Virus record (IMG/VR): IMGVR_UViG_3300036790_000196
Location: 975 to 64,974 of that record
Reading direction: 5' to 3' (one strand)
Source: a virus
Lineage: Duplodnaviria; Caudoviricetes
Length of the DNA stretch: 64,000 nt
A program made the position numbers and the translations under genes. The notes beneath the pieces are model-generated. The model ran no database searches, was not told where the DNA came from, and was given only the letters and a program-made list of their open reading frames with translations. Shown here one piece after another: positions 1-64,000 of this stretch; position 1 is the first letter of the stretch, and each line of letters opens with the position of its first letter.

Positions 1-24
1 GAAACGAAACAACATCCTGACAAA

Positions 25-192
25 ATGAATCCTGAACAACTCCGGGCATACGCCCTACTTGAAAGCATTGTGAGCAGCGTCGCTGACATCCAGAAGTATG
101 TGCGCACGCCCAACGCGGACATTGATCCGCAATTGCTGGCCCTCTTGGTCAGCATGGACAACCAACTCGCCGCCGTCGCCGAGACGACCTAA
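25..192 (+). CDS. Hypothetical protein (55 aa, MNPEQLRAYALLES...)
   Basis: ATG 25 to TAA 192, below ORF-track cutoff, co-oriented with early operon. Confidence 0.55.
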   Translation: MNPEQLRAYALLESIVSSVADIQKYVRTPNADIDPQLLALLVSMDNQLAAVAETT

Positions 193-275
193 CCCCTTCC
201 TTCGTCGGAACGCGCTTCGGAACGCTGGCAAGCGGGCGCGGGAGACGAACCAAACCAACGATAGATTCCGACTAA

Positions 276-572
276 ATGAAAACAGAATATCAGACGCCCG
301 GGCAGGCTCTTTTGGGCCGCCTTCGCCACCATGTTACCGGAGCGATTGAACGCGGGGAGGGTGTCGCCATTATCGGCGTTCCCGTCCGCACCCCAATCGG
401 CATGTCCGAGTTCTTCGCCTTGGAGCGCGTGAAGGATTTGCAGCGTATGCAGTCGCGCAACCCTTACGGCTCAAAGAATCACCGGTGGGCCAGTGAGCAG
501 ATGCGTGCCCTCGCGGATCAATACTGTGACGACAAGGGCGAAAGCTGCGTGTCGCATTTTGGAGATTACTAA
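276..572 (+). CDS. Hypothetical phage protein
   Basis: 98-aa ORF with A-rich start context, in operon. Confidence 0.7.
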   Translation: MKTEYQTPGQALLGRLRHHVTGAIERGEGVAIIGVPVRTPIGMSEFFALERVKDLQRMQSRNPYGSKNHRWASEQMRALADQYCDDKGESCVSHFGDY

Positions 573-573
573 C

Positions 574-939
574 ATGCACCCTTCAAACCAAACGCCCGCC
601 CCGAACGCGAACACGCCGGGGCCATGGATTATGAACGGGACCTTCACTCAAAGCGATAAGCACGAAGGAATAGGAGTTGGCACTCGTGAATTGAACGTCG
701 CTGAAGTGTTGGGCGGGACATTTATTCCCGTATCCGAGCGAGACGCCAACGCCCGCCTTATAGCCGCCGCGCCTGAGTTGCTGGAGTCGCTCAAGGCGAT
801 TCGCACAATGATGGAGTCCATGAATCGCACGCCTGAGCTTAACGCGCTGATCCGCACAACCTGCTTTGATAACGACTTTGCAACGCGATTTCAGAAGGCC
901 CGCGCCGCCATCGCCAAGGCCACGGGAGGCACGCCATGA
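574..939 (+). CDS. Conserved phage early protein (TPGPW...ANARLIAAAPELL family)
   Basis: Motifs TPGPW and DANARLIAAAPELLESL...ARAAIAKATG typical of a widespread phage family. Confidence 0.85.
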   Translation: MHPSNQTPAPNANTPGPWIMNGTFTQSDKHEGIGVGTRELNVAEVLGGTFIPVSERDANARLIAAAPELLESLKAIRTMMESMNRTPELNALIRTTCFDNDFATRFQKARAAIAKATGGTP

Positions 940-1112
940 GCGCCGCACACGCCCGCATCGCCGCCAGGAACCGCGCCGAGCGCGAATCGCTCACCGCCCT
1001 GGCCCTTCGCCTGCCTCCCCGCCAGCTTGCGACCTCGGACAGCCTGCTCGCCCAGATGGAGCGCGCGACGGCGCGTTGGAGGTGGATGCAAAGGAAGGGG
1101 AACACACCGTGA
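936..1112 (+). CDS. Hypothetical protein (58 aa, MSAAHARIAARN...)
   Basis: ATGA overlap upstream and GTGA overlap downstream. Confidence 0.6.
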   Translation: MSAAHARIAARNRAERESLTALALRLPPRQLATSDSLLAQMERATARWRWMQRKGNTP

Positions 1113-1444
1113 AATCCCCCTGCAAATACATCCAAGGCCGTCGCTTCGGCTCGTTCGGAGAGTACCTGCGCCACATCACGGTCGGCGGCTACGTCTGGAC
1201 GTACCACAAGGCGATCCACGGGCACGTGGCGCTCAACATGCCGCTCAAGGGCGCGCTCCTCGGCGTGGCATCGGGGGCCATCCGCTACGCCGATGTGAGC
1301 GTGGAGTGGCAGCTATGGCGGCGGGACTGTCCGGAGGCCGACGAGACCGAGGCCCGCACCTTCGAGCGCCAGCGCAACCGCGAGAACATGCGCGAAATTC
1401 GCAGGCTTCTGGACGTCACGCTTCCCGACTCACTGACGGGATGA
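1109..1444 (+). CDS. Hypothetical protein
   Basis: GTG start overlapping the previous stop; 3' part of ORF 866..1444. Confidence 0.6.
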   Translation: MKSPCKYIQGRRFGSFGEYLRHITVGGYVWTYHKAIHGHVALNMPLKGALLGVASGAIRYADVSVEWQLWRRDCPEADETEARTFERQRNRENMREIRRLLDVTLPDSLTG

Positions 1445-1457
1445 AGGCACATTCTTT

Positions 1458-1808
1458 ATGGACATATCAAAACTAACGAAAGGCGAGGCGCGAGAAATCG
1501 CGGCTCTGTTCGGAAAGACAACGGCGTGCGGCTCGCAGTCCTCCCACCCATTCGAGGTTGGTGAGAACTACTTTATCCGCACGGTTACCCACCATTTCAC
1601 GGGCAAGCTGGTGGCGGTTCACCCGACGGAGCTTGTGCTCAAGAAGGCCGCCTGGATTCCCGACGATGGCCGCTTCGCCGACGCCGTCGCCACCGGATCA
1701 TTCAAGGAGGTCGAGCCGTTTCCGGCTGACGCCGAGGTGATCGTCAACCGCGCATCACTCGTGGACGCGCTCAAGATCGGCTTCAAACTGCCGGTATCCC
1801 AGAAGTGA
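1458..1808 (+). CDS. DUF6948-like protein, predicted Sm/LSm/Hfq-like beta fold
   Basis: YFIRTVTHHFTGKLVAVHPTELVLKKA resembles the Sm1 motif and EVIVNRASLVDA the Sm2 motif; coupled to a downstream low-complexity repeat ORF. Confidence 0.7.
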   Translation: MDISKLTKGEAREIAALFGKTTACGSQSSHPFEVGENYFIRTVTHHFTGKLVAVHPTELVLKKAAWIPDDGRFADAVATGSFKEVEPFPADAEVIVNRASLVDALKIGFKLPVSQK

Positions 1809-2050
1809 ACGCCATGGGAACGAATGCAACAGTTCTGGCAACTGGCTGGCTTTGGAGCAAGAGCTGGAGCGGGAGCGGGAGCAGGAGCAAGAGCAAGAGC
1901 TGGAGCAGGAGCGGGAGCGGGAGCACGAGCAAGAGCTGGAGCGGGAGCGGGAGCAGGAGCAAGAGCTGGAGCGGGAGCTGGAGCTGGAGCGGGAGCGGGA
2001 GCGGGAGCTGGAGCGGGAGCAGGAGCAGGAGCGGGAGGGGGAGCGGGTAA
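1805..2050 (+). CDS. Ser-X dipeptide repeat protein (SWSGSGSRSKS...)
   Basis: GTG start overlaps TGA of the upstream gene; frame reads AGC-NNG. Confidence 0.6.
   Translation: MNAMGTNATVLATGWLWSKSWSGSGSRSKSKSWSRSGSGSTSKSWSGSGSRSKSWSGSWSWSGSGSGSWSGSRSRSGRGSG
1855..2046 (+). repeat. Tandem array of 32 hexamers GAGC-NN
   Basis: 31 of 32 units begin GAGC (one GAGG); last two bases vary among AA, TG, GG, AG, AC. Confidence 0.97.
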
Positions 2051-2136
2051 TCCCATGAAAAACCGCCTCATTGACCTGGCAATCTGCTGCCTCTGCGGCG
2101 CCCTTATCGGCGCGGCGATGGCGTGGGGGTTCTGAC

Positions 2137-2382
2137 ATGAGCAGGCCCGACACGGAATCCCTCATGGCGCGTCTGGGCGACGCCGTGGAAGCGCAGCTTC
2201 CCGCCGGGGCCTTCGCGGTCGTCTGCGTGGCGACGCCCGCCAAAGGCGGCTACGAGGCCATGACCGTCGCCGTCCGCTGCCGCGACCGGGTGGCGATGGC
2301 ATCCTTCATTGAGCACGCTGCGGCGATGCTGATGGCGGCGGACCCCGAGACGAAGATCCACACGGATGAGGACCGCCCATGA
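2137..2382 (+). CDS. Hypothetical protein
   Basis: ATG 2137 (MSRPDTES...), ATGA overlap with next gene. Confidence 0.65.
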   Translation: MSRPDTESLMARLGDAVEAQLPAGAFAVVCVATPAKGGYEAMTVAVRCRDRVAMASFIEHAAAMLMAADPETKIHTDEDRP

Positions 2383-2591
2383 GCCCCATGGCTGCCGCCT
2401 TCCTCGGCTACAAGTTCTCCCACGGGACGCTCCTCATCCGCGTGTGCAGCGCCTGCCCCGGCCGCGCCGAGGTCGAGGCGTTCGCGGCGAGGGAGCCGGC
2501 CGTCCCCGTGACGCACGGGCTGTGCCCGGCGTGCTGCCAGAAGGCGATGGCGGAGCTCCTGGGGGAGCCCGCGGAATCCGATTGCCACTAG
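2379..2591 (+). CDS. Small CxxC...HGLCxxC zinc-binding protein
   Basis: RVCSAC...THGLCPAC motif. Confidence 0.7.
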   Translation: MSPMAAAFLGYKFSHGTLLIRVCSACPGRAEVEAFAAREPAVPVTHGLCPACCQKAMAELLGEPAESDCH

Positions 2592-2618
2592 CCAAAAGCT
2601 GGCCAAATACTGCCCCAC

Positions 2619-2783
2619 ATGAGCAAATACCGTATCGCCCTTACCAGGGAAAACCAAAAGGCGCTGGCCATTTCCGCGAACGTGAACGGGCGCAGCCTGG
2701 TGAAGCAGCTTAACCACATCCTCGGCGACCACTTCAAGGCGTCCGGGATCGCGCAGCCGGCAGCGGCGGCCAGGAAGCCGTGA
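2619..2783 (+). CDS. Arc/ribbon-helix-helix-like small regulator (54 aa)
   Basis: MSKYRIALTRENQKALAISANVNGRSLVKQLNHIL resembles the Arc pattern A..NGRS...I..IL. Confidence 0.6.
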   Translation: MSKYRIALTRENQKALAISANVNGRSLVKQLNHILGDHFKASGIAQPAAAARKP

Positions 2784-2910
2784 CCCGCGCCCACCGCCGC
2801 TTCCTCATCGCCGCCCGCCTCGTCCTAGCGGAGGCCGAGAGCCTGCGGGAGATGCTGGCGGGGCTGCAAGTTTCTCGCACAATCAATCACGGCACTAAAA
2901 AGACCCGTCG

Positions 2911-3435
2911 ATGATTCTCAAAAACTACACCTCCGGCGTTGCCAGCGGCATCACCATCAACCGCATCCAGAACTTTCTAATCAAGGCTGGCGTGGCCCAA
3001 CTGTCCATGGACTACGGCCTAAGCGGTGAGATTGTCGCCCTGACATTCCATATCCAGATTGAGGCGAACAAGCGCCCTGTGGCCGTTCGCCTTCCAGCAA
3101 ACGTGGAGGGAGCGCACGAAGCCCTTTGGCTGGATTACGTGGGACTGGACAAGGTTCGTGACCTTCAGAACGGCGACAAGGAAACCGCCTATCCCTCCAA
3201 GAAAAGGTTGAGGCGCTCCCAGTTCAGAGACCAGGCCGAGAGAGCCGCTTGGAAGCTGACGCAGGACTGGGTTGAGGTTCAGCTTTCGATGATCGCCCTG
3301 AAACAGGCCGACTTCATGCAGGTATTCCTGCCCTACGCATGGGACGGGAAACAGAGCTATTACCAGCGCATAAAGGCTGGCGGATTTATGGCACTAGAAG
3401 CACCTAAAGAGCGAATGGAGGCGATTGAAGCATGA
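2911..3435 (+). CDS. Conserved phage hypothetical protein
   Basis: KNYTS...IQ.FL.KAG...RLPAN...QAERAAWK...DW.E.Q...FLPY pattern. Confidence 0.85.
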   Translation: MILKNYTSGVASGITINRIQNFLIKAGVAQLSMDYGLSGEIVALTFHIQIEANKRPVAVRLPANVEGAHEALWLDYVGLDKVRDLQNGDKETAYPSKKRLRRSQFRDQAERAAWKLTQDWVEVQLSMIALKQADFMQVFLPYAWDGKQSYYQRIKAGGFMALEAPKERMEAIEA

Positions 3436-4490
3436 CCACCCCCACCCCCCCGCCAGCGGCGACGGACGCCGATAGGGCGTATGTCGTCATTAAGCGTGGC
3501 CTTTTCTGGAGGCCCGAGGATCGGGGTTACACCAGCGACATTGACGACGCGGGCAGATATACCCGCGAGGAGGCCCTTGAGCGCGTGCACGGCGGCGAGG
3601 AGCCCGTCACGATGGAACTTGCCAGCAAATACGAGGACACGCCGGATGCCGGTACGTGGATGTTCACGGAACGCAAAGGCAATGAGTGCTACGGCAAGAA
3701 CGCGATAGAGTGCCTGATCCATGAGGCCCCACAAAGTAATACTGTTGCCATAGTGGCCCTTGGCGGTCCGCACGGCACCAGCGCAGCCCCCGAGGCAGTG
3801 AGGGCGCAGGCGCAGACGATATGCGACGCACTAAACAGGGCCGCCCACACCCGCGAAGCGGTGTCGCAGGCGGTGGGGGCGTTGGAGGCGAGGATCATAG
3901 GCCAAGAAGAACAGCTCAAGGCCCTAGTCAAAACCGACTGCGGATTCGGCGGCTACGTCGATGCGCTTATGAGCGACAAGCTAAAGGCCGACTCCGACCG
4001 CGAATCGCTTAGGGCGCTGGTCGTGAGGCTCAAGGAGGCAATCAAGGATGCTTCGTTGATGGCAAGGAGCCTCCGTGTTCAGGCGCAGCAACAGGGTCGG
4101 CGGGCGCATATCGAAGCTCATTACGAGATAAAGGAGACGGTATTTAAAGAAGCCCTCTCCCTCGTCCCCGCCGACCTCTCGGATTGCGTCGTCGTCAAGC
4201 GGAGCGAGTGGGAGAAGACCATCACGGCCCATGCCAACCTTGGGCACGCCGACGAGAAGATAGCCGAGTTGCAGAAGAACTACGCCGCGCTGGAGTCGGA
4301 GAACTGGCGGCTCCGCGCTATTTGGGCCGTCACGCTCTGCGGCAAGACTCTCTATCACGATGACGGCGAGTTGCAGGACTCTTCGATGTGCCCGTTCATA
4401 GACTTTAAACGGGATTCGATAGACGATATTCGGAGTAAATTGTTGGAGCGTCGCAAAGCCCTCTCGCCCGAAGGAAGGGACGCCGGATGA
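3432..4490 (+). CDS. Mosaic coiled-coil phage hypothetical protein
   Basis: 352-aa ORF, ATGA overlaps at both ends; FWRP...GYT....AGRYT domain. Confidence 0.8.
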   Translation: MTTPTPPPAATDADRAYVVIKRGLFWRPEDRGYTSDIDDAGRYTREEALERVHGGEEPVTMELASKYEDTPDAGTWMFTERKGNECYGKNAIECLIHEAPQSNTVAIVALGGPHGTSAAPEAVRAQAQTICDALNRAAHTREAVSQAVGALEARIIGQEEQLKALVKTDCGFGGYVDALMSDKLKADSDRESLRALVVRLKEAIKDASLMARSLRVQAQQQGRRAHIEAHYEIKETVFKEALSLVPADLSDCVVVKRSEWEKTITAHANLGHADEKIAELQKNYAALESENWRLRAIWAVTLCGKTLYHDDGELQDSSMCPFIDFKRDSIDDIRSKLLERRKALSPEGRDAG

Positions 4491-5200
4491 GCCTACAGCC
4501 GGAACACGAACACCACTTAGTCTCCAAGGATTTTGTGGCCTCAACAGTCTTGGAGAACTTGGCGTCTATCCGCACCCGAATGATCGACAAGCAGGAATTT
4601 GAGTGCGCCTATGCAGCGAAGGCTGGAATTGACCTGATAACGGCACTAAGAGCCGACCTCGCAGCGGCGCGGGCAGATGCAGAGTGGGCGAAGGCGGACG
4701 CTATTGATGCCGATTCGAGCCGAGCAGCGTTCGAGGCGAGAAACCTAGATCTGACAGCCAAACTCGGCGAAGCACTCGAAGAAACAGAGCTGGCAAGGAA
4801 AGTGTCGGACGAAACCTCTGCTGACTGTATAAAGAATTACAATGCCGCCGTAGCCCTCTTGAAAGAGAACGCGGCACTCAGGGCTCACGTATATGCAGAT
4901 TGTGAAGCCCAGCTCGCCGCCCTTTCGAGCGAGACGCGGGCCGCAAAGGAAATCTGGCTCAAATCGCACCCCGACGCGATGGACGGCGAGTTCATCCACT
5001 GGCTGGAGGACTTGGTGCGCGAGTCCGAGGCGCGCAAGTCGGACATTAAACGCCTCTTGGATATCATCGAGTCCGTGAATTGCCATGATGGATACTTGGA
5101 TGGCTGTCTGGAAGATGAGCAATGGGAGGTGATCGAATCCCTGGAGAAGAAATTCGACGACGCCGCACGCTCCGCCGGGACTGGAGGGAGCAAGGCATGA
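4487..5200 (+). CDS. Coiled-coil hypothetical protein
   Basis: 237-aa ORF with ATGA overlaps. Confidence 0.75.
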   Translation: MSLQPEHEHHLVSKDFVASTVLENLASIRTRMIDKQEFECAYAAKAGIDLITALRADLAAARADAEWAKADAIDADSSRAAFEARNLDLTAKLGEALEETELARKVSDETSADCIKNYNAAVALLKENAALRAHVYADCEAQLAALSSETRAAKEIWLKSHPDAMDGEFIHWLEDLVRESEARKSDIKRLLDIIESVNCHDGYLDGCLEDEQWEVIESLEKKFDDAARSAGTGGSKA

Positions 5201-5514
5201 GCGGCTACATAGGCGGTCGGGAAGGTGTTAAGGCTCGCAAGCCACACCGCTGCGAGTTGTGCGGGGAGCCCATCAAGGTAGGCGACCTCTACGACAAGCG
5301 CACGGGTGTTCAGGAGGGCGAGGGATTTTGGACGATGCACATGCACCCAGAGTGCCATAAATATGAGCAGAGGCCAGGGCACCCGCGCACTGTCGATTTC
5401 GACTGGTATGAGGATATCTCAGAGCCCGCCTTTGAGCGATCCGAGGCCATTGCGTACGCGGAAACCCTCCGCGCCGCCATCGACGCCGCCAAAAACGCGG
5501 GGAAGGGCGCATGA
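5197..5514 (+). CDS. Zinc-binding phage protein (KARKPHRCxxC...HxxC)
   Basis: ARKPHRCELCGEPI..GD.Y...HPEC motif. Confidence 0.8.
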   Translation: MSGYIGGREGVKARKPHRCELCGEPIKVGDLYDKRTGVQEGEGFWTMHMHPECHKYEQRPGHPRTVDFDWYEDISEPAFERSEAIAYAETLRAAIDAAKNAGKGA

Positions 5515-6161
5515 ACGTCCTGGTTGCATGTGAGTTTTCCGGTGCTGTGCGGCGAGCATTTCGCGCAAAGGGACACAACGCCTGGAGCTGCGACCTGTTG
5601 CCCAGCGAGGATGATACGCCGTACCACATACACGATGATGCCATAAAGGTGGTCAAAGACGGCATGCAGGACCGGCCTTGGGACTTGGTAATCGCCCATC
5701 CCCCATGCACATTTCTGGCAAATAGCGGGGTGCGTTGGCTATACAACAAGGATGGCTCTCGAAACAACGAGAGGTGGGATAACATGAGAGAGGGCTGCAA
5801 ATTCTTTGCCGACCTGTGGAACGCTTGCGGCTCACGGCGATGCTTTGAGAATCCGGTAATGCACGGCCACGCGCAGACTCTGATATGCGATATGGCCCCT
5901 AGCTGCCCGATGGGAGGGCGTGCCTACCGCATACAGCCATGGGAGCACGGACACCCCGAGAAGAAGGCTACCACGCTTTACACCCTTCGACTTCCACGGT
6001 TGAAGCCCAGCAACGTCGTCTTTGCCCAGATGCAGGAGCTAAGCAAGGGCGACCAGAACCGCGTCCACTACGCCAGCCCAGGGCCAGACCGCTGGAAAGA
6101 ACGCAGCCGCACGCTTCCTGGAATAGCCGCAGCAATGGCTGAACAGTGGGGGAATCTATGA
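5511..6161 (+). CDS. Short phage DNA (cytosine-5) methyltransferase-like protein
   Basis: VLVACEFSG SAM-binding start, SCDLLP, catalytic HPPC, ENP, C-terminal RSRTLPGIAAAMAEQWG. Confidence 0.85.
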   Translation: MNVLVACEFSGAVRRAFRAKGHNAWSCDLLPSEDDTPYHIHDDAIKVVKDGMQDRPWDLVIAHPPCTFLANSGVRWLYNKDGSRNNERWDNMREGCKFFADLWNACGSRRCFENPVMHGHAQTLICDMAPSCPMGGRAYRIQPWEHGHPEKKATTLYTLRLPRLKPSNVVFAQMQELSKGDQNRVHYASPGPDRWKERSRTLPGIAAAMAEQWGNL

Positions 6162-6472
6162 CCACAATAAAACTGAGCGACAAGGATTTGAAGGGTATAA
6201 CGGCGATGATCCGAACCGGTCACCCGATTACAGCCATTAAAGAAGTTCGGCGCATGGCCGGTTGCGACCTCAAGGAGGCGAAAGATTATGTCGAACTTCT
6301 CATGCATCCGGGTGCTCTCACGCCGGAACCATCCTGTCATTTGGCGGCGCAACCAGAGATAACAATTACCGGAAATCCTTCACCTAAAGCGGCCAAGGCC
6401 ATCGTTGCTATGGTAAAGAGGCTTATTAAAAACGGAACGATCAAAAGCGCAGGATACGTATGGAAGCCATGA
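6158..6472 (+). CDS. Protein with ribosomal L7/L12 C-terminal-like domain
   Basis: ITAIKEVRRMAGCDLKEAKDYVE matches the bL12 core I..IK.VR...G.GLKEAKDLVE. Confidence 0.7.
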   Translation: MTTIKLSDKDLKGITAMIRTGHPITAIKEVRRMAGCDLKEAKDYVELLMHPGALTPEPSCHLAAQPEITITGNPSPKAAKAIVAMVKRLIKNGTIKSAGYVWKP

Positions 6473-6840
6473 CCACCGACGCCCAACTCGAAGTGCTGTG
6501 TGCGCAGCATGTGGCGGGGTGCGTCCCTTGCGACAACTGGAAGCCGCTCATGGCTGACAGCATGATCCGTATCGACGCATCGTGTGGTCATTCCAACTGC
6601 TGCCCTCGCTCGTTGTGGCCGCCTCGCTACCTCTCCGACCCCGCCGCCGTTTTGGCGCTGCTGGAGAAGGAAGCCGGTAAGATAGAAATTCACAGAACGG
6701 AAGACGCGATCCAAAGGCCATATTGGCAGGTTCATATTTGGACTCCGAAAAGGAGTTTTATTAGCGAAGAACAATCCTTCGCCAAAGCAGTATGCCTCGC
6801 GGTACTCCGCGCACACGGCGTGCAGCCGATTGAATTATGA
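6469..6840 (+). CDS. Phage ABA-sandwich-like protein, paralog 1
   Basis: PRYLSDPAA...LLEK...FAKAVCLAVLRA pattern; paralog at 8628. Confidence 0.7.
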   Translation: MTTDAQLEVLCAQHVAGCVPCDNWKPLMADSMIRIDASCGHSNCCPRSLWPPRYLSDPAAVLALLEKEAGKIEIHRTEDAIQRPYWQVHIWTPKRSFISEEQSFAKAVCLAVLRAHGVQPIEL

Positions 6841-7055
6841 GCAACGACAAACAATACATCCGCGACATGTGCGACGTTCTAAAGTCGAAGCTGCCCGACA
6901 ATCACGGCTTCATTTTGCTGACGTTCCCCTTTGGTGGCGAACCAGGGCGACTAACTTACGCCGCGACTGGCGAGCGCAAGGACTGCATCAACGCTATGAA
7001 AGAGTTTCTGATCCGAAACGATTCCGCCGAGGATTGGATGAAGCACATCAAATGA
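6837..7055 (+). CDS. Hypothetical protein
   Basis: 72 aa, LPDNHGFILLTFPFG...Y.....R.D.I..MKEF; coupled at both ends. Confidence 0.75.
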   Translation: MSNDKQYIRDMCDVLKSKLPDNHGFILLTFPFGGEPGRLTYAATGERKDCINAMKEFLIRNDSAEDWMKHIK

Positions 7056-7378
7056 GCAGCTTCTCAGCACCCAATGACCTATCACTACGGACCCGAATCG
7101 CTCACCGCCTTGTCCCAGCCAAGTACGTCTCCGTGCCTGAGCCTGATGATAAGGTGAAGGGCCACGGCGACGTGATCGTGACGCACATCATGCACGAGTT
7201 CTCGTTCATCGACCGCTTGAGGCTGCTCGTCACTGGCTGCATGGCCATGGAGGTGAAGACCGCTACCGAGAACTGCGTGGGGGCGACAAAGACCAACGCC
7301 GAGGGCTACGTGATCGGGCCGAAGTGGATGCTCGCCGCCCGCGCCACCCCGCCCGCAGGCGACGGAGGGAAGGGATGA
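7052..7378 (+). CDS. Hypothetical protein
   Basis: ATG 7052; SFIDRLRLLVTG motif. Confidence 0.7.
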   Translation: MSSFSAPNDLSLRTRIAHRLVPAKYVSVPEPDDKVKGHGDVIVTHIMHEFSFIDRLRLLVTGCMAMEVKTATENCVGATKTNAEGYVIGPKWMLAARATPPAGDGGKG

Positions 7379-7713
7379 ACATCCTTTATTTCGGCTGCAT
7401 GCACGAGGCGGGTCATTACTTGTGTGACAAGACCGACTATCTCCGCCGGTACGAATCGACTCCGTGGGGAACGGGCCTCGATGATTGCCCACAAGGACAC
7501 AACGGCGTCGCCCGCGTGTTGCGGAAGGACGGCTGGACCTCTGTCGGATTTACCGACAACAGCGTAGATACAAGGCCAGGCTCTCACAGCGTCTTTCTAG
7601 TCGATAAGGACATCCCGGCCGCAGAACTATTGGAGGCCGCGAAGATCGTGTGGCCCGAGGTGTTCGCGCGGTTCAGGTTCAAGATAGTACTGCCCGAGGA
7701 GCCGAAGCCATGA
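7375..7713 (+). CDS. Conserved phage hypothetical protein
   Basis: LYFGC...AGHYL...DGWT..GF.D.SVD.RPGSHS pattern. Confidence 0.8.
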   Translation: MNILYFGCMHEAGHYLCDKTDYLRRYESTPWGTGLDDCPQGHNGVARVLRKDGWTSVGFTDNSVDTRPGSHSVFLVDKDIPAAELLEAAKIVWPEVFARFRFKIVLPEEPKP

Positions 7714-7964
7714 AGCCTCCCCGACGCGCAGGAGTAAGGACCGTACGCAGGATGTGGGCTTGGATTGTGCGAGACGGTTCAAAGCCTGAACTGGTTCCGT
7801 GGGGAGAAGGCGGCTACTGGCAGATGCCCATTTTCCATACTAGGAAAGATGCCCGTGCGTGGAGAGTGGAGCACCCAGACTGGAGCGAAACTACCCGTCT
7901 CGTTAGGGCCAAAGTCTCCCTGTTCGGCAAACTCCCGCTCGGCAGGCGCAAGGGGGGCGGATGA
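7710..7964 (+). CDS. Hypothetical protein
   Basis: ATGA overlap, MKPPRRAG... Confidence 0.6.
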   Translation: MKPPRRAGVRTVRRMWAWIVRDGSKPELVPWGEGGYWQMPIFHTRKDARAWRVEHPDWSETTRLVRAKVSLFGKLPLGRRKGGG

Positions 7965-8004
7965 TAGCCATGACCGCCCCGCGCCAGCCCAGCCCTCCAC
8001 GCGA

Positions 8005-8631
8005 ATGAGCGAGAAGCCGATTTTGTTCAGCGGTCCGATGATCCGCGCCCTGCTCGACGGGAGCAAGACGCAGACCAGGCGGATCATTCGATTCGATGAT
8101 CCAATGCCCACAGGAACGCCCACCTTAATGGACAATGAAGATCTGATTTATTGGGCTTGGGGGCCAGATCACTATATTTGCCCTTACGGCGTGCCCGGCG
8201 ACCGGCTCTGGGTGCGCGAGACATTTCGCGACGAGAATCCCGAAGGATCAAAAAACCCCTCACTTGTTGAGTTTGCCGCAGAGTGTAGGTCTGATTGCAT
8301 GGGTTGGCGCCCGTCGATCTTCATGCCCCGCTGGGCATGCCGCCTGCACCTCGAAATCACGGAGGTCCGTGTTGAGCGGTTGCAGGACATCAGCGAGTCA
8401 GGCGCGATGGCCGAGGGTGTTGAGAAAACCCCCGATGCCGAGAATCTAGCCGTAGATCCGTTCCGAAATAAGCCCTCATGGCGCGGCTACCTTAACGGTG
8501 GGCGTGCCTACAGGGACAGCGCCCGCGATTCGTATGCCTCACTCTGGGACAGCCTGAACGCAAAGCGCGGCTTCGGGTGGGATACGAATCCCTGGGTGTG
8601 GGTAATGTCGTTTAGGAGGGTAGAGCCATGA
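8005..8631 (+). CDS. ASCH/PUA-like domain phage protein
   Basis: PILFSGPMIRALLDGSKTQTRR, CPYG.PGDRLWVRETF, WRPSIFMPRWA, W..NPWVWV. Confidence 0.9.
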   Translation: MSEKPILFSGPMIRALLDGSKTQTRRIIRFDDPMPTGTPTLMDNEDLIYWAWGPDHYICPYGVPGDRLWVRETFRDENPEGSKNPSLVEFAAECRSDCMGWRPSIFMPRWACRLHLEITEVRVERLQDISESGAMAEGVEKTPDAENLAVDPFRNKPSWRGYLNGGRAYRDSARDSYASLWDSLNAKRGFGWDTNPWVWVMSFRRVEP

Positions 8632-8957
8632 CCACCGACGCCCAACTCGAAGCGATGTGTGCGCAGCATGTGGCGGGGTGGCGCGATTGCCACACAACTG
8701 CGGGCGTTGCCTGCGGGCTGCACCCCGACGACAAGCGCGGTGAACACATGCCGTGTCCCCGCTACTGCTCCGATCCCGCCGCCGTAATCGAGCTGCTGGA
8801 GAAGGAAGGCGTGTACATTGACACCCAGTACGACCACCGCAAATGGTCGGTGTGCATTTGGTTGCCGGACACACTTTGCAGAGGAACAGCCCCCACGCTC
8901 GCCAAGGCAGGCGTTTTGGCCTTGCTTAGGGCCAGAGGGGTGGAGGTGGAGGGGTGA
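8628..8957 (+). CDS. Phage ABA-sandwich-like protein, paralog 2
   Basis: Same N-terminus and PRY.SDPAA..LLEKE block as 6469. Confidence 0.7.
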   Translation: MTTDAQLEAMCAQHVAGWRDCHTTAGVACGLHPDDKRGEHMPCPRYCSDPAAVIELLEKEGVYIDTQYDHRKWSVCIWLPDTLCRGTAPTLAKAGVLALLRARGVEVEG

Positions 8958-9280
8958 GCGCGAAAATGCATAAAGTACGGATCGCCCCTATGGGCAAAGA
9001 GGTTTCCGGTTCTCATCCTTTTGAGCACTTCGGCTTCAAATGGTGGGTTACGCCGGGGCAGAATAGATCCATCATCTTTGGACCGGGAAGGTACTTCACG
9101 GCAACAGAGGAAACCACTGGACAGGCGATTCCCGGCCTATGGTGCAAGAAGCGTTCCGAGGTAAAGGACCGCGCCATTGTGAAACTAAACCTCGTGGGCG
9201 AATCGACGGTTAAGAAGGCCGTTAACGGCGTACCGAAGTTACTAGCCACCCGCACCACCCCCGCAGGCGAACCGAAGTGA
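8954..9280 (+). CDS. Hypothetical protein
   Basis: 108-aa ORF, GTGA overlap. Confidence 0.7.
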   Translation: MSAKMHKVRIAPMGKEVSGSHPFEHFGFKWWVTPGQNRSIIFGPGRYFTATEETTGQAIPGLWCKKRSEVKDRAIVKLNLVGESTVKKAVNGVPKLLATRTTPAGEPK

Positions 9281-9284
9281 GTTT

Positions 9285-9464
9285 ATGAAGCTACACCACG
9301 AACCGAATGCGATGACAGAGAGAGACCTGAAATCTGAGGAGAAAGAACTGGAGACCCTCCTAAACAACGGCGGGATGACACCAAGAGAAGCGGATCGTCT
9401 TGCCGAGGTGCGCCGCGCCCTGAAGAAGATTTCCAGCCAGAGGAGCTGGATGGCACGCGCATGA
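9285..9464 (+). CDS. Hypothetical protein (59 aa)
   Basis: ATG 9285, ATGA overlap with next gene. Confidence 0.55.
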   Translation: MKLHHEPNAMTERDLKSEEKELETLLNNGGMTPREADRLAEVRRALKKISSQRSWMARA

Positions 9465-9802
9465 GCCCCATCCCCCGAGCGGCCAGAGGCAGGAGCGTGC
9501 GGATGTGGGGCAAAGACCTCCTCAATGGGTGGGGCGGTCGTTTCCAGATATTGCAGGTCGTCACCGTGCGGCCAAAAGGCATGCGCGGGTTAGACTATTC
9601 GCCCGTCGCCGTTCTGGACCTCCGCGCCGAGGCGGTTGAGGGGTATGTGGAGGCGATGGCGAGGGCGCTTCATGGCGGATCGTGGACGTTCGACGTTGGC
9701 GATGATTCGTCGCGGGAAATGTACTACGACAACGCCCGCGCCGCCGTTACCGCCCTGCTCGGCCCGCTCCCCAAGCGCGGCAAGGCGAAGGGGGGCCAGT
9801 GA
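9461..9802 (+). CDS. Hypothetical protein
   Basis: VEAMARAL...Y...ARAA..AL motif; coupled. Confidence 0.7.
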   Translation: MSPIPRAARGRSVRMWGKDLLNGWGGRFQILQVVTVRPKGMRGLDYSPVAVLDLRAEAVEGYVEAMARALHGGSWTFDVGDDSSREMYYDNARAAVTALLGPLPKRGKAKGGQ

Positions 9803-10215
9803 CACCCGCCCCCTGCGCCATCCACGCACCGCTGACGCTGACGGCCAACGTGGACCTTGACCACTTGCTTGCCGCCATCGCGCAGGTCGAGCGTGTCCGC
9901 GGGTCGCACCGGCGGGGCAAGCACGGGGAGCGCGGCAAGTACCAGATGACACGCGCCGCATGGGACGAGGATGCCGGGGGCCTGCCGTTCGCCCACGCCG
10001 AGAACGACGCCTACTCGGACATCGTTGCCCGCGCCCGGCTGGTGCGGCTGCGCTACGAGCTCCTGGAGAGGCGCCTTGAGCCGTCGGCCTACAACCTTGC
10101 GCTCTGCTGGAACGGGGGCGAGGGCGGAGCCGTCAGGGTGATCTTGAAGAAGTGGAGCCCGCCCGAGATGCGCGACTACGCGGAGCGGGTGTCCGCACTC
10201 TACCGCTCCCCATGA
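9799..10215 (+). CDS. Lysozyme-like / lytic transglycosylase-like protein
   Basis: LAAIAQVE (catalytic Glu), GERGKYQM, ALCWNGG, YAERV. Confidence 0.75.
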   Translation: MTPAPCAIHAPLTLTANVDLDHLLAAIAQVERVRGSHRRGKHGERGKYQMTRAAWDEDAGGLPFAHAENDAYSDIVARARLVRLRYELLERRLEPSAYNLALCWNGGEGGAVRVILKKWSPPEMRDYAERVSALYRSP

Positions 10216-10263
10216 CTCCCCGAAAGCCCGCAGGGGAAAAGAGGCTTGGCCGGAAATCTATGC

Positions 10264-10292
10264 TTGACCACAAAACGGCACGGACGCACGGT
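10264..10292 (+). promoter_or_regulatory. Putative promoter TTGACC-N17-CACGGT
   Basis: Intergenic, upstream of the RecT-like gene; same pattern at three other sites. Confidence 0.55.
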
Positions 10293-10320
10293 TGAGGCTC
10301 ACAAATTGGCTTACTAATAT

Positions 10321-11430
10321 ATGAACACAGACTCCACACTCGCGGTCGCATCTTACGACCTGATCCCGTCAACGATGGCCGCCGCCATCGACTTCTCCGA
10401 GAGGATGGCAAACGCCAAGCTCCTCCCGGCCCACCTTCAAAAGAGCCCTGCCGACTGCCTGCGCGTCGTCCTCCAGGCCGCACGCTGGCAGATGGACCCC
10501 TTCGCCGTGGCCGACAAGACCAGCGTCATCAGCGGCAAGCTGATGTTCGAGGGGCAGCTCGTGAGTGCCGTCGTCAACGCTCGCGGCAACTTGAAGAAGC
10601 GCCTGTCCTACGACTACAAGGGCGAAGGCAGCAACCGCGTCCTCACGGTATCCGGCACGCTTCAAGGAGAGGACGAGCCGCGCACGATCGAGCTTACCCA
10701 CGCCCTTGCGACGAAGATCAACCGCAACGGCCAGGTTGCCATCAACCCCGACCAGCAGATGTCCTACATCGGTGCCCGCATCTGGGCGCGCCGCCACACG
10801 CCGGAACTGATGCTCGGTGTCTATGTGCCGGACGAGATGGAGCCGGAGCAGCCCGGCGCGGAGCCGACAAACGTCACGCCCGCCCCCGACCGCCCCGACC
10901 CGGCGACCCTTCGCAAGCGTGGTCGTCCGCCGTCCGCCCCCAAGGATGCCATCGACATCCCGGCGACACCCGCAGAGACGCCTGCCGCCGCGCAGGAGCC
11001 CGCGAAGGCCGAGAAGCCTGCCGACGCCCCTGCGCAGCCCGCAACGCCAGCCAAGGGCAAGCGCACCACGCTTGAAAAGGGCGAGAAGCTGACCATTCGC
11101 CCCGCCGCAATCGTCTCCGCAGTCGTGGACGACATTGGCGGCCCGGGCAAGCCCGGCTGCATCGCGGAAATCCGCTCCCCACTCTATGACGGCAAGGTGT
11201 ACGACATGGCAGGCGCCCGCATGGTCGCCGGTCCCGACGGCGTGAAGGCCGAGCTTCTCCCCGTGTGGGCGAACGGCGCAGGCGTGGCGCTCGAGGTCGA
11301 GGGACGCGGCTCAAAGGCCCACGGCGTCATCGCCCTCGTGACCAAGGTCACGCCCATCGCGCCGCAGGAGCCCGATAAGCCCAAGGCCGAGGAGCAGGAA
11401 CAGGGGGGCGGATTGGGGCTGGAGGCGTAG
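10321..11430 (+). CDS. recT: RecT/Redbeta-like ssDNA-annealing protein
   Basis: LPAHLQKSPADC...QAARWQMDPFAVA.KT..I.GKL.FEGQLV.AV; P.QQ..Y...R.WARR..PE..LGVY.PDE. Confidence 0.85.
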   Translation: MNTDSTLAVASYDLIPSTMAAAIDFSERMANAKLLPAHLQKSPADCLRVVLQAARWQMDPFAVADKTSVISGKLMFEGQLVSAVVNARGNLKKRLSYDYKGEGSNRVLTVSGTLQGEDEPRTIELTHALATKINRNGQVAINPDQQMSYIGARIWARRHTPELMLGVYVPDEMEPEQPGAEPTNVTPAPDRPDPATLRKRGRPPSAPKDAIDIPATPAETPAAAQEPAKAEKPADAPAQPATPAKGKRTTLEKGEKLTIRPAAIVSAVVDDIGGPGKPGCIAEIRSPLYDGKVYDMAGARMVAGPDGVKAELLPVWANGAGVALEVEGRGSKAHGVIALVTKVTPIAPQEPDKPKAEEQEQGGGLGLEA

Positions 11431-11433
11431 GCC

Positions 11434-11925
11434 ATGGACACGCCACAATACCGACCGCTCACGGCGGAGGACGGCAACTTTCAAGAGGGGGACGAGCTGC
11501 AAGAGACCGGCGGCGCATGGGTTCGCTCTTATGTCACCGGGTCGCCTATCTGGCATTTGCTCGGAAACCGCAAAGATCATACAGGCACCTACTGCGCCGC
11601 CCGCCGCCCGCTCAAGGAAGTCGAGGCCGCGCCTGCAACCGAGACCCACGCCGATCCCGGCACGCCAGAGCCCGGCGACCACCACTCAATGACGCTCACC
11701 AATGGGCCGCTCATCCCCGCCGACGCAGGCCAGAAGACCATCGAGGAATCCTTCGACCGCCGCCTGCGCGACGAGTTCGCCATGCACGCCATTTACGAGG
11801 CGTCGCAGTTTGTCGGCAGCGAGCGCGAGCCCGACGCGGTTGCAAGGCGGGCGTACAAGATAGCCGATGCCATGATGAAGGAACGCAGGCCGAAGGAACC
11901 GCTTACCCAGGAGATTCCCTTCTAA
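11434..11925 (+). CDS. Phage hypothetical protein (LRDEFA...AYKIADAM domain)
   Basis: Recognisable C-terminal phage domain; ends QEIPF. Confidence 0.75.
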   Translation: MDTPQYRPLTAEDGNFQEGDELQETGGAWVRSYVTGSPIWHLLGNRKDHTGTYCAARRPLKEVEAAPATETHADPGTPEPGDHHSMTLTNGPLIPADAGQKTIEESFDRRLRDEFAMHAIYEASQFVGSEREPDAVARRAYKIADAMMKERRPKEPLTQEIPF

Positions 11926-12827
11926 TGCCCCTCGACCTAGAACCCTCCGAGGCCGAAGGCGCATCCGGCATCGTTGCGCTTGTCCCCGCGATCCGCACCG
12001 GCAATCTGCCGCTCCTGGATGGCGGCTGGCTGGCCGCTCTGGACCGCATCGAGGAGCGCGTGTTATCCCTCAAGATCGTAGACGGTGCCTCGGCCCAGAT
12101 GGCGAGCGACCTGCAAAGGCGTGTGACGACAGCCGGGCAGGATTTGAAGAAGGCCCGCGCCGCCGCGAAGGAGCCGCACCTTGCCGCAACAAGGGCGATC
12201 GACGCTGCCCTTGCCGCGCCGGAGGAGCGGATCGAGAAGGCCAAGGCCGCGCTCGGACAGGCGCAGGTCGGCTGGATAGAGGCCGAGAGGCTGCGGGTGA
12301 GAAGGGAGCAGGAGGCGAGGGAGGCCGAGATACGCAGGCTCCGGGAGCAGGCCGAGAGGGAGGAGAGGGAGCGCCGTCTTGCCGCCGAGAAGGCCGCAAG
12401 GGAGGCGGAAGCCGCCCGCATCGCCAAGGAGCAGGCCGACGCAGCCGAGGCCGAGGAGCAGAGGAAACGCCTTGCCGCAGGGGAGTCCGTCCCTCTCACC
12501 CTGGAGGAGGACCTGCCGGAGCCCGAGATGGAGGAACCCCCGCCGCCGGCCCCGAAGTCGCAGGCGCAGGTCGCCCTTGAAGCCGCGCTTCACGCCCCCG
12601 CACCCGTGGCAGCCAAGCCGCAGGGGGTGGCCATGCGTGCGACCCTCAAGATTGCCAGCGTGGACGTCGCCAAGCTGCCGGAGCCGTTCATCACCAAGAC
12701 GGCGAACATGGCGGGGATCAGGGCGACCTTCTGCCAAGGTTGGAGGTCAGGTGATGCCATCCCCGTTTGTTCGGGCGTCGTGTTCGAGATCGAGCAGACG
12801 GCTGTATCTCTCAAGCAAAGAATATGA
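11925..12827 (+). CDS. Coiled-coil phage recombination-region protein
   Basis: TAATG overlap; long E/R/A-rich coiled coil. Confidence 0.75.
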   Translation: MPLDLEPSEAEGASGIVALVPAIRTGNLPLLDGGWLAALDRIEERVLSLKIVDGASAQMASDLQRRVTTAGQDLKKARAAAKEPHLAATRAIDAALAAPEERIEKAKAALGQAQVGWIEAERLRVRREQEAREAEIRRLREQAEREERERRLAAEKAAREAEAARIAKEQADAAEAEEQRKRLAAGESVPLTLEEDLPEPEMEEPPPPAPKSQAQVALEAALHAPAPVAAKPQGVAMRATLKIASVDVAKLPEPFITKTANMAGIRATFCQGWRSGDAIPVCSGVVFEIEQTAVSLKQRI

Positions 12828-13099
12828 GCAGCGACGGTTTCATCCCTTGCACGGTCGTCGCCCAAGCCATGCTTGACGACCTGCTAAAGGACGTTCCGCC
12901 CGTCTGCCGCTCCGACTTCATGTGGATTAAGAACATGGCCCTGCGGTGCCGCGAGGAGAAGCAGCGCGACCCCTCCCTCTTGGCGGCCCAGCACTTCGGG
13001 CGCCAGAAATGCCACCCGGGGTACAGGCAGGTGGGGAGCAACGACGTTGGGCTGGAGGTGACACGGTATGAGCGACAAACCACGCATTCGAGCGAGTGA
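12824..13099 (+). CDS. Hypothetical protein
   Basis: ATGA overlap, MSSDGFIPC... Confidence 0.5.
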   Translation: MSSDGFIPCTVVAQAMLDDLLKDVPPVCRSDFMWIKNMALRCREEKQRDPSLLAAQHFGRQKCHPGYRQVGSNDVGLEVTRYERQTTHSSE

Positions 13100-14219
13100 A
13101 TTAGATAGCCTCATCCGCTGCCCCGGCTCGCGGACGCTGCGGGCCATCGTGGAGCGCAGGGGAGGCGACGACGCCAAGGAGGGAACGGCGCTCCACTGGA
13201 TGATTGCCCAGCATCTCGTGCGCGAGATGAAGGCGACCGCGCCGGACTTGGGCGACATCGCCACCATCCTGCCAGCCTACAGGCTCACGGACAGCGTCAA
13301 ATGGCTCGTTCCCTGGTGCGTCTCGCAGGTGGAGGAGCACATCCCCTCCTTCTACGCGCTTGAGGTCGAGACGGAGCTTGAGCACGAGTTCCCACGCTTT
13401 GTCCTCACCGGCCACATCGACTGCGCGGGCACGTCGCCCGACGGCGCAATCGCCCGCGACTTCGACTGGAAGTGTGGCCGCATCGCGGTGGACGCCGCAG
13501 ACGAGAACTGGCAGGTGCGCGGCTACCAAGTCCTGCGCCGCAAGGTCTATGGCATCATGGCGTCCCAGTTTCGCATCGCCCAGCCGTGGAATGACGACGA
13601 CTTCGACGAGCGGGTGAGCCTGTCCGAGATCAGCGGAGCGGAGGCCCTTGACGCCCTCTGCGACGAACTGGAGAGTGCGGTCAATGCGGCCCTCGACAGG
13701 CCGATGGAGGTTGAAACGGGCGTCTCGCAATGCAAATACTGCGTGGGCCAAAACTGTCCCGCAATCCGCGAGGAGATCGAACTTATGAAAATGACGCTGA
13801 CGCCCGAAGCCTTGGGCACCATCCGGGCGACCCCCGACGACGCAACGCTCGTTGACTGGGTGATGCGCGGCAGGACGCTGACGAAGCCGATAGACGACGC
13901 CGCGGCGCTGCTAAAGGAACGCATCGAGGCCAACGGACCGATCGCCTACGAGGGGGGCACCGCCCGCCTCTCCGAGGAGCCGAGCGGCTTCGACGTCGTG
14001 GACCCGGCGGGGATGTACCGCGAGATGACGGCGGTCCTCAGCCCGGAGCAGATGGGGCCTGCGCTCTCGTACTCGGGCACGAAGATCAAGAAGGCATTGA
14101 GCGAGGCGCTCAAGATCCCGCTCGGGGGCAAGAGCGCCGTGACCGCCAAGGGCTTCTTCGAGGCCCGGTTCGCCGCGTATCTCAAGGCCAAGACGAGGAA
14201 GCTGCTGCATTTTGGATGA
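13068..14219 (+). CDS. Cas4/RecB-like PD-(D/E)XK exonuclease (DUF2800-like)
   Basis: S.....CP.S, A.EGT.LH, LTGHID, DFDWKCG, N.Q...Y, C.YC....C. Confidence 0.85.
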   Translation: MSDKPRIRASELDSLIRCPGSRTLRAIVERRGGDDAKEGTALHWMIAQHLVREMKATAPDLGDIATILPAYRLTDSVKWLVPWCVSQVEEHIPSFYALEVETELEHEFPRFVLTGHIDCAGTSPDGAIARDFDWKCGRIAVDAADENWQVRGYQVLRRKVYGIMASQFRIAQPWNDDDFDERVSLSEISGAEALDALCDELESAVNAALDRPMEVETGVSQCKYCVGQNCPAIREEIELMKMTLTPEALGTIRATPDDATLVDWVMRGRTLTKPIDDAAALLKERIEANGPIAYEGGTARLSEEPSGFDVVDPAGMYREMTAVLSPEQMGPALSYSGTKIKKALSEALKIPLGGKSAVTAKGFFEARFAAYLKAKTRKLLHFG

Positions 14220-14695
14220 GTGGCAAGAACCGCATATCCGCCGCCGACCTGCCCGCGCGCTACCAGGCGCAGGTTGCCGCAGAACTTGGCGCACGCGACG
14301 ATCGGGCCGCAGTCAAGCGCATCTTCACGGCGGGCACGAAGCCGATGGCGCAGGTGAAGAAGCGCCTGCGCCAGTCCACGAAGCCGCTGATGAACAAGCT
14401 GGAGACGGAGTTCATGGACTGGCTCGTCAGGACAGGGACGCCCAAGGAGAACATTTTCCCGCAGGCCATGCGCCTCGAAATTTCGAACGGCCATTGGTAC
14501 AAGCCCGACTTCTTCGTGACGCCGACCGAGAGCGACGAATGGCCGCAGGGATGGTTCTACGAATGCAAGGGGCCGCATAGTTTTAGGGGCGGCTTCGAGA
14601 ACGTCAAAGACGCCGCCAGACGCTTCAAGCACTTCAAGTTCATCCTTGTCTGGCTCGACGATGGCAGATGGCAGGAGCAGACCGTGCTGCCGTGA
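14216..14695 (+). CDS. PD-(D/E)XK endonuclease (resolvase-like)
   Basis: MNKLE...YKPDFFV...FYECKG. Confidence 0.8.
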   Translation: MSGKNRISAADLPARYQAQVAAELGARDDRAAVKRIFTAGTKPMAQVKKRLRQSTKPLMNKLETEFMDWLVRTGTPKENIFPQAMRLEISNGHWYKPDFFVTPTESDEWPQGWFYECKGPHSFRGGFENVKDAARRFKHFKFILVWLDDGRWQEQTVLP

Positions 14696-14704
14696 GGCCC
14701 ACCC

Positions 14705-16468
14705 ATGCCCTACCTTGAACTGGAGGAGCCGGAGCCGCCGGAGCCCATTGAGGACGCCGAGGATTCGGCCCTCATGGACTTCACGCCGGGGATCGTGCTC
14801 CGCGACTATCAGGAGCGTTGCATCGCGGCGGTCGAGGCGGGCTGGAAGGAGTTCTCGCGGCAGCTTGTGGACATGCCCACGGGCTCGGGCAAGAGTTCCG
14901 TGTTCGCCGCAATCGCCAAGCGCGAGGTAGCCAAGGGCGGCAAGGTGCTGATTCTCGCCCACCGTGACCGCCTTGTGCGGCAGGCGGCCGGCAGGATCGC
15001 CAGCGAGACGGGGCTTGATGTCGATATTGAGATGGCAGGCGACTACGCATCTGCCTCGGCCCCGGTCGTCGTCGCCTCGGTGCAAACGCTCTGCAACGAG
15101 GCGAGGCTTCTCGGCTTCGAGGACAGGCATTTCTCGCTGGTCGTCGGCGACGAGGCGCACCACTCCATAAGCCCAAGCTGGCTCAAGGTCATCCACTACT
15201 TCAACCACGGGGCGCGAAGCCTCGACGACGGCTGGGTGCCCCCGCTTCCAGGTGTCCCCTACCAGCGCAAGGCGAACGTCCTCGGCGTCACGGCGACGCC
15301 CGACCTCATGGGCAGGCGCACCCTTGGGGAACTCTACGAGGCGCTGGCGTTCCGATACACGATCACGGAGGCCGTGCGCGACGGCTGGCTGGTGCCGCTC
15401 ATAATGAAGTCGATGGCGCTGAAAATCGACGTGCGGGGGGTGAAGGTCGGCAAGACGAGCGAGGGGAGCGACTTCACCGACCGCACGCTCGGCAAGCACA
15501 TCGTCCCGGTGATCGACGCCCTTGCGGAGCAGCTCTACGTCCTGGCGCACGACCGAAAGACGATGGCCTTTGTCCCGTCCGTTGAATGCGCGGAACTTCT
15601 GGCCGACGCCGTGAACCGCCTTGGGATGAAGGGAATATGGGTATCCGGCGACACGGAGAAGGATGACGACATCCGAACGCGAAACTTCATGGCGTCGGGG
15701 GCCGGTACGGTCCTCTGCAACGCCTCCATCTACGCCGAGGGCGTGGACTTCCCGGACGTGGACTGCATCATGCACGGGCGGGTAACGAAGTCGCGCTCGC
15801 GCTACTGCCAGCAGACCGGGCGGGGCACGCGCACCCTCCCCGGCACCGTGGACGGCCTTCCGACGCCGGAACTGCGCCGGGCGGCGATAGCGGCCAGCGC
15901 AAAGCCCAATACGCTCCTACTGGACCCCTTGTGGCTGTCCGACCGTCTCGACATCTGCCAGCCCTACGACCTCGTGACGACCCACCCGAAGGTCCGGGCG
16001 ATCATGGCCGAGATGGGCGGCGAGGGGCTGGATCTCGTCAGCATGGAGGCTGCGGCGACGCGGGACTTCATCGCCGCGCTGGAGAAGGAGGCGAAAAGAC
16101 AGAAGGCGAAGGCTGCGCGAACCATCGACCCCCTTGGGTGGGCGGTTGACTTGGGGGACGAGAAGATGGCGTCGTATGAACCCGAGACGGAACTGGAGCG
16201 CAGGGCGCCCACCGAGGGCATGCTCAACTTCCTGAGAAGGCAGCGCATCGACGTGGAGAAGGTTACGTCCTTCGGCCTCGCCAGGGAGATGATAGCCCGC
16301 ATAACGAACAGGTTCAGGATGGACCTAGCGACGCCCCACCAGCTCCACTTTCTCGCGCAGCTTGGCTTTGACCGCGAGAAGGCCGTCGTCCTCTCGCAGC
16401 GGGACGCCACGGCCACCATCGACGCGCTGCTAGCCGAAAAGAAGAACCGCCATGCACAACGAAAGTAA
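14705..16468 (+). CDS. SF2 DEAD/DEAH-box helicase
   Basis: LRDYQ, PTGSGKS, DEAHH, TATP, EGVDFP, QQTGRGTR. Confidence 0.95.
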   Translation: MPYLELEEPEPPEPIEDAEDSALMDFTPGIVLRDYQERCIAAVEAGWKEFSRQLVDMPTGSGKSSVFAAIAKREVAKGGKVLILAHRDRLVRQAAGRIASETGLDVDIEMAGDYASASAPVVVASVQTLCNEARLLGFEDRHFSLVVGDEAHHSISPSWLKVIHYFNHGARSLDDGWVPPLPGVPYQRKANVLGVTATPDLMGRRTLGELYEALAFRYTITEAVRDGWLVPLIMKSMALKIDVRGVKVGKTSEGSDFTDRTLGKHIVPVIDALAEQLYVLAHDRKTMAFVPSVECAELLADAVNRLGMKGIWVSGDTEKDDDIRTRNFMASGAGTVLCNASIYAEGVDFPDVDCIMHGRVTKSRSRYCQQTGRGTRTLPGTVDGLPTPELRRAAIAASAKPNTLLLDPLWLSDRLDICQPYDLVTTHPKVRAIMAEMGGEGLDLVSMEAAATRDFIAALEKEAKRQKAKAARTIDPLGWAVDLGDEKMASYEPETELERRAPTEGMLNFLRRQRIDVEKVTSFGLAREMIARITNRFRMDLATPHQLHFLAQLGFDREKAVVLSQRDATATIDALLAEKKNRHAQRK

Positions 16469-17159
16469 CCTCATGCAGACCGCCGAGAACTGGTGGGTGC
16501 TGCGCCACGACACCCACCTCAGCCGATGGATCGAGCACCACCGCCGCCTCGACATCGCGGTGGGGGAACTTCTCCCCTTCCAGAAGCACATCCCCGTCGG
16601 CGGGACCGTGATCGACGTGGGGGCCAGTCTGGGCGACCACACGGCGACCTACGCCGACTTCGTGGGGCCGACCGGCAAGGTCATCGCCTTCGAGCCCAAC
16701 CCCGACAGCGCGGAGTGCCTTCGCCGCAACATGGCAGGCTACCCCAACGTGCTGGTAGTCGATGCGGGGCTCTCGGATTCGACAGGCACGGCATGGCTGG
16801 AGAGGGACGCCAACGTCGGGGCCAGCCACCTGACGCGGGCCACCGAGGGATCGGCCGGCGACGTCAGGACCGTGACGCTGGACGACTTCGTGGCAGCGAA
16901 CCCCGGCTGGTTCAAGCGCCTCGACTTCGTGAAGATCGACGCCGAGGGCTTCGAGCCGTTCATCCTGGACGGGGCGACAAAGACCCTGGCCCGCTTCCGG
17001 CCGGTCCTCATGCTGGAGGTGAACCAGGGCCAGCTCCAGAAGCAGGCGATTCTCACCGAGGAGCTGCTGGCGCGGCTCTCGGGCGCGCAGTACAAGTACG
17101 CGGCGTGCAGCGGGTCCGAGGGAAGCGACCAGTGGGACGCCTTGGCTCTCCCGCGGTGA
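16452..17159 (+). CDS. FkbM-family methyltransferase
   Basis: VIDVGASLGDHT, AFEPNP, LDFVKIDAEGFE. Confidence 0.93.
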   Translation: MHNESNLMQTAENWWVLRHDTHLSRWIEHHRRLDIAVGELLPFQKHIPVGGTVIDVGASLGDHTATYADFVGPTGKVIAFEPNPDSAECLRRNMAGYPNVLVVDAGLSDSTGTAWLERDANVGASHLTRATEGSAGDVRTVTLDDFVAANPGWFKRLDFVKIDAEGFEPFILDGATKTLARFRPVLMLEVNQGQLQKQAILTEELLARLSGAQYKYAACSGSEGSDQWDALALPR

Positions 17160-17437
17160 GCCTTCGGATAGCCATAAGCCTCTACTGCGACCGCTGCGGG
17201 GCGTTCCTCTGCAAGGACTGGAGTCGCGGCTGCGGGGAGGACGGGCGCAGGCGCAGCGTGGCCGCCGTTGCCCGCAAGATGCAGGTCATGGCCCCGGGGG
17301 TGTCGGAGACCACGATCGAGCACGTGGAGCACGTCTGCGCGGACTGCCGGAAGGTCGAACAGCCGCTCCCGGAGACTCCAAGGGGCACCTTCCAGCCCAA
17401 GGGGCGCGGGTTTCCGCCGCTGCCGGGTCTTGCCTAG
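17156..17437 (+). CDS. Small zinc-finger protein
   Basis: GTGA overlap; CDRC...HVCADC. Confidence 0.6.
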   Translation: MSLRIAISLYCDRCGAFLCKDWSRGCGEDGRRRSVAAVARKMQVMAPGVSETTIEHVEHVCADCRKVEQPLPETPRGTFQPKGRGFPPLPGLA

Positions 17438-17745
17438 CGGACGGGGACCAAAGCCGACGCCCCCGCTTGCGTTGGACCCACCCCTGCCGAAATCGCCCCG
17501 CTCTTCGTCTCGCTGATCCACACCGTTCGCTGGTCCAGGCGTATCAGGATGTCATGGTCTGCAGACACAATCTTGGTGAGGTCCACCAAGTCGTTATGAT
17601 CGTGCGTCCGGTCGCTTTTCAGGTCGGCCCACGCGATGGCCGCTGTCCCGATGGCGAAAAGAATGACGACGAGTGTTCGCTGGTTTAGGATAACCTTCTC
17701 ATTGTCACCAAGACGGAACGGTGGGCTCATGGGGTGTTTTTCCAT
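17434..17745 (-). CDS. Single-TM membrane protein (holin/antiholin-like)
   Basis: TLVVILFAIGTAAIAW TM segment followed by a coiled region; start uncertain (17730 or 17745). Confidence 0.55.
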   Translation of the reverse strand: MEKHPMSPPFRLGDNEKVILNQRTLVVILFAIGTAAIAWADLKSDRTHDHNDLVDLTKIVSADHDILIRLDQRTVWISETKSGAISAGVGPTQAGASALVPVR

Positions 17746-17858
17746 GCCAAGGTGAGAGTCCATCGGATTGTCCGCAAGTTGCAAAGCGGGTGCGGCGGTC
17801 GGCTTTGTGCTACGTAAAAAGACTTAATATCAAAACTTGGCAAGTTGCTTTGACACCC

Positions 17859-17898
17859 AAAAACGCAAAAGGCCCCCTCCCGCGTCCGAGAGGGGGCC
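17859..17898 (-). terminator. Rho-independent terminator ending the lysis/fibre operon
   Basis: Minus strand GGCCCCCTC...GAGGGGGCC stem followed by TTTTGCGTTTTT. Confidence 0.8.
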
Positions 17899-17943
17899 GA
17901 TCGCCGGGGCGTCCCCCGGAGTCGTAGTATGGAGGAAATGTCG

Positions 17944-18690
17944 TTAGGCGAGGGCTTCCATCATCCTGCGGCAATTCGTCAGGTTGTGGTTCTCCCACAG
18001 CGTGTCGGCTACAGGCGGCGTGACCGCTTTCGGGTCCAGCAGGATCTTGGGGGCGACCGGCACGAAGTTCTCGACCAGCAGGGGGGCGAACAGGTTGAAA
18101 TCGTATGGGACCTGACCGATGCGGTCCCTCGGGTTCCAGTAGGAGCGGATAGCCTTCACCCGGCTGTTCACGTAGGCCGCGAAGGCGGCGTCGCCCGGGT
18201 TGGGGGACTCGATGATGATGAGCGCGTCCGTACCCGCCTCTGCGGCTATGTTGGTGGCCGCAGGACCGCCCAAGCTGTGCCCGCTGATGACCTCTATGCC
18301 CTTGTTGACCATGTAGGCCGCCAAGGGCATCCCTGTGCCCACGTAGAGGCTTTCCGAGACCGAGGCGAAGCCGCGCTCCCATCGGATGCCCGGAGCCAGC
18401 GGGCAGCGGTCCAGCCACGCATGGAAATCGGCCAGCCATTCCTCCATCGAACCCATGGGCATCTGCGTGCCTCGGACGGTGCAAATCTTGCCCGCGGGCC
18501 CGTCCGTGATGAGGCCGAAGGGCACGATTCCGAGCCCCGGGTCATTGCCCATCACGAGGTCGACGAGTGTGCGCCCAAGGCCCTGCGCGCCGGCCAGACC
18601 CACGCGGCCCGGGTGCAGCAGGAAGTCCGGCTCGTAGCAGACCTCCCCGAGCCTGGCGCAGAGGATGTCGAGCGGCGGGGTGGGCACCAC
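17944..18690 (-). CDS. Class 3 lipase (alpha/beta hydrolase)
   Basis: VRGT...EW..D, GHSLGG nucleophile elbow, N..D.I..VP, C-terminal His. Confidence 0.9.
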   Translation of the reverse strand: MVPTPPLDILCARLGEVCYEPDFLLHPGRVGLAGAQGLGRTLVDLVMGNDPGLGIVPFGLITDGPAGKICTVRGTQMPMGSMEEWLADFHAWLDRCPLAPGIRWERGFASVSESLYVGTGMPLAAYMVNKGIEVISGHSLGGPAATNIAAEAGTDALIIIESPNPGDAAFAAYVNSRVKAIRSYWNPRDRIGQVPYDFNLFAPLLVENFVPVAPKILLDPKAVTPPVADTLWENHNLTNCRRMMEALA

Positions 18691-18691
18691 T

Positions 18692-19123
18692 CTATGAGGC
18701 CGGGGCAGGCGTCGTGTAGACGGTGATGGCGCGCGCCATGCCGTTCACAACGGTCTGAATGATCGCGCCGGCCGCACCCTGCAGGGGTGTCGGGGCCGTG
18801 GCGTTCTGGTTGGCCAAGACCTGCTGGACGGCGCCGTCGAGAAGCGCAGCCTCGGTGGGCGTCACGCTTCCCTTGGTTGCGGCGACGATCTGCTGGAGCA
18901 GCGAAGCCTCGTCGGCGGCCGTCAGCTTGCCGCCCTGGAAGGCCGCCCAGTCGGCGACGATCGCCTTGGCGACCGGCAGCACGGACGGGTTTTTCTGGAG
19001 GATTGCCGTGGTGGCGGCTTCGGCGGCGATGTAAGCGCCCGAGGACTCGAGCTGCGCGGTATTGCAGGCGGTCAGCGCAAGGAGGCCGACGGCGAGGACT
19101 AGCGTGATGCGGGATGTTTTCAT
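18692..19123 (-). CDS. Lipoprotein
   Basis: MKTSRITLVLAVGLLALTAC lipobox. Confidence 0.75.
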   Translation of the reverse strand: MKTSRITLVLAVGLLALTACNTAQLESSGAYIAAEAATTAILQKNPSVLPVAKAIVADWAAFQGGKLTAADEASLLQQIVAATKGSVTPTEAALLDGAVQQVLANQNATAPTPLQGAAGAIIQTVVNGMARAITVYTTPAPAS

Positions 19124-19380
19124 GGAAGGATTTTTGGGGCCGGAGGCGGGGCGACCGGCTCTTGGTACGCTTTGAACGCTCCATATCCGAGCACGATGCT
19201 CGAGGCTGATCCGACATAGAGGGGAACGGTGGGCTCGAACACGACCATCACCCCATGCCTGATGGACAAGAGCGCCCAGACGACCATCGGAATCAGCACG
19301 AGCAGCGGCACGCAAATCATGACGAGGAGCCGGGTGTGGCTCGGCTTGCCGTTGCAGTCCGTGAGGAAGCTGGGGCTCAT
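19120..19380 (-). CDS. Two-TM holin-like protein
   Basis: FLTD.NG.PS.TRL followed by two hydrophobic helices. Confidence 0.7.
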   Translation of the reverse strand: MSPSFLTDCNGKPSHTRLLVMICVPLLVLIPMVVWALLSIRHGVMVVFEPTVPLYVGSASSIVLGYGAFKAYQEPVAPPPAPKILP

Positions 19381-19484
19381 GGTTTCGGGGGCGCCGCGTA
19401 CTGCACGGCGGGGGCCGTGGGAAGCGAGGATACGCAGCCTGATAGGCCGAGCGCGAGCAGGAATAGGATGGCGATTTTTACCAT
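19377..19484 (-). CDS. Tiny Pro-rich lipoprotein (o-spanin-like)
   Basis: MVKIAILFLLALGLSGC lipobox, 35 aa. Confidence 0.55.
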   Translation of the reverse strand: MVKIAILFLLALGLSGCVSSLPTAPAVQYAAPPKP

Positions 19485-19918
19485 CTGAAGAAGTAGATCG
19501 ACGCCTTCTCGTCTGGGGTCATGGCCCATTCCTGGTCGTTCTGGGGGTCGAGGAATATGAGGCCGCCTTCGGTTATCGCCGCATTGATCGCGTGGCCGGA
19601 GCCGGGTGCCATGCCGCGGGAGGCGTCCGGCAGGAACCAGACCTCGCCAACCGCAAGGGCGTCGGCCTTGTCCGGCGTGCCCGCCGTGAGCGCATTGCAG
19701 ACCTGGGCGAAGGTGGCGTAGGCGCGGGAAAAGTCGCGGCACTCCCATTTCACGGCCCATGTGTCGGTCCCGAAGTTCCAGAGCACCTTCTTCAGGTAGT
19801 CGTAGAAGGGGCCGGAAAGCCAAGCGCGGGTCGGGACAGCGTAGATCATCCCGCCGAAGTCCGGCATCCTCGGGATGCCGGCTTTTGCCACAAGGGCGAT
19901 GATGTCCGCGCGGGTCAC
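19478..19918 (-). CDS. Papain/transglutaminase-like Cys protease (agglutinin C-terminal-like)
   Basis: ECRDFS, GHAIN, FLDPQ Cys-His-Asp triad pattern. Confidence 0.7.
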   Translation of the reverse strand: MTRADIIALVAKAGIPRMPDFGGMIYAVPTRAWLSGPFYDYLKKVLWNFGTDTWAVKWECRDFSRAYATFAQVCNALTAGTPDKADALAVGEVWFLPDASRGMAPGSGHAINAAITEGGLIFLDPQNDQEWAMTPDEKASIYFFRW

Positions 19919-20397
19919 TTCGTCTTCAGGATGGGGCCCAGCACCCCGAACACGGCGTCATTGTCGAACTTGTTCTTGGCAAGCTGCAGATCGTCGAGGC
20001 TGATGGGCTCGAGGTCCACGCTCACGGTGGGGTGCTTCGCAACCCATTCGGTAAGCTGCTGGTTGGCCTTCACGACGGACTCATGGGAATCGTCGGCCCG
20101 GCCGGTGATGCCGTTCTGGGACTGCACGAGGCCGCGGAAGTCGTCGTAGGCCTGCACGGCGTCCGAGAGGGCGCGCTTGTCGTGGCCGAGGGCGATCAGC
20201 GCCGGCGTCCCGATGTCGAAGGGCTCCACGGTCACGACCGGCTGCTGGTCCTTCGCCCCCTGTGTGACGACGACGTGCCCCTTCAGCACGCCGGCGACCG
20301 CATCGCGCATCGCAAGGGCGTCCTGAAGGCGGATGGTCTGGGGAACGGCAAGGGCGGGAGCGGCAAGGGCTGCGAAGAGAAGCAGGAAACGTTTCAT
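19915..20397 (-). CDS. Hypothetical protein with signal peptide
   Basis: MKRFLLLFAALAAPALA. Confidence 0.7.
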   Translation of the reverse strand: MKRFLLLFAALAAPALAVPQTIRLQDALAMRDAVAGVLKGHVVVTQGAKDQQPVVTVEPFDIGTPALIALGHDKRALSDAVQAYDDFRGLVQSQNGITGRADDSHESVVKANQQLTEWVAKHPTVSVDLEPISLDDLQLAKNKFDNDAVFGVLGPILKTK

Positions 20398-20525
20398 GGA
20401 CCCCTGTATCCCTCTGGCATTCATCCCGTCAAGCGAGAACTACTGGTTGACGAGGCCAAGGACGTGCTCCGGGGCCTGGGCCAGTGCCGCGAGCGGCAGG
20501 AGCAGGAGGGCGGCGAGGAGCTTTC

Positions 20526-21968
20526 TCACGGGTTTGTGGCGCATGTCATCAGCGAGTACAGCGTCCCGCCAACGTCAATCTGGATGACCGTGGTGGTCGA
20601 CGTGACGAGGGCCGTGCTGCTGCGGAGGGCGCCCAGCTTCCAGACGCCTGCCGCGCTCGTCACGCCGGCCGCCGTGGTGATCCCCGCCCCCGAGGTTATC
20701 TGTCCGCCCGAGATGATCGTTCCGCCGGCGTTCACATTTCCTCCGCCAATGCCGACCGAGGTGGCTGCGGTCCCTAGCGCCGATGCGAAAACCGCGAGAC
20801 CGGTGATCGAGGAGGTCGCGGAGATCGAACCAACGACCTCGAGCGCGTGGCGGTTCGTTATGGTGACGTTGGTGGATGCCGATGGCCCACTGGCTATGTA
20901 TACGTTCGCAGCATCCGTATATGTGGTCGCGCTCGAGGCTGAGAATGTCGGGGACTGAAACGATGTCGCTACGGCACTGGCAACCGTTCCCGACGACGTA
21001 TTGTCCCTGATGACCGAGCCAAGCACATTAATTGAGCACCCTGAAGTTCCCCACGCTGAAGAATTTGATCCAGTCGGCGGCGATAGTTGAAGTTTCCCGT
21101 TTCCATTAACCAAAAGCACTGTGCTATTGGTGGCTTGCCCGACTGGTGCGGCAGTTAGAAACCAGGTACTGCCATGATTGCTGGGCCCAAAGTTCTCTGC
21201 GGCTTGGTTGAACAATCCGGCCACCGACGAGTATGAACTTCCGTCGAAAGGATGAACTGCGACCCCATACAGGATGTCGCCGCTGGCTACGGCGGACGGG
21301 GAAGCGGGCGTACCGTCCGCTCTGTTGAAATCCTGACCGGCAGTGCCCCCGTAGGAATAGACGGCCATGATGCCCACAGCGCCGCTTGGCCCTACTACTA
21401 TGAAGCCCTGGGTGTCGGGCGTTATTGAGGTCCCGTTTAGGTTGGCGATGACGTTTCCGGTACCACTGGAAAGCAGGTTGACGTTCTGGTTCCCGCTCCC
21501 CGCGTTCAGCGTCAGGTCGGTCGAGGCCGTCGCGGTGATCGAGTCCAAGTTGGCCGTTGTCGTATTCGCAGGGTTGACCGTGTAGAGAACCGACCCCGAG
21601 GCCCCCGGCGTGGCCGGCGCACGCGCGTTCAGCGCAGTCTGCAGGTCCGTCTGGTTCGACAGCGTGCCTGTGATGTCGCCCCACGTCGCACCACCGGGGC
21701 TCTCCGTCGCGCTGATCACGTAGTTCGGCCCGGTCCCGCTGATCGTGAGCCCCGTTCCAAACGTGAAGTTTCCGGGGGTCTTGGTCGTGTCGAACCCCGC
21801 CAGCGAGTACGCGCTTGCCGCAGGCGTCACCGTGCGGATGGCCCAGACCGGCAGCGACCCCGACGCGCTCGTGCATTGCGACACCTGGTAGTCGCCCACG
21901 GAAACGGCGTGGAGCGTGAGCGGCAGGACGACGAGCCAAGCCAGGGCGTTCAGGATTCTGTGTTTCAT
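20526..21968 (-). CDS. Tail fibre/spike-like protein with N-terminal signal-peptide-like segment
   Basis: G/S/T-rich beta repeats; WGDITGTLSNQTDLQTALN fibre motif. Confidence 0.7.
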   Translation of the reverse strand: MKHRILNALAWLVVLPLTLHAVSVGDYQVSQCTSASGSLPVWAIRTVTPAASAYSLAGFDTTKTPGNFTFGTGLTISGTGPNYVISATESPGGATWGDITGTLSNQTDLQTALNARAPATPGASGSVLYTVNPANTTTANLDSITATASTDLTLNAGSGNQNVNLLSSGTGNVIANLNGTSITPDTQGFIVVGPSGAVGIMAVYSYGGTAGQDFNRADGTPASPSAVASGDILYGVAVHPFDGSSYSSVAGLFNQAAENFGPSNHGSTWFLTAAPVGQATNSTVLLVNGNGKLQLSPPTGSNSSAWGTSGCSINVLGSVIRDNTSSGTVASAVATSFQSPTFSASSATTYTDAANVYIASGPSASTNVTITNRHALEVVGSISATSSITGLAVFASALGTAATSVGIGGGNVNAGGTIISGGQITSGAGITTAAGVTSAAGVWKLGALRSSTALVTSTTTVIQIDVGGTLYSLMTCATNP

Positions 21969-21969
21969 T

Positions 21970-22236
21970 TCAGAGGGTGGAGTCGTACCAGCTTCTAGGC
22001 GTTAGCGCGTTGTAGTCCGCCGGAAGCACGTTGCCGCCTCCGTCCGCGAACAGCTTCGAGACGTGCGTCAGGCCCGTAGCGGTTTCGACCCATATCTTGA
22101 TGACGGGCGGCGTCAGCGCGACCGTGGACACATTGATGAGGTCCGAGATGGAATCAACGCCGGGGTCCACCGTCGGCGTGTTGTCAGACACGGCCTGTGG
22201 AGGGTTATATACGACGCTTCCCGGGCGTGTCATCAT
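21970..22236 (-). CDS. Small virion-region protein
   Basis: MMTRPGSVV...; in operon. Confidence 0.65.
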   Translation of the reverse strand: MMTRPGSVVYNPPQAVSDNTPTVDPGVDSISDLINVSTVALTPPVIKIWVETATGLTHVSKLFADGGGNVLPADYNALTPRSWYDSTL

Positions 22237-22240
22237 GCGC

Positions 22241-22567
22241 TTAGAGCGGATCGGTCGATGGAACTGTGCCAGTCGGAGCGTTGGACTGCGTCGGGTTGCG
22301 ATAGGCGACGACGCTGCCCCCCGCGAGCTTGATGTAGCTGAAGCGCCCGGCAATGAAGACTCCCGCTGGGATGGGGACGCTGGTCACGGTGCCGCTGATG
22401 CTCCCGCCCGTGAGGTCGCAGCCCGAGACCGCAGCCGTGGCGAGGAAGCCGTACCAGCTGCCGTAGTGGACATTGGTATCGCTGATGAAGTCGGCGTCGC
22501 CCTCACCGGGGAGGTTCGTCGCCACGGTTTCCAAGGCGCGGAAGGATACTGTTTTTGGTGCTCCCAT
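22241..22567 (-). CDS. Small virion-region protein
   Basis: PAG.FI.GRFS.IKLAGGSV.AY motif. Confidence 0.75.
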   Translation of the reverse strand: MGAPKTVSFRALETVATNLPGEGDADFISDTNVHYGSWYGFLATAAVSGCDLTGGSISGTVTSVPIPAGVFIAGRFSYIKLAGGSVVAYRNPTQSNAPTGTVPSTDPL

Positions 22568-22587
22568 GGTAGGTGATGATTGAGTGT

Positions 22588-23478
22588 TTAGAAACCGATC
22601 GGGCAGTAAACACCGTTTGCAGGCGCAGCCGGGTCGGCGATTTGGTCTTTCAGAAAGTACATGGCGTCCTTGTCACTCTGTATAACCATGGCATCGCTTT
22701 CCTTGGAAATCGAGTTCCAAGAGGCGGTGCCCATGAGATCCTTGACCGCCATGGGAATGAGCGCGGTCTCGAGGAACTGGTCCGGCACGGTGAGCGTCGT
22801 CGCCGCCTGAATGTCCTGCTGGAGGAGCCGAAGCGGCCAGAAGGACATGCGTATCTTGATCGGGTACGCCTGATCCGGGAAGGGCAGGAACTTGAGCACC
22901 GCCCCGGGGAGCGCCCCTTGCGAGTTGCCAAGGTACTGCATCCACCACGCGCGCGGCATGGCGGGGCCGGTGTTGAGAATCCAGTTGGCCTCCCCGTTCT
23001 GCCGGCCGATGTTCATGGGGGAGAGGGAGACCTGCCCGGTGTTCGTGTACGTGGGGTTGCCGATAACCCGGTCAAATGGGTAGGTCGTAGAATAGAGGGC
23101 GTCGCCGTAGATGGTCATCGTCGCCGCAACCCCGGTCGGCCCGTTGTAGGGGTTGCGGAGCTGGGAGGTGCCAAGCACCTGGTTGTAGGACGGGTCGCCC
23201 GCGATCAGCACCGAGCAGCCGATCTGCGACGGGCTGAAGATCCCTGTCGAGAGCGCCGTTGAGCCCGCCGTGACCGAGACGTTGGTGAGGGTGACCGGAG
23301 CCGCCAGGGTGAACCCCTGCGTCTGCTCCCGCAGGTACTCAGGGAGGGCGTTGTAGAGCCTCATCAAGGCCGCATTTGCCGCCTGAAGGACATCGTTCTG
23401 CTCCGTCAGGGAAAGGCTCGTAAGGAGCCCCTGCTTCGTCCTGCGGGCCACGCGCTCAAGGTACTGGACGGTCGTCAT
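22588..23478 (-). CDS. Head-tail adaptor-like protein
   Basis: Downstream of capsid; P.P...Y.I / P..F....L.P pattern. Confidence 0.6.
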   Translation of the reverse strand: MTTVQYLERVARRTKQGLLTSLSLTEQNDVLQAANAALMRLYNALPEYLREQTQGFTLAAPVTLTNVSVTAGSTALSTGIFSPSQIGCSVLIAGDPSYNQVLGTSQLRNPYNGPTGVAATMTIYGDALYSTTYPFDRVIGNPTYTNTGQVSLSPMNIGRQNGEANWILNTGPAMPRAWWMQYLGNSQGALPGAVLKFLPFPDQAYPIKIRMSFWPLRLLQQDIQAATTLTVPDQFLETALIPMAVKDLMGTASWNSISKESDAMVIQSDKDAMYFLKDQIADPAAPANGVYCPIGF

Positions 23479-24221
23479 GCCGTGACCCTCCGTTCAGGTT
23501 CGGGCTGGAGCACGTTCGGGAATCCGCCGCCCGTCCCAAGGGTCTGCATGGCAACGTCGCCGTCGGCCTCGATCTGCGCCAGCAGGTCCTTGCGGCTGAA
23601 CTGGCTGCTGCGGGTGATGGCCCGTCTTGCCAAGGGGAGGAAGATGGACTCCGTGTACAGCCGGGCGATGGGCAGCACGCTCGTCGAACCGATGGAGGCC
23701 ACGTCGTAGTTGGTCCATGCGTAAACGCATTCGACAACGATGGTTCCGGGGAGCGGGACGACCGGCCCCAAGGCACCTGGCGTGGGCGCAAGGTAGATGT
23801 TGATCTGCTCAATGTCCCCCTGCCCGGCCTGATTGTTCAGGTACTCGACCCAGTAGGCGATCGGGACGCCGGTATCGGTCCCGTAGAGCGTCTCCCCAAG
23901 GAAGATGCGTGCGAACTGGTCCAGTTCCCCGCGGGAAAGCAGGGCGTTCAAGGGCACCTGCCCGTTGAGCCGAATCGGGCCCAGCACCTCCTGGATGGGC
24001 TGGGCGATGGCGTACATTCCGGTCCCCGCCGACAGGCCCACCGTGAGCATCGCCCGGGTGAAGTAATCCTGCCCGGCCCGCTGGAGCGTCTGCCCGGCCC
24101 AGTTGAGGGCGATGATGACGTCCTGCTGGGCCAGCGTAGGGGCTACGGTGGGGTCGGTCCCCTCGATCCCCAGCTTGGAGAGGAGGTCGTTTGCGGCTTG
24201 CTGTATTGTGAGGCCGGGCAT
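23475..24221 (-). CDS. Head-tail adaptor-like protein
   Basis: G...Y, G.P..YW, IYLAPTP pattern of podophage adaptors. Confidence 0.6.
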   Translation of the reverse strand: MPGLTIQQAANDLLSKLGIEGTDPTVAPTLAQQDVIIALNWAGQTLQRAGQDYFTRAMLTVGLSAGTGMYAIAQPIQEVLGPIRLNGQVPLNALLSRGELDQFARIFLGETLYGTDTGVPIAYWVEYLNNQAGQGDIEQINIYLAPTPGALGPVVPLPGTIVVECVYAWTNYDVASIGSTSVLPIARLYTESIFLPLARRAITRSSQFSRKDLLAQIEADGDVAMQTLGTGGGFPNVLQPEPERRVTA

Positions 24222-24222
24222 T

Positions 24223-24564
24223 TCACGCGGTCGCCAGGGCTGGCTTCGGCCCGGTCTTGGCCTTCAGGCGGTGGGGGGCAAGGCGCTCGACCAGTTCAAG
24301 GGCCTTGCCGATGTCCTCCTCCGGCTCGAGACCCAGGCCGACAGGGGGAACCTCCGGCGGATCGTCAGGGCACCGGCAGACCGTGGGCGGCAGGATCTTG
24401 CAGAGGGGGGAGCCGAAGCAGAGTTTCGAGACGGTATCGAAGTCCTTGATGTCGGTCGGCTCGCCCTTGTAGAGGAACTTCCCATATTTGGGGTTCCACG
24501 CATAGTCGCCCTTTCGCATGCCCCCGACAACGGGGGAGCCGGGCACGGAGAATAGGAATCGCAT
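24223..24564 (-). CDS. Hypothetical protein
   Basis: 113-aa ORF after the capsid gene. Confidence 0.7.
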   Translation of the reverse strand: MRFLFSVPGSPVVGGMRKGDYAWNPKYGKFLYKGEPTDIKDFDTVSKLCFGSPLCKILPPTVCRCPDDPPEVPPVGLGLEPEEDIGKALELVERLAPHRLKAKTGPKPALATA

Positions 24565-24591
24565 GGTTCGTATGGGCCTATGCCCTTAATG

Positions 24592-24615
24592 GAGCCCCCC
24601 TTTGCAGAGGGGCTC
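24592..24615 (-). terminator. GCAA-tetraloop hairpin after the major capsid gene
   Basis: Minus strand GAGCCCCTCT-GCAA-AGGGGGGCTC; no clear U-tract. Confidence 0.55.
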
Positions 24616-24633
24616 GATAAGGCCACAAGGCTC

Positions 24634-26118
24634 TTACGTGATCGCCGGCAGGCCGAGCTCCGGGTAGGAGAGGGCGTGCGTCATGCAGACGAAGCCGGGA
24701 TAGGTCCCGTTCGTGTTCTGCCGCAGCTGCTGGCCGAAGACGGACGTGATGTACTTCCTGGTCTCAAAGCCGCCGTCCACGACCCACTGGGAACGCTGGT
24801 TCCTCATGGAGCCGTAGCCGCGGAGCATGAAGCCCGAGCCGAACATGACCGTCTGGCCGATCGGCACGCCGTAGGCATTGCATTGGACGATCGTCGATCC
24901 GATGGAGTGGTTCTCGTTGCAGAGACCCGCCCATGCGCCCGTGTTCCATGTGACGTTGCCGACCGTCTGGAGCGCGACCGGACCATTCTGCACCGCCGCG
25001 AGGCGCTGCGTGATCGTGATCGTGTTGCCGTTGTTGCCGGTCGTGTAGGCGTACATCGAGACGCCGGGGCCGAAGGGATCGCTGGGCGCGTTGATGACGA
25101 GGAAGTACTGCACGGCCGAGCCCGGCGAGTACGTGTTCAGCGACGTGAACGGGAAGGCGTAGTTGCCGAAGTACCTGAAGTACTGCGTGGTCGTGACCGC
25201 AGCAGCCGCAGCCGAGCCGCCGCCCGCCACCGCGAAGGCCGCTGTCCCCGCCGTGATGGCGGTCCCGAGGTAAGCCTTCGGGTTGAACCCGGAGCCCGCG
25301 ACCGCGTAGCCGTCGGCGTCGACCGGGTTGTACTCCCGGATGGAGTGGCCGTCCAGTTCCGCGTAGCCGCCCTGAAAGAGCGGGTTCTCGTCCCACTTCT
25401 CGCGGGGGGCCGCGTTCTGGAGGATGAGCTGGTAGTTCGGGTCCTGCTTGAGCCCGTAGAGGCCCGGGGTTGTCCCGACGACGCAGTACTTGCGTACCGG
25501 CGTGCCGCGGATGGTGCCCACTTCGCAGGGGGTGCCACCCTTCGGCTTCAGGGCCTGGCCCATCATCAGGATGTCGTTGTAGGTCAGGACGTCGGCTGTC
25601 TTCAGTACGCCCACGGACGACTTGCCGTTGGAGTTGAAGTAGTTGTTCGCCTGTCCCAGGAGTCGGATGGTCATGAAGACCCTCGCCGACTTCTCGCGGC
25701 CCATCCACTTGCCAAGCTCCTCAGCCTGGCCCGAGGCGAGTTCGCCCTGCATACCGAGATACTCGTCGGTGCGCTGGGTGATCGAGGTGGCGTTCCTCAG
25801 ATAGTCGGCGACCATCTGGTTGTTGTTGATGACGTCGGTCTCGAAGTCGCTCTGGACGTTGAACAGGTTGTCCCCGAGCTTGCCCGGGCCGTAGTAGCCC
25901 GCGCGCGCCGTCACGTTGAAGGTCAGGCCCTTGCCGACCGCGGTGTCATTGATGACCCAGATGGGCGAGTGCTTGCTCGTCCCCTCGAACTGCTGCCAGA
26001 AGTCCTCGGACTGCTCGAAGACATCGACGACCTTCTGCCAGATTTGGCGCACCGAGGCCGGGCTCATGTTGGCGAGCGCCAAGCCTGTGTTCGGTGTGCC
26101 GAGTTGGAAATTTGTCAT
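24634..26118 (-). CDS. Major capsid protein (N4-gp56/DUF4043-like)
   Basis: W......E...F...FEG....PI....D...G.G....G.G..G pattern; downstream of scaffold; strong codon bias. Confidence 0.85.
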   Translation of the reverse strand: MTNFQLGTPNTGLALANMSPASVRQIWQKVVDVFEQSEDFWQQFEGTSKHSPIWVINDTAVGKGLTFNVTARAGYYGPGKLGDNLFNVQSDFETDVINNNQMVADYLRNATSITQRTDEYLGMQGELASGQAEELGKWMGREKSARVFMTIRLLGQANNYFNSNGKSSVGVLKTADVLTYNDILMMGQALKPKGGTPCEVGTIRGTPVRKYCVVGTTPGLYGLKQDPNYQLILQNAAPREKWDENPLFQGGYAELDGHSIREYNPVDADGYAVAGSGFNPKAYLGTAITAGTAAFAVAGGGSAAAAAVTTTQYFRYFGNYAFPFTSLNTYSPGSAVQYFLVINAPSDPFGPGVSMYAYTTGNNGNTITITQRLAAVQNGPVALQTVGNVTWNTGAWAGLCNENHSIGSTIVQCNAYGVPIGQTVMFGSGFMLRGYGSMRNQRSQWVVDGGFETRKYITSVFGQQLRQNTNGTYPGFVCMTHALSYPELGLPAIT

Positions 26119-26186
26119 GGAAGTGAAACGCTGATGGATGCACGGAATCCCTCCGTGTGAGGGCCGTCTTAGCGTTCACTTCCATG
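26116..26186 (-). promoter_or_regulatory. Long hairpin in capsid 5' leader sequestering the start codon
   Basis: CATGGAAGTGAA / TTCACTTCCATG perfect 12-bp inverted repeat plus inner pairs. Confidence 0.75.
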
Positions 26187-26200
26187 CCTTAACCGGGTGA

Positions 26201-27388
26201 TTAGAACTGCCTTACACCTAGCGACTTCATGAGTTTCTGGACGTCACCCTGGGTCTTGATAGAGGAAATGGTCGCGTCAACGGGGTTGACTTGCGGGGCT
26301 GCGGCCGAGCGCGACGACCCGGAGGGGAGGACCCCCTTGGGCGGCGGGCGCGGTGCCGCGGGCTGGGCCGGCGCGGCGACTCTGGCGGCAGATGCCTTCT
26401 TGGGCGCGATGGAGTTTTCCTTCGCAACCATCTGGGCGATGAGGAGCGGCTTGTTCGGGTCGTGGAACAGGGGGTCCGAAAGGGCCTCCAGTGATTCCTC
26501 GATCTCGATCATGCGCTGGCGAAGGGGGCTGTCCTTGTCCGAGACGAACGGGTAAAATTCTGCGGCGCGGGCTTCCGAGTCGGCGAATTGCCGGTCGTAG
26601 GCCGCTGCCTGCTGCGTTGCTCCGCGTTCCTCGGCCCTTTCAAGGGCGGTCCTCTGGCGGTCGAGCCTGCGCAATTGGACGTCGATCTCGCTGACTTTCG
26701 CCATGTCGATGTCCTTGGCTGCCTGTACCTTATCGGCTTCCAGCTTCTCGATCGTGGAGTCAACCTCGCTGATCGTGCGCGGGAGCTTGGGGTCGCCTAC
26801 GGGCGCGGGGGCCTCGGGTGCCGTGGCTGCGGGGGTGGCTGGCGATACGCCGAGCTTTTCCTTCGCCGCCGCGAGACACTGTTCGAGGGTCCAGTCGCGG
26901 TTCCGTATCTGGTAGGCTGCTGCGAGCCGACCGACCTCATCCTTCTCGTTGAGACGGATGCGCGCCCTGTCCGCCTTGACGGGTGTTACCTCGCCGGACG
27001 GTTCGGGCTCTGGGTCGGGTTCCGCTTGCGCGGATGGCTCTGCGGGCTCTGCCCCTTCCGCTGGGGCCGCTGGCTCGCCTTCCGGGGGAGTCCCCGCGTC
27101 GGGCGTGGCTGGTGCGGCTTCCGGGGCGGCTGGCGTCTCGGGTTCAACCGGGAACGTGCCGTCCTCCGGGGTCGGAGGGGGGTCCTTTCGTGGCGCCTGC
27201 TTTGTCAGGTCTTTGACGAGATCCAAAATTCCTTTCGGATTATTCGCTGACCCGAGAAGCGCCATCGTCGCCTTTTCTTGTTCTGCCTGGGATGTCTGCA
27301 ATGAACTTGCCGGAGCTGCTGGAGCTGGGGCCGGTGGCTGTTCTGCCGCTGGAGCAGAACCGGAGCTAACCCGCGGTTCGGATACCAT
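26201..27388 (-). CDS. Capsid scaffolding protein
   Basis: Acidic Pro/Ala-rich N-half plus coiled coil, directly upstream of capsid. Confidence 0.75.
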   Translation of the reverse strand: MVSEPRVSSGSAPAAEQPPAPAPAAPASSLQTSQAEQEKATMALLGSANNPKGILDLVKDLTKQAPRKDPPPTPEDGTFPVEPETPAAPEAAPATPDAGTPPEGEPAAPAEGAEPAEPSAQAEPDPEPEPSGEVTPVKADRARIRLNEKDEVGRLAAAYQIRNRDWTLEQCLAAAKEKLGVSPATPAATAPEAPAPVGDPKLPRTISEVDSTIEKLEADKVQAAKDIDMAKVSEIDVQLRRLDRQRTALERAEERGATQQAAAYDRQFADSEARAAEFYPFVSDKDSPLRQRMIEIEESLEALSDPLFHDPNKPLLIAQMVAKENSIAPKKASAARVAAPAQPAAPRPPPKGVLPSGSSRSAAAPQVNPVDATISSIKTQGDVQKLMKSLGVRQF

Positions 27389-27396
27389 AGTGGTTT

Positions 27397-27469
27397 CCGT
27401 TATTAACGGCGATTATCCGTTGTCAACCAATAATCACGGATGGGAACTGATGGGAACTTGTAATAACGG
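27397..27469. promoter_or_regulatory. Divergent control region with operator-like repeats
   Basis: CCGTTATTA (27397) and TAATAACGG (27461) inverted; GATGGGAACT x2; TTGACA on minus strand at 27421-27426. Confidence 0.5.
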
Positions 27470-27492
27470 GCCGTTCGTGGCATGGCGGGGGC

Positions 27493-28530
27493 GTGCCAAA
27501 CTACAGCGCCGAGGACCTACGCAAGACCGGGGTTTACGCGATCACGAACAGCGTGAACGGGAAAAGGTATATCGGCAGCGCGGCCCTTAGTTTTTCAAGT
27601 CGATGGGCCAAACACAGGCACAGGCTCAGGAAGGGCACACACGAGAACAAATACCTTCAGGCGGCTTGGAATAAATACGGTGAGGATTCGTTTCTTTTCG
27701 AGGTGCTGGTGCGGTGTGATCCGGTCGAGTGTATATCGAAGGAGCAGGAACAAATCGAATCGTACGACACCTTAAACGAGGCGAGTGGATATAATTTGGC
27801 TCCCGCCGCTGGCAGCATGCTTGGGTACAAATTTGACCCCGCTGTGGTCGAAAGGATGGCTGCGAAAAAACGCGGCAGGCCATTAACCCCGGAAGCATTG
27901 GCCGCCGTCAGGGCGGCGGCAAAACTTCGGGTCGGGTACAAACATTCGGCAGAGTCTCGGGCCAAAATGAGTGCCTCCGCAAAGGCAGCTTACACCCCCG
28001 AAAGGGGCGCATTGCAATCCGCGATCAATAAGGCGCGTTCACCAGAACTGCTGGCCGAGATAAGGCGCCGGTCTAAGACCCCTGAAGCGCGTGCAAGGCA
28101 CGTCGCCGCGCTAAAGAAGGTTGTCCTATCCCCAGAAGTGCGGCAAAAGATCACCGAGGCCCGTTGGGCGGGCGATGCGAGAGAGAGGATGAGCGCGGCC
28201 CACAAAGGAAAAAAACTTTCGCCGGAGCACATAGCCAAGATGGTTGCGGCCAAGACTGGCCATAAGTTCACAGAGGAGCAAAGACGCAGGCTTAGTGAAG
28301 CGCACAAGGGGTATTTCCCTGATATGGTGCACCGCATGAATATGTCCCTTGCGATGCGCGGAAGGAAGCATAGTGAGGAGGCCAAGGCCAAAATGCGCCT
28401 CGCCGCTAGAACACCTGAAAAGCGCGAATACCAGAAGAATATTTCACGCCGACGCTGGGCCTTGGCTGGGTGGATAAAAAACCATTTGGGAATGAGCCCG
28501 AAAGACATTGATTGGGTCGTGGCCGCATAA
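27493..28530 (+). CDS. Free-standing GIY-YIG homing endonuclease with NUMOD3 repeats
   Basis: GVYAITN..NGKRYIGSA, HEN..LQ.AWNKYG, YN; repeated HSEE.KAKMS-type motifs. Confidence 0.95.
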   Translation: MPNYSAEDLRKTGVYAITNSVNGKRYIGSAALSFSSRWAKHRHRLRKGTHENKYLQAAWNKYGEDSFLFEVLVRCDPVECISKEQEQIESYDTLNEASGYNLAPAAGSMLGYKFDPAVVERMAAKKRGRPLTPEALAAVRAAAKLRVGYKHSAESRAKMSASAKAAYTPERGALQSAINKARSPELLAEIRRRSKTPEARARHVAALKKVVLSPEVRQKITEARWAGDARERMSAAHKGKKLSPEHIAKMVAAKTGHKFTEEQRRRLSEAHKGYFPDMVHRMNMSLAMRGRKHSEEAKAKMRLAARTPEKREYQKNISRRRWALAGWIKNHLGMSPKDIDWVVAA

Positions 28531-28531
28531 A

Positions 28532-30706
28532 ATGCCTGCATATAAAATTCCAGATTTACGGAATCGTGCACCTGCGGTAAAAATCTTACCCGATTTGCGA
28601 CAGCAGTTGGTCCGTTCCTACGACGTACTCGTGGAAGTTGCGAAGTCGCCCACCGCGTCAGGAAATCAGCCCGGATTATCCGCGTACCTGCTCCCATGGG
28701 GTTCAGTGGATTCCGTGCCAGCGTCGGAAGGAACCTCGTACTCGAACCTGCGCCTCATCAAGCAGGACTTCAGCGGCAGCTTCGACGAGAACGGAAACAA
28801 TACCGACGACCCGACCACCAAGTTCCCGATTCTGCGGCGCGTTTACGAAACCATCCCGGCCACCAGCGAAATCATTGTAGGGGACCCCGACACGACCATC
28901 GACGAGGATGGTCTTACCGAGACAACCGTTCACAGCCTCCAGTTCTCGGCCTCGGTTGCTGGAGTTACCCCGACATTCCTTACGCCCGGAACGTCAACAT
29001 TCACGGCCGAGAACGGGGTCGTCTGTGTGCTCAAGGAGGAAATCCGCACCGACGACGGCACGCTCCAGCACATCGACCGCCATTATATTTCTCATGGCCT
29101 AATCTCGCAGACGATCACCGACAAGTTCAACGGCGCGCTGGTCCTTACGACGCTCGTCTATGTGAACGAAGTCCCGCCGACTCCGAGCGGCGCGGTTCTC
29201 ATCGACGCCAAGGTGGATCACCCGGGAGGGTTGCCTGTATATTCGTACACCTTCGCCAAGGGCCTCGGCCAAATCTCGCTGCAGACGGAATACCGCCTTT
29301 CACCAGACCAAGGCACCACAGGCATAACCGTAACCACCATCAAATACATCGCGGCCCCCGGCAGCTCTAACCCGATAACGGGTCCCGGAGGCAGCGAGGA
29401 GATCGTCATCGAATACACCGAGGACGACGGTTTTCGCACGTGGACCGGCACCTACGCCTCCGGCCAAGGCACCATCGCAACCGAGGTCGAGATTCGCCTG
29501 AACGACAAGCTCCAGATAACGACCATCACGGCGATCAACTCCGCGCCGTCCGCGCCGTCCCCGGCCATCGGCGGCACGCTCGCGCTCATCTCGACCGAGG
29601 TCAGGAACGGCACGCGGTTCGAGAACGGCACCGTCATGTACACTTACAAGTGGGCCGAGTCCGCCGGGGGCGCGTCAGGGGCGCAGGTGTCGGTCGATAC
29701 CGAATACATTCAATCGGTGGACACCGGGACGAACGGCGTCACGCGGACGACCTACCGCTACATCGTCTCCGCAGGGGCAACCATCCAGCCGACCTCGGGC
29801 CCCTCGGGGACGGTGCTCGTGGACAAGCAGTACGAGGATGCGGAAGGCTACGGTTTCTGGAAAACGGTATGGGTCAAGGGCGCGGGCACCGTCTTCTCCG
29901 AGGTGGACACCGTTGAGACAGCCGCCCTCGTCCGCTACCGCATCGTCGGCCTCGGCACGGCTCCGTCAACGCCGAGCGCCACCATCGGGGGCACCGTTGT
30001 CTTGGTCGAGCAGGAAACCCGCAACGAGAACGGGTGGCTCGTTTACGATTACCGCTGGGCCGAGGGCAACGGCCAGACGAACATCACGACCCGCGGGGAA
30101 TCCGACGGCGCGCTCCTCTATGAGGTGACGACCAACACGGCGACGGCCACCACGCCATCCTATCCCGGAAGCGGCACGGCCTACCTCATCGATCTCCAGC
30201 AGACGCAGGGGCCGGGCTACGTCGTCAACAGGGCGACGTACAAGAAGCCGCCGGTGGGGATCGCCCTTCTTCGGCGCATCAAGTTTTCCATGCCGGGGCA
30301 GATTGAACTCACGTCCCCAAATCCCGGCTGGGTGTTCGTGCCTCCGGTCAACATGGACATCCTGGCGACGCAGACCTACACCTATCCCACGACGCAGGTC
30401 TCGACGACGCCCTTCACTGTCAAGGCGTGGGCGTCGATCAACTACGGCTACACCCCGAACGGCGGGAGTCCTGTCGGGGGCCAGCAGGGATGCACGGGCT
30501 ACCTCTCCGGCGCGACCGGCGGCAGCGGGGGCAGCGCCACCTTCAACAACATCCCGGTAAGCGCCTACTCGTACACGATCAGCGCATCCACGCCGTCGGC
30601 GCCGCCCTCGGGCTCGACCACGATCGACGTCGAGAACCGCGTGTATCTCGTCAGCACCGCGGGCGTGATCGTCTATGAGTCGATCGTGACGACCTACAGC
30701 TTCTGA
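28532..30706 (+). CDS. Putative tail structural protein with internal repeats
   Basis: Beta-rich, T/G/S-rich; repeated PS..IGGT..L...E.RN.....Y.Y.WAE units. Confidence 0.65.
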   Translation: MPAYKIPDLRNRAPAVKILPDLRQQLVRSYDVLVEVAKSPTASGNQPGLSAYLLPWGSVDSVPASEGTSYSNLRLIKQDFSGSFDENGNNTDDPTTKFPILRRVYETIPATSEIIVGDPDTTIDEDGLTETTVHSLQFSASVAGVTPTFLTPGTSTFTAENGVVCVLKEEIRTDDGTLQHIDRHYISHGLISQTITDKFNGALVLTTLVYVNEVPPTPSGAVLIDAKVDHPGGLPVYSYTFAKGLGQISLQTEYRLSPDQGTTGITVTTIKYIAAPGSSNPITGPGGSEEIVIEYTEDDGFRTWTGTYASGQGTIATEVEIRLNDKLQITTITAINSAPSAPSPAIGGTLALISTEVRNGTRFENGTVMYTYKWAESAGGASGAQVSVDTEYIQSVDTGTNGVTRTTYRYIVSAGATIQPTSGPSGTVLVDKQYEDAEGYGFWKTVWVKGAGTVFSEVDTVETAALVRYRIVGLGTAPSTPSATIGGTVVLVEQETRNENGWLVYDYRWAEGNGQTNITTRGESDGALLYEVTTNTATATTPSYPGSGTAYLIDLQQTQGPGYVVNRATYKKPPVGIALLRRIKFSMPGQIELTSPNPGWVFVPPVNMDILATQTYTYPTTQVSTTPFTVKAWASINYGYTPNGGSPVGGQQGCTGYLSGATGGSGGSATFNNIPVSAYSYTISASTPSAPPSGSTTIDVENRVYLVSTAGVIVYESIVTTYSF

Positions 30707-31305
30707 TGGAATCGCCGCTTGAAAGGTCGAGGAGGGAGATCGAGATGGACTTCGACTCGCTGGCGAACGACTTCGCGGTCAACCGCCTCGTCTATCCGCC
30801 CGACCGCCTGCCGACGCAGTTTGACCGCCAGATTGACCAGATACTAAGCCCCGTCTCCGGGGGCGGCGGTGGCGCGGGTGCGGCCGTCTATCCATTCGAC
30901 GTAATCTCTGCCGGCACGTCGTCCTTCACCGTCCAGCCGGGGACCATGAGCGGGCTCCTGCCCTCCAATTACGCCAGCACTTTCACGCTCACGCCTTCGA
31001 CGACCTATTACCTCCAGTTGGACTGCACGGCGAGTTCTGGCCAGATTGCGAGCGCGGCCCTCAACTTCGCCTCCAGCGCGCCCGCAGCCATCCCGGTCAA
31101 CATGGGCCAGCCGCCGACGTCGTTCTCGTTCCTCGTTGGCATCCTCATAACGAACGGCGCGGGAGGGGGCACTTGGTTCCGCTGCATCGCGCCGGGCAGC
31201 CTCTTCGCAATAGGGGCGCTCCAGTACCAGACGAACAAGGCGAGCCCGGCGCCTGGAACCCTTCCGTTCGACAACTGGTACACCTGGCTGATCGAGCAGG
31301 TCTAG
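30706..31305 (+). CDS. Putative tail protein
   Basis: YPF.V......V.PG...G.LP motif; coupled. Confidence 0.65.
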   Translation: MESPLERSRREIEMDFDSLANDFAVNRLVYPPDRLPTQFDRQIDQILSPVSGGGGGAGAAVYPFDVISAGTSSFTVQPGTMSGLLPSNYASTFTLTPSTTYYLQLDCTASSGQIASAALNFASSAPAAIPVNMGQPPTSFSFLVGILITNGAGGGTWFRCIAPGSLFAIGALQYQTNKASPAPGTLPFDNWYTWLIEQV

Positions 31306-31309
31306 CGCC

Positions 31310-33292
31310 ATGTGGACATGGGAGACAACGCGGGCGGCGGTCTTGGCCGGGACGTCCAGCTACAGTTCGACCGAGAGTTCGAGCGCGACCGTGAACGGTT
31401 CGACGACCGTCTTCACGGAGACCCCTGTCGGCGCGTCGCAGTCCACGGCTTCGAGCTTCATGTCGGCCACCGCCAGCGAGGCAGGCGCGACGCAGGAGTG
31501 GTCCTCCGTTCAGGACTTCGTGGTGTACCAAAACGTGACGTTCGTCCACATCGAGAGTGGGACGGGCGTCGGCAGCAACTCGACCTCATTCGGGCCGGTC
31601 AACAGCAGCACATCCACGCACAGCGATTCGCAGTTCAGCGCCCTCACGATCTCGAACCTCACGAACTCGGCGGGCTTCACGAATGCCACGACGGCCGTCA
31701 ACGGGACCTCGACGCACACGACGTTCTTCAGCCACGCGGCACCGACGTTCACGCTGAGCTACGTCTATTCCACCCAGACCTCGACCACAAACACCCCGGT
31801 CGTCACGACTGCCTCCTCGACGGCCGGTGCAACCTATCCCAACACCTCGACGACGAGCTTCACGGAGACAACGACCGGGACGCCGACCTCGACCACCTAT
31901 TCGGCGCTGACGACCGTCCTGTCGTCCAGCACCTACTCAGCTACGGTCTCCGTGACATCGACCGCCAACGTCACTACCACCGTCGGCGGCACGTCCTCGG
32001 CGGCGAACCAGTTCGTCCTCGGCGACACCGTTGTCCTCGCGGCCTCGACCGACTGGCTCTGGAGCCTCACGGCGGCGGGACCGGGCGACCCTACTGCTGT
32101 GGGTGTCTCGTTCACGCAGACGACCATCAGCTTCACCTTCGGGAGCATGACCGTACCTGTCGGCAGCTACAACCCGACGGCGACCTTGGCAACCGTCACC
32201 TACACGTCGGCCTCAAGCTACCAATCGACCACCACCACCTACACGACCAGCGCCAGCACGAGTTCCACCTATGCCGTGGGCGCGGCGGCGACGACCACGA
32301 CAACGACCTTCGGCAGCACGACAGGGACGACCGTGGACGCCGCGCTGCCCCTCACAAGCACCGTCTCCGAGACGATCACGTATCTGACTGCGCAGACGAC
32401 GACCCTCACCTATTGCAGCCAGCAGACGGTCTCCAGTTCCTTCGCCTACAATGTCGGCACGAGCGTAACGGCGGTCTTCACGCAGACGGACGGGACGTTC
32501 GTGACGACGGGCGCTGGCGGCACGCTGACGACGCTTGTAACCTACACGCAGCCTTCGGCCAATGGGGCCAACCCGCAGGGGGCGGCGACTATCTCCTTAG
32601 GCGGGGGCGATTACTCGTCCTCCCAGACGGTCCAGCTTGTGAACGGGACGTCGATCGTTACCGTGACCAACTCGACGACGCAGATTGCCTCCGGGGTGGA
32701 CGTAATCGGCCAGACCAACGCCTCGGCCTCGACCTACGCCAGCGGCGCGCAGGCGGCGCAGACCTTCACCTCGGCTGTCGATCCCGGCGGGGCGACGATC
32801 ACCTTTGAATCCATGCTCTCCGTCACGGATTCGACGATCCCGCCGGGCTGGCAGCCGACGCCCTCCAGCTTCGGGGCCGACAACTCGGTGGGGACAAACA
32901 TCAGCGGCCCGGCATCGATGGAGGCCACCGGCTCGGGCTGGCCTTCCGTTTCCTTGGCCGTGCCGACGGGGACGGAGACGTACATCCTGACCGGCACGGT
33001 GCCGACGACCGATGTGAACCAGCTTTCGACGACCGCCTTTGGCGGCTTCGACTGGATCAGCACGACCTCGACCAAGGGTACGCTGACCGTGGGAATCCTG
33101 CGCATAACGACCTGCGACAGCTTCTCCAACACAGGGACGACCGAATCCACCTTTGACACCGTGCATTCGACCTATTCAATCGCCAGCGGGCAGGGGATTG
33201 CGGCCGAGACTGTTCCGGCGGTCTATTCGGCGAGCAGCTCCATGGAGCCCAATCCCTTCGTCGCCTTCCCAGCCTTCCCCGTGACCACATGA
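31310..33292 (+). CDS. Mucin-like Thr/Ser-rich virion-region protein
   Basis: 660 aa dominated by T/S; only 2 Arg and 1 Lys. Confidence 0.8.
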   Translation: MWTWETTRAAVLAGTSSYSSTESSSATVNGSTTVFTETPVGASQSTASSFMSATASEAGATQEWSSVQDFVVYQNVTFVHIESGTGVGSNSTSFGPVNSSTSTHSDSQFSALTISNLTNSAGFTNATTAVNGTSTHTTFFSHAAPTFTLSYVYSTQTSTTNTPVVTTASSTAGATYPNTSTTSFTETTTGTPTSTTYSALTTVLSSSTYSATVSVTSTANVTTTVGGTSSAANQFVLGDTVVLAASTDWLWSLTAAGPGDPTAVGVSFTQTTISFTFGSMTVPVGSYNPTATLATVTYTSASSYQSTTTTYTTSASTSSTYAVGAAATTTTTTFGSTTGTTVDAALPLTSTVSETITYLTAQTTTLTYCSQQTVSSSFAYNVGTSVTAVFTQTDGTFVTTGAGGTLTTLVTYTQPSANGANPQGAATISLGGGDYSSSQTVQLVNGTSIVTVTNSTTQIASGVDVIGQTNASASTYASGAQAAQTFTSAVDPGGATITFESMLSVTDSTIPPGWQPTPSSFGADNSVGTNISGPASMEATGSGWPSVSLAVPTGTETYILTGTVPTTDVNQLSTTAFGGFDWISTTSTKGTLTVGILRITTCDSFSNTGTTESTFDTVHSTYSIASGQGIAAETVPAVYSASSSMEPNPFVAFPAFPVTT

Positions 33293-34329
33293 AGCTCGCC
33301 GTAACCGTCGCCGCGACCGCCAACTACTGCTACGCAATGAAGACGCTGGGGCGGCGCGTGGCGGCGAACCTCAGCGCGGCGGGCTACACGGGCAGCGGGA
33401 CGGCCATCATCGCGGGCGACAACAGCAGGCAGGTCAAGGATGCCGTCAAGGCGTGGAAGGACGCCCTGCCGGACCACTGGGCGGTCGTCCATCTGGACGT
33501 CGCGGAGGAGAACAAGGACGACGTGAACTATAAGACGAAAGCCCAGGTGCTCATTGCCCGCCTGCGGGGCGCCGCGTTTTCGGAGGCCCGCAGGGTGGGC
33601 TCCGACCATTGCTGGAGCCTCGACAGCGACACGCTGCCCCCGGCGAACGCGCTTCGCTGCATGCTGGACATGCTTCGCTTCGACGCGGGCTACTACGCCG
33701 TCTCCACCTGCCCCTACCCCAACGAGGCGTTCCTCGGGGGGCGCGGCACCCCGCAGAACCCCATCGCGGAGGACTTCCTTGAGGGCGAGCGGCTGCTGAC
33801 GGACGAGCTCAAGGCCGAGAAGGCGGCGCTCGAGGTCGAGATCAAGCGGTTCAACGACGAGAAGGTGACGACGCTGCCGCCGGAGTTCATCGAGCGCAGG
33901 AAGAAGTACGACGAGGCGATGAGGAAGTGCCCGCCGGACGGGAACGTCTTTCAGGTGATGGGCAAACACGGCTGGAGGCGGCGCGGCTGGCTGGACCAGG
34001 CGTACCCGGCGATCGGCAAGGGCTCGGTCGTCCCGTCGGACTGGTGCGGCTTCGGCTGCACCCTCATGGGCCGGGACGCCCTGGCGCTCGCCAACTTCGA
34101 GGGCTACGACGGGAACGGCACGGAGGACCTGTTCGTCGTCTGGAGGCGCTGGTGGCCCGCCGGGCTTCGGATCAACGTGATCCCCCATTGCCCCTGCGAT
34201 CACGTCATCTGGGGCAAGAAGAAGGGGGGCAGCGAGACGGAGTTCACGCTAATAGCATCTGGACATGAGACGCAGGGAGAGTGTATAGGACACCTAAGAA
34301 CCCAAAAGACCCCTTGGGTCGAAACCTGA
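33289..34329 (+). CDS. GT-A fold glycosyltransferase
   Basis: WSLDSD (DxD), WCGFGCTLM, GTEDLF, CDH. Confidence 0.85.
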   Translation: MKLAVTVAATANYCYAMKTLGRRVAANLSAAGYTGSGTAIIAGDNSRQVKDAVKAWKDALPDHWAVVHLDVAEENKDDVNYKTKAQVLIARLRGAAFSEARRVGSDHCWSLDSDTLPPANALRCMLDMLRFDAGYYAVSTCPYPNEAFLGGRGTPQNPIAEDFLEGERLLTDELKAEKAALEVEIKRFNDEKVTTLPPEFIERRKKYDEAMRKCPPDGNVFQVMGKHGWRRRGWLDQAYPAIGKGSVVPSDWCGFGCTLMGRDALALANFEGYDGNGTEDLFVVWRRWWPAGLRINVIPHCPCDHVIWGKKKGGSETEFTLIASGHETQGECIGHLRTQKTPWVET

Positions 34330-34330
34330 G

Positions 34331-35104
34331 ATGCCACTATTCCCCCAGACGATGCGCAGGGATGGGAGCATGATCTCCCGCAGGCTTGGGAAACCCCCGC
34401 AGCCGCAGGTGACGCTCTCCGGCATGCCCGGCGGGCCCGGGCCGGTTGGGACCGCGGCGAACCCCTCCCCGCAGGCCGTGGGCGGGGTTTCCCCCCTTCG
34501 CTCGGCCTACAAGGCCACCCCGAACTCGGGCGGCATCATCCAAGCTGGCAACAAGGGGGCCGTGCTCAAGTACGTGCCGCCCGACGCGGGCTACAAGGGA
34601 CCGCAGGCGACCGGCTTCGGGCTCTCGCCGCAGCAGCTTTCGGCCCTCCAATCGGCGTCGCCGGCAAACCGGCCGGACCAGACCGAGCGGGCGAATCCCC
34701 TGACAAACGGCGGCGGCCCTCCACAGGTGGCGGGAACCAGCGTCCCGGTTGAGAAGCCCACCTTGGACCCGGGGAAGGCCATGGGTTTCAGTTCAAAGGG
34801 TAACGCAATCCCGCAGGGGCAGGACATGGAGCCGCGCAACGAGGCGAGTCCTGCGCCGGACGGGGCCGCAGCCGACACCCCGCAGGGGGACAGCCTCACG
34901 GCGGGGGACGGGGCCTACCAGAGGAGCTTCACGAACCCGACCAGCGCCAGCCTCTACCGCAGCTTTGTCTCCAAGCTCTTTCAGGGGAGGCAGACGCCTG
35001 CCGGGAGCGTGACTGGCCTCAAGGCGTCCATGTGGCCGGGTGCCTCCAAGGGGACGATGGACCCCTCGAACGAGGACTACGATGGGCCGGACGGGGAGAA
35101 CTGA
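34331..35104 (+). CDS. Pro/Gly-rich disordered protein
   Basis: 257-aa ORF ending the plus-strand block. Confidence 0.6.
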   Translation: MPLFPQTMRRDGSMISRRLGKPPQPQVTLSGMPGGPGPVGTAANPSPQAVGGVSPLRSAYKATPNSGGIIQAGNKGAVLKYVPPDAGYKGPQATGFGLSPQQLSALQSASPANRPDQTERANPLTNGGGPPQVAGTSVPVEKPTLDPGKAMGFSSKGNAIPQGQDMEPRNEASPAPDGAAADTPQGDSLTAGDGAYQRSFTNPTSASLYRSFVSKLFQGRQTPAGSVTGLKASMWPGASKGTMDPSNEDYDGPDGEN

Positions 35105-35430
35105 GTCCCCGACAGGCGGGAGAGTTCGCCAAGGATCTGCTTCTCGCCTTCGTCAACGAGGTCTATCAGTTCGCGCAGGACCACGCATTGCGCGCGCAGG
35201 ATTTCGCGCTCCTCCGGCGTGCAGGGCTTCTCCTTCGTGTCCGGCGCGTGGTAGATGAGGCTGGAGGGGCGGGTGTTGTACGCCTCGACCGCCTGCGCGA
35301 ACCTGTCCCTAACGCGGCGCATGAAGTAGCGGTCGAAGGCTTCCGTCCGCTGGAGCGTGCGGATGTCCTCAAGGTCGCGGCGGGCGGAAATCTCCTGCGC
35401 CCGCAGGTTGTCAGCGTCCTGCTGGGTCAT
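35077..35430 (-). CDS. Hypothetical protein
   Basis: 117-aa helical ORF. Confidence 0.7.
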   Translation of the reverse strand: MTQQDADNLRAQEISARRDLEDIRTLQRTEAFDRYFMRRVRDRFAQAVEAYNTRPSSLIYHAPDTKEKPCTPEEREILRAQCVVLRELIDLVDEGEKQILGELSRLSGTQFSPSGPS

Positions 35431-35606
35431 GTAACCTGCGCACCTACACGCATCCTTCCCCAGCTCGGATGTTTTTTCGCCTTCTCGATTACCTCAAGGA
35501 GGCGGCGTAGTTCGATCTTAGATGCCTTGGCTCGTCGCGGGCATTCCACATTAATGAAGTGCTCGCGCTCGGCAGCCGTCATCGGCCTTGGGGTTGGTGT
35601 GTACAT
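35427..35606 (-). CDS. Hypothetical protein (59 aa)
   Basis: MYTPTPRP...; overlaps neighbours at both ends. Confidence 0.55.
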   Translation of the reverse strand: MYTPTPRPMTAAEREHFINVECPRRAKASKIELRRLLEVIEKAKKHPSWGRMRVGAQVT

Positions 35607-35974
35607 CAGGAGCCTTTCATTTCAGAGAGAAATTTCTTCTCTGCCTCGACGCACCCCTTGAACCACGTTTCTATATTTACGCCTTCTTTTTCCGCTACGC
35701 AACACGGGCAATAGGGCCTGCCTGTTTCAGGGTCGTGCGCCATCATGCCGATTCCGACGTTCTCCATGACGCGGCCGAAAATCATTAGGGAGCAAGCGAG
35801 GAGCGGGTCCTCGCTTTTCAAGTTGGGTTTCTTGCCTTCCAAATCAGGCATCACCGTTTCGCGCATCAATTCTTCTCCAGACGACTTGATGAAGTCTCCT
35901 AATCCTTGCGCTATGACCTCGGCCTTCAGGCCGTCCCAATGAGCCTGACAGAAGTTCACGTACACGCCCTCCAC
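35606..35974 (-). CDS. Hypothetical protein
   Basis: FCQAHW..L...DPL...CPCC. Confidence 0.7.
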   Translation of the reverse strand: MEGVYVNFCQAHWDGLKAEVIAQGLGDFIKSSGEELMRETVMPDLEGKKPNLKSEDPLLACSLMIFGRVMENVGIGMMAHDPETGRPYCPCCVAEKEGVNIETWFKGCVEAEKKFLSEMKGS

Positions 35975-36133
35975 TCGTCCGCTTCGTGCTCGGCGGCATC
36001 ATTAGGGCTATCTGTTATGTCCCAAAGTTCCTCAAGCGAGGAACCCGCCATGTCCCATCCCACCAAGAATGAAACGCAAAGGAGGCGACGAACCTCCATC
36101 GTGTAACGCCATTTCCATAGCAGGGTTCTCATT

Positions 36134-37279
36134 TCATTCCCTCGCCAGCTTCTTGACCTTGGCGATGACGGTCTCGGGCTTGATGCCCGCCAGAACCTCG
36201 CAGAGGCCCTGCTCCCTTGACGGGCAGTTCTTCGGGAACTTGGCGCGCACGGCGCTCCCGCCCTTCTCGTGGAAGAAGCATGGGCTGCACTTGCCGCGCC
36301 CCTGGATGCCGAAGACCGACGGCGAATAGACCGTCCGCAGCGACCACGGGAACGGGCCAAAGAGCCCCACGGAGGGCACGTCCAGCGCGCCTGCGATGTG
36401 GATGAAGGCCGAGTCGCTGCCAAGGAAGCAGCTTGCGCCTTGGATCACGGCGGCGGTCTTTCGGAAGGAGAGCCCATGGCTGGACAGGTTGCGCACGTTC
36501 GGGCCGTCGGGAACGCGCTCAAGGTTCTCCCTGCGTCCGATCAGATACACCTCCCACGCCGTCTCCTTCTGGAACGCCTCGACGATGGTCGCAAGCTGCT
36601 GCATGGGGTACACGCGGCAGAGGCCCGACATGGAGGCATCGACCTGGATGCAGAGGCGGCGCACGTTCGGGATGCGCGGGTACTGGACCTTGGCCCACGC
36701 GGCCTCGTCGTCGCTGACGCGGTACTCGGGCTTTCGGTCGCTGGTCTTCGGCGTCCACTCGCTCACGTCGTCCCTCGACCCCTTGAGCCACGCCTTCTTC
36801 GGGTGGGCGATGCCGATCATTTCCGCGAACACGTCGGCCATCGGGATGTCCTCGGCGCGGGGGTTGTTCTCAATCGCGTTCTCAAGGAACACCCAAGCGT
36901 CGTACTTCGCGTGCTCGGCCTTCGTGAGGGGGTAGCGCATGATCGTGTCGACGTAGGGAAGCCCTTTCATCACGTCGCCGTAGTCGCGCATGGTCGCCAC
37001 CGTGAGGACGATCCCCGGCCAGCGCCGCTTCATCTCGCGCAGGGCGGCGGTGAGGTTCGTCAGGTCACCAAAGCCCCCTACGCGCACGATGACGACCGAC
37101 TTCCCGTTCCAGTCGCTCTTTTCGTCGAAGGGGCGGCTCTCAACGAGCGGCGTCATTTTTCCCGCCCCGCATAGGTTGATGAGCTGCGCCCCCGTGATGT
37201 CCTCACAAAGGTATTCGCCGGGCTTGATCGTCTGCTCTGCGTCGATGACTATTTCTTCGGGGAGGGTGACAACGTGCAT
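36134..37279 (-). CDS. Glycosyltransferase family 9 (heptosyltransferase-like)
   Basis: R.GGFGDL, FLGSDSAFIHIAGALDVPSVGLFGP, CSPCF...C. Confidence 0.93.
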   Translation of the reverse strand: MHVVTLPEEIVIDAEQTIKPGEYLCEDITGAQLINLCGAGKMTPLVESRPFDEKSDWNGKSVVIVRVGGFGDLTNLTAALREMKRRWPGIVLTVATMRDYGDVMKGLPYVDTIMRYPLTKAEHAKYDAWVFLENAIENNPRAEDIPMADVFAEMIGIAHPKKAWLKGSRDDVSEWTPKTSDRKPEYRVSDDEAAWAKVQYPRIPNVRRLCIQVDASMSGLCRVYPMQQLATIVEAFQKETAWEVYLIGRRENLERVPDGPNVRNLSSHGLSFRKTAAVIQGASCFLGSDSAFIHIAGALDVPSVGLFGPFPWSLRTVYSPSVFGIQGRGKCSPCFFHEKGGSAVRAKFPKNCPSREQGLCEVLAGIKPETVIAKVKKLARE

Positions 37280-37287
37280 CGGGCGGC

Positions 37288-37359
37288 AGCGTGGTAGGGG
37301 CGGGAAGGCTGGTCAAGCCGGAAACTTTCGTTGACAGCGGCAGTCCGGCAGAGCACCTT
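37288..37359. promoter_or_regulatory. Back-to-back promoters: minus TTGACC-N17-CACGCT, plus TTGACA-N17-CACCTT
   Basis: -35 boxes at 37311-37316 (minus) and 37331-37336 (plus). Confidence 0.65.
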
Positions 37360-37370
37360 CCCGGCGTTCT

Positions 37371-37675
37371 TTGATCCCTGAATTGAACGTAGGTGGGTAA
37401 GCGATCCTTGCCAGACGACGCAGCGCCAGAGTGGGGCGCGGCCCTCCCATGGGCGCTCTGGTTGCTACCATGTCGCTTGGCAAGGAAGTACCCGCAGCGG
37501 AGGCCAGCCCTAGGACCGGGGCGCGGCGTCTGTACAAACGTGGTACCGGTCTCAAAACTGTCTGTACGGGTGTCCGCTACGGTGGCCCCTCCAACTAGAC
37601 GCAGCAGCACGCGCTGGAAATCAAGACGTGACAGCCCGCAGGTGTAGCGCCCTGCACGTTCAATTCAGGGATCAA
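37371..37675 (+). ncRNA. Putative ~305-nt structured non-coding RNA of unknown class
   Basis: Perfect 20-bp terminal inverted repeat, nested internal helices, upstream promoter, no credible ORF. Confidence 0.7.
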
Positions 37676-37718
37676 CCCCATCTTGACTCGCGCCACGCGC
37701 CTGTCGTAGAACCGTCCC

Positions 37719-37934
37719 ATGGCTGACAACTGGATTCAGGCCAGCGGGGTTTCAAAAAACAAGGGCGGCCTTCACCGCGCCCTCGGAGTGCCATCTGGCG
37801 AGAAAATCCCCTCCTCCAAGCTCTCCAGCGCCCTCAAGTCGGCCAATCCCCACCTGCGCCACATGGCCCGCTTCGCCGCGAACGTGAAGGGGCTTGGCGG
37901 CAGGAAAAAGACGAAGCGGCTGTTTGGAAGATAG
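37719..37934 (+). CDS. Small basic phage protein (WIQ...GLH..LGVP.GEKIP family)
   Basis: Recognisable motif; TTGACT box at 37683. Confidence 0.8.
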   Translation: MADNWIQASGVSKNKGGLHRALGVPSGEKIPSSKLSSALKSANPHLRHMARFAANVKGLGGRKKTKRLFGR

Positions 37935-38085
37935 CACCATGCCGGGGTCGGTACCCGGCCGCGAGGCCCGTGTGGCAGTCGGTCTGCCCTCCGATGAAAC
38001 AGCGCGGCAGTTGCCTTAGAATTTGGGTTTCCCCTTCAGCTTCCTGCTGTCACGCGCCGGCGCATCCGGCGAGATGGTGAGAGTG

Positions 38086-38571
38086 TCATGTTCCCGGCTC
38101 GATGTACCGGCCCTGCCCGTCACGCCACGGCGTCTCCTTCTCGACGACCCTCCATCCCGGCGACGGCTTTGCGGGTTCGCACGGCCCGCGATCGTCCCAT
38201 CGCGGCATCACCGAAAGGTCGAGGTAAGGTCCCTCGGCCCCTCGGTTCGTGAAGTGGAGCGAGTAGGCGTTACGTCCATGCGCCTTGCGCGTCGGATTCA
38301 TATCCTTCCAATAGTGGTCCAACTCGGCGTGATGGATGCAGGTCCCGGTCGCCTCGCGCATCGCGGCCACCAGTTCGGCCTCCGGCGCGGCCCCCTCGGT
38401 CCACGGAACGGCCACCATGTCGAGGTCTGTGCTCATGGAGCCGTGGACAGCCAAGCAGTAGCCCTTGGCGCGGGCAACCTTCGTGAGCAGCGGCACCAGC
38501 ATCGCGTAGGCCGCAGCGATACCGGAGAACGCCATGCGCGGAGGCTTCTCCAATGTGCGGTCGTCAACCAT
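38086..38571 (-). CDS. Nucleotidyltransferase-fold protein
   Basis: GY.LAVHGS...DLDMVAVPW (GS...DxD), third Asp in YLDLSVMP. Confidence 0.7.
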   Translation of the reverse strand: MVDDRTLEKPPRMAFSGIAAAYAMLVPLLTKVARAKGYCLAVHGSMSTDLDMVAVPWTEGAAPEAELVAAMREATGTCIHHAELDHYWKDMNPTRKAHGRNAYSLHFTNRGAEGPYLDLSVMPRWDDRGPCEPAKPSPGWRVVEKETPWRDGQGRYIEPGT

Positions 38572-38572
38572 G

Positions 38573-40822
38573 TCATGCCGCCTGCGCCCCCGCCGACAGC
38601 GCTCCGGCAGGCTTTGCCGCCTGCGTCATCTGCGCCGGGGCGACGCCGTTGCCGACGTTGCCGATGTCGCTCCCGCCCGCTGGCTGCTCTCCCGGGGGCG
38701 CGGACGGGGCCTGCTGCGGCACGATCACCTCGTCGGCGTTCGCCTGCGGGTCCAGGATGCGAAGCTGCCTGCGGTAGAGGCTGCACAGGATGACCTGCAA
38801 GTTGGGCGGGTTGGTGTAGTAGTCCTTCACGAGCGCGACCGCCTGCGAGGATAGCTGGAGAATCTGCTGGTTCCTGTGCGTCGTTAGCTCGATGTCGCAG
38901 CGGAGGCGAAGGCCCCGAACGTCGTCCGCCGTCATCATGTCCACCCCGTCCGTCTCGCCCTCGCAGAAGATGCGGAACTCGTCGGGGTCAAGGTTCGCAA
39001 GGACGACGCTGATCTCGCGGTTGAGTATCCCCGTGAGCGGGTCGGTCAGGTCCTCGAGTATCGGCATGAACAGCTCGTCGCCCGACTGCTCGATCTGCAT
39101 GATCCCCGTCGCCAGCTTGGCCGACTGCATCCCGGCCGCCTGATTGTCGTTCGCGTTCGTGACGCCGCTCTCATTCATCGCAAGCTGCATGAAGTACTGG
39201 ATCATCGTGTGGAGCGCCTCGAACTTGGTGTCGTTCAGATAGACGACCTCCACGCAGTCCTCGGCCTTCATGTTCTGCTTCTTCGTGTACGTCCCGCCGA
39301 AGTTCATCTTGAGCGAGGGGTCGCGGTCGCCCTCCAGCGTGTTCTTTGGGCTCCAGAAAAGGACGTAGCCCGCGCGGCTCTGGGAGAAGTTCCAGCGGTT
39401 CACCATGAGATCCACGATGGTCTGGTAGCAGTCGAAGTACTCCATGATCCCCTGCCCGTACCAGCGGCCCTCGATGGGCTTGATCCTCACGATCTCGATG
39501 GGGCGAAGGCCGTCGGTCGTCACGTTCGCAACGTGGTCGTAGAAGATGGGCTTCTGGGAAGCCCTGTCCGCGATCAGCATGATGTTCTCCGCGATCCCGT
39601 CGCCGTTCGCGTCCCACCAGAGGTAGAACTCGATGAACTCCGCGACGGGCCCGGGACCGCCGCCGGGGGTGGCCGGGAGCGGCGTCATGGACTCCAGCGG
39701 GCGGATGGCAAGGTCCACCGCGGCCTTGGGCTCCTGGCTGTTCTGGTCCAGCGTGCGAAGGAGCGCGATCATCTTGTGCGTCGCGCTGGCGCGGCCCTGC
39801 GGGTTGTCGTCCACCATCCCGCGCTTCACGATCAAATCCACGAACTCGGCCACCTGCTTGTCGTAGATATGGTAGCAGGTGTCGGCCTCCTGCACGCTTG
39901 CCGCCGTCTGGGGGAGGCCAAAGTCCTTGTAGTAGATGGGCTCGCTTACCGCGCCCTCGAACAGCACCTGCCTGCGGGTGAGGGGCACCTTCTGGTAAAC
40001 CGGCGCGTCCGGCTGCGGGGTCACGCCGTCGGAAGCCAATACCTTCGTGCCAAGCCCGTCCTCCTTGTCCTGCCACTTGGCGTCCTCCGTGATGGTGTTG
40101 CCCTTCTGGTCGCGCATCGGCGTCACCTTTCCGGGCTCGCTGTTGACATCCACCAGCACGCGGGCCTCGGTGTCGAATATCTGGTCGCGCACCACGTAGG
40201 TCGTCTTGACCGCGCACTCGCCAAGGATGAGCGCCTGCGTGATGGCGCGGCCCATGTTGACCTTCGTCTTTCCCTCCTTGGCCTTCATGCGGCAGTAGCG
40301 CTCGATGAGGTCAATCTGCGCGTCCTCCAGCGGGTCGGCCTGCCCCGGCCACGGCTCGGCGGAAAACCACGGGTCGCTCCCAAAGAGCGCCTTCTTGGCG
40401 CGCGCTATCATCTGGGCGCAGATGCGCCGTGACAGGGGGACCGCGATGTTGGACGACATGAAGATGTTCTCGACGCCCATCGTGTAGGGGCGCCATGACA
40501 CGTCGTTCATGAAGGTGGCGTCGAAGCGGCTCCTTTTCCCGAGGAACGTCATCGCCGGGAGAAGCCCCTGCGCCGCCGCCTGAAGGTTCGGCGTCGGCTG
40601 GAGGTTGGCCCACCACGTCGGTTGCAGCGTCTGGTCGCGGCCGAGTTCGTTGCTGATGTCCTTGAAGCGCCGGAACGCATGGTCCAGCATCTGCGTCTCC
40701 TGCTCCCGGGTGAGCTTCAGCCCCCCCTGGAACGGCACCTGCGGCTCCTTCTGGTCGGAGGGTGGCATCGGCCCTGCCGCCTTCGCGGCGTCGTGGATGA
40801 AGTCTGCGGTTGGGGAATCCAT
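38573..40822 (-). CDS. Portal protein (podophage type)
   Basis: 749 aa; D.NGDG..E, RWYG.G..E, TG...I motifs; position in head operon. Confidence 0.85.
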   Translation of the reverse strand: MDSPTADFIHDAAKAAGPMPPSDQKEPQVPFQGGLKLTREQETQMLDHAFRRFKDISNELGRDQTLQPTWWANLQPTPNLQAAAQGLLPAMTFLGKRSRFDATFMNDVSWRPYTMGVENIFMSSNIAVPLSRRICAQMIARAKKALFGSDPWFSAEPWPGQADPLEDAQIDLIERYCRMKAKEGKTKVNMGRAITQALILGECAVKTTYVVRDQIFDTEARVLVDVNSEPGKVTPMRDQKGNTITEDAKWQDKEDGLGTKVLASDGVTPQPDAPVYQKVPLTRRQVLFEGAVSEPIYYKDFGLPQTAASVQEADTCYHIYDKQVAEFVDLIVKRGMVDDNPQGRASATHKMIALLRTLDQNSQEPKAAVDLAIRPLESMTPLPATPGGGPGPVAEFIEFYLWWDANGDGIAENIMLIADRASQKPIFYDHVANVTTDGLRPIEIVRIKPIEGRWYGQGIMEYFDCYQTIVDLMVNRWNFSQSRAGYVLFWSPKNTLEGDRDPSLKMNFGGTYTKKQNMKAEDCVEVVYLNDTKFEALHTMIQYFMQLAMNESGVTNANDNQAAGMQSAKLATGIMQIEQSGDELFMPILEDLTDPLTGILNREISVVLANLDPDEFRIFCEGETDGVDMMTADDVRGLRLRCDIELTTHRNQQILQLSSQAVALVKDYYTNPPNLQVILCSLYRRQLRILDPQANADEVIVPQQAPSAPPGEQPAGGSDIGNVGNGVAPAQMTQAAKPAGALSAGAQAA

Positions 40823-40823
40823 A

Positions 40824-43800
40824 TTAGTGTACGCCCGCCATGCGGCCTATCTGCTCCCTCACCTTTTTCCTCTCCGTCTCCTCGACCCGGCGAACCTCGT
40901 TCTGCACGGCGGCGTCCGTCTTTCCGTAGAAGCCGGGACGCAGGGCGTCAAGCCGCGCCTTTATGAGGCGACCGCTCACGGTCTTGTAGAAGTTGAACTC
41001 CTTGTCGGTCATCGTCCGGTTGCCGAGCTTCGTCTGGCGCTCCGGCTCGGAGGGCGCGATGTTGCGGTCACTGAGGGCTTTTCGCAGCGGGTCGGCCTTC
41101 TGGGCAGAGGCGATGCGCTGCTCCGGGGAGTAGGTCACGGCGTCGCCGAGGGCGTCGGTTCGGACGGGGAGAGTCCTGCGAAGGAACGGCACCTGCGCCT
41201 TGGCGATGTCCTTCATGGACGACGCCTCGCGCTCGCGGGGGTCGAGCGCCTGATCTATCTGCCGGACCGCCGAAGGGACGACCGTAGAGGAGCCGGTTGC
41301 GGCGAGGAAGCGCCCCATCTTGGCAGCCCCGGTCTTGCCGCTCGCTATCTCGGCCAGGTTGGAAAGCCCCTCCAGCATGGGGGTGTCGACGAAGGATTTG
41401 CCAATGCCCGCAACGGCGTCCGCGACTTTATTTCCCAGCAGCAGCTGGTCGGGGGTTTTCTCGTAGCGCAGCGCATCTGCCACATTGCCGACGATAGCCA
41501 TCGGGACGGCGAGCGGAGTGTACATGCTGTTGAACCATCTCCCGTCCACGCGGAATGAGTGCGGCCTTTTACCCTGTTGCTGCAGCTCGACCCTGTGCGC
41601 CATGTCCACCGGCCCGTTTCCTGTTATGTCAAAGCCCGTGTCGTCGCCCTTTTTCTTTGAGAGAGCTGCGTGGAGGGTCACACCCATCAGGAGGCTTCCT
41701 GCCGCCGCCTTCACCAGCAACCGATTCCTCTCGTCGGCGTCGGGCATGGAATGAACCCCCTCGGCATCCCGAGTGCCAGCCAAGGCCCGCTTTGCCCCGT
41801 ATCCAGCCCAATTAACCGACTCGTTGAGCAGGTTCGTAGGGACCTTCATGAAAGGCAGGAAAGGCTTCAGGATGGGGACGCCTGCGACCTTAACCCTGTT
41901 ATCCACCCCGTCCTTGATCCAGCGGTACATGACACCCATGAGGCCAGTCGGCTCATTGGCATAGACGCTTTCCCTCGAGAACCTGTCGGCAGACGCTGCT
42001 GCAGCAGCGCCCTCCGGCGAGGACAAACGGTGCTCCTGCATGAGTTGGGCCACGCGGAGCCCCGCGTCGGCACCCTTGAAGCCCTCGCCTTCAGCCTGCT
42101 CCTTGAAGCCGTCAAATTGCTCCCGGGTGATCCCAAGCGTCTCCTTTACCTTGCTGTCAAGGTCCTTGCCCGAGTAGTCGCCCTCCAGAAGCTTCGTCGC
42201 CGCGAGGCGGGCATAGGCTTCGCGGGCCGGGACGGCGAACATCGCCTCCAGCGCCCGGAAGGTGCGCGGCACGTACTTCATGACGCCGGGGTACACCGCG
42301 GCCTTTCCCGTGAGATCCTCCAGGTCGGACATGCGGCGCGGGTCCGGGCTCTTTGCCGTCACGTCGCCCCCCTTGGCCGCGTCGAAGTCGATTGACCCAC
42401 GCCCGGACTTCATGACGGACGCGGCCCGCTCCAGCCCCTCTGGCACGCCCGAGAGCCAGCCCTTCAGGAGTTCCGGGGCCTTCGCCGGGTTGGCCGTGAT
42501 CGCAGCCCCCATCTGCCCGATGCCGTTCGTGATGTCGCCAAGCGCCTTCACCGGCACCGTTAGCCCGGACAGCATGTTGGCGTACCAGAGGCTTGTGCCG
42601 GTGCGAATCGCCTTCGACAGGGTTCCGGGGTCGCGGGCCTTGTGGAGTTCCGTGGCGAGGTCCAATGTCGCCCTTGCGCGCGAGGCCACATCCGGCGCAC
42701 GTTCCACGGAGTCGGCGAGGTCGCCTATCTTTTGAACCTGCTCCGGCGTGGCCTGCGGCAAATGGAGTTCCTGCACCACGGCGTCGTGGACGTCGGCGCG
42801 GGTCATGGCACCAAGATTGGAGAGCGTCTTGGCCTTCTGGACGGCGGAGAACACCTGCTTCGCCCGCGTGCTGTTGGTGAACTTCTCCTTCAGCCTTTCC
42901 AGCGCCTTCTCGCGTTCCTGTGCGTAGATTTCCTTCGCGCGGTCGGTCAGGTCGCTGGCAAGCCGCGTCGCATCGGCCCCGCTTATCCCTGCGTCCTTCA
43001 CGAGGGCGTCCGCGATGTCGCCCGCCTTGATGTCGGTCTTCGTGATGTGCTGGCGGGCAATGTCCGCCGCCTTGTCGCCCATCGCGTCATGCGCGGTCTT
43101 GATCGCCTTCGTCAGCAGGCGGTCGCTCCACGGGCGCAGTTCCAGGTTGGAAAGCTGGGTGTCAACGAGGTCAACCGGAGGTGAGCCTTCCCCGTACTTC
43201 TTCGCCATTTCGTCGCGGACGGTCGTCAGCACTTGACCGTAACGCTCACGGTTGTCCATCGCCTCCTTCATGACCTCCATCGCGGTCGGGGGCGGCTTGC
43301 CTTCGGGCCTCTCGGGGAGCAGCCCCTTGAAGCGACCCTTCATTTCCGCGATGATCCGGTCGGCGAACTCCTTCAGCGGAGCCTGCTCCTTCGGGGGCTC
43401 GGCGCTGGAATCGACCAGCTTTATCATCTGCGCCGCTGCGTCCTCGCGGTACTTCTGCCAAGCGGACTTGCCGACCTTGAGTTTCCGCAGGCTCTTTCGC
43501 ATCTCGTCCGATGCCTTGTCGATCGCGTCCTCCTTGGCCTTCTCAACGGCGTCGCTCGCCTCGTCCAGCGCCTTCTTGCCGTCGTTGCCGAGCTTCCTCT
43601 CCTGAGCCTCGGAAACGTCTGACAAGTGCTGGTCAACGGCGTGGCCGCGCTCCGACTTGCCGATTTGCTGGAACATGGAGATTCCCTGACCGACCTCCGT
43701 CGCCTGCGGGGCCTTGACGGTCGAGAGCGCCTGACGTGCTCGAAGGGCCGCAGCCTTTTCAGCCGGCGTCTTGGCATCGAAGAACTTCTGGTCCGCCGCC

Positions 43801-46800
43801 TGCGCGAGCTTCACGTAGATGGCGGTCTTGACCGGCTCCGGCACGCCGTTGTCGGCCTTGGAGGTGGAGAGACGCAGGGCCTCGTCCGGTCCCTTGGCGT
43901 CGATGATGGCCTGCGCGCTGTCGAGGTCCGGCTGCTGCCCGCGCCTCTGGTAAACCTGCCGCACGATGTCCTCGTTCGCCGTCCGCTCCGTGTCCGGCAG
44001 GCTGCGGTAGTAGTTGCCCTTGCCGGGGGCCTTCTCCGGCTTCTGCGCCTGCGCCGCCTCCTCCGGCGCGTGCTTCATGATCGCGTCGTGCAGGTCTTGC
44101 AGGTGCGGGCGAATCTTATCGCCAAACTCCTTCACCATCTCGGCGCTCCACTTGGCGAAGTCGCGGACGCCGCGCTCGGCTATTGCGACGCCCTTGACGG
44201 CGATGGCTGCGTACTCTTGGGGCGTGCCGAGGCCGAGATTGCGCGCCTTCTTGCCGATGTCCTTGATTACGCTATCCGCCCACGCCTCGGCCTTGGAGCC
44301 TGAGACTACGCCCTTCTCCGGAGTGGTGACTCCAGCGGCCGGCAATCCGGGTCCTGGCAGCTCGCCTCGATCCCGAACTCCACCAGATCCCCCGGACCCG
44401 ATTTCCTTTGGGGACAGGGTGATTGGGGATTCGCCATCCTTTTTCCGCTTGGCGTTGATAATGGACTCAGCCTCGCTGATCCGATCAAGCGCCCCCTGAT
44501 GGTACTCACCTTCCTTGACATCACGGAAAGGTAGCACGGCAGGCGAAGAAACGTCAATACCCTTCGGGAGTCCCCAACTGGAGCCCTCGGCCTTCGCTGC
44601 CACATTAGCAGTCTTGGACGGGGTTGTGACTTCCGGCTCGACCTTGTGCTCCGCCAGTTCCTCTGGCGTCAGTTTCGGGATTGCCTTGGTCGGGATTGTC
44701 GGGGGCCGCAGTTCCGCGCCGCCAAACTTCCGGTCGATCTTCTTCTGAAACGCCTCCAGCGCCTCCTTGACTTTCGGTACACGGAAAGTCCCGTCGCCCG
44801 GAACGTCGATTGTTACGGTGGCGGGGTATTTGTCGTAGAAAGCCTTCTGCGCCGCGTCCTTGTCGGCCAGCGTCTTTGCGCGTTCACCCGCCTTGCCTGC
44901 CTCGGCCAAGTCCTTCTCGAAATCGGGCGCGCTTGGTGCGTCCTTCAACGCCTCCGTGATTGCGTCCCCGATGAACGCCTTCTGCGCCTTGATCTGCTTC
45001 GGGGTGGCCAGTTTCGAGACGGCGGCCTCCGCGTGGGGCGTCGGCGTGATCTTCGTATCCTTGCCGTCCTTCTCCACGACCGCGTGCGGCTGCTCCTCCG
45101 CAGGGCGCGTCTCCTTCGGACCCTCGCCGGTCTTGGCCTTCTCGAAGGCACTGACTTCGGGGAGCAGTTTGCGGACGGGCGCGTCCAGTTGCGTGACGGG
45201 AATGTTATCCACGCCGTCCGTCTTGTCGGCCATCCACTGATGGTGCCCGTCCACGATGTAGCCGTCCTTGGAGACGAGGATCTTCCGGTCGCTCCCCTTG
45301 TGCTCACGGGCCGCCTGCACCTTCTCGGGCGAGAACTCGGCCTGCGTGGGCTTCAGGTCGGCGACCTTCATCATGCGGTTCTTGGAAGCGATGCCCTTCT
45401 CCTTGAGGGATTCGACCAGCGCGGGGCGGTCCTCGCTCTTTACCTGCGGCATCTCGCCCCTCGGCACGTCCAAGGACTTCTCGCTTGCGGGGAACTTCTG
45501 CCAGGTGGGCTCGCCTTTCGCAGGCGTCAGCCCTTCGCCGACGGCTCCGCTGTCACCCCCGGCGGGTGCGCCGGCCCCGGCGGGTTCTGCGGGACGCTCT
45601 GCACCTCGTGCATCTGCCGGTGCATTTGGAACATCCTCTCGTGGTGCGCCGCCTCGTTCCGGTGATACGCCGCCCTCTCGTGGTGCTCCTTCATCCGGCT
45701 GTGGTGCGACATTTCCGCGAGGTGGTTCGGCCTCGACGGCGGCTGCTCCTCCACTGTCCGCTTGTCGAACAGCTTGCGGGTTTTTCGGCTCACCTTGGGG
45801 GGCGGCGCCTCGGGCGTTGTCCCCGCTTTCGCTAGGGCGCTGAACAGTTTCTTGGGCATTGGTTGGTTCTCCTTGTTTGGCCGCCTCGTCGGTCGGCAGT
45901 TTGCTGACGTCGATTCCCTGCTTCTCTAATTCGCTGCGGGTCACGGTGACGCCGCGGGGCTCGCCGGGGAGCGTGACCTGCCAGTGGTCCTCCGGCTGGC
46001 CCACGCCCTTCAGCACAGGCTCCTTCTTGCCGAGGTACGTCACCTTGGCGTCTGGGGGAAGGGAGCCTTTGGCGGCTGCGGCAGGTTTCGCGGCCTCTGC
46101 CGGTTTCGTGGCCTCCGCAGGCTTCATGCCCTCCTTGAGGATTTCGGCACGAAGGTCGTCCTCCATCTGCGGGGCGTGGGCTTCGGGCTCCGCCGTCCCC
46201 GGAGGCGCTTCCTTTGGCGGCGGACCCTTCGGCGGGGGCGCGGCAGGCTGCGGGGCGGGCTCGGTCGCGGGAGGGGCCTCGGCGGGGGCTTCCGGTGCCT
46301 CAACCGGCCCCGCGTGCGGTTCGCCCTTTGCGAGTCCCTTCGTTCCGTGCGCCGCTGCCGCCGTCATGGCTGCGGAGAGGATGGCCCCGGCGATGGCCTT
46401 CGCCTTGTCGGCGCGGGTCGCCTTGGGGTCATGAAGGGCAGCGTAGGCCGCCTGCGTCTGCTTGAGCGTGTCATGCGCCCCCTCTGCCGTGAAGCCTGCC
46501 AGAGCGCCCACCTGCGCGCCCTTTGCGACCATGGCTAGGCGTGTTCCCGCCGCAAGGTCGCCGACTATGCCAGCACCCCCCGTTGCCGCCATGAGGGCGA
46601 CGTTGGCGGGCGATGTGAGCCCTGCCGCGAACTCGCTGGCTGCGTTTGCGATGCCGGGGACGGCCCCCGTGCCATGGGCTTTCGGGATCGTGTAAAGCGC
46701 GCCAGTCGTCCCTGCGGACTCGCTGCCGATGAGAGGCTTAGGTGATGGGGTCTTTGCATTCGCCTGCATCAAAGCCTCCAGTAATGTCCCGGGCCTCCGG

Positions 46801-48407
46801 CCCTGCTGCGTCTGCGCCCAGCGGTCCACGAGGGGCCCGGGGGCCGGCGGAGGGCTGGGCGTTCCTGTCTGCGTTGGAGGCGGGGCGGCAGGAGTGCCCG
46901 GCGCGGGAGCAGGGCTGGAACCGGGGGCGGGCGGCGCTCCACCTGCTGCGGGACCGGCCGGCGGAGGCTCTCCGGGCGGGGGCGTTCCGGGAAGTGCGGG
47001 GGCAACCGGCGGGTTCGCCTGCCGCTGCTGCGCACGCTGCGCGGACATGGCGACACCGGAGGCGGCGCCGCTTGCGTGGTTCGCCTGCGCTATCTGAAGT
47101 TGCTGGAGAATCGGGTCCTTCGCGGGGTCGCCGCCTGCGTTCGTGATCGCCGCCGCTCGCTGGTCGATCGCGTGCTGATAGGCCCCGTGCCTGAAAAGGT
47201 CCTGATAGATGGCGTACTGGAGCTTGGCCTCGGCGTTCGTCTCATAGAGATGGCCGCCCTTCTTCAGCGACGCCGTGAGCGCCTGCCTCTCATTCTCGAT
47301 GGCTGCCTGCTGCCTTTGCAGCATGGTAAGCTGCGCCTGCGCTTTATCGGCCTTGGCTGACGGGATCGCGCCGATGCTGGTTCCGAGGATGCCGTTGTCC
47401 GTCTCGTTGAGATTCGGGTCGGCCTCGGCTGCCATCTTCGCCGTCGAAAGCTGGTCGCTCTGGCTTTGCAGGTCGGTGAGGCGTTGGTTCGCCTGCTCCT
47501 TGGCGTCCTCCGTCTTGCCCACGACCACGGCCATGCCGGAAAGCGCCTCGTTCCACTGGTTCTTGTGGACGTTCTTAAGCGTCTCCCTGGCGGCCTTCGC
47601 CGTCTGGTAGTCGGGGCTCTTGGCCAAATCCGCCGCGTCGCCCGCGGTATGCGTGGTTCCGTCCGATGTGGTGTAATAGAGATTCGTGTCGTTGGCATCA
47701 CCCGAGGAAAACAGCTTATATCCCCTGAACTGGCGCTGGCCGTACTGATCCCTTGACTCTTGCGCAGGCTTTCCGGTCTTGGGGTCCACGCTATCAGACC
47801 ACGGCGTCTTGTCGTAGAGGGGCCGTCCCGTTCCGGGCTCGAGCACCGGCTGGATGTTGCCCTCGGGGTCGCGGAAGAACTTCTGTCCGTTCGCCCGCAT
47901 GTCGTTTTCCCTCTGCGTCGCCGTCGCCACGCGCTGCTGCCTCTGCTGGAGGGCCTGCTGCCTCTCGGCTATCTGCGCCTGCCTCTGGGCAAGCGCGTCC
48001 TTCTGGTCCTGCGCCCGCTCCGCTGCGGCGTACCAGCTCTGCGGCGTGTCGGGCAGGTCGAAGCTGGTCTTGAACGGGTTGGCCTTGAAGAAGGCGTCGC
48101 TAAACTGCTTGTCCGCCGCGCCGTAGGCTTCCTTGTAGTGGTCCTCCGGCGATTGGACCTGCGGCGTGTCCGGTGTTCCGGGAGGGGGGAGTGGGCCGCC
48201 TGTGTAGTCTTTGGAGGGCTTCCCGTAGCCCGCTGCGGCGAAGCTCGCGTCGATGTCGGCCTGCGAACTGCCGGGGGCCTGCTGCGGACCTACCGGGACG
48301 CCGCCGCGAGGGGCCTGCGGCGCCTGCTGTGCGTCCTGCTCCTCGGGCTCCGCGACCGCTGCGGAAGCGCGCGCGTCGTTGTCGGGGTCGTCAGCCGGAT
48401 CAGCCAT
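40824..48407 (-). CDS. Giant internal virion / DNA-ejection protein with ParB-like domain
   Basis: 2527 aa, Ala-rich helical; LKPTQ...ILVSKDGYIVDGHHQW; C-terminal PF.KVP.N...Q..DP..RE...PF....LP...D..G. Confidence 0.8.
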   Translation of the reverse strand: MADPADDPDNDARASAAVAEPEEQDAQQAPQAPRGGVPVGPQQAPGSSQADIDASFAAAGYGKPSKDYTGGPLPPPGTPDTPQVQSPEDHYKEAYGAADKQFSDAFFKANPFKTSFDLPDTPQSWYAAAERAQDQKDALAQRQAQIAERQQALQQRQQRVATATQRENDMRANGQKFFRDPEGNIQPVLEPGTGRPLYDKTPWSDSVDPKTGKPAQESRDQYGQRQFRGYKLFSSGDANDTNLYYTTSDGTTHTAGDAADLAKSPDYQTAKAARETLKNVHKNQWNEALSGMAVVVGKTEDAKEQANQRLTDLQSQSDQLSTAKMAAEADPNLNETDNGILGTSIGAIPSAKADKAQAQLTMLQRQQAAIENERQALTASLKKGGHLYETNAEAKLQYAIYQDLFRHGAYQHAIDQRAAAITNAGGDPAKDPILQQLQIAQANHASGAASGVAMSAQRAQQRQANPPVAPALPGTPPPGEPPPAGPAAGGAPPAPGSSPAPAPGTPAAPPPTQTGTPSPPPAPGPLVDRWAQTQQGRRPGTLLEALMQANAKTPSPKPLIGSESAGTTGALYTIPKAHGTGAVPGIANAASEFAAGLTSPANVALMAATGGAGIVGDLAAGTRLAMVAKGAQVGALAGFTAEGAHDTLKQTQAAYAALHDPKATRADKAKAIAGAILSAAMTAAAAHGTKGLAKGEPHAGPVEAPEAPAEAPPATEPAPQPAAPPPKGPPPKEAPPGTAEPEAHAPQMEDDLRAEILKEGMKPAEATKPAEAAKPAAAAKGSLPPDAKVTYLGKKEPVLKGVGQPEDHWQVTLPGEPRGVTVTRSELEKQGIDVSKLPTDEAAKQGEPTNAQETVQRPSESGDNARGAAPQGEPKNPQAVRQADSGGAAAVEAEPPRGNVAPQPDEGAPREGGVSPERGGAPREDVPNAPADARGAERPAEPAGAGAPAGGDSGAVGEGLTPAKGEPTWQKFPASEKSLDVPRGEMPQVKSEDRPALVESLKEKGIASKNRMMKVADLKPTQAEFSPEKVQAAREHKGSDRKILVSKDGYIVDGHHQWMADKTDGVDNIPVTQLDAPVRKLLPEVSAFEKAKTGEGPKETRPAEEQPHAVVEKDGKDTKITPTPHAEAAVSKLATPKQIKAQKAFIGDAITEALKDAPSAPDFEKDLAEAGKAGERAKTLADKDAAQKAFYDKYPATVTIDVPGDGTFRVPKVKEALEAFQKKIDRKFGGAELRPPTIPTKAIPKLTPEELAEHKVEPEVTTPSKTANVAAKAEGSSWGLPKGIDVSSPAVLPFRDVKEGEYHQGALDRISEAESIINAKRKKDGESPITLSPKEIGSGGSGGVRDRGELPGPGLPAAGVTTPEKGVVSGSKAEAWADSVIKDIGKKARNLGLGTPQEYAAIAVKGVAIAERGVRDFAKWSAEMVKEFGDKIRPHLQDLHDAIMKHAPEEAAQAQKPEKAPGKGNYYRSLPDTERTANEDIVRQVYQRRGQQPDLDSAQAIIDAKGPDEALRLSTSKADNGVPEPVKTAIYVKLAQAADQKFFDAKTPAEKAAALRARQALSTVKAPQATEVGQGISMFQQIGKSERGHAVDQHLSDVSEAQERKLGNDGKKALDEASDAVEKAKEDAIDKASDEMRKSLRKLKVGKSAWQKYREDAAAQMIKLVDSSAEPPKEQAPLKEFADRIIAEMKGRFKGLLPERPEGKPPPTAMEVMKEAMDNRERYGQVLTTVRDEMAKKYGEGSPPVDLVDTQLSNLELRPWSDRLLTKAIKTAHDAMGDKAADIARQHITKTDIKAGDIADALVKDAGISGADATRLASDLTDRAKEIYAQEREKALERLKEKFTNSTRAKQVFSAVQKAKTLSNLGAMTRADVHDAVVQELHLPQATPEQVQKIGDLADSVERAPDVASRARATLDLATELHKARDPGTLSKAIRTGTSLWYANMLSGLTVPVKALGDITNGIGQMGAAITANPAKAPELLKGWLSGVPEGLERAASVMKSGRGSIDFDAAKGGDVTAKSPDPRRMSDLEDLTGKAAVYPGVMKYVPRTFRALEAMFAVPAREAYARLAATKLLEGDYSGKDLDSKVKETLGITREQFDGFKEQAEGEGFKGADAGLRVAQLMQEHRLSSPEGAAAAASADRFSRESVYANEPTGLMGVMYRWIKDGVDNRVKVAGVPILKPFLPFMKVPTNLLNESVNWAGYGAKRALAGTRDAEGVHSMPDADERNRLLVKAAAGSLLMGVTLHAALSKKKGDDTGFDITGNGPVDMAHRVELQQQGKRPHSFRVDGRWFNSMYTPLAVPMAIVGNVADALRYEKTPDQLLLGNKVADAVAGIGKSFVDTPMLEGLSNLAEIASGKTGAAKMGRFLAATGSSTVVPSAVRQIDQALDPREREASSMKDIAKAQVPFLRRTLPVRTDALGDAVTYSPEQRIASAQKADPLRKALSDRNIAPSEPERQTKLGNRTMTDKEFNFYKTVSGRLIKARLDALRPGFYGKTDAAVQNEVRRVEETERKKVREQIGRMAGVH

Positions 48408-48454
48408 GGCAGAAGCGCCTATGGCCCAAGGGCCTCAAAGTCAAATTCCTACCG

Positions 48455-48697
48455 CTAGACCGTGATCCACGAAAACCCATTCCACCAGACGAGATTAAGG
48501 AGCGAGCCGCCTCCGACGTAGGCGAGCCCCTGCCCTGAGCCCGGGGCGTAGGTGCCGTCGGTGACGAGCGTCGCCTTCAGGTTCCCCCCGGGTTGCGGGA
48601 GCGTCGCCAGCGTGAACCGCTCGATGTACGGGTAGGGATTGCCGGTGACGCCTGCGCTCGGCAAGGTTGCCTGAACCTCGATTCTTAGTTTGGCCAT
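48455..48697 (-). CDS. Small hypothetical protein
   Basis: MAKLRIEV...; TTGACC-N17-TACAAC upstream. Confidence 0.6.
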   Translation of the reverse strand: MAKLRIEVQATLPSAGVTGNPYPYIERFTLATLPQPGGNLKATLVTDGTYAPGSGQGLAYVGGGSLLNLVWWNGFSWITV

Positions 48698-48749
48698 GGG
48701 AGGAGTGGGTTGAGGCGTTGTAAGCGGGGGCGCCCACGCGGTCAAGTTG

Positions 48750-50588
48750 CTAACTGAACTGCCCCGGCAAGCCCTGCGCGCCGCCGATGATCGGCAGCAG
48801 GTCCGGCGGGATGTACGACATGCCCGCGTTGGGGTTGAAGATGGTCGCGTGCTCGATGAGGAGGAGGCCCAAGGCTAGGCTGAACACACTGTCGTCCTTG
48901 TGGCCCTCGGCGGCTTCGCTTCGGCCATTGGCCTTGCGGATGAAGTTCTCGCACTCTCTGAGCGCAGTTTCGTCCCAGATGCGAACGCCCCCTCCCGGCT
49001 CGTCCCAGTCGCGTATCGCCGCCGCAAGGCACTCGATGGCCCGTTCGCGGCTCTTTTCCATCGTCAGGTAGCCGTAAGCCTTGGTGGTCTTGAACTCGGT
49101 CTGGTTGAAGACCTCCCTCATGTAGAGATCGGCCCCGCGCTGCTTCAGGAGCTCCGTCAGCCCCCGGTCCTGATTCATCTCGACCACGATCTTGCAGCCG
49201 GAACTGTCCCCGTAGTGCCGCGCCAGCCGCCAGATGGTCTCCTCTAGAACGTCGATGTCCCACCGGCAGGGGACGACGCGCGCCACCGCGGCAGGCGGGT
49301 TCCACTTGCCGGTCCCGTCCTGAAAGCCCCCCTGCATGACGAAGACGCCGTGGAAGTCGGGGTCCTTGCCGCTCGCCTGCATGGCCCCCGTCATGGGATC
49401 AACGGACAGGATATACCGGCGCATCGGCATCGGCCGCTCAAAGAGGATCACCTTCGCCTCCAAGGGGTCCGTCTGGTGGAAGACGGGCCTTCCCTGCGCC
49501 TCCTGGAGCGTGCCGTAGAGCGGCACCCGCTCGTGCATCCGGTCGCGCCGGATACTGAGCCCGCTGCGGCTGAAGCGCATGTTGCCCGACTTCATGAAGG
49601 CGTCCTGCCAAGAGTGCGGGTAGTCGCGGTCGAAGATGAGGCGGTCCTTGCCGCACTCCTTGGCGATGGCGTAGCGCCTCCACGCCAGTTGCTCCCATGC
49701 GTCGAAGTCGGTCACGCTTTCCCCGAGGCGCTGGACGCCGGATTCGTCGATGCGCCCGTAGCGGGAGAGCAGCGTCTTCTCCCCGTCGAAGTCGGGGTCG
49801 CTGTCCAAGGTGGAGCGGACGACCTCCTTCTGGGGCTCGGTGAGGCGCATCGTGGAGTCGCCGAACTCGAACCACGGGCTGAAGACCCGCACGTAGTCGC
49901 CGGGCATGATCTCTTTCGCGCCGGACAGGAAATCCTCGGCGTCGGTCGCCTCGATCCAACGCTCGTGGAAGGACCCACTCGCTCCCTCCGCCGACGATTC
50001 GAGGAAGACGACGCTGTTGGGGATTAGCGGCACGCACTTCAGGATGTTCGCCAAGACCGTCGGCGCGTTGGCGACGCCGTAGCTGGACCAGCGTGCAACC
50101 TCGGTCGCGTGCAGCACCTGGAAGGTGGACGAGATGCCGGCCAATTTGTCGCCCGCCGTCTCGCTCGTCAGCCTGCTTCCATTCGTCCATTCGCCGAAGG
50201 AGTCGTGGATCTTGCCAGAGTTGCCCCAGTTGAACGAGTCGTTGTCGTTGTACGTCTGGAGAATCGACCAGAGGCTGTTCGTCTGGCTGTACTGGCCGCC
50301 GATGACGCAGACGCTGGCCGCGTGGCGCCGCATCCAGTGGTAGTCCTCGGCCCCGAAGTAGGTGGTGCTCCCCTTCTGGCGGGGCTTTAGGCCGATGACG
50401 CGCAGCGGCAGGCCCAGCTCCTCCATGCGCCCAAGGACGCGCCGGATGAGGCGCTGGAGGTGGTTCTGCGTCGGGCTTATGAGCTTCCTGTCCTTGTCCC
50501 AAATCTTCGCGCAGCCGGACTCAAACCAGACGCCGCAGTCCTCGCGGATGGCGTGGTCGATGAGCGCGCGCTCGGCGGTTTTGGTCAT
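48750..50588 (-). CDS. terL: Terminase large subunit
   Basis: LKPRQKGSTT, LHATEVARW, ESSA.G, nuclease SVDP, VVEMN, KDD.V. Confidence 0.93.
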   Translation of the reverse strand: MTKTAERALIDHAIREDCGVWFESGCAKIWDKDRKLISPTQNHLQRLIRRVLGRMEELGLPLRVIGLKPRQKGSTTYFGAEDYHWMRRHAASVCVIGGQYSQTNSLWSILQTYNDNDSFNWGNSGKIHDSFGEWTNGSRLTSETAGDKLAGISSTFQVLHATEVARWSSYGVANAPTVLANILKCVPLIPNSVVFLESSAEGASGSFHERWIEATDAEDFLSGAKEIMPGDYVRVFSPWFEFGDSTMRLTEPQKEVVRSTLDSDPDFDGEKTLLSRYGRIDESGVQRLGESVTDFDAWEQLAWRRYAIAKECGKDRLIFDRDYPHSWQDAFMKSGNMRFSRSGLSIRRDRMHERVPLYGTLQEAQGRPVFHQTDPLEAKVILFERPMPMRRYILSVDPMTGAMQASGKDPDFHGVFVMQGGFQDGTGKWNPPAAVARVVPCRWDIDVLEETIWRLARHYGDSSGCKIVVEMNQDRGLTELLKQRGADLYMREVFNQTEFKTTKAYGYLTMEKSRERAIECLAAAIRDWDEPGGGVRIWDETALRECENFIRKANGRSEAAEGHKDDSVFSLALGLLLIEHATIFNPNAGMSYIPPDLLPIIGGAQGLPGQFS

Positions 50589-51100
50589 TGCGGCGAGACG
50601 ATATATCGCCTCGCAAGCTCGTCAGCGCCTTGCGTGGACTTGAATATCTTCGGCGCTGGCCGCGTCATGGAAAAGCTGCTCGTCGGCTCGAAGCCGAGCT
50701 TCAAATAGAAGCCCGTCGCCTCAAGCGCGTGGAGGACGACGTTGGTGCCCCTGACCTTCGGGTGCCCGAGGACGGCCCGCATCAGGCGCTCGCCCAAGCC
50801 CCGCCCGCGAATGCGCTCGTCGATGACGACATCGAGGATGGCCGAGAACAGTATGCCGTCCGTGACCACGCGGGCGAAGCCGAGCTGCGGCGCGGGAGGG
50901 CCTTCCGGTCCCGGCGTCCATGCGTCCACGGGGTAGAGGCCGAAGCAGAGCGAGTTCTTGAAGGCTTCGATGACGGTCTCGCGGGGCGTATGGAGGTACA
51001 CGCCCTCGATATGCATGGCTTCGAGAATCCAGTCCCACCGCAGGCACTCGGCGTCCGTGCTGATCCATGTGGCGCTGTCGGGGAGGAGGTCAGGCGTCAC
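50585..51100 (-). CDS. GNAT N-acetyltransferase
   Basis: NSLCFGLY, QLGFARVVTD, DVVID...RGRGLG, FY.KLGF; GTG start at 51100. Confidence 0.9.
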   Translation of the reverse strand: MTPDLLPDSATWISTDAECLRWDWILEAMHIEGVYLHTPRETVIEAFKNSLCFGLYPVDAWTPGPEGPPAPQLGFARVVTDGILFSAILDVVIDERIRGRGLGERLMRAVLGHPKVRGTNVVLHALEATGFYLKLGFEPTSSFSMTRPAPKIFKSTQGADELARRYIVSPQ

Positions 51101-51806
51101 GGTAAACCTTTCCAAGTGCGGCGACGATTTCTTTGCGCTTCTCGACCAGCCAGCGTGTCGGCGCCGTAGCCCTGTCCCCGCCGTCCAGCCCCGCCCCAGC
51201 AGGATGCCTCTCCCCTCCGTAGCCGATGTGGTCACAATAGGAGACAGCCGAGATGCAGCACCGGTTGCCTAGGATGGAGGGGACCGTCCAGTCGAAGTGG
51301 TCCAGCGTGTCGATCACCTTCATCACCTTCTCGACGTGCGCGTGCGTGAGGAGGTACGAGATGCCCGGCGCGACCTTCTGCCAGAGGTGGTCCTTCAGCG
51401 GATCGTTCTCCAGCACGTTGCCGACCATCGCCGTGTGGGCCTTGGTGTTGTAGAGGCAGGTGAGCGCCCCGCCGTTCTCCTCCTGAAGCCCGAGCGCCTG
51501 CGCCCTCCAGCCGGGGTCATGGGGGGCATCACTGTCGGTTAGGTATAGGTGGGTGTATGCGTGCCTCTGCTCCCAGAAATTCTGGAAGTGGAGCCGCCGC
51601 TGGTTCTGGATGCCGATCGGCTCGTTGAACTGGCGTATCTGGTCGCCGAACTTGAACAGCCAGTCGTTCGTGAACTCCTTGGACCCGTCGTTCGAGAGCA
51701 CCATGAAATCCTGCGACGCCTTGGTCTCAAAGATGGTCGGCAGACAGAGGGCGGCTATGGGCGCGCGCTCGCGGACGGGAATAGCTATGTATATGCGCGT
51801 CGTCAT
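51090..51806 (-). CDS. GT2-like glycosyltransferase
   Basis: IAIPVRER, NDGS, LYLTDSD, DHIG. Confidence 0.8.
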   Translation of the reverse strand: MTTRIYIAIPVRERAPIAALCLPTIFETKASQDFMVLSNDGSKEFTNDWLFKFGDQIRQFNEPIGIQNQRRLHFQNFWEQRHAYTHLYLTDSDAPHDPGWRAQALGLQEENGGALTCLYNTKAHTAMVGNVLENDPLKDHLWQKVAPGISYLLTHAHVEKVMKVIDTLDHFDWTVPSILGNRCCISAVSYCDHIGYGGERHPAGAGLDGGDRATAPTRWLVEKRKEIVAALGKVYRDA

Positions 51807-52556
51807 TCACCACGTCTTGAACCCGCGATTTATGTACCTCGCGTTCTTCTCCTCGAACAGCCGCTTGCCTGCGGTGTAGCGTTCGGGGGCGTTCTGGTCG
51901 CGGTAGGTGTCGTCCCATGGCACAAGCGCGTTCCCCTTGTCGTCCTTGACGTGGTAATGATGCTGATGCTTGAAGATGAGTTCCTTGGCGCTGATGAGAA
52001 AGCATTCACTGTCGGCGGCCTGCCCATAAGCTCGCACCGAAAATTCGTCGTCACTGAAGACGCTTTGATAAGCGGGGTTCAGGAAGAACCCTTCATGCAG
52101 GAAGTACTCCCGAGAACAGATCGCCGTGCAGAGGAGCCCGTCCTTGCGGTATCCGTCCGAGACCGCGACGACTACCTTTTCGTCGGCCCATTCCACCCCG
52201 AGCCTGCGATCGAGGCGGTCGAGAAGCGCAACGTCCCAGCGTTCGGGCGGCTCAACGTCGTCCTGCGCCTGTATCAGGAGATCGCCGGTCGAGCGTCCCG
52301 CGCCTGCGTTCCATGCCGGGGCGCTGGCGCTGACCATCGCCGTGAAGACGAGGCTTCTCCCAAATTTCGGCGCGGGCTCGGACATGATGCGCTCGCAGTC
52401 CGGGTCGCCCGCGTTCAGGATCATGATGTACTCCACCCGCGACGGGTCCTTGGCTTTCTCGAACCACAATCTTCGGGCCGCGAGTGCCTTCTCGGGGCGG
52501 CCCTTTGTGGCGTGGAGGACGCTGAAAACCGGCTCGAATGTATTCACCGTCGTCAT
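51807..52556 (-). CDS. GT2-like glycosyltransferase
   Basis: SVLHAT.GRP, AWNAGA..STGDLLIQAQDD, Y.SVFSD.EF. Confidence 0.88.
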   Translation of the reverse strand: MTTVNTFEPVFSVLHATKGRPEKALAARRLWFEKAKDPSRVEYIMILNAGDPDCERIMSEPAPKFGRSLVFTAMVSASAPAWNAGAGRSTGDLLIQAQDDVEPPERWDVALLDRLDRRLGVEWADEKVVVAVSDGYRKDGLLCTAICSREYFLHEGFFLNPAYQSVFSDDEFSVRAYGQAADSECFLISAKELIFKHQHHYHVKDDKGNALVPWDDTYRDQNAPERYTAGKRLFEEKNARYINRGFKTW

Positions 52557-53515
52557 GTGTGGTTGGCTACTTCACAGAGTTCATCCTGATCGGTTCTGCC
52601 CCGGTATCCGCCAACAGCGCACGAGCATGGCACGTCCTGCTCGGACTCGTCCACTTGCAGGGATAATTCGGGTTGGTCTGCATCCGCGAGAAACGATGCG
52701 ACGCTCTTGCGACGGTCAAACAGTCCCCCGTCTCCGGTCGTGGTGCGCTGACGAAATTCTTCCCAATTCGCCCACCACATTGCGGCCACCGGATCGGTCT
52801 TGGCTATCGCGGCCCTTTTGAATCGTGCCTTGAGGAAGCAGAAGTCGCAATTTCCTAGCAGATTAGGAATGTTCAGGCGGAATGGTTGAGCCGCCCAAAA
52901 AGCGTCAACTGTGGCCTTGTTTGTTCGCCCATCAACCAGCGGAAAGACGGGTTGCTCGAAATCGTTCGGCCTGATGTTCGCCATTATCTCGTCAACACGG
53001 TGCGCCTCGTCCTGACGGATGCCGATGTATGAATAGAAGTCCCGTATTCCCTGCGAGTAAATGTACCTGTCGCGGGTCCTCGTTTTTAGCTGCACGCTGC
53101 ACATGCGGCTGCGGACGTTGGGCAGAACCGATGCCCACGCGAGCAGTTCGTCGAATGGACTTTGCTCGTCACCCCTGCGGGAAGCCGTGCGGAAGTTGAC
53201 TACCTTCCACCAATGGGCGCGTAACCCTTCTCGCTGCGCCGTTATCAGATTGGTCTGCGTCTTACCTTCCTTGACCAAGGCCGGTGCTATTTCGATGGCG
53301 GGAACGCGGGTGTATTCGAGCCATATTACCGGCACGTCCCATTGTGCCTCGACCTCATGGACGAAATCCAAGGTTGCTTCATGCTCGCGCCCCGTGTTCT
53401 CGAAAATGACCGTGAACCTGTCTCGGAAATCGGGGTGTGCGTTCATCAGGCAATGCAGCATATACCCTGACGTTTGGCCGCCTGAGAAGCTGACGATGTG
53501 ACGCGGTTCACTCAC
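52553..53515 (-). CDS. PAPS-reductase-family (PP-loop) protein
   Basis: VSFSGGQTS, F.NTG.EH, C...LK, IGIR.DE..R, FPL, GNC.FCFLK. Confidence 0.9.
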   Translation of the reverse strand: MSEPRHIVSFSGGQTSGYMLHCLMNAHPDFRDRFTVIFENTGREHEATLDFVHEVEAQWDVPVIWLEYTRVPAIEIAPALVKEGKTQTNLITAQREGLRAHWWKVVNFRTASRRGDEQSPFDELLAWASVLPNVRSRMCSVQLKTRTRDRYIYSQGIRDFYSYIGIRQDEAHRVDEIMANIRPNDFEQPVFPLVDGRTNKATVDAFWAAQPFRLNIPNLLGNCDFCFLKARFKRAAIAKTDPVAAMWWANWEEFRQRTTTGDGGLFDRRKSVASFLADADQPELSLQVDESEQDVPCSCAVGGYRGRTDQDELCEVANHT

Positions 53516-54225
53516 GCGCAATTCTCCATGGCGATGTTCCACGCGTCATCCGGGCAACCGTGAATCATCACCGGCGTCCGGGGATCGTCGCTGAACGGGT
53601 TCTTGAGCATGCGGTCGCGCTTCACGTTGGTTTCCCTCCAGAGGTTGTTTATCAGCGGGGTGGAGGCATAGCGCGAACCAATCTGCGAAGCAAGCGCGCT
53701 GTCCCACCCCGGCGGGTTGTCGTAGGTGGGGCAGAGCTGCACCCTCTGCGCCGTGTCCATCGCCCAGAGCGCGTTGCCGTTCACGTGCGGCACGTCCACG
53801 CCTACGCTTCGGTGGCAGCCGACGACGATCACCTCGGGGTTCGCCAGCTTCGCCGCCTTCCACTCGTTCAGCAGGTCGTCGGCCCACGTGCGCGAGATGA
53901 CGACGCAATCGGGCTCCATGAGGAGGAGGCAGTCCACGTCCTTCCACTCGCGGTGGCGGCGGTAGTTGCACGCACCAAAGAGGTCGAAGGACATGGCGTT
54001 CGGCCCCCCAGGATGCCCGGTGCCGACCGACATGGACTTGCTGTAATATGTGCGGACGTGCTTGTGCTCTGCCGTGCCGATCTCCGACGGCGTGATGCCG
54101 CGGCAGTCGTAGCGCGCCAGCATCCACAGGTGCGACTGGCAGGACGGCTTCGGCAGGAAGTTGGCGAGACGGATGGCCGCAGCGCGGCTTTCGTCGTGAT
54201 AGGGGATAATTGTCAGGAGGGGCAT
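53512..54225 (-). CDS. Putative glycosyltransferase-like protein
   Basis: LLMEPDC, H.NGNA.W, GWD; paralogous to the N-domain of 54472. Confidence 0.65.
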   Translation of the reverse strand: MPLLTIIPYHDESRAAAIRLANFLPKPSCQSHLWMLARYDCRGITPSEIGTAEHKHVRTYYSKSMSVGTGHPGGPNAMSFDLFGACNYRRHREWKDVDCLLLMEPDCVVISRTWADDLLNEWKAAKLANPEVIVVGCHRSVGVDVPHVNGNALWAMDTAQRVQLCPTYDNPPGWDSALASQIGSRYASTPLINNLWRETNVKRDRMLKNPFSDDPRTPVMIHGCPDDAWNIAMENCA

Positions 54226-54226
54226 A

Positions 54227-54475
54227 TTAGGGTTCTATTGTCTTGTCGGTTATCCCTGTGTCCGGTGCCGCGCGGCGGGTCTGCTCATCCACCGTGAGGA
54301 GCCATTCCCGAATCTGCCCGTAGCGCGTGTAGATGGAGCCGCATTGGCGGGCACCCGCGAAGGTCGAGTCCCGCGAGCCCTCGTGCTTCGTGACGAAGAT
54401 ATGCACGGTGTCGAAGTGCTCGGAGAGCTGGTTCACCGCGTTCTGGACGCCGGTCATGTCGGGGTCATCGCTCAT
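54227..54475 (-). CDS. Small conserved phage protein
   Basis: L.EHFD.V.IFVT...G..Y.RYGQ.REWL. Confidence 0.75.
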   Translation of the reverse strand: MSDDPDMTGVQNAVNQLSEHFDTVHIFVTKHEGSRDSTFAGARQCGSIYTRYGQIREWLLTVDEQTRRAAPDTGITDKTIEP

Positions 54476-56124
54476 TTGATCCAGTAGGCCGGCACGCGGC
54501 CTTCCAGCCACGCGCGCATATCGGCCTCGTATCTTTGTATCCCGCCGTGCGACCATAGCTCGGCACCGACTTCCCGCCTGCGGTCGTAGACGTACTGGTA
54601 GTTCGCCTCCTTGGGCAGCCCGTGCCTCACGCCGTCCGCGTCATGGTCGTAGTCCAGCATCGTGTACTCGCCAGAGAAGTGCCGGATGGCGACCGCGCCT
54701 AGCGTGGGAAATTCCGCGAAGCCTTGCGGAAACTCGTTGCGGCAGGAAAGCACGTAATCGTCGAACGGCATCTTCGTGTGCTTCTCGACCAGCTCCCGTG
54801 TCCGCTTGTACGTGTTCGCCATGTGGACCTGCGGGTGGCGCACCATCGTCTCCCACTCGGGAACGAGACCGCACGCCGCCGTGACCGTCCCCTTCCATAT
54901 CATGCGGTTGGGGTTCCTGACGCCGCAGACGGAGTAGAGTTCGCGCACGAGGAGCGGCCTGCCTCCCGGCGCAACATCCTCCGGCGTGAAGTTCCTCCAC
55001 GGCATGAAGTCCGCGTCGAGGTGCATCACGGCGTCGCAGGTCGGCATGATCTCGTCGGCGCGGCAGACTTGGATCTCATGTGCGAGCATCCCCTTGCCCG
55101 GCGCCTCATGGAACGTCTTTAAGGTCGCCCCGTCGCCCTCGACCCACGCGAAGATTTCGCGGTCCACGTCCGGCACCATGACGGTGACGCCGGTGAAGCC
55201 CTTAGCGTACTTGCGCACCCCCTGGAGGCTGTAGCGCAGGAACTCGACGTCGCGCCGGAAGGTGACGCAGAGGATGCCGATGCGAAGCTGACGTGGGGCG
55301 AGTATCTGCGCCCCAAAGAGCGCGGCCTTCTCCGCCTCGTAGGTCGCCTCGCCTATCGGCGCGTCGAGCGGGATGGGTTTATGATTCCTTTCCTCGTCCA
55401 GCGCGTCGAAGATCGTCCCGTCCTTGCATTGGTGGAACACCCAGCAGTCATGCGGCAGCACGCGGCGCAGGTTCTCCTTCGTGAACGGCTCCGGCCGCCA
55501 GACCTGCCGGATGGCCTTCGACTGGGCGGCCTGCGGGAAGGTCTCGTGGGCGCAAAGCGAGTCCCAGCCTATCTGCACGTTCGGTCCCGGCAGCGCGGCG
55601 AGGGACGGGGCGAGGGTGCGCCAGTTGGGGGGATATACGGCGACACCCGTCATGTGCGGGGTCGTCTGGCCCTCTATCACGAGGTCTCCGAGGAAGGGCT
55701 TGCCGCAGGCGTCGTACTCCTTCCTGAGCTCGTCCATCCAGCATCCGCCGATGACGGCGCAGTCGGCCTCGAGGTAGAGGAAGGCGTGGCCGGGAAGGAA
55801 CTGCTCCACGTACTCGGCCCCGGCCTTCCACATGGAGGACGGCGTGCCCCCGAAGTAGCCCTTCTCTGCCACGGCGGCGTCGCGCATGTGGCGGTTGGGG
55901 TGCCAGCGCGAGGCGTCGTTGAGCCGCCAGACCTGCGCGGGCGTGAGGTCTGAGGAGTGCAGGACGATGAGCGGGTAGTCGATATCGACCTGCGAGTACC
56001 ACGTCGTCCGCCCAAGGTGGCGCAGCATCTTGATGGCGAGATGCCAGTCCATCCGGCAGACGGGGACGACGACGGCGATGGGGGTCCGCACGGGCAGCAA
56101 AACGATGTCCTCCTCTTGGAGCAT
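54472..56124 (-). CDS. Two-domain glycosyltransferase-like protein
   Basis: Domain 1 FLYLEADC...HMTGVAVYP...GWD; domain 2 VTF.RD...L.....KY...HLDADF. Confidence 0.75.
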   Translation of the reverse strand: MLQEEDIVLLPVRTPIAVVVPVCRMDWHLAIKMLRHLGRTTWYSQVDIDYPLIVLHSSDLTPAQVWRLNDASRWHPNRHMRDAAVAEKGYFGGTPSSMWKAGAEYVEQFLPGHAFLYLEADCAVIGGCWMDELRKEYDACGKPFLGDLVIEGQTTPHMTGVAVYPPNWRTLAPSLAALPGPNVQIGWDSLCAHETFPQAAQSKAIRQVWRPEPFTKENLRRVLPHDCWVFHQCKDGTIFDALDEERNHKPIPLDAPIGEATYEAEKAALFGAQILAPRQLRIGILCVTFRRDVEFLRYSLQGVRKYAKGFTGVTVMVPDVDREIFAWVEGDGATLKTFHEAPGKGMLAHEIQVCRADEIMPTCDAVMHLDADFMPWRNFTPEDVAPGGRPLLVRELYSVCGVRNPNRMIWKGTVTAACGLVPEWETMVRHPQVHMANTYKRTRELVEKHTKMPFDDYVLSCRNEFPQGFAEFPTLGAVAIRHFSGEYTMLDYDHDADGVRHGLPKEANYQYVYDRRREVGAELWSHGGIQRYEADMRAWLEGRVPAYWIK

Positions 56125-56705
56125 CAGTCGGCCTTTACGGGGACTGCCTCAAGGGCGCGTTCCACCTCCGCGAGTTCCGCTGCGGATACCGGCGTCTCGT
56201 GCGCGGCGCGGTACTCGCGGATCATCTTCGCCCACGTGCGGCAGTATTGCACCACATTGGCGGCCACTGTTTGCGGGACCACGCCCTTGAATGGTTCCTT
56301 CACGGTGCGCTTCCACCAGAGGCTTCCCTCTGTCCTTTTCGTGACCCATCCGCAGCGGGCCACGACCTCAGGGTGGGAGAGGTACTCGAGCCCACGGTAG
56401 TCCTCGTAGCGGAACCCCGCGTCATGGAGTTTGGCGAAGATTTCGTGCTCGGGGCGTCCCGTCATGGGGCACACGAGTTCCGCCATGTTGACCCACGTTG
56501 CTTCGCGCTGCGGCAGGTGCTTGCTCAGGTCGTTGATGGCGCGGGAAAGCTGCGGGCGCGTGAGGTCGGTGATGCTTCTGGCGAGCATCCCGCAGTTGCA
56601 TTGGGATGGCCGCGTCCAATCGTAGTTGCCGGACTCGCGCTCGATGAAGTCGGCGCAGCGGTCAAGGTGTGTGGCGAGCGATAGGGGGCGGTCGGATACG
56701 TTCAT
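56124..56705 (-). CDS. Conserved hypothetical protein (Y.W....CNCG.LA)
   Basis: CNCG, CP.TG.P, LE.LS.P.V motifs. Confidence 0.75.
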   Translation of the reverse strand: MNVSDRPLSLATHLDRCADFIERESGNYDWTRPSQCNCGMLARSITDLTRPQLSRAINDLSKHLPQREATWVNMAELVCPMTGRPEHEIFAKLHDAGFRYEDYRGLEYLSHPEVVARCGWVTKRTEGSLWWKRTVKEPFKGVVPQTVAANVVQYCRTWAKMIREYRAAHETPVSAAELAEVERALEAVPVKAD

Positions 56706-56706
56706 T

Positions 56707-57042
56707 TTATTTATGGGTTGAAATTGGTGTCAGCCTGTCCTCCCGGTACACGATTGTCCCGTCCCTGCGCGTCACGGTCAGGTTGGAGGGGGCGGCTTCG
56801 GCCAAGGAGCACAAGGCGCGAGCGCGGTTGCGCATCTTTATCGTGCGCCACCTCCCCACCTGATCCCCCGCGGGATTGTGCGCGTTGCGAAGGATCTGCT
56901 CGGCGGGGGACTGGTGCTTGGCCGCAAGATCACCAAAGGTGCTGCGCCCTATCACCCTGCCTTGCGGGTGCGCGTTCCGATACGACGCGAAGCGCCCGTT
57001 CAGCGGCATCGGCTCATCGGGGTTTATGACGGTGCGATTCAT
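56707..57042 (-). CDS. Hypothetical protein
   Basis: MNRTVINP..., ATGA overlap. Confidence 0.5.
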   Translation of the reverse strand: MNRTVINPDEPMPLNGRFASYRNAHPQGRVIGRSTFGDLAAKHQSPAEQILRNAHNPAGDQVGRWRTIKMRNRARALCSLAEAAPSNLTVTRRDGTIVYREDRLTPISTHK

Positions 57043-57208
57043 TCGTCCTTGTCGATCGGCCTCGTCACATCCGCGATCACGACGCCGATTGCGGCGAAGA
57101 CGCCCACCGGGAAGCCGAGGAGGACCGCGAAGAACGGCGCGTGGAACAGGTGCGCGATGCCGGCAACGGCTGCGACGGCGACCACGGCGATGATTGTGAT
57201 GCGCAGCA

Positions 57209-57520
57209 TCATAGCTTCTTTTGGCTATTAGGCGGTGACTTGATGTCGTCCAAGGCGGCTTGAGCAATGATGCCTTTGCCTATGTCGTAGGCTGAAATCA
57301 GCTTCACCAGCGCGACGGCTCGGCTGGCGTGAATAGCGCCCTGCGACCAGAGCACGCGGTCCACGGCGTTGATTACTCCCTCCAGAGACTCCTTGCGGCT
57401 TACGATTGCCTCTACCTGTGGCTCGATATACTCCATTGCTCGGAGACAGGTCATTTCTCCAGATTGGCACTTCATCAGAAGGTTGAACAGCTCCGAACGG
57501 TTCTGGATGTCGTAGCTCAT
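57209..57520 (-). CDS. Hypothetical protein
   Basis: MSYDIQNR..., ATGA overlap. Confidence 0.6.
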   Translation of the reverse strand: MSYDIQNRSELFNLLMKCQSGEMTCLRAMEYIEPQVEAIVSRKESLEGVINAVDRVLWSQGAIHASRAVALVKLISAYDIGKGIIAQAALDDIKSPPNSQKKL

Positions 57521-58080
57521 AGCTTCCTGAAATAATAAGACGTGCACCACGTCACATGCGGCCTCGTGTTTATACGCTCCGCGAAGTCGAGCACGGCGTT
57601 AAGCGCGTCCGAGTTGGCGTCGCGCTGGCGGGTGTAGAAATCATGGCCGGCCAGGATTCCGCCGGGGCGCACCTTGGGCCACCATGCGGCGATGTCGGCG
57701 GAGACGGCGGCGTAGGAATGGTTGCCGTCCAGATGGACGAGGGACAGCGAAGCGTCCTCGAAAAGCGGGGCGGCCTCAAGGGAGAGCATCCGGTGAAACG
57801 TCGCGTTTGGCAGGCGGTTCTTCGCCGTCCAGTACGCGCTCTCCAGGTGGGCCTGCGCGTTCTGGCTGTCGCGGTACACGTCCGCTGGCTGCTCGTGCCA
57901 TGGGTCGATCAGGTGGCAGTCGCCGCCCCATGCCCGGAAGTGCTGTTCCATTTCTGCGTGGAGCACGCCTATAAAGGCGATGGGCATATCCACGCCCACT
58001 TTACCGTAATGTAGAATCATCCATTCGGGCAGGTCGTCCCGGTGGTCGATCTCCCGCAGCGAAGGGTCGCAGGGGTTCAT
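57517..58080 (-). CDS. Class I SAM-dependent methyltransferase (glycan O-methyltransferase-like)
   Basis: IDPW, LVHLDGNHSY..V..DI..WWPKVRPGGILAGHD. Confidence 0.9.
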   Translation of the reverse strand: MNPCDPSLREIDHRDDLPEWMILHYGKVGVDMPIAFIGVLHAEMEQHFRAWGGDCHLIDPWHEQPADVYRDSQNAQAHLESAYWTAKNRLPNATFHRMLSLEAAPLFEDASLSLVHLDGNHSYAAVSADIAAWWPKVRPGGILAGHDFYTRQRDANSDALNAVLDFAERINTRPHVTWCTSYYFRKL

Positions 58081-58397
58081 GGCTTGCGCGTCTTGAGGAC
58101 GACTCCTTGGCGCACCTCGTCGCGGTATGAGATCAGTTCCTCCTTGCACAGATGCGTCATGACTAGATCGCTGTCCGGCAGGAAAGCCTCTCCCCCCTGG
58201 TGCTTAACGAGGGAAATGATTATGGAGAGTCCGGCGTCCCGGTCGCGCCTGACGGCCTCGGCGGTTGCGAGCGCCTGCTCAATGCGTCTCATCGGCGCTT
58301 GGTCGATCTCGGATTCTCGCATCATCCCGTCGAGGAACGCATCGCCCGCAGCGTCGTTCGAGGTCGCGGTTATGCCGCCTTTGAACGTGTGCTTCAC
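58077..58397 (-). CDS. Hypothetical protein
   Basis: GTGA overlap, KHTFKGG... Confidence 0.55.
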   Translation of the reverse strand: MKHTFKGGITATSNDAAGDAFLDGMMRESEIDQAPMRRIEQALATAEAVRRDRDAGLSIIISLVKHQGGEAFLPDSDLVMTHLCKEELISYRDEVRQGVVLKTRKP

Positions 58398-58645
58398 AGC
58401 CCCGGCTCCCCCGCGCCGAAGAACTTGGACAGCTTCGCGTACAGCCCCATCGACGGCAGGTTCTCCCCGCACTCGATGCCGTTGATCGTCTTGACCGAGA
58501 CCTCCATCGCCGCGGCAAGCTGCGTCTGGCTTATCTCGCGGCTCTCGCGGCGGATTCGCAGCTTCCTCCCGAGCCGGTTGCGGAACTTCGCAAGCTCTAT
58601 CGGCGAGCGGCTGGTCCATTCGCGGCGGCGCAGGAGGGGGGACAT
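58394..58645 (-). CDS. XRE-family HTH regulator
   Basis: LR..R....ISQTQLA....VS..TI..IE.G...PS. Confidence 0.9.
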   Translation of the reverse strand: MSPLLRRREWTSRSPIELAKFRNRLGRKLRIRRESREISQTQLAAAMEVSVKTINGIECGENLPSMGLYAKLSKFFGAGEPGL

Positions 58646-58652
58646 GCGGGCC

Positions 58653-58745
58653 ACTGTGCCGACGCGGCGACGCTGGTCAAGCCGGAATGTTTTCCGCGCG
58701 GGGTGCAACAATTTCGTTGACGGGGAAAAGTCCGCGTTGCATTCG
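58653..58745. promoter_or_regulatory. Back-to-back promoters (minus TTGACC-N16-CACAGT; plus TTGACG-N17-CATTCG)
   Basis: Shares GCTGGTCAAGCCGGAA and TTTCGTTGAC with the 37.3 kb divergent site. Confidence 0.6.
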
Positions 58746-58888
58746 TCGCATCAGCGCGGGCCTCCAGCCTCACAATATCGCCCGCGCTTTCTTCTAATGA
58801 TTCTCCCCTGCTCCTTGGCCCTGCCTTCGGCGCGTCGCCAGAAGACTTCGTGCGCGGAGCTTTGCCTTGGGGCAGGGGACCGTTTTTT

Positions 58889-61108
58889 ATGATCGAGCTC
58901 GACGATGCGCCACGGGACTATGACGCCTTCATAGCCTCTAAATCGAGGCGTCGGGTGGCGTCCGGCTTCGAGCCGCTGCCCATAAAAGCATCGCTTTTCG
59001 ACTGGCAGAGATCGGTCGTCCGGTGGGCTGTCCGCAACGGCTGCGCCGCCCTTTTCGAGGACTGCGGGCTCGGCAAGACGCTCCAGCAACTAGAGTGGGC
59101 GCGGCAAGTCGCGGCGCACACGAAATCTCCCGTCCTGATACTGACGCCGCTCTCGGTGGCGCACCAGACCGCCGCGGAGGCCGCTAAATTCGGCCTCAAA
59201 GCGAAGGTTGCGGCAGACCAGTCGGGGGTGAAGGGGCCGGGCATATGGATAACCAACTACGAGAAATTGGAGCACTTTGACGCCGACGAGTTTGCGGGGG
59301 TCGTCCTCGATGAGTCGTCCATCCTGAAATCCTTCACCGGAAAGACCCGCCAGGAGTTGACCCGGCTGTTCTCGCGCACCCCCTACCGCCTTTGCTGCAC
59401 GGCCACCCCCAGCCCGAACGATTACACGGAGTTTGGCCAGCACGCGGACTTCCTTGGGATATGCACGCCCGCACAGATGCTTGCGACCTTCTTCGTTAAC
59501 GACACGTTCAACACGGGCGACTGGCGGCTAAAGAAGCACGCCGAGGGCAAGTTCTGGGAATGGGTGGCGTCGTGGGCGTGCTGCGTCTCGCGTCCGTCCG
59601 ACATAGGCTTCCCGGACGAGGGATACGAACTGCCGCCACTCGCAATGCACCCCGAGATCGTGCACGTCGATGAGAGCACGAACGCAGGGGACGAGCTGTT
59701 CCGCCACGCGACCCTATCGGCCACGACCATGCACAAGGAGATGCGGGCCACCAGCGAGGCTCGCGCCAAACGGGTGTCCGAACTCGTAGCATCGAAGCCA
59801 TGCGAACAGTGGCTCGTTTGGTGCAACACGAATGACGAGGCCGACAAATTGGCCGCGCTCATGCCGGAGGCGGTCGAGGTGCGAGGGAGCGACACGGCGA
59901 ACAAGAAGGAGCATGCCGTCGATGGATTCCTCGATGGGTCGATTCGCGTACTCGTTTCCAAGCCGTCGATCGCCGGGTATGGGCTAAACCTGCAATGCTG
60001 CTCCCACATGGCTTTTGTCGGGCTCTCCTATTCGTTCGAGGACCTCTACCAAGCCCTTCGCCGGTGCTACCGCTTCGGCCAGAAGCGCCCGGTGCACGCC
60101 CACATAATACAGGCCCAAACCGAGGGGGCCATAACGCGCTCCATCGAGCGCAAGATCGAACAGCACAAGAATATGCAGACTGAAATGAAAAAGGCGTCCG
60201 CGGTATTCGCCGAGAACCGTATCAAGGAACTGTCAGTCAACACAGCGATAGGCATTGCTGAGGCGCCGGGGTGGAAGATGGCGCACGCCGACTGCGTGCG
60301 GTTCGCCCGCACGATCCCCGACGAGTCGATCGACTTCACGATCTTCTCCCCTCCATTCCCAGACCTGTTCGTCTATTCGGACGACCTGCAGGACATGGGC
60401 AACTGCGCCGGGCTGGACGAGTTCACCCAGCACTTTGAACTCCTCGTTGCCGAGATGGCCCGCATCTGCGTGCCGGGCCGCGAGATTGCCGTCCACTGCG
60501 TGGACCTCCTCTCGACCAAGTGGAAGCATGGCAAGATCCAGTTCCAGGACTTCCCGGGCGAGATCGTGCGCGCCTTCTGGCGCAAGGGATTCCTCTTTCA
60601 CTCCCGGATCACGATATGGAAGTCGCCCGTGACCGAGATGCAGCGCACCAAGGCGCACGGACTCCTGTTCAAGACCCTGAAAGCCGATTCGACGGACTCA
60701 CGGGTGGGGGCGCCGGACTATCTCCTTGTGTTCCGCAAGCCCGGGGAGAACCCGAGACCCGTCACAAAGGACCCGTCGCAATTCCCTGTCGATTGGTGGC
60801 AGGAGGTGGCATCGCCCGTCTGGATGACGGTGGACCAAGGGCGCGTCCTGAACGGAGAGGGGGCGCGGGAGCAGGCCGACGAGCGCCACATATGCCCGCT
60901 GCAGCTGGACGTGATTGACCGCGCCGTGACGCTTTGGAGCAATCCGGGCGACCTCGTATATTCTCCGTTTGCCGGGATCGGTAGCGAGGGATACGGCGCG
61001 CTGAAACTCGGGCGCAAATTCGTGGGCTCGGAACTCAAAAAAAGCTATTTTGAGCAAGCGTGCCTCAACATGAAGAACGCGCTCTCGCAGCAGGAAATGT
61101 TCACATGA
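58889..61108 (+). CDS. SNF2-like helicase fused to N4/N6 DNA methyltransferase
   Basis: DCGLGKT, DESS, TATP, YQA.RR.YRFGQ; then FSPPF, HICPLQ, SPFAGIGS. Confidence 0.93.
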   Translation: MIELDDAPRDYDAFIASKSRRRVASGFEPLPIKASLFDWQRSVVRWAVRNGCAALFEDCGLGKTLQQLEWARQVAAHTKSPVLILTPLSVAHQTAAEAAKFGLKAKVAADQSGVKGPGIWITNYEKLEHFDADEFAGVVLDESSILKSFTGKTRQELTRLFSRTPYRLCCTATPSPNDYTEFGQHADFLGICTPAQMLATFFVNDTFNTGDWRLKKHAEGKFWEWVASWACCVSRPSDIGFPDEGYELPPLAMHPEIVHVDESTNAGDELFRHATLSATTMHKEMRATSEARAKRVSELVASKPCEQWLVWCNTNDEADKLAALMPEAVEVRGSDTANKKEHAVDGFLDGSIRVLVSKPSIAGYGLNLQCCSHMAFVGLSYSFEDLYQALRRCYRFGQKRPVHAHIIQAQTEGAITRSIERKIEQHKNMQTEMKKASAVFAENRIKELSVNTAIGIAEAPGWKMAHADCVRFARTIPDESIDFTIFSPPFPDLFVYSDDLQDMGNCAGLDEFTQHFELLVAEMARICVPGREIAVHCVDLLSTKWKHGKIQFQDFPGEIVRAFWRKGFLFHSRITIWKSPVTEMQRTKAHGLLFKTLKADSTDSRVGAPDYLLVFRKPGENPRPVTKDPSQFPVDWWQEVASPVWMTVDQGRVLNGEGAREQADERHICPLQLDVIDRAVTLWSNPGDLVYSPFAGIGSEGYGALKLGRKFVGSELKKSYFEQACLNMKNALSQQEMFT

Positions 61109-62778
61109 TCGAGCTCGACCCTGACGACCCCCCGCAGGCCGCGCCGGCCCCGGCGAAGGCGGTGGTGAAGGTGCCGCAGGAGCCGACGCCGCAGGAGATA
61201 GCGGAGGCGTTCCCGGAGGAGGGGGCCGTGCACGTCCCGGCGGTGCACGGGAGGAACGGGGCGGGGGATGCGCCGCAAGGGTCGGGCGCCGAGCAGAGGC
61301 TCGTCTCGTCCTGCATGACCGACATCGAGGGCAACTTCTGGCCGAGGGCGCGGCACCTGCCGCTCGAGGCGTTCCATGACCCGCACGCGAGGTCCATCTG
61401 GAAGGCGATGCAGGCCGGGCTTCGGTTCTCGGCCGACGAGGCGGCGTTCGAGAAGGCCACCGGGCTCACGGCGGACGACATCCTGCGCGTCCAGGTGTCG
61501 GGCGGGCTCGGGCTCGGCTTCAAGGAGTGGTACGCGGAGGTCGACGGGCGCTGGGCCGCGGCCGAGAAGGAGAGGCTTGGCCTGGAGCTCTCGAAATGCC
61601 CTGACGGCGCGCTTCGCGGGGTCGCCTCGAGGATCGAGGCCCTTCGCAGCCGAAATGAGGAATACCCCGCCACCCCGCTCCCGAGGTTCGGGGTCCCGGA
61701 CCCGGCCGACAAGTCCGTCCTCCTTGGCGACCGGTATCTCAACCGCGGGGACGGGATGGTGCTCTCCAGCACGTCGGGGATGGGCAAGTCGTCGATCGCC
61801 CTCCAGCAGGCCGTGTGCTACGCCCTTGGCCGACCCTTCATGGGGATACGGCCCAACGGCCCCCTGCGCTCGCTCGTCGTGCAGGCCGAGGACTCGGACG
61901 GGGACATCGGCGAGGTATGGGAGTCCCTTCGCCACATGATGCATCTCTCCCCGGCGGAGGAGGCGCTGGTGGAGGAGAGGGTCCTCATCGTCACGGAGCG
62001 GGTGAGGCGCGGGCATTCGTTCATCGACGCCCTGAGGAGATTGATCGCCCGCCACAAGCCGGACCTCGTGTGGGTGAACCCCCTCCAGGCGTACATCGAG
62101 GGGGACGTGACGGACGGTCGGGATCTCGGGGATTTCCTGCGGGCGGGACTCAACAGCCTGAATGAGCCGGCGAGCTTCGCCTTCGTCCTCGTCCACCATA
62201 CGACCAAGCCCGCGACCGGCAAGGAGAGGGCCGAGCGCCTCTGGCACGAGGTCATGTACGACATGGCTGGGGGCGCAGAGATCATCAACTGGGCCCGGGC
62301 GATAATGAGCCTGCGGGCGGCGGGACAGAAGGGGGAGTTCACGCTTGTCCTCGCCAAGCGCGGCAACAGGGCGGGGGTCACGCGCGAGGTCCCCCAGGGG
62401 GCCGGCGTCAGGGACGAGATAGTGACCTCCATCTACCTTAAGCACTCGGAGGAGCTGATCGAGCTGCCGGGCAGGAAGAAGCGCCTTCGGGCGATCTTCT
62501 GGGAGCCGCGCACCCCCGACGCAGAGGAGACCACAAAGGCCGGCGCCGGCAAGGGTGCGGGCGCGCCGCGGCAGTTCTCCTTCGCCACCTACAAGGACGC
62601 CTTCCCGAAGGCCGAGGAGGCTGCAACCGGGTTCCGACGCATCCACGCCGTGGCCAGGGACATGAAGCCCATAGGCGTCAGCGCCTTCTACAGCGTGATC
62701 GACGACGCGGTTCAGGCCGGGGCGCTCGGGGTGTCGAAGGACGATCGCGGCAGGCCGAGGTATTGGCTCAAGGCATGA
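61105..62778 (+). CDS. RepA-like (AAA_25/RecA-fold) replicative helicase
   Basis: SGMGKS Walker A, QAED, VHHT.K, WARA motifs; C-terminal wHTH-like region. Confidence 0.88.
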   Translation: MIELDPDDPPQAAPAPAKAVVKVPQEPTPQEIAEAFPEEGAVHVPAVHGRNGAGDAPQGSGAEQRLVSSCMTDIEGNFWPRARHLPLEAFHDPHARSIWKAMQAGLRFSADEAAFEKATGLTADDILRVQVSGGLGLGFKEWYAEVDGRWAAAEKERLGLELSKCPDGALRGVASRIEALRSRNEEYPATPLPRFGVPDPADKSVLLGDRYLNRGDGMVLSSTSGMGKSSIALQQAVCYALGRPFMGIRPNGPLRSLVVQAEDSDGDIGEVWESLRHMMHLSPAEEALVEERVLIVTERVRRGHSFIDALRRLIARHKPDLVWVNPLQAYIEGDVTDGRDLGDFLRAGLNSLNEPASFAFVLVHHTTKPATGKERAERLWHEVMYDMAGGAEIINWARAIMSLRAAGQKGEFTLVLAKRGNRAGVTREVPQGAGVRDEIVTSIYLKHSEELIELPGRKKRLRAIFWEPRTPDAEETTKAGAGKGAGAPRQFSFATYKDAFPKAEEAATGFRRIHAVARDMKPIGVSAFYSVIDDAVQAGALGVSKDDRGRPRYWLKA

Positions 62779-62968
62779 TGGCAGGCGGGATAACGATCAG
62801 GTGCGTCGCCTGCTCGCCCAGATGGAGCGCGCGAAGTCGAACATCGACCCGGTGGGGACAAGGACAGTCCTCATGACCTGCGCAAGGTGCACGACGAAGA
62901 AGGCGACGGTGTACGACATGACGTTCCTGGACGGCGCCGGAAATGATCTTGAGGCGCCGGCATCCTAG
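62775..62968 (+). pseudogene. Possibly frameshifted small CxxC...CxxC gene
   Basis: MMAGGITIRCVAC in one frame continues as AQMERAK...CARC in another; 194 nt (one base short). Confidence 0.4.
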
Positions 62969-62971
62969 GCC

Positions 62972-63190
62972 CTACGGGACCGACGCACCCCGCCACTTCC
63001 TCGTCTCGCGGTCGAAGACAATCGCCCCAGTGTCCTTCGCACGCTCAAAGACGTACAGCTTCATCCCGGGCTGCGCGACCAACCATTTGACGACCTCGCT
63101 TTGGTTTATGTCAAAAAGGAGGGCGTCCGGATCGTTGTGGAAAAGGGGCGGCATATTGGCCGCCTCGGCCTTCATTGCCTTCAAACTCAT
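62972..63190 (-). CDS. Hypothetical protein
   Basis: MPPL.H.....FDI..SEVV.WL..QP...I.FD.....W.G. Confidence 0.7.
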   Translation of the reverse strand: MSLKAMKAEAANMPPLFHNDPDALLFDINQSEVVKWLVAQPGMKLYVFERAKDTGAIVFDRETRKWRGASVP

Positions 63191-63230
63191 GGTGACTTTG
63201 GGGGTATATGACAACGCAAGTCTGTCAAGG

Positions 63231-63393
63231 ATGTTCTGGTGTTCTATAATTGGTGTTCTGGAACGTCAGAACGAGAGTGTTCTGGAATTGGTGTTCTGCT
63301 TTCCCCATGGAAAGGGGAGAAGCAGAACAGAACATACCCAATTTCCAGAACATCACGTTCTCGGTGGGCGCATTTCAGAACAGAACGCAGAAC
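63231..63393. repeat. Inverted array of GTTCTG/CAGAAC iterons; candidate replication origin
   Basis: GTTCTG at 63233, 63255, 63279, 63293; CAGAAC at 63323, 63328, 63346, 63376, 63381, 63388; central hairpin. Confidence 0.7.
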
Positions 63394-64000
63394 GGGCAGG
63401 AAAAGGGGTCAAAAATGGGATATGGGCACAGCAGATGGCCTAGAAGGCCCGCGACCCCAAAAAGGCTACCGAGATACCTTCTAGGCCAAGAAAACCCCGC
63501 CACGCCAAAAGAAACACGGCCAGCGTCGAACCGGGGGCGGGGGTCCAACGCCGATCAAAGGGGACCCAAAAAGGGGATATGGCAGGTGGGTGGCAATAAG
63601 GAAGGGGAAGGAGGAAGGGCATGGGAACGATAGGAACGGGGGGCGCATAAGACCTGCAGAGAGGGATATGCACCCCTCCCGCCGCGGTCGCGGTTGGGGC
63701 TGGACGATCCCGGCTTGGCGCAGTTCGGGCCTTGCCGCCGGCGCCCCCTGGTGGCTGCGAGAGGGGGGCTTTTGGCGTTCAATGACGCACAATAAACATT
63801 ATGACTTCCGCCTTGCGCCGCAACGACTTGCGTGTGATTGTCTCAAATCGGCCAGTCTCAACACGATGGATCAACGACTTGCGAAGCGAAAGCGGGCCGG
63901 TCTCAATTCAGGTCTCACTTCACCGCCGCCCTCTCTGCCCGCTCCAGCCGCTTGCGCATGGCCTCCCTGAGCGCGGGGCTTGCCGCCATCGCTGCGTCAA

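Follow-up and report, generated by a model that had tools for sequence, protein, structure and literature searches.

A single-copy accessory cassette of a novel uncultured phage, closed by a perfect 20-bp inverted repeat, non-coding and represented in RNA libraries

Introduction

What is the stretch of about 300 bp, bounded by a perfect inverted repeat, that lies between two divergent genes in the genome of an uncultured tailed phage? It could be the gene of a structured RNA, a remnant of mobile DNA, the leader of a neighbouring gene or a device that acts at the level of DNA. The original prediction, made from the letters alone, took it for a promoter-driven, multi-domain non-coding RNA of about 305 nt closed by a perfect 20-bp stem. 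In what follows the window is the whole stretch of DNA that was analysed (64,000 nt), which takes up almost the entire virus record (64,974 bp, rated complete and bearing direct terminal repeats), and all positions are positions of the window.

The Phage and the Locus

The source of the window is a novel, uncultured phage of ~65 kb found in soil and freshwater. A tblastn search with its portal protein against 50,697 phage records gave no cultured relative, and DNA similar to the element was absent from cultured phages and plasmids. The portal protein nevertheless has 205 relatives at E <= 1e-10, many of them on contigs of 61-69 kb and the best non-self matches being 67-68% identical, and the phage is a member of a large uncultured group. 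The features to which the text refers are the following.

36134-37279, minus strand: GT9-like glycosyltransferase gene, the left neighbour (PF01075, E 4.1e-12)
37311-37316, minus strand: -35 box TTGACC of the glycosyltransferase promoter, the start codon being at 37279
37331-37359, plus strand: candidate promoter P1 (TTGACA, 17-nt spacer, CACCTT), pointing into the element
37371-37390, strand-neutral: left arm of the perfect 20-bp inverted repeat, exact reverse complement of the right arm
37393-37495, either strand: long irregular hairpin of 35-37 pairs, the sole interior structure that beats shuffled sequence
37395-37607, strand not given by the contigs: stretch of the stand-alone RNA-library contigs (X19, X21), a candidate mature RNA of ~210 nt
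37656-37675, strand-neutral: right arm of the perfect 20-bp inverted repeat, exact reverse complement of the left arm
37683-37712, plus strand: promoter of the 71-aa gene (TTGACT, 18-nt spacer, TAGAAC), leaving 6 nt to the ATG at 37719 as in a leaderless layout
37719-37934, plus strand: 71-aa gene, the right neighbour, function unassigned (third-position GC 0.76; protein cluster n=8)
Right of the 71-aa gene, minus strand: 161-aa gene, SU10-type portal gene and gene of a 2527-aa virion protein

In 19 of the 39 related IMG/VR loci that were compared, the glycosyltransferase and portal genes are neighbours on one strand, often 50-230 nt apart, and the junction of the two is therefore a spot where extra DNA accumulates. 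Homologues of the 71-aa gene were found in four of the 39 (the near-identical phage, L017, L018 and the fragment L045).

Some features of the wider surroundings are recorded here in their own right. The 2527-aa gene beside the portal gene (40824-48407) is matched, weakly, by internal virion proteins in PHROG and lacks a Pfam domain, and a free-standing GIY-YIG/NUMOD3 homing-endonuclease gene (27493-28530) lies between the minus-strand and plus-strand gene blocks. The 5' third of the glycosyltransferase gene (36900-37200) is a hot patch of divergence, with 6-13 differences per 100 nt from the sister phages and 0-4 elsewhere in the gene. The sister genomes are mosaic rightward of 37713 (G001) and of 38000 (G002), and in the fragmentary sister phage G001 (L065:1-1690) 1.7 kb past the 71-aa gene holds neither a convincing ORF nor an Rfam match.

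The Inverted Repeat and Its Borders

The element measures 305 bases from arm to arm and leaves 265 nt between the arms, which are, exactly as predicted, 100% complementary (37371-37390 and 37656-37675). In the window the arm 20-mer has exactly two occurrences, one per strand; two matches were reached in 0 of 100 dinucleotide shuffles. Perfect inverted repeats of at least 15 bp, with 30-1200 nt between their arms, are limited in the 64 kb to the arm pair and one 15-bp pair. The inverted repeat thus far exceeds chance.

No direct repeat was found at the borders of the element: the left flank ends GGCGTTCT and the right flank begins CCCCATCT, which bears out the earlier observation that a target-site duplication is missing. 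Between the end of the right arm and the -35 box of the 71-aa gene promoter lie 7 nt. One change in an arm was seen, in L004, where the right arm has C at 37659 instead of the T of the window; this gives A.C in an RNA of the plus strand and G.U in one of the minus strand.

Coding Capacity and Known RNA Families

Open frames do run across the element, of 84 and 55 aa on the plus strand and of 135 and 80 aa on the minus strand. Codon-position GC is, however, flat in all six frames of the element (third position 0.58-0.65); in the 71-aa, glycosyltransferase, 161-aa and portal genes third-position GC is 0.76-0.92. The 84-aa and 135-aa frames had no relative at E <= 0.001 among 5.8 billion protein clusters and no match in a Pfam search. 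With flat GC and no protein relatives the frames look non-coding, in agreement with the earlier judgement that none of them is credible, and the element is non-coding.

Known RNA families gave no better fit. Rfam matched nothing around the element at E <= 1 and nothing across the whole window at gathering score, and the best match of a permissive scan was to an unrelated archaeal snoRNA model (E 1.3). ARAGORN found neither a tRNA nor a tmRNA. The predicted RNA had been described as unassignable to tRNA, tmRNA, RNase P or 6S, and these searches agree with that description. No published description of the element was found in the literature available to us, the accessible part of a catalogue of candidate viral structured RNAs included (PMC10690425), and two contig numbers were absent from six supplementary files of that catalogue (PMC10690425), as far as these were accessible.

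Occurrence Among Relatives and in Metagenomes

Some relatives do without the element. In L017, L018 and the fragment L045, the portal of which is 66% identical, only 88 nt separate the starts of the 71-aa and glycosyltransferase genes. About 360 nt between the two promoter boxes, the element included, are present only in the window and not in the aligned relatives. Since both neighbour genes and their promoter boxes are kept in relatives without the element, the latter is an accessory insert, and from this comparison the cassette is probably dispensable and lineage-specific. In a blastn search of the intergenic region against the 39 related loci only the near-identical phage L014 matched, and a covariance model of the long hairpin found only the window itself among 46 sources (418,632 bases). 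A scan of the related loci for inverted-repeat pairs turned up one in L039, which lies within a long ORF and so is not comparable; it gave no other comparable pair.

The exact arm is present in two other IMG/VR contigs, from phages ~98-99% identical to that of the window, as one copy each in the same place and orientation. These two sister copies differ from the window by C for T at 37552 and G for T at 37559, and one of them, L004, also by the change at 37659 in the right arm. The window, G001 and G002 have one copy each, and the multiple copies with target-site duplications that had been named as the mark of a MITE were not found. In run X5 the element has 3 differences in 439 nt, compared with 7 in ~400 nt for 36500-36900 in the neighbouring gene. 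This might suggest extra conservation of the element; that idea was rejected, as divergence around the element is patchy and the element sits at the baseline of the neighbouring gene.

Further afield, the arm 20-mer has one solo occurrence among 185,579 species genomes, the sole exact match in bacteria, in a Caulobacterales MAG (L013:684-705), where the identity to the right arm and two flanking bases is exact over 22 nt and lies 45 nt upstream of a MoxR-like ATPase gene. As about one exact arm match is expected by chance in 596 billion bases, and the MAG has no relative of the phage portal, a host link to Caulobacterales was discarded. Among 301 Caulobacterales genomes three further arm matches with at most two mismatches were found, all in unrelated contexts. 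An arm match in JGI metagenomes (L064) was likewise set aside as a solo 20-mer at chance level on an unrelated AT-rich contig. A search for the two-arm pattern gave six loci, two of them already known and four unrelated and without extended arms.

A lake-water DNA run appears to contain both states of the site. One contig (depth 18.7) joins 37327 to 37716 via 31 other letters, which, being a single contig with 30 letters on its shorter side and 85% likeness, is a hint only; a separate contig of the same run carries the element at a depth of 5.86. Loose ends were seen in this run at 37408, 37623 and 37657, and diverged variants of the element seem, from these contigs, to exist in it. A 24-letter piece of the loose end of a variant contig was absent from IMG/VR and from the window. 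Given how common the phage family is in metagenomes of lakes and peat, there should be diverged copies of use for covariation.

Promoters Around the Cassette

The two neighbour genes are read away from the element, and their promoters flank it back to back. L017 and L045, both without the element, retain the TTGACC box of the glycosyltransferase promoter at an unchanged distance from the start codon and the CATCTTGACT box of the 71-aa gene at an unchanged spacing from the ATG; the glycosyltransferase arrangement is also seen in L015 and L016. Both genes have a TTGAC-type -35 box and a start codon just 6-8 nt past the -10, a layout retained in relatives. Going by this layout, both are probably expressed as leaderless mRNAs.

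The promoter predicted for the element itself, TTGACA-N17-CACCTT, is in place, with TTGACA at 37331-37336 and CACCTT at 37354-37359, 11 nt ahead of the stem. Its -35 box is perfect, but its -10 hexamer is poor (2 of 6 positions match TATAAT), and a consensus promoter scan of 37100-38200 did not report it, the sole match lying at 37994-38022. P1 is treated here as a candidate promoter, from which transcripts would run into the element. One element-free lake-water contig has TTGACA at the place of P1, 18 nt before a TAG-type -10 box and the ATG of the 71-aa gene, so P1 may be the old promoter of that gene, which now feeds the insert. A second promoter beside the 71-aa gene may then keep this gene expressed while P1 feeds the insert. 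Between the element and the 71-aa gene no terminator-like site was found on the plus strand. The minus strand has a terminator-like hairpin with a T-run within the 71-aa gene (37778-37765), in a position to halt transcripts that come leftward from the structural operon.

The Element in RNA Libraries

In six metatranscriptome runs about one in ten words of a 1.4-kb stretch surrounding the element recurs, and two of these, peat runs from different studies (X19 and X21), were compared with 36500-38500. Each contributed one contig. That of X19 is 196 nt long (37412-37607), has a depth of 95.4 and shows no differences from the window, and that of X21 is 211 nt long (37395-37605), has a depth of 12.5 and shows one difference. 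Both lie wholly within the element, are free of loose ends, include neither arm and share the window alleles at 37552 and 37559. A 10.5-kb peat DNA contig (run X5) continues past both ends of the RNA contigs. One RNA-contig end coincides with the base of the long hairpin. The lack of RNA contigs over the flanking genes was not counted as evidence.

Taken together these contigs are a weak hint of a discrete RNA of ~210 nt from the element. As regards the predicted ncRNA gene, the element is non-coding, belongs to no known family and has its interior represented in RNA libraries as a short stand-alone contig, but the contigs give neither the strand nor the true ends of the RNA. They end ~50 nt before the right arm. 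It follows that the abundant species is without the closing stem, and the stem may be relevant only at the DNA level.

Folding of the Element

A stretch of 317 nt that includes the arms folds better than all of 100 shuffles on either strand (z -3.96 on the plus and -4.87 on the minus strand). The 265-nt interior without the arms does not stand out: z is +0.12 on the plus strand (equalled or bettered by 117 of 200 shuffles) and -0.70 on the minus strand (by 48 of 200). Within it only the hairpin at 37393-37495 is exceptional (z -3.67 on the plus strand, 2 of 200 shuffles; z -4.06 on the minus strand, 0 of 200), with G-U pairs making up 5 of 37 pairs on the plus strand and 2 of 35 on the minus strand. 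The remaining parts, 37496-37607 and 37608-37655, are unremarkable against shuffles (z between -0.51 and +1.39), and the RNA-library stretch folded alone has z -0.69 on the plus and -1.38 on the minus strand. The closing stem and one long hairpin are thus the two real structural features. All five nested helices listed in the original prediction are in the sequence and in minimum-energy folds, and three of them fall within the above-chance hairpin, but the other two are at chance level. The multi-domain architecture ascribed to the RNA was not recovered, as the fold beyond the closing stem and the hairpin is indistinguishable from that of shuffled sequence.

Among 104 predicted pairs no compensatory change was seen, and two pairs are broken, each in a single copy; the available copies, the only ones compared, are ~99% identical, and none of the pairs is informative about covariation. 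The allelic sites at 37552 and 37559 fall on one predicted pair and were considered as a possible case, but the change is from C-G to U.U and hence not compensatory.

A Proposed Scheme for the Cassette

As best explanation we favour an accessory non-coding cassette that is set between back-to-back promoters, is transcribed and gives a stable RNA of ~210 nt, a reading that we take to be evenly poised between right and wrong. In this scheme transcription from P1 would start a few bases before the left arm and run rightward, and in transcripts that span both arms these would pair into a 20-bp duplex. Such a duplex would insulate the folding of the insert from the mRNA of the 71-aa gene and would offer a substrate for a double-strand-specific RNase; we infer that RNase III would release the insert at this closing stem. 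The RNA-contig ends lie inward of the stem, so extra trimming would be required after cleavage of the duplex, and it would leave a hairpin-protected core of ~37395-37607 that is dominated by the hairpin at 37393-37495. Leftward read-through of the structural operon would be kept out of the element by the minus-strand terminator-like hairpin in the 71-aa gene. As for the role of the RNA, a dispensable and lineage-specific cassette makes a moron-like contribution to fitness or to counter-defence the best guess, by analogy with phage morons.

Clues to the strand conflict. The direction of P1 and the G-U count of the long hairpin (5 vs 2) speak for the plus strand. The arm change of L004, which pairs only on the minus strand (G.U), the lower z of that strand (-4.87 vs -3.96) and an order of parts that resembles a retron speak for the minus strand. 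There are also findings that go against the favoured explanation altogether: shuffled sequence gives folds as good as that of the whole interior, the element shows no extra constraint relative to the neighbouring gene, and a stable decay fragment of a longer mRNA leader would give the same contigs.

The last of these leads to a reading, in our view distinctly improbable, in which the element is a cis-acting structured 5' leader formed by read-through from P1 to the 71-aa gene and the RNA in the libraries is its decay product. P1 is directed through the element toward this gene, no terminator-like site intervenes on the plus strand, and the base of the hairpin matches one contig end, as a leader would have it. 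The 71-aa gene, however, has a conserved leaderless promoter of its own directly ahead of it, relatives express the gene without such a leader, and the gene begins more than 110 nt beyond the point, about 37606, at which both RNA contigs break off. A MITE or other foldback-type remnant of mobile DNA, with the arms as terminal inverted repeats, a transposase or recombinase acting in trans and transcription being incidental, is rather unlikely, although it would account for several findings at once: perfect terminal inverted repeats around 305 bp without coding capacity that come and go among related phages, perfect arms with a thermodynamically ordinary interior, arms that stay outside the RNA contigs, and inverted repeats that also bound accessory inserts in L015 (18-nt arms, 16 matching) and L072 (heptamer runs). 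Against this, no target-site duplication was found at the flanks, there is one copy per genome in the window, G001 and G002, the exact arm in IMG/VR is confined to two contigs of the same phage species, the other two solo 20-mers being at chance level, and none of the six two-arm loci was a new element. No transposase, resolvase or integrase was found in the phage, nor was a parent transposon with the same ends present in the phage genome. Inverted repeats around ~265 bp between divergent genes, one of them for a glycosyltransferase, also call to mind a device that works as DNA, either an inverton or two identical 20-bp protein sites that loop the DNA between the divergent promoters; the left arm follows closely on P1, and 7 nt separate the right arm from the -35 box of the 71-aa promoter. 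Such a device is most unlikely, as all five spanning assemblies (window, L004, L005, X5 contig, X2 contig) have the same orientation, no joint with a change of strand was seen (contigs drop rare forms), Resolvase and Phage_integrase were unmatched in six frames of the phage genome, and the whole unit, arms included, is missing from relatives, the promoters of which function all the same.

An orphan retron-like msr-msd RNA of the minus strand, the arms forming the a1/a2 stem and the long hairpin the template of a host reverse transcriptase, is a highly improbable reading on present evidence. In retron ncRNAs generally, a1/a2 repeats close the ncRNA and a G follows the 5' arm. Such an a1/a2-type feature is present here, as the 20-nt arm on the minus strand is directly followed by a G (37655), and the order on this strand is arm, G, small hairpins, 100-nt hairpin and arm. 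The stretch 37395-37607 starts beside the 3' arm and ends ~48 nt from the G, the expected place of a reverse-transcribed template, and the arm change of L004 keeps pairing on the minus strand only. What is missing is the enzyme: a six-frame search of the complete phage genome for RVT_1 (PF00078) gave nothing at E <= 1, although control genomes responded, no reverse transcriptase was among 70 open frames scanned with Pfam, and the arm search of species genomes found no bacterial genome with the arms beside a reverse transcriptase. The gene downstream on the minus strand is a glycosyltransferase kept by relatives without the element, and Rfam, its retron msr family included, was unmatched. The msr-msd mimic that had been proposed thus lacks a defining feature, a reverse transcriptase in the phage. 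Its remaining form, in which the cassette is a retron-type minus-strand template without its own reverse transcriptase that a host retron enzyme copies from the 3' arm to ~37607, just the part that appears in the RNA libraries, the product being a decoy or surrogate msDNA that keeps the retron toxin silent, strikes us as very doubtful indeed. Since a defining feature was looked for in each case and not found, the element is not a member of the MITE, retron or inverton classes.

Relation to Known Systems

Of known systems, it is the phage moron that the favoured non-coding cassette would resemble most in the way it works, with the difference that it would encode RNA. To our knowledge, morons in phage genomes are almost always treated as protein genes. 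Accessory small RNAs of phages include the pseudo-ToxI RNA acquired by phage PhiTE and prophage sRNAs such as DicF. Like morons and these sRNAs, the element is a dispensable, lineage-specific and non-coding insert between conserved genes that has its own candidate promoter and is found in RNA libraries; unlike them it is closed by a perfect 20-bp inverted repeat, and there is no relation to them in sequence or in Rfam. Like MITEs and MPMEs, the ultra-small mobile elements of mycobacteriophages, it is ~300 bp long, ends in perfect inverted repeats and is carried by some related phages and not by others, but it is single-copy, without target-site duplication, transposase or further copies in the collections searched. 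MPMEs carry a small ORF, which the element does not.

The resemblance to retron msr-msd consists of a terminal a1/a2-like stem, the G after the 5' arm on the minus strand and a long hairpin by the 3' arm, in contrast to a genome without a reverse transcriptase match, an unmatched Rfam msr family and a conserved glycosyltransferase as downstream gene. Stems processed by RNase III are known from the R sites of T7 and from the flanks of rRNA. A perfect duplex of ~20 bp formed by sequences that flank a structured core is common to these and to the element, the RNA contigs of which, on the other hand, end ~50 nt inside the right arm and so outside the stem, cleavage being the inferred step. Invertons of the fimS type likewise have inverted repeats around a few hundred bp, divergent genes and, as here, a surface-sugar gene adjacent, but in the present case a single orientation was observed and an invertase was not found.

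Several points give the locus an interest beyond this phage. The element appears to be an RNA-only accessory cassette with library evidence of expression in nature, and perfect 20-bp closure around a hairpin-dominated core is an unusual architecture. What is new here is the RNA-library evidence, the two above-chance structures, the anatomy of the promoters with and without the insert, and the negative outcome of the searches for a reverse transcriptase or recombinases. If the RNA acts in trans, be it in counter-defence, in host takeover or as a retron decoy, it would be a new class of phage RNA tools, and if the arms are recombination ends they would represent a new way to move small cassettes between phages. 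The site is a hot spot at the portal-glycosyltransferase junction, with other small inserts there in related phages, and hairpin-closed cassettes may be a general route of accessory gene exchange among such phages, for which the ORF-bearing inserts of L015 and L072 can be compared.

The first of these was seen in two otherwise identical relatives (L015:4191-4519 against L016:4940-5010), which differ by an insert of ~325 nt from the portal stop to the glycosyltransferase promoter. Read by eye, a small ORF of ~86 aa runs through it on the opposite strand. The insert lies between the arms of an 18-nt inverted repeat that matches at 16 of 18 positions; the left arm, formed by the end of the portal gene, occurs at the empty site as well. 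In L072 (585-930), a GC-rich phage contig, an 85-aa ORF is enclosed by inverted runs of heptamers (GATCCCT/GACCCCT units).
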